Positions 1 to 13,190 of a DNA stretch of 13,190 nucleotides are shown one piece after another. The stretch is from Promethearchaeota archaeon (GTDB taxonomy: Archaea; Asgardarchaeota; Lokiarchaeia; Sigyniarchaeales; SOKP01), in the NCBI GenBank assembly GCA_016926735.1, contig JAFGOA010000235.1:1-13190 (forward strand). Reading direction: 5' to 3'. How positions within the stretch are numbered: position 1 is the stretch's first letter; each line of letters starts with the position of its first letter. The notes under the pieces were generated by a model, which worked only from the letters and a program-made list of their open reading frames with translations, made no database searches and was not told the origin of the DNA. The position numbers and the translations under genes were made by a program.

Positions 1-245
1 AGGACTTTCGAATAGACCCATTTATATTCTGGGTATTGTTTTTTCAATATTGGTAAGGTTTTTGATTGATCATTATATGTAATATAGCTACGCTGTTCTT
101 TTGGTTTCATTTTATTATCCTTCCAATTTTGAATACGCTGCGCTAACGCAAAATTAAAGATAAGGCGGCATTTTTCAGAGAAGACCCACAGAAGGTGTTC
201 TTGCTCCTCTGAGGGATATATTCGTATTTTTTGCGTAAGCTTCAT
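1..245 (-). CDS. tnpB: IS200/IS605-family RNA-guided nuclease TnpB, N-terminal part (runs off the left edge of the window)
   Basis: Not in the ORF track. Manual translation of the minus strand from the ATG at 245 is open to the window edge: MKLTQKIRIYPSEEQEHLLWVFSEKCRLIFNFALAQRIQNWKDNKMKPKEQRSYITYNDQSKTLPILKKQYPEYKWVYSKV. The pattern K-I-R-I-Y-P..EQ...CR..(F/Y)N.AL..R followed by LK..YPEY..VYS is the typical HTH_OrfB_IS605 N-terminus. The RuvC and Zn-finger domains lie outside the window. Confidence 0.9.
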   Translation of the reverse strand, partial: MKLTQKIRIYPSEEQEHLLWVFSEKCRLIFNFALAQRIQNWKDNKMKPKEQRSYITYNDQSKTLPILKKQYPEYKWVYSKV

Positions 246-259
246 TATTTATAGAAGAA

Positions 260-277
260 AAGGATATCCTTAAAAAA
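260..277 (-). promoter_or_regulatory. Candidate tnpB promoter: TATA-like TTTTTTAA plus overlapping 12-bp palindrome
   Basis: Minus-strand TTTTTTAA (277-270) lies 25-32 nt upstream of the ATG, which is the spacing expected for a leaderless archaeal transcript. A perfect palindrome AAGGATATCCTT occupies 260-271. Confidence 0.3.
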
Positions 278-315
278 GAATCATACATTAATGAATTATT
301 GATTTATAGATATCC

Positions 316-361
316 TCACTCAATTCATCTCCTCCCTAAAGGTAGGGGTCTTCTTGAGTGA
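316..361 (-). repeat. IS200/IS605 left-end subterminal imperfect palindrome (nested hairpin)
   Basis: Outer stem TCACTCAA (316-323) / TTGAGTGA (354-361) encloses the inner hairpin CTCCTCCC-TAAA-GGTAGGGG (329-348). The minus strand reads CAAGAAGACCCCTACCTTTAGGGAGGAGATGAATTG, the characteristic CCTTTAGG-loop end structure of this family. Confidence 0.8.
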
Positions 362-452
362 TAAAAGATAAATTAGATATTAACAGTATAAAAAATACAG
401 TATAAGATTATTTTATCTAATCATTTTTGTAAAAACAGAAAGAAAGAAAATT

Positions 453-1010
453 ATGTTAAAAGTAAAAGCTAAAATTAAAATTATTCTAAGAATTTTTGGA
501 TTTCTTTTAATCTTCTCAGGTATTATTATTTCAATTGCTTCGGAAGTAGTAACATTTAGTATTTTTATATATTTTTTATATTTAGCAACAATTATTCCTT
601 TTTTTATCTATATAATTCTTACAAAAATTGAGGCAGAATTCTTGAAAAAAAAAGAAGAATTATATTTAGCAACGAGTGTCATTGTCTCTACTTTTTTTTT
701 TATATTAAGTATCTATAATATAAATCAATTAGATATTACATTTCTTTTTTTTTTGAGTACGATATCTAATTATTTATATATAATTTGTTGGAATTATTCT
801 CTTTCAATTTATAGAAAAGAGAAATTGATTTCTATTATAAATGGAATTTGTTTTTGCATTTTAACGGGTATTTTTAAAAATAAAATTAATATTAGTAAAC
901 TAGCAATGTTATTCTATTTTATCTCTATTATTTTTCTTGCCTTAGGTTTTTTAATAATTATTATTATTGAAATAATAATGAAGAAGACTCATCTTCTTAA
1001 GTGGATTTAA
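453..1010 (+). CDS. Hypothetical integral membrane protein (about 6 TM helices)
   Basis: 185 aa with repeated long hydrophobic stretches separated by short Lys-rich loops. No recognisable family motif. Confidence 0.75.
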   Translation: MLKVKAKIKIILRIFGFLLIFSGIIISIASEVVTFSIFIYFLYLATIIPFFIYIILTKIEAEFLKKKEELYLATSVIVSTFFFILSIYNINQLDITFLFFLSTISNYLYIICWNYSLSIYRKEKLISIINGICFCILTGIFKNKINISKLAMLFYFISIIFLALGFLIIIIIEIIMKKTHLLKWI

Positions 1011-1023
1011 GTAATTTTTAGAA

Positions 1024-2736
1024 TTATAGATAATTCCAAAAGTCATAAAAATCTTTTTTATTGAATGTAGTTTTATGATTCGAAGGTTTTAATTCTTCTG
1101 TGTAAAAAAATGAGGGCAATTTATTGCACTCCTTTTTTATATCTACTTTCTCATTGTATTCTAATTCTTTCATTAGAGTGTTCTTTCCTATATTAATAAC
1201 ATCCTCTTGAGTAATATTAATTCTATACATAGCATTTAAACATTTAGCTATAATCTCCATATTTTCAAAACTGGGCCCTATAAAATAACAACATCCCATC
1301 GAATCTAGAACTGTTGTATATAATTGTAATTCATATGATAATTGAAGTTTATGCTTATCTTCGGTTAGATCTCCATAATCAAAATCTTTTCGTGCATTTC
1401 GTCCAGCAATAGCAGCTCCCGCTGTGTGATCTGCACCCATTGGTGATGTAGCATAAGTCACACCCATAGCCTTAAATATTCTAGGATCATATCCTGAAAG
1501 GGATTGTCCTTTCACTTGTGGTATTCTTTTTATATTTAAACTCTTTCCAAAATTATATACCCCATTTCCATATAATTCACCTATTATTGAATTTTCATTG
1601 ATTGTCCTAAGTATTTTTATAACTTCTGCACTATCTCCCCATTTTATTTTTCCCATATACATAGCAACTCCAATTGTAGCACCAAATTCGATAGTATCTA
1701 TTCCTATATCATCACAAAGAAAATCTATTTTAGCTAATTCGTCAATATTATTTATTAATAGATTAGAACCATTCATTGCAATTGTTTCATATTCAAAACT
1801 TGATGTAAGATAATTCCCATTTTTATCATTTATTATATTAGAACATTTGATTACGCATGTAGGACAACATGCAATTCTGTTAAATCCTCCTCTTTCAGAA
1901 TTAACTCTGTATAATTTTTCTCCAGATATGTTCTCAACGTCTTTAAATTTGCCTCTAGTATAATTTTTTGTTGGTAAACCACCAATTTGATTAATAGCAC
2001 CTACTAATATTGGGGTTCCAAATTTAGAAAGAGTTTTTTTTGTATCATATAATAATTTAGCTAATGGTTTGGATATTTTTCGGAATTCTTTAATATTATC
2101 AATTTTTATTAGATTAATCTTAGATGGAATGATAACAATTGCTTTTAGCTTTTTAGATCCCATAACAGATCCTAATCCGCCTCTAGCTGCATGACGAGAA
2201 GGATGACCTTCTAAACTATTGCATGCTATAGTTGATGATTTTAAAAGATTTTCACCAGAAGTTCCAATAGAGTATATACCGATTCTATTTCCATACTTTT
2301 TATATAATTTTTCACAGAGATTATAATTATTCAATCCTTTGTATTCATTAGCTCTAATAATTTCTATTTCTCTATTATTAATTATAATAATTATCCAATC
2401 CTTTGCTATATCCTCAAGGATTATAGCTCTAATTCCTTGTTGAGCTAACATATATGCTCCTCTTCCTCCCACGTTAGCCTCCTTAATACCATTAGTAAGT
2501 GGACTTTTGCTCCCTATAGATGTTCTACCTGAATTTGGAAAGGGACTTCCTGTTAATAATCCATTTGCTATTATTAATTTATTTAATTTACTAAAGGGAT
2601 CAGAATGTGGATCTACCTCATCATAGATTATTTGCGAGGTTATTCCTCTTCCCCCTAATAAAAAATACTTTGATTTTTTCTTAATTGAAGAATATTGATA
2701 TTCTTGTGTTTTTAAATTAATCCTTAATAATTCCAT
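1024..2736 (-). CDS. aor: Aldehyde:ferredoxin oxidoreductase family protein (W-bis-pterin, 4Fe-4S)
   Basis: Motifs LLGGRG, KSPLT..IKEANVGG, AARGGLGSVMGSKKLKAI, Fe-S CxxCxxxC (CPTCVIKC), EYET, CDDIGIDTI, YDPR, GADH and the late Cys (DSMGCCYF). Exact subfamily and substrate cannot be resolved. Confidence 0.93.
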   Translation of the reverse strand: MELLRINLKTQEYQYSSIKKKSKYFLLGGRGITSQIIYDEVDPHSDPFSKLNKLIIANGLLTGSPFPNSGRTSIGSKSPLTNGIKEANVGGRGAYMLAQQGIRAIILEDIAKDWIIIIINNREIEIIRANEYKGLNNYNLCEKLYKKYGNRIGIYSIGTSGENLLKSSTIACNSLEGHPSRHAARGGLGSVMGSKKLKAIVIIPSKINLIKIDNIKEFRKISKPLAKLLYDTKKTLSKFGTPILVGAINQIGGLPTKNYTRGKFKDVENISGEKLYRVNSERGGFNRIACCPTCVIKCSNIINDKNGNYLTSSFEYETIAMNGSNLLINNIDELAKIDFLCDDIGIDTIEFGATIGVAMYMGKIKWGDSAEVIKILRTINENSIIGELYGNGVYNFGKSLNIKRIPQVKGQSLSGYDPRIFKAMGVTYATSPMGADHTAGAAIAGRNARKDFDYGDLTEDKHKLQLSYELQLYTTVLDSMGCCYFIGPSFENMEIIAKCLNAMYRINITQEDVINIGKNTLMKELEYNEKVDIKKECNKLPSFFYTEELKPSNHKTTFNKKDFYDFWNYL

Positions 2737-2902
2737 ATTGAATATTATTATATTTGGCTTTATGATTTTTTTTATTAAAATTATAAAAATTATTAAAATT
2801 TTACATCAAATTTATTAATATGTATTATTCTTAATATTTTAGGCATAATGTTTTATTTTTAAAATATTCTCAATAATATTCAATAAAGAATGATAAAAAA
2901 AT

Positions 2903-3823
2903 ATGGATAAAAAATTTCGAACGACTTTTAAGAATAGAAACACAGGGCAGGAAAATCATCCAAAAGAATGCTGTAGTCATCCAAGAATTGTTTCACGCAA
3001 TGGAGATAATCTTTGTCTTAATTGTGGACTAATTCATGGAAGAGCATTAGTATCTAACGAAAGAAGAGCATTTACAGTTCAAGAAATGAATAATCGAAAG
3101 CGAACAGAACCAAAATGGAGGGATTTTGGTCCCAGAACAGTTCTAAATAGAACACAGAGAGATTCAAAAGGAAATTCAATAAAACCTAAAGAGCAAATGT
3201 TGTTTTCAAGGCTTTCTAAAATTCAGAATTCTTTTATCTCAAGCATTGAAAGAAATTTTTGGGAAGCAAAACCAAAATTAAAAATGATTGCTTCAAAATT
3301 AACAATCCCGGATTATATAACAGAAACAGCTTGGAAAATATATTCAATTGCAGCAAAAAAGAAATTAATCTTAGGACGTTCAATTAATGGTTTTATATCT
3401 GCTTCATTATATACAGCAATCAGAGTTCACGATTTTCCTCGATTATTAGATGAAATTTGTGATGTTTCCCTAATTCCTAAGAAATCAATTCATAAAATTA
3501 TAGTATTGATTATTAGAGAAATATTACCTAATTTAGGTTTAAAATATAAAATTATAAGCCCTCAATGTTTAATATTTAGATTTAGTAATGAATTAAAAAT
3601 CGACATTGTTATACAACAAATGGCATTAGATATACTAAATGTTGCTTTTAGTAATGGTTTAAAATATGTAGGAAAAGATCCTAAAGGACTAGCAGCAGCT
3701 TGTTTATATATTGTAGCTAAAAATTCAGGATTAAAATTGACCCAATCTCAAATGGGAAGAATAGCCAAAATAACGGAAGTAACTTTGAGAAGTAGGGTTA
3801 AACAAATAAAAAGTATTATTTAG
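2903..3823 (+). CDS. tfb: Transcription initiation factor IIB (TFB) paralog
   Basis: N-terminal Zn ribbon (CCSH...CLNCG), B-reader-like ERRAFT, linker SSIERN, cyclin repeat 1 (GRSI...ASLYTAIR...PRLLDEI) and repeat 2 (GKDPKGLAAACLY...TQSQMGRIAKITEVTLRSR). Confidence 0.93.
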   Translation: MDKKFRTTFKNRNTGQENHPKECCSHPRIVSRNGDNLCLNCGLIHGRALVSNERRAFTVQEMNNRKRTEPKWRDFGPRTVLNRTQRDSKGNSIKPKEQMLFSRLSKIQNSFISSIERNFWEAKPKLKMIASKLTIPDYITETAWKIYSIAAKKKLILGRSINGFISASLYTAIRVHDFPRLLDEICDVSLIPKKSIHKIIVLIIREILPNLGLKYKIISPQCLIFRFSNELKIDIVIQQMALDILNVAFSNGLKYVGKDPKGLAAACLYIVAKNSGLKLTQSQMGRIAKITEVTLRSRVKQIKSII

Positions 3824-3840
3824 CAAATAAATCTTGATAT

Positions 3841-4392
3841 TTATTCAATTTCATTAATTATTAAATATTCTTTTAGTGCAACAGCACTTATAATTAAATA
3901 ATACAGAATTTGATAACAATTTGGAGATATAAATATAATCCATAAGACGAAAACGTACAAATCAACATAAAATTTATCTTGAATAAGCTCAATAAAAGAT
4001 AATTCGTTCATTGAGTCTTTATAATTACCAATTTGTAATTGATAAATTAGATTTACTTTTATTATGATAATAAGCAATGTAAGAACACTAATAAGAAAAA
4101 TGTTTTTTAAAAGCTCTTTATCGTTTATTTGCCTCGGTGACAATTTAATTAATAATATCGCTTGGATGAAAAGATATATGTTTATTAAAAAGAGAAAAAT
4201 CCATAAAATTGTCGTAGATAAATCAACAACATTAAGATCAAAGATATATAAAAATAATATTTTTGTTGCTCCATCTAATGTAATAGGTCTTGTAATTAAT
4301 AAAAAGAAAAAAATTGTTTCGAATATTAATAAAATTAAAAAGAAATATCCTCCAAAAAATCTTAATTTTTTTATAATGTCTTTTACTTCCAT
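3841..4392 (-). CDS. Hypothetical integral membrane protein (about 4 TM helices)
   Basis: 183 aa with four long hydrophobic segments. Convergent with tfb. No family motif recognised. Confidence 0.7.
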   Translation of the reverse strand: MEVKDIIKKLRFFGGYFFLILLIFETIFFFLLITRPITLDGATKILFLYIFDLNVVDLSTTILWIFLFLINIYLFIQAILLIKLSPRQINDKELLKNIFLISVLTLLIIIIKVNLIYQLQIGNYKDSMNELSFIELIQDKFYVDLYVFVLWIIFISPNCYQILYYLIISAVALKEYLIINEIE

Positions 4393-4559
4393 ATTTTAAT
4401 TCAGTTGTTATAGTGATAAAATTTATAAATTAAACAATAAATGTTAATTTTGATTTTTGAAAAAAGTAATTATAAAAAATACCTAATTAAATGATCTTTA
4501 TACACATTCTTTTTAGATTTTTTTATCTAAATAGGAATAATTAATGTTGATGATTTTTT

Positions 4560-5522
4560 TTGACAGAAGAAAATCAAGATAGTAAAAAAGAAAAAATAGA
4601 CTGTGCTCATGCTAATGTTGGAATGCATGATGGTTTTATGGTATGTCAAGATTGTGGATTAATATTAAAAGATGAAATTTTCTTTACTCAAGAGAATTAT
4701 AAAAAAGAAGATTATTATGATATTCAAAGAAAATATGAAAGAGAAATAAAAAGTAAAGATTCTAGAGCTATTCAAAATCCTTTAATTAAACAAAAATATG
4801 AAAAAATTAAACTTATAGATAAATGGTTCAGAGATAACTCTAGAAATTTTATTGAACAAAAAAAAACTCTTGATTTATTAAAAAGTTATAATATAGGATT
4901 AGATATAGATAAAGTAAAAATTCAACAAATTAAAGATAGATATACAAAATACATTCGAAAATATAAGAAATCTTATCAAAACATGGTTATTATATTTTTA
5001 GCAATCGTTTGGATGGAAATTAAGGATTTAACAAATATAAGACTTGAAGAGTTTATTGATATTTCCAATAATTTAGGACATAAAATTAATAAAAAAATGC
5101 TTAATAATGCTATGCTTAAGCTTTTAAAATCTGAAAATAAAAGAAAATCCAACCTAATTAATACAGAAGACCTCGAAAAACAAATAAAGAATAAAATTAA
5201 AATTCTATTTCAGAAGAATCTTAATGATATATCGTTAGAAGATATCATAAAATTTGATATTAACAAAGAAGAATTTAATAGATTAAAAATTGAAATGCAA
5301 TTAATATTAGCACAAATACTAAAGAAAATTGACTATGAACAAATAAAAAATCTCAATTATAAAGCATTTACTGCAGGTCTTATTTATTTTATTAGCCAGA
5401 CTTTGAACCCTAAATATAAAAGGATTTTTATTCAAAGTTTGATAGAAAAAATCACAAAATTTTCTAGTACCACAATCAGAAAAAAATATCATATTCTTAT
5501 GTCAATTTTAGGAGATCCATAA
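4560..5522 (+). CDS. Divergent TFB/TFIIB-like protein (Zn ribbon plus degenerate cyclin-fold repeats), TTG start
   Basis: N-terminal C15-A-H17-x11-C29-Q-D-C32-G ribbon. The segment FLAIVWMEIK..NIRLEEFIDIS aligns by eye to TFB repeat 1, and NYKAFTAGLIYFIS...IQSLIEKITKFSSTTIRKKY aligns to TFB repeat 2/HTH. Length (320 aa) is TFB-like. Confidence 0.65.
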   Translation: MTEENQDSKKEKIDCAHANVGMHDGFMVCQDCGLILKDEIFFTQENYKKEDYYDIQRKYEREIKSKDSRAIQNPLIKQKYEKIKLIDKWFRDNSRNFIEQKKTLDLLKSYNIGLDIDKVKIQQIKDRYTKYIRKYKKSYQNMVIIFLAIVWMEIKDLTNIRLEEFIDISNNLGHKINKKMLNNAMLKLLKSENKRKSNLINTEDLEKQIKNKIKILFQKNLNDISLEDIIKFDINKEEFNRLKIEMQLILAQILKKIDYEQIKNLNYKAFTAGLIYFISQTLNPKYKRIFIQSLIEKITKFSSTTIRKKYHILMSILGDP

Positions 5523-5679
5523 AAACTAAGCATTCAACAAATATGATAATTTCTTTTTTTTGGATTTTATAGGAATAAAAATCTTCTAACTATTGAATAT
5601 TAATTAAAGTATAAAGATTATTAAACCTAAAACCTATTATTTTTTTTATAGTATTATAGAAAAAAATTCTAAATTAAAA

Positions 5680-8514
5680 ATGTCATTAAAAAATACAAAT
5701 GAAAAACTACCCTTTTATGCTAAAAAAATAGATGCTTTAATAGAAGAACTCCAATCAGATAATAATAAAGGTTTATCTGATGATCAATTAGAGAAAAAAT
5801 ATTTACAATATGGATATAATGAATTACCTGATGTAAAAAAAAATCTTTGGAGAATATATTTAGCACCAATATTTAATTTTCTCATTCTCATTCTTATTAT
5901 ATCTGGAATATTAATAATTATTCTTGGTTCAGCATCTGAAACTATAATAACATTTGTAGTTATATTTATAAATTCAATTACAGCTATAGTTCAACAATTT
6001 AGAGCACATAAAGCTTTAGATTCATTGAAAAAAATATCTTCCTTAAATTCAATTGTGATAAGAAATAATGAAGAAAAAGAAATTCCTTCAAAGAATTTAT
6101 TACCAGGAGATATTGTTTTAATAAACCAAGGGTCTAAAATACCTGCTGATGGTCGAATTATTGAATGTCATAATTTATCTATCAATGAAGCACCTCTTAC
6201 TGGAGAAAGTAAAGCAGTAGAAAAGAAAAATAATGTTTTTGATAATATTGAACTTCCCATTCAAAAGCAAAAAAATATGGTTTTTATGGGAACATATGTT
6301 CAAACAGGACGAGCAAAAATTATTATAACCGAAACAGGAATTAAAACAAAAATAGGAGAAATTTCAAATTCCCTCAATAAAATGGGAGCAATTGAAGAAA
6401 TTCCACTTACAAAAAAATTAAATAAACTTGGTTATTTTCTTGGTTTAATTGTAATAATAAATATGATTTTATTAGTTACTTTTAAACTTGTTATATTACA
6501 TTTACCAGTAGGTACAGCATTCACAAATTCCATAATTAGAGCTATGAATATAATGCCCGTTAACCTTCCTCTTTTAGTTACATTAGTTCTGATAACAGGA
6601 GTATTAAATATGGCTAAAAATGGAGTGATAATTAAAAATTTATCTTCAATAGAATCATTAGGAAGAGTATCAGTTATCTGTTCTGATAAAACAGGAACAA
6701 TTACAAAAAATGAAATGACAGTTGAAAAATTCTGGATTAATAATCTTGAATATGAAGTCTCAGGAACAGGTTATAATCCTGAAGGATATATTTATAATAA
6801 TGAATTAGAACATAATCTTAATTCTAATACAACATTTCATAAGTTTATTGAGTCTATGATCATAAATAATAATGCAAAACTAGTTTATGAAGATGTCAAG
6901 GTAAAATTTCAAGAAACAAAATTATTACCTATAAGAAAAGCTTTAGGATCTCCAACAGAAGCTTCCCTCCTTGTTCTTGCAGAAAAAATAGGAATTTTAC
7001 CCTATGACTTAAAAAATAATTTTGAAATTATAAAAGAATTTCCTTTTAATTCTGAATTAAAAAGAATGTCAACAATTTGTAAGGAAAATAATAATGATAA
7101 ATACACATTGTATTCTAAAGGAGCTCCAGAAATTATATTAAATTTATCTAGTTATATAGAAATTAATGGGAAAATAAATCAATTAAATGAAGAAATTAAG
7201 AAAGGAATTTTAGAAAATATTAATATAAAAACAACACAAGGATATAGAATTTTAGCAATAGCATACAGAAATTTAGAATATAAAAATCATTCAGAGAGAA
7301 ATAATTTAGAAAAAGAATTAATCTTCTTAGGATTCCTTTCTATAATAGACCCTCCTAGGATAGGTGTAAAAAATGCAGTTGAAAAATGTCATAGTGCTGA
7401 TATTAAAGTGGTTATGATTACAGGAGATCATCCAAATACAGCAAGAACCATAGCTAAAGAGATGGGAATATATAATCATGAAAATTTAGTAATTGAAGGA
7501 AAAGAAATAAAAGCATTGGATAAGAAATCATTTGATAAAGTTACAGTATTTGCTAGGGTTGCTCCATCAGATAAGGAATACATCATTAAGGAATATCAAA
7601 AAGAAAAAAAAATTGTAGCTATGACTGGGGATGGAATAAATGATGTTCTTGCCTTAAAATTGGCAAATTGTGGTATAGCTATGGGTATTACGGGTACAGA
7701 TGTAGCTAAAGAAACTTCAGATATGGTCATTTCTGATGATAACTTTATATCTATCAAAAAAGGTGTTAAAATAGGGAGAGGATTATTTTCAAAAATTAGA
7801 GTTATAATCTACTTTTTTATATGTTTAAATATTTTAGAAGGAGTTATTATGTTCTCTTATGAATTTAATCCTACATTTGCTCTTTTTAATTCTAATTGGC
7901 AACATATATATATTTTTACTATAGCTCATTCATTTACTTCTTTAGCTTTAGTTATTGATATATCTCCTAAAGATATTATGAAAGAACCTCCTCGTAATGA
8001 AGAAGAACTATTAAACCGAAATACATTAATAATGTTATTAATACAGGCAATCATAATAGGTATTAGTTTGGTATTAGCTTTAGAATTAACATTAAATGGT
8101 GTAATTCCCTTAAATGAGTGGAATTTAGATCCAAATCTTAGCTATCTTAATGGAGTTATTCCTATAGAACAAAAAGCAAGAACTATGTTCATGACAACCT
8201 TATTTCTTTCTGAAACTATGTTTATTTGGACTTTCAGAAGACCTAATAAATCAATATTTAAAAGTATTAAAGAAGAATTTTCAAAGTCTTTATTTTTTGC
8301 TTGTATTTTTACTCTTTCAATACATATTTTGCTAGTAAATTTCTCCAATGGAATAAACACAGTAATTAATGATGATTTAGGATTAGATTTCCAACTTAAT
8401 TTCATATTTTTATCCTTAACAGATTGGTTAATTTGTATTGGTTTCGCAATTTTCAGTATTCTACTAATAGAACTCTTTAAATATTTCTTTAGAAAAAAAA
8501 AAATTATATTCTAA
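5680..8514 (+). CDS. P-type ATPase, P2-like architecture, non-canonical transport site (paralog 1)
   Basis: YGYNEL, PGD, PAD, TGES, CSDKTGT (phospho-Asp336), GSPTE, PFNSELKRMS, KGAPE, DPPR, MITGD, FARV, MTGDGIND and a hydrophobicity pattern consistent with 10 TM helices. M4 reads PVNLP instead of PEGLP. Confidence 0.95.
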   Translation: MSLKNTNEKLPFYAKKIDALIEELQSDNNKGLSDDQLEKKYLQYGYNELPDVKKNLWRIYLAPIFNFLILILIISGILIIILGSASETIITFVVIFINSITAIVQQFRAHKALDSLKKISSLNSIVIRNNEEKEIPSKNLLPGDIVLINQGSKIPADGRIIECHNLSINEAPLTGESKAVEKKNNVFDNIELPIQKQKNMVFMGTYVQTGRAKIIITETGIKTKIGEISNSLNKMGAIEEIPLTKKLNKLGYFLGLIVIINMILLVTFKLVILHLPVGTAFTNSIIRAMNIMPVNLPLLVTLVLITGVLNMAKNGVIIKNLSSIESLGRVSVICSDKTGTITKNEMTVEKFWINNLEYEVSGTGYNPEGYIYNNELEHNLNSNTTFHKFIESMIINNNAKLVYEDVKVKFQETKLLPIRKALGSPTEASLLVLAEKIGILPYDLKNNFEIIKEFPFNSELKRMSTICKENNNDKYTLYSKGAPEIILNLSSYIEINGKINQLNEEIKKGILENINIKTTQGYRILAIAYRNLEYKNHSERNNLEKELIFLGFLSIIDPPRIGVKNAVEKCHSADIKVVMITGDHPNTARTIAKEMGIYNHENLVIEGKEIKALDKKSFDKVTVFARVAPSDKEYIIKEYQKEKKIVAMTGDGINDVLALKLANCGIAMGITGTDVAKETSDMVISDDNFISIKKGVKIGRGLFSKIRVIIYFFICLNILEGVIMFSYEFNPTFALFNSNWQHIYIFTIAHSFTSLALVIDISPKDIMKEPPRNEEELLNRNTLIMLLIQAIIIGISLVLALELTLNGVIPLNEWNLDPNLSYLNGVIPIEQKARTMFMTTLFLSETMFIWTFRRPNKSIFKSIKEEFSKSLFFACIFTLSIHILLVNFSNGINTVINDDLGLDFQLNFIFLSLTDWLICIGFAIFSILLIELFKYFFRKKKIIF

Positions 8515-8539
8515 AAAACCTTTTTTTCTAAAATTTTTT

Positions 8540-8558
8540 AAAGAAAATTTATTATAGT
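8540..8558 (+). promoter_or_regulatory. Candidate BRE-TATA upstream of ATPase paralog 2
   Basis: Purine run AAAGAAAA followed by TTTTATTATAG, just after T-tracts (8521-8539) that could terminate paralog 1. The AT-rich background weakens the call. Confidence 0.3.
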
Positions 8559-8640
8559 CTTATTATAAAACATTTTTTGAATAATATAATATAGAAAAAT
8601 TATTTTTTTAAGATAAAAAAAGATTTAGGGAAGATCTTAT

Positions 8641-11523
8641 ATGGAAAAAAATTATTACAATTTAGAACTCGGAGTAATATATGACGATTTAAAAACAAAT
8701 CCAAATACAGGTTTGACTGAGGAACAAGCCAAAGATAGATTAAAAAATTTGGGTTATAATGAACTTCCTAAAGTCTCTAGAGGATTTATAAAAATATATT
8801 TATCACCTCTATTTAATTGGCTAATTGTCATCTATTTAGGGGGGGCATTATTATTGTTTTTATCTAATTTTCTTAATCCATCTGGAGGAAGTAGCTTTAT
8901 AATCATTGGCGTAACTCTGGGGGTAGTCATATTAAATTGCTTAGTTGCTATAATACAACAGTTTCGAGCAACTAAAAAGTTAAAAGCATTAAGAGAATTA
9001 TCAGCACCTACTACAAAAGTAATTAGAAATGGTCAAAAAAAGGAAATTCTTACAAGAGAATTAGTTGTTGGAGATTTATTGACATTATCTCAAGGAGATC
9101 GTATACCTGCTGATTCAAGGATTATTAAAAGTAATAATTTTGAGGTAAATGAAGCATCTTTAACAGGAGAAAGTGAAGTAGTAAGAAAAGTATCAGATGG
9201 TCGTTTTCTTGAAGGAATATTACCTATTCAGGATAGAAAAAATATGCTTTTTTATGGAACATTTATAACAATGGGAAATGGATTAGCAATAGCAGTTAAG
9301 ACAGGAGCAGATACAGAGATTGGTCAAATATCTAAAGGATTGGAAGAAGCAGGAACAAGTGAAATACCAATTAGAAAAAAAATGAATAATTTTGGAAAGT
9401 GGATAGGTATAGGTGTTTTATTATTATGGTTTATTATTTTTATATTCAAACTTATTACAGATTTAGCTAGTGGAATTGAAACCGATATCCAAGCAGAATT
9501 TTTTAAAAGTCTTAATTCTGCATTGGATTTATTACCAATGACTATCCCACTTCTAACAACCTTAATATTAGTTACTGGAGTTCTAGCGATGGCTCATCAA
9601 GGAGTTATAATTAGAAACCTAGCTTCAGTAGATAGTTTAGGACGGGTTAGTGTTGTCTGTTCTGATAAGACAGGAACTTTAACAAAAAATCAAATGTGTG
9701 TTCAGAATATTTGGAGTAATGGTTCTATCTTTAAAGTTACAGGTTCTGGTTATACTCCAGAAGGTAATATTATAAAAATGGATGATCCAAGAAATCCTCA
9801 ATATGTAAAACACATAGATGATTATATATATCTAAAATTAATCTTAATTTCAGGTTTTTTAAATAATAATTCTGCTTTAGTAAAATCTGAGATTGAGACT
9901 TCTGGAAGAGATATCAAAGTTCTAGATAATTGGAAAGTAATTGGTTCTCCCACTGAAGGTGCATTAGTAGTACTTTTTCAAAAATCTATGGGTGATTATT
10001 TATTAGAAGATTATAAGCTCATAGAAGAATTCCCATTTGATTCTTCTCTTAAGAGAATGACTAAGATTTATAGAAAAGATGACCAATTTTTTTCATTTAC
10101 TAAAGGAGCAAGTGAAATTTTAATTCCTAAATGTACAAAAATTTATTATAAAGATACAGAAATCGAATTTATTGATAAACTGAAAGAAGAAGTTCAAAAT
10201 AATATATTAAAATACGCCTCTCAAGGATATCGAATTTTAAGTCTATGTTATAAGAAATTTTTTATGATGCCTCATCATGAACAAGGAGAAAGAGACCAAT
10301 TTGAATCAGAACTAACATATTTAGGATTTGTAACTATTCTAGATCCCCCAAGAGAAGGTGTCAATGATTCAGTATTACAATGCCGTAATGCTGGTGTTGA
10401 TGTAATTATGATTACGGGTGATTCTACAATAACGGCAAAAGCGATAGGAAGTCAAATTTCAATTATGAATACAATTGAGGATAAAGTGGCTGAAGGAAAA
10501 GATGTTAATAATATTGAATCATTTGACGAATTTAGAAAAATCAAAGTCTTTGCTAGAGTATCTCCAAAGCATAAAGAAGATATAATAAAACGCTATCAAG
10601 AAAAGAAAAAAGTAGTAGCGATGACGGGAGATGGAGTTAATGATACTTTAGCATTGAATATGGCAGATTGTGGAATAGCGATGGGTATCCAAGGAACTGA
10701 TGTTGCGAAGGAAGCATCAGATATGATTATTTCAGATGATTCATTTACATCTATAGTTAAAGGAATTCATCAGGGCAGAGGAATTTTTGCTAAAATCCGT
10801 GCCATAGTATTTTTCTTTATATGTATAAATGTTTTTGAGGGACTAGTTCAATTTATCTTAGCAGTCATATTAGACCTTCCTTATTGGGTCGATCCGAAAT
10901 CACCCTTCTATTGGCAATGGATTTTCTTAACTATCACATTGCATATACTACCTGGGTTTGTTTTAACTTTTGATACTATTTCTGATGATGTTATGAAAGA
11001 GAAACCAAGAGATTCTGAAGAGATCCTAAGTAAAAAAACATTATTTTTAATGATTTCATTTGGAATACTATTATCTATCTGTATGATATTAACATATTTC
11101 TTATCTTATACTGAGATATACCCTGTAACATATGAAAATTATGCTTTTGGAGAAGCTTCAGGATATTTTGATCCCGCATTTTATAAGGAAACGAAAGCAC
11201 TAACTATGCTAATGCTTACTTTATTTTTCTGTGAAAATCTTCTCGTTTGGCAAATAAGAAGACCAAATAAATCATTATTTAAAAGTATAAAAAAAGATGG
11301 AACAAAATTTATGATCTTTACCCCATTATTTTTATTTTTTATATTTGCTGCATTGATGTACATTCCAAATATTCAATTAGAATTAAATGATTGGGGATTT
11401 CCTTTTAGATTTATGTTATTAACAGGAATGGATTGGCTTGTGTGTATCTTGATATCACTTATATGTATTTTAGGTTTTGAACTAATAAAATATATAGCTA
11501 GAAGAAAAAATATTATATTTTAA
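8641..11523 (+). CDS. P-type ATPase, P2-like architecture, non-canonical transport site (paralog 2)
   Basis: LGYNEL, PAD, TGES, CSDKTGT (phospho-Asp342), GSPTE, PFDSSLKRMT, KGASE, DPPR, MITGD, FARV, MTGDGVND. M4 reads PMTIP. Confidence 0.95.
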   Translation: MEKNYYNLELGVIYDDLKTNPNTGLTEEQAKDRLKNLGYNELPKVSRGFIKIYLSPLFNWLIVIYLGGALLLFLSNFLNPSGGSSFIIIGVTLGVVILNCLVAIIQQFRATKKLKALRELSAPTTKVIRNGQKKEILTRELVVGDLLTLSQGDRIPADSRIIKSNNFEVNEASLTGESEVVRKVSDGRFLEGILPIQDRKNMLFYGTFITMGNGLAIAVKTGADTEIGQISKGLEEAGTSEIPIRKKMNNFGKWIGIGVLLLWFIIFIFKLITDLASGIETDIQAEFFKSLNSALDLLPMTIPLLTTLILVTGVLAMAHQGVIIRNLASVDSLGRVSVVCSDKTGTLTKNQMCVQNIWSNGSIFKVTGSGYTPEGNIIKMDDPRNPQYVKHIDDYIYLKLILISGFLNNNSALVKSEIETSGRDIKVLDNWKVIGSPTEGALVVLFQKSMGDYLLEDYKLIEEFPFDSSLKRMTKIYRKDDQFFSFTKGASEILIPKCTKIYYKDTEIEFIDKLKEEVQNNILKYASQGYRILSLCYKKFFMMPHHEQGERDQFESELTYLGFVTILDPPREGVNDSVLQCRNAGVDVIMITGDSTITAKAIGSQISIMNTIEDKVAEGKDVNNIESFDEFRKIKVFARVSPKHKEDIIKRYQEKKKVVAMTGDGVNDTLALNMADCGIAMGIQGTDVAKEASDMIISDDSFTSIVKGIHQGRGIFAKIRAIVFFFICINVFEGLVQFILAVILDLPYWVDPKSPFYWQWIFLTITLHILPGFVLTFDTISDDVMKEKPRDSEEILSKKTLFLMISFGILLSICMILTYFLSYTEIYPVTYENYAFGEASGYFDPAFYKETKALTMLMLTLFFCENLLVWQIRRPNKSLFKSIKKDGTKFMIFTPLFLFFIFAALMYIPNIQLELNDWGFPFRFMLLTGMDWLVCILISLICILGFELIKYIARRKNIIF

Positions 11524-11572
11524 ATTATTTTTAAAACTTTTTTTATTTTTTATGCTAATTTTTTTTCAAAAA
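11524..11572. terminator. Oligo-T/oligo-A tracts between the convergent ATPase 2 and HDAC genes (putative archaeal terminators)
   Basis: Several long T runs on the plus strand directly after the ATPase 2 stop, and an A run (T run on the minus strand) just after the HDAC stop. Confidence 0.4.
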
Positions 11573-11581
11573 ACAATGTTA

Positions 11582-12352
11582 TTATTTAAATCCTTGACAA
11601 AAAGAATTAAAATTTACCCCTAGGACTTCAGGATTATATCCTCCTTCCAATACTGCAAATCTTCTTCCATTTGATATTTTATTAGAGAATTTTTTAAGCA
11701 ATTTTCCAATTTTATTATAATCTTTTGGGAATAAAAGACCACCCCAATCTTCTATTCCTAGATCAAAACCAGCACTTACAGCAATTATATCAATATTATC
11801 TAATTTATTTAGATATTCTTTGATTTCAAATAAATACATATCTTTATCATTGGAATTTGGATTTAAAATTTTTGTTCTAAATTTTTTTTCTTTTTTCAAT
11901 ATAGTTACTGTTCCATCACCAAAATGAAAGTCAAAATCTAAAATGAAAGCTGATTTTATTTTTTTTTCAAAAAAAAGCTTTAATAGCGCTATAGCAATAT
12001 TATTAAAATAACAAAAACCCCAACAAGAATCTGAAGATGCATGATGACCTGGAGGTCTAATAACAGCAAAACTAGGATTGTTATTAAAAGCTTCCTCAGC
12101 AGCTTTAATTACGCCTCCAACAGAGAAAGATGCCAGTTTATATAACAAAGGATTTTTCTTATAATAATTCAGATGTTTTTTTGTATGTGCTCTAAGAATA
12201 TCCTCTTCTTTTGCAGATTCGGGTTTAATAATTTCATAATCGTTTAGATTATCTTTAATCATTTTTAAAATACTATCTAATCTTCCTTTTTCAGCAGCAG
12301 GATCGAGAGCATAATCTGAATTAAGAAAAATATCATCAAATATAATCTTCAT
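11582..12352 (-). CDS. Histone deacetylase/AcuC-family Zn-dependent deacetylase (compact form)
   Basis: Motifs RAH, RPPGHHA, GFCYFNN, DFDFHFGDGT (Zn ligands DxH), SAGFD and LEGGY. Confidence 0.93.
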   Translation of the reverse strand: MKIIFDDIFLNSDYALDPAAEKGRLDSILKMIKDNLNDYEIIKPESAKEEDILRAHTKKHLNYYKKNPLLYKLASFSVGGVIKAAEEAFNNNPSFAVIRPPGHHASSDSCWGFCYFNNIAIALLKLFFEKKIKSAFILDFDFHFGDGTVTILKKEKKFRTKILNPNSNDKDMYLFEIKEYLNKLDNIDIIAVSAGFDLGIEDWGGLLFPKDYNKIGKLLKKFSNKISNGRRFAVLEGGYNPEVLGVNFNSFCQGFK

Positions 12353-12413
12353 ATATTCAATAAGATTGAATAATTACTAATAAAAAATTCTGAAATCTAA
12401 ATAATTGTTATTC

Positions 12414-13004
12414 TTAAAAATTAATTGGCTTGCATAAAATTATTTTGAGTTTAAGATTCATAAATTCACTTGTAGGAGCTGATTTTATTAAACATGCAGT
12501 ATCAGCCCCACTTCCTGTACCAGCTATGCATATAATATCATTATCTAACGAGGATATTAACCCATTATCAACAACCATTGATGCAATTTCAATACAAACT
12601 TTAATTCCTTGACCAAATTGTTCTCTAATCACTTTAGCTAGTAAATCGACAAAGATCCAAGGTTGTTTATTAATTCTTAAACCACGTTCAATACCACTCA
12701 TAGAATGAGTACATGAAAGAAATTTCACACCTTTTTCTTTCATATCATTCATAAGGTTCTCATCAAATTCTTGTCTGAGTGAATTCCCAATAAAATAATA
12801 AGAATGCGTAACAATTATTAAATTAAAATCTTTTATATTAAATTTATTAAAAGCTAATTTTGCTGTTGTTCCTTTAGTACTAGCTACTACTATATCTTTA
12901 ATTTTATTTTCTTTTGCATATTTTAATGCTATATCCAGAGTTTTTTCTGTATTAATAGAACCGATTTTTTGAAAATATACCGTCTCTAATCTTATATCTT
13001 CCAT
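12414..13004 (-). CDS. Pyruvate kinase C-terminal alpha/beta-domain protein (COG1751/MTH1675-like, function unknown)
   Basis: YF..G..NT..TL..A, IVVASTKGTTA, IVTH, THSMSGIER, FGQGIKVCIEIASM..D.GLI, AGTGSGADTA and terminal ILCKP. Confidence 0.85.
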   Translation of the reverse strand: MEDIRLETVYFQKIGSINTEKTLDIALKYAKENKIKDIVVASTKGTTAKLAFNKFNIKDFNLIIVTHSYYFIGNSLRQEFDENLMNDMKEKGVKFLSCTHSMSGIERGLRINKQPWIFVDLLAKVIREQFGQGIKVCIEIASMVVDNGLISSLDNDIICIAGTGSGADTACLIKSAPTSEFMNLKLKIILCKPINF

Positions 13005-13190
13005 AGTATATAATAAATCTTCATTCTTTTAATATTATAATTATTGAATAAAAATAACCCTTTTAATATATTTAATCATAACTAATATGCTAAAAATATC
13101 TATTTTTGATATAGTATGTTGTTAAAACAAAATTCATATTACTGTTTTCTAAATTATTTAAATATATTTTTTCATAATAAAAGATAATAT

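Follow-up and report, generated by a model that had tools for sequence, protein, structure and literature searches.

Two adjacent genes, A and B, within a 13,190-nucleotide stretch of DNA from a Promethearchaeota archaeon (the window) encode P-type ATPases that have lost the M4 glutamate and M6 aspartate of Ca2+ pumps and carry a conserved histidine in M6. Taken as a whole, the explanation that accounts best for the data is a probable one: A and B are two intact, catalytically competent pumps of P2 architecture; they are part of a distinct, mostly Asgard clade beside the pumps with the PEGLP motif; and they are single-site pumps for a ligand other than Ca2+. The two genes and their phosphorylation motifs are positioned as follows.

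5680..8514, forward strand: gene A (P0001), P-type ATPase of P2 architecture, 944 residues (open reading frame and translation)
8641..11523, forward strand: gene B (P0002), paralogous P-type ATPase, 960 residues (open reading frame and translation)
6685..6699, forward strand: phosphorylation motif DKTGT of A with D336 (translation)
9664..9678, forward strand: phosphorylation motif DKTGT of B with D342 (translation)

The proteins are 40% identical to each other. Both frames are complete and without internal stops, and the motifs TGES, DKTGT, KGA, DPPR, TGD, and GDGxND can be read from both translations. The intact frames together with the invariant motifs rule out that A and B are decaying pseudogenes. 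Five Pfam domains, from Cation_ATPase_N through Cation_ATPase_C, are present in A, and the same scan identified the full domain set in B. The AF2 model of A (pLDDT 89.8, pTM 0.86) contains ten long membrane helices, and the solved folds that match it best in structure comparison are those of LMCA1, SERCA, and SPCA1. LMCA1 is also the top sequence match among solved Ca2+ pumps (HMMER, E 4e-124). Source databases annotate these proteins as 'Ca2+-transporting ATPase', and a protein atlas lookup returned nothing beyond generic P-type clusters.

The membrane positions that distinguish A and B from PEGLP pumps, and those that they share with them, are the following.

6556..6570, forward strand: unwound M4 motif of A, P293-V-N295-L-P297, which replaces PEGLP (HMMER alignment, ortholog counts)
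9535..9549, forward strand: M4 motif of B, P299-M-T301-I-P303 (translation, ortholog counts)
7828..7839, forward strand: M5 of A, N717 to E720, retained site-I ligands (50/50 orthologs)
10828..10839, forward strand: M5 of B, N730 to E733 (43/43 orthologs)
7927..7929, forward strand: M6 H750 of A, at the position of the Asp of Ca2+ pumps (HMMER alignments; 50/50 orthologs)
10942..10944, forward strand: M6 H768 of B (A/B alignment; 43/43 orthologs)
8212..8214, forward strand: M8 E845 of A (50/50 orthologs)
11233..11235, forward strand: M8 E865 of B (43/43 orthologs)

The M4 glutamate is replaced by V294 in A and M300 in B, each located 42 residues ahead of the phosphorylated aspartate, and the PVNL of A aligns to 'PEAL' of LMCA1 in the HMMER comparison with solved Ca2+ pumps. 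Residues P293, N295, and P297 are each present in all 50 A orthologs, and position 294 is occupied by Ile in 47 of them, Val in two, and Phe in one, but never by Glu. The matching position of B is Ile, Leu, or Met in 43/43 orthologs. Residue 301 of B is Asn in 42 of the 43 orthologs, and the sole Thr belongs to the protein of this window. Across the clade the M4 motif reads P-[ILV]-N-[IL]-P, with the Asn as fixed as the M6 His. The M4 helix of A is interrupted at residues 290-295, at the motif, in the AF2 model. Among the best 150 representative clusters listed from a search with 78,851 hits, P-x-N-x-P occurs in the top ~36 and PEGLP in nearly all the others.

The segment 'IFTIAH' of A aligns to 'INLVND' of LMCA1 and 'INIIMD' of SPCA1, and these alignments, combined with that of A to B, place H750 and H768 at the position of the M6 Asp. 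This column is His in 37 of 38 clade representatives, whereas it is Asp in 41 of 42 PEGLP pumps and in all four P3A pumps. The M6 Asn of Ca2+ pumps corresponds to a variable residue in the clade. Residues N717/E720 and N730/E733 align to the M5 N..E of PEGLP pumps, and within the clade these columns are Asn in 34/38 and Glu in 38/38 representatives. The M8 column is Glu in 36/38 clade representatives, as compared with Gln in 25 and Glu in 17 of the PEGLP pumps. The SERCA residue numbers assigned to these positions are our assumption, as is the equivalence of the M8 Glu to SERCA E908, for which we rely on the MAFFT column. Only 12 positions define the clade. They include N295 and H750, where PEGLP pumps have Gly and Asp, and the M1/M2 residues Q106 and P63, where PEGLP pumps have Glu and Gln. 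Since these residues are invariant or almost invariant across the orthologs and the clade, the signature lies far beyond what chance or decay could produce. In this pattern site II is dismantled, as both of its side chains, the M4 Glu (now Ile, Val, or Leu) and the M6 Asn, have been lost; the ligands of site I have been retained, and the M6 Asp that bridges the two sites has been exchanged for His.

A preliminary description of this DNA had reported both reading frames, their catalytic motifs, the replacement of the M4 Glu, the M6 His residues at nt 7927 and 10942, and the retained M5 and M8 residues. The open reading frame list, the translations, and the alignments with LMCA1 and SPCA1 and between A and B bear out all of these with every coordinate; the M8 column of PEGLP pumps can be either Glu or Gln. 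It had also ascribed the changes to selection rather than decay, in agreement with their invariance or near-invariance in 50 A orthologs, 43 B orthologs, and the clade. The proposed signature of M4 Glu loss and M6 His stands but was incomplete. The invariant M4 Asn of P-x-N-x-P had been overlooked because B of this window is the one exception.

Proteins with P-x-N-x-P and M6 His are monophyletic with a support of 0.999 in a tree with P3A as the outgroup, and canonical PEGLP Ca2+-type pumps form their sister group. The tree included Asgard P3A sequences (L063-L066) and contained no CtpE (P6) sequence. In its broader definition the clade combines monophyly with M4 P-[hydrophobic]-N-[ILF]-[PVI], M6 His, M5 N..E, and M8 E; A has every one of these features, and B has all but the M4 Asn, which is Thr. 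Clade members were found in 165 of the 251 sampled Asgard genomes; the records of Ca. Lokiarchaeum ossiferum and a Promethearchaeum sp. MAG also contain them. Asgard families other than that of the window have a single member. Outside Asgard archaea the clade is limited to a few records from Nitrososphaeria, Bathyarchaeia, and Dehalogenimonas. Conservation within the clade had been suggested as a check of the initial proposal, and the non-Glu M4 residue and the M6 His hold throughout it rather than varying at random.

Both proteins are recognized by the P-type superfamily model TIGR01494 (A 296, B 258 bits; cut-off 62.3), but they score below the cut-offs of all the P2A-D, P3A, P3B, P4, and P5 models, which upholds the earlier suggestion of an uncharacterised P-type clade. 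For the P2A models TIGR01116 (cut-off 703.4) and TIGR01522 (798.3), A reaches 451 and 455 bits and B 414 and 458 bits; clade members, which here and below are A, B, and four further proteins, score 396-522 bits as opposed to 630-821 bits for their PEGLP neighbours. The scores of A and B are 388 and 376 bits for P2B (TIGR01517, cut-off 507), 349 and 359 bits for P2C (TIGR01106, 946), and 431 and 421 bits for P2D (TIGR01523, 645). They are 329 and 319 bits for P3A (TIGR01647, 615.5; clade 311-364), 320 and 275 bits for P3B (TIGR01524, 610.75), 132 and 105 bits for P4 (TIGR01652, 431; clade 86-132), and 276 and 212 bits for P5 (TIGR01657, 618). Scores of the clade for P1B models are 141-254 bits. 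Diagnostic residues agree with the profiles. A and B have neither the PEGL gating Glu nor the M6 Asp of P2A; their M6 His stands where true Asgard P3A pumps have Asp; their A-domain motif is TGES and not the DGET of P4; and a single Pro precedes the M4 motif, unlike in the PPxLP of P5. The M4 motif of P5A is given as PP[D/E]LPxE in sections of the 2023 review PMC10654040. The clade is a candidate new P-type subfamily, judged against the P2 to P5 models and the description of P6. A text search on the FUPA families of TCDB yielded nothing relevant. No description of the M4 Asn/M6 His signature was found in a full-text literature search or in the sections of PMC10654040 that were available.

The same data bear on whether A and B could be ordinary export pumps for Ca2+, or Ca2+ and Mn2+, that merely have an unusual set of ligands. 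Their nearest relatives, solved or modelled, are Ca2+ pumps, site I of SERCA survives in the M5 Asn/Glu and M8 Glu, and the database label names Ca2+. However, the M4 Glu and M6 Asp are both gone clade-wide, and sections of PMC10654040 describe PEGL as characteristic of Ca2+ efflux pumps and their TM6 Asp as 'omnipresent'. Clade members fall 180-400 bits under the P2A cut-offs, which PEGLP neighbours approach or pass. Furthermore, the genome of the window encodes three PEGLP pumps in addition to two CPC pumps, and therefore Ca2+ export is probably already covered. Ordinary Ca2+ export is considered highly improbable, and A and B probably pump something other than Ca2+.

The surroundings of A and B contain the following features.

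3841..4392, reverse strand: small hydrophobic conserved protein of no family, divergently transcribed
4560..5522, forward strand: TFB-like protein of 320 residues with an N-terminal CxxH..CxxC zinc ribbon, directly upstream of A
8515..8640, forward strand: A-B spacer of 126 bp, with oligo-T runs past the stop of A and AT-rich, TATA-like stretches ahead of B

Of the 54 A-bearing loci, the window counted, 50 have a homolog of the TFB-like protein upstream of A and 47 have a homolog of the small hydrophobic protein. The whole region, in the order AFOR, TFB, membrane protein, TFB-like protein, A, and B, is syntenic in the GTDB family of the window. The upstream 320-residue protein was considered as a beta-subunit and rejected, since it has the TFB-like zinc ribbon and its translation, inspected by eye, shows no long hydrophobic stretch such as a membrane subunit would contain. 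The A-B gap measures 95-203 bp in 32 related loci and 283-2847 bp in 14, and some of the gaps hold a gene for a VTT-domain or C_GCAxxG protein. A related-locus search with the PINLV-type protein P0139 gave zero confirmed loci. An Rfam search that covered the full window at E<=1 detected no riboswitch and one chance-level lncRNA match, and a scan for bacterial-type promoters and terminators, with models unsuited to archaea, gave the same counts as shuffled sequence.

The tandem invites the idea of an obligate A-B heteromer, which would be compatible with any cargo. In 46 of the 53 related loci B is located downstream of A in the same orientation, six of the seven exceptions have a contig end within 416 bp, and most genomes of the GTDB family of the window hold both genes. 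However, the adjacency is not special within a region that is syntenic throughout, unrelated genes separate A and B in 13 loci with B in view, other Asgard families have a single clade member, and the two best matches of B in Ca. Lokiarchaeum ossiferum are 1.9 Mb apart. To our knowledge, P-type ATPases that pair two catalytic subunits in a heterodimer have not been described. An obligate heteromer is very unlikely, and A and B would most likely be separate pumps that are co-expressed or have split functions. They appear to be old paralogs kept adjacent in one Asgard family, to which the tandem is restricted, while the clade extends more widely as single copies.

The gene neighbourhoods of A-B loci and of single-copy members provide no hint of the substrate. 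Single-copy members from other Asgard families neighbour genes for subtilase, PanB, Lon, and a redox protein, and those from Dehalogenimonas and Nitrososphaeria neighbour genes for response regulators, presenilin-like peptidase, UDG, and an ABC ATPase. The favoured reading, which is drawn from the residues of the transport site, is that one non-Ca2+ cation binds at a site-I-like pocket of His, Glu, and Asn. The pumps would run through an ordinary E1/E2 phosphoenzyme cycle with one ligand per turn. The single, site-I-centred pocket would consist of the M4 Asn, M5 Asn/Glu, M6 His, and M8 Glu, and its ligand would not be Ca2+ handled in the manner of SERCA. The Thr that replaces the otherwise invariant M4 Asn in B of this window counts against this explanation.

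A borderline divalent metal (Mn2+, Fe2+, Co2+, Ni2+, or Zn2+), coordinated by the His, two carboxylates, and two amides, heads the ranking of possible cargoes, although it falls short of being probable. One His, two Glu, and two Asn would make a shell suited to borderline metals in octahedral coordination. Acidic residues have been lost from M1/M2, which, if anything, speaks against the entry of a multivalent cation from the cytoplasm, and the hydrophobic residue that stands in for the lost Glu does not favour a metal, since it also occurs in P3A and P4. Less likely cargoes are H+ or an H+-coupled monovalent cation, for which the His might be titratable or an internal counter-ion, followed by another cation, and, well behind, a lipid or organic head group. 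A small remainder of the ranking is given to no class.

Electrogenic proton pumps with a His/Glu relay in place of the P3A Asp/Arg pair would explain the hydrophobic lost-Glu position, which resembles PVALP of P3A, as well as the missing acidic residues of the M1/M2 access funnel; the His and the two buried Glu can take up and release protons, and the genome of the window has no P3A pump. However, a true P3A occurs in nine Asgard genomes of a sample of 61, and each of the nine also has a clade member, so the two are not alternatives. The sites are also unlike, because P3A has Val and Gly instead of the M5 and M8 Glu (4/4). Five invariant polar residues would exceed the needs of a proton relay, and the TIGR01647 scores are far from the cut-off. 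A proton pump is rather unlikely.

The movement of a lipid or bulky organic substrate along M4, as in P4 or P5, is the least credible of the alternatives. P-I-N-L resembles the P-I-S-L of P4, the acidic funnel residues are gone, and a VTT/DedA-domain gene directly follows A in nine of the 53 related loci; the VTT/DedA family is tied to lipid scrambling. However, this gene is missing from the window and the other 44 loci, no Cdc50-like partner gene was seen in the neighbourhoods of related loci, the A-domain motif is TGES, and the buried Glu/Glu/His are retained. The clade scores no higher than ordinary PEGLP pumps for P4 (86-132 versus 91-122 bits) and P5 (212-276 versus 239-306 bits), and a special kinship with either subfamily was ruled out.

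A bolder proposal, offered tentatively, is that the clade is a family-level, Asgard-centred lineage with a ligand outside the P2/P3 set (Ca2+, Mn2+, Na+, K+, H+, and Mg2+), either a transition metal bound through the invariant M6 His in a pocket of site I alone or, more daringly, a lipid or organic head group at the M4 P-I-N-L. In the latter case the mode of operation of P4 and P5, which are restricted to eukaryotes, would have its first prokaryotic example.

Each P-type subfamily so far has a distinct substrate. P6 alone has been added since 1998, and more new families are expected from prokaryotes according to sections of PMC10654040. The sharply defined, strictly conserved rewiring of the site and the presence of the clade in 165/251 sampled Asgard genomes make the clade a tangible candidate for a new substrate specificity, and one found in the archaea most closely related to eukaryotes. 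Its proteins are single-chain, which makes direct expression and assay feasible.

Among known pumps, P6 (CtpE), which was compared by description, is likewise a prokaryotic P2-like lineage without the TM6 Asp; however, it keeps PEGL, has Ile in TM6, and is missing the N-domain Lys, according to sections of PMC10654040, whereas the clade has no PEGL, a His in TM6, and KGA. P3A pumps share with the clade the hydrophobic residue at the M4 Glu position (PVALP in 4/4 Asgard P3A) and a conserved M2 Asn, but they have the M6 Asp (4/4) and neither the M5 nor the M8 Glu, in contrast to the His and both Glu of the clade. The M4 motif of P4 flippases, PISL, follows the same P-I-x-L pattern as that of the clade, in which the Ile precedes a small polar residue. 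P4 pumps carry DGET rather than TGES, and clade loci have no beta-subunit gene. Sections of PMC10654040 place the substrate head group of P4 at the canonical M4 site and describe P4 as unique to eukaryotes. Pumps of P1B-4 (the sCoaT type) also have a membrane His at the transport site. They belong to a different family, with P1B topology and an SPC-type M4. Their His is described as an internal counter-ion in sections of PMC10654040.

The P2A pumps LMCA1, SERCA1a, and SPCA1 agree with the clade in domain order, ten-helix fold, all catalytic motifs, the M5 Asn/Glu, and the conserved M6 Gln and Pro. They differ from it in that PEGLP is replaced by P-[ILV]-N-[IL]-P, the M6 Asp by His, the M6 Asn by a variable residue, the final Pro of GDGxNDxP by Leu, and the M2 Glu by Gln. 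Known single-site P2 pumps, which transport Ca2+, have kept site II and lost site I. The clade appears to have the reverse pattern and would therefore be a naturally occurring case in which to examine how the chemistry of a transport site determines its selectivity.

The window spans all 13,190 bp of contig C63, from a 99%-complete genome of 3.88 Mb, and has a G+C content of approximately 20–31%. It includes archaeal-type genes encoding an aldehyde:ferredoxin oxidoreductase (AFOR), TFIIB/TFB, and a histone-deacetylase-like protein. Two long open reading frames, A and B, are positioned head-to-tail on the forward strand and encode P-type ATPases. An IS605 OrfB-type transposase gene overruns the contig end, which probably falls within a mobile element.

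Selected features of the window
3–245, reverse strand: IS605 OrfB-type transposase, N-terminal HTH only, running past the contig end
3841–4392, reverse strand: very hydrophobic 183-residue protein with no family match, divergent from the TFB-like gene
4560–5522, forward strand: 320-residue TFB-like protein with an N-terminal CxxH..CxxC zinc ribbon, directly upstream of A
5680–8514, forward strand: A, 944-residue P-type ATPase (open reading frame, translation)
8641–11523, forward strand: B, 960-residue P-type ATPase (open reading frame, translation)
11582–12352, reverse strand: short, 256-residue histone-deacetylase-domain protein, convergent with B
12414–13004, reverse strand: 196-residue protein matching the pyruvate kinase C-terminal domain below threshold, convergent with B

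A and B are 40% identical over their full length, and both have the full set of P2-type domains (Cation_ATPase_N, E1-E2_ATPase, Cation_ATPase, Hydrolase, and Cation_ATPase_C) with all catalytic motifs unbroken. The M4 motif is PVNLP in A (residues 293–297) and PMTIP in B (residues 299–303), and the phospho-Asp residues are D336 and D342. A preliminary description had claimed that both proteins lost the M4 Glu and exchanged the M6 Asp for His. Its coordinates and residues are all correct when checked on the translations. V294 of A and M300 of B are located 42 residues before the phospho-Asp, and HMMER places 'PEAL' of LMCA1 over 'PVNL' of A. H750 (A) and H768 (B) take the place of the Ca2+-binding Asp in M6, because HMMER alignments to the solved pumps LMCA1 and SPCA1 match 'IFTIAH' of A with 'INLVND' and 'INIIMD', respectively. 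Both proteins also have the M5 Asn..Glu and the M8 Glu. A confident AlphaFold2 model of A, calculated from a 110-sequence alignment (pLDDT 89.8, pTM 0.86), has ten long membrane helices, and its M4 is broken at residues 290–295, exactly at the motif. The solved structures most similar to the model are LMCA1, SERCA, and SPCA1, with TM-scores of up to 0.84 for E2/E2P states.

Orthologs drawn from 54 related loci and the window (50 of A and 43 of B) retain, without exception, both M4 Pro residues (P293 and P297 in A), the M5 Asn and Glu (N717 and E720), the M6 His (H750), and the M8 Glu (E845). The M4 Asn (N295 in A) is present in 50/50 A and 42/43 B orthologs, the only exception being the B of the window, which has Thr. 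The Glu loss and His gain described previously are therefore part of a signature that also includes an invariant Asn one residue past the lost Glu, which had been overlooked because the B of the window is the one exception. Residues 300–301 of this B (9538–9543) are Met-Thr, as opposed to [IL]-Asn in 42 of the 43 orthologs, a change that is specific to this lineage and affects a site residue that is otherwise invariant. PINLP is the motif in 117 of 120 close relatives of A, and PVNLP in the other three. When B was searched against 1.84 billion cluster representatives, 78,851 homologs were identified; among the best 150, approximately the top 36 clusters (1021 to 512 bits) all have P-[IVLWFM]-N-[ILF]-[PVI] and none has PEGLP, the motif of canonical Ca2+-type pumps, which is found in nearly all the rest.

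A comparison of 38 clade sequences with 42 PEGLP sequences identified only 12 positions that separate the groups. Two of them belong to the binding site: N295, which is Gly in PEGLP pumps, and H750, which is Asp in 41 of 42. The rest include Q106 and P63 in M2/M1 (Glu and Gln in PEGLP pumps) and a Leu in place of the Pro of GDGxNDxP. The M8 residue is Glu in 36 of 38 clade members; in PEGLP pumps it is Gln in 25 and Glu in 17. In a FastTree LG+gamma phylogeny (84 sequences, 890 columns), rooted on four Asgard P3A pumps passing TIGR01647 and placing the clade relative to PEGLP and P3A sequences only, the 38 clade tips are monophyletic (support 0.999) beside the PEGLP set (0.805). The clade consists of two basal groups that still have AAIP[WFV]NFP, a PINLV group, the A group (wider group 0.999, core 1.0), and a group combining B with the C-type members (0.98). 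The non-Glu M4 and the M6 His are thus properties of a clade, as both the ortholog counts and the group comparison bear out, and the clade-wide signature supports the claim that the same change in both proteins reflects selection. The sequence comparisons support the central proposal of the preliminary description, that A and B represent a selected, uncharacterised P-type clade.

Since the catalytic motifs are unbroken, A and B would be expected to run a normal E1/E2 cycle. Export of Ca2+ and Cu/Zn-type ions is plausibly covered already, because the genome encodes three PEGLP pumps and two CPC (P1B) pumps. As a set, the invariant Asn of M4, Asn/Glu of M5, His of M6, and Glu of M8 resemble one coordination shell. 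By general chemistry, borderline divalent metals are better suited than Ca2+, Na+, or K+ to a His nitrogen combined with two carboxylates, and such a metal is the leading candidate for the cargo of the clade. The main alternative is that the M6 His has a proton or counter-ion role, which better fits the lost acidic funnel residues; a 2023 review notes a P1B-4 pump with a His in such a role (PMC10654040). P3A pumps passing TIGR01647, with the M4 motif PVALP, occur in nine of 61 sampled Asgard genomes (examples L063–L066), and the genome of the window has none. All nine also carry a clade member, and the clade is therefore not simply a P3A substitute. A lipid-like cargo has as its sole bases a resemblance to P-I-S-L and an occasional VTT neighbour. 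This VTT/DedA-domain gene, encoding a membrane protein of approximately 271 residues (PF09335, 35.9 bits against a cut-off of 33.9), directly follows A in nine loci (L012, L014, L015, L023, L027, L042, L048, L055, and L059), lying between A and B where B is visible. A 179-residue C_GCAxxG_C_C protein follows A in five others (L020, L022, L028, L036, and L052); neither gene is in the window.

A B ortholog follows A on the same strand in 46 of 53 related loci carrying A. Six of the other seven loci run into a contig end within 416 bp; the seventh, L014, has 2,090 bp downstream of A and no B. The adjacency does not show functional coupling, because the synteny is family-wide (AFOR, TFB, small membrane protein, TFB-like protein, A, B), genes are inserted, and the two best B matches in Ca. 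Lokiarchaeum ossiferum are 1.9 Mb apart. Among 54 A-carrying loci, window included, AFOR is present in 26, TFB in 41, the small hydrophobic membrane protein in 47, and the 320-residue TFB-like protein in 50. The latter is weakly similar to the neighbouring TFB (BLASTP E 5e-4) and matches Pfam Zn_Ribbon_TF below the cut-off; it may represent a divergent paralog of TFB, conceivably one with a dedicated regulatory role. The place of the window's two convergent genes downstream of B is taken by a GNAT acetyltransferase gene in 32 related loci.

Among 251 sampled genomes of the GTDB phylum of the window, 165 have a clade match (E ≤ 1e-170), including 68 of 89 high-quality genomes. All A-type matches (≥53% identity) are confined to f1, the family of the window; 51 of its 54 genomes match, most of them twice. 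Ten loci among L009–L062 with A orthologs of 58–62% identity, from one accession series, carry the submitter labels Hermod-, Hod-, Thor-, and Odinarchaeota. Because these labels conflict with the GTDB tally, which is followed here, the tandem is treated as specific to one GTDB family. Other families mostly have a single copy (39–45% identity), and ten fetched examples from f4, f6, f11, f17, and f21 fall into the C group or a B-related group. The tandem C-type genes of f17 (L070, G025:C86, 1187–4132 and 4574–7492) are an independent, recent duplication. Back-translated 'MPINIPLLT', scanned against a single genome from each prokaryotic species, matched at least 119 stretches; among the 80 matches listed, 75 have a true M4 context and five are due to chance. 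By record label, these 75 are mostly Asgard or unspecific archaeal, naming Thor-, Hermod-, Odin-, Heimdall-, and Promethearchaeota, Ca. Lokiarchaeum ossiferum, Atabeyarchaeum, and Asgardarchaeum. Non-Asgard labels apply to five: two Nitrososphaeria records (L079, L089), one of Bathyarchaeia (L115), one complete Dehalogenimonas sp. chromosome (L149/L196), and one B-like 'Aerophobetes' contig, which may be mis-binned. The genuine PINIP members in the first three groups suggest horizontal transfer. In Dehalogenimonas, the gene after the clade member encodes a stand-alone response-regulator receiver, and genes for a PAS histidine kinase and two response regulators are nearby.

A full-text literature search for the signature (Asgard, FUPA, P4/P5/flippase, and motif strings) returned no description, and bacterial members may already bear an 'uncharacterised' TCDB label. 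In its available text, an Asgard transporter census refers to nothing beyond a 'putative Ca2+ ATPase (TC 3.A.3.2.21)' and copper pumps. The 2023 review lists P-type families P1–P6, in which P6/CtpE retains PEGL and has the TM6 Asp replaced by Ile, and expects more prokaryotic families (PMC10654040). Against P2A models with cut-offs of 703 and 798 bits, clade members score 396–522 bits, whereas the PEGLP neighbours score 630–821 bits. No special kinship with flippases or P5 pumps is seen, because clade scores against the P4 and P5 models do not exceed those of PEGLP pumps. In the SERCA frame, site II has the M4 Glu and M6 Asn as its own side chains, site I has the M5 Asn/Glu and M8 Glu, and the two share the M6 Asp. 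As aligned to this frame, the clade has lost the predicted side chains of site II, retained those of site I, and replaced the shared Asp by His. Known single-site P2 pumps have the opposite pattern.
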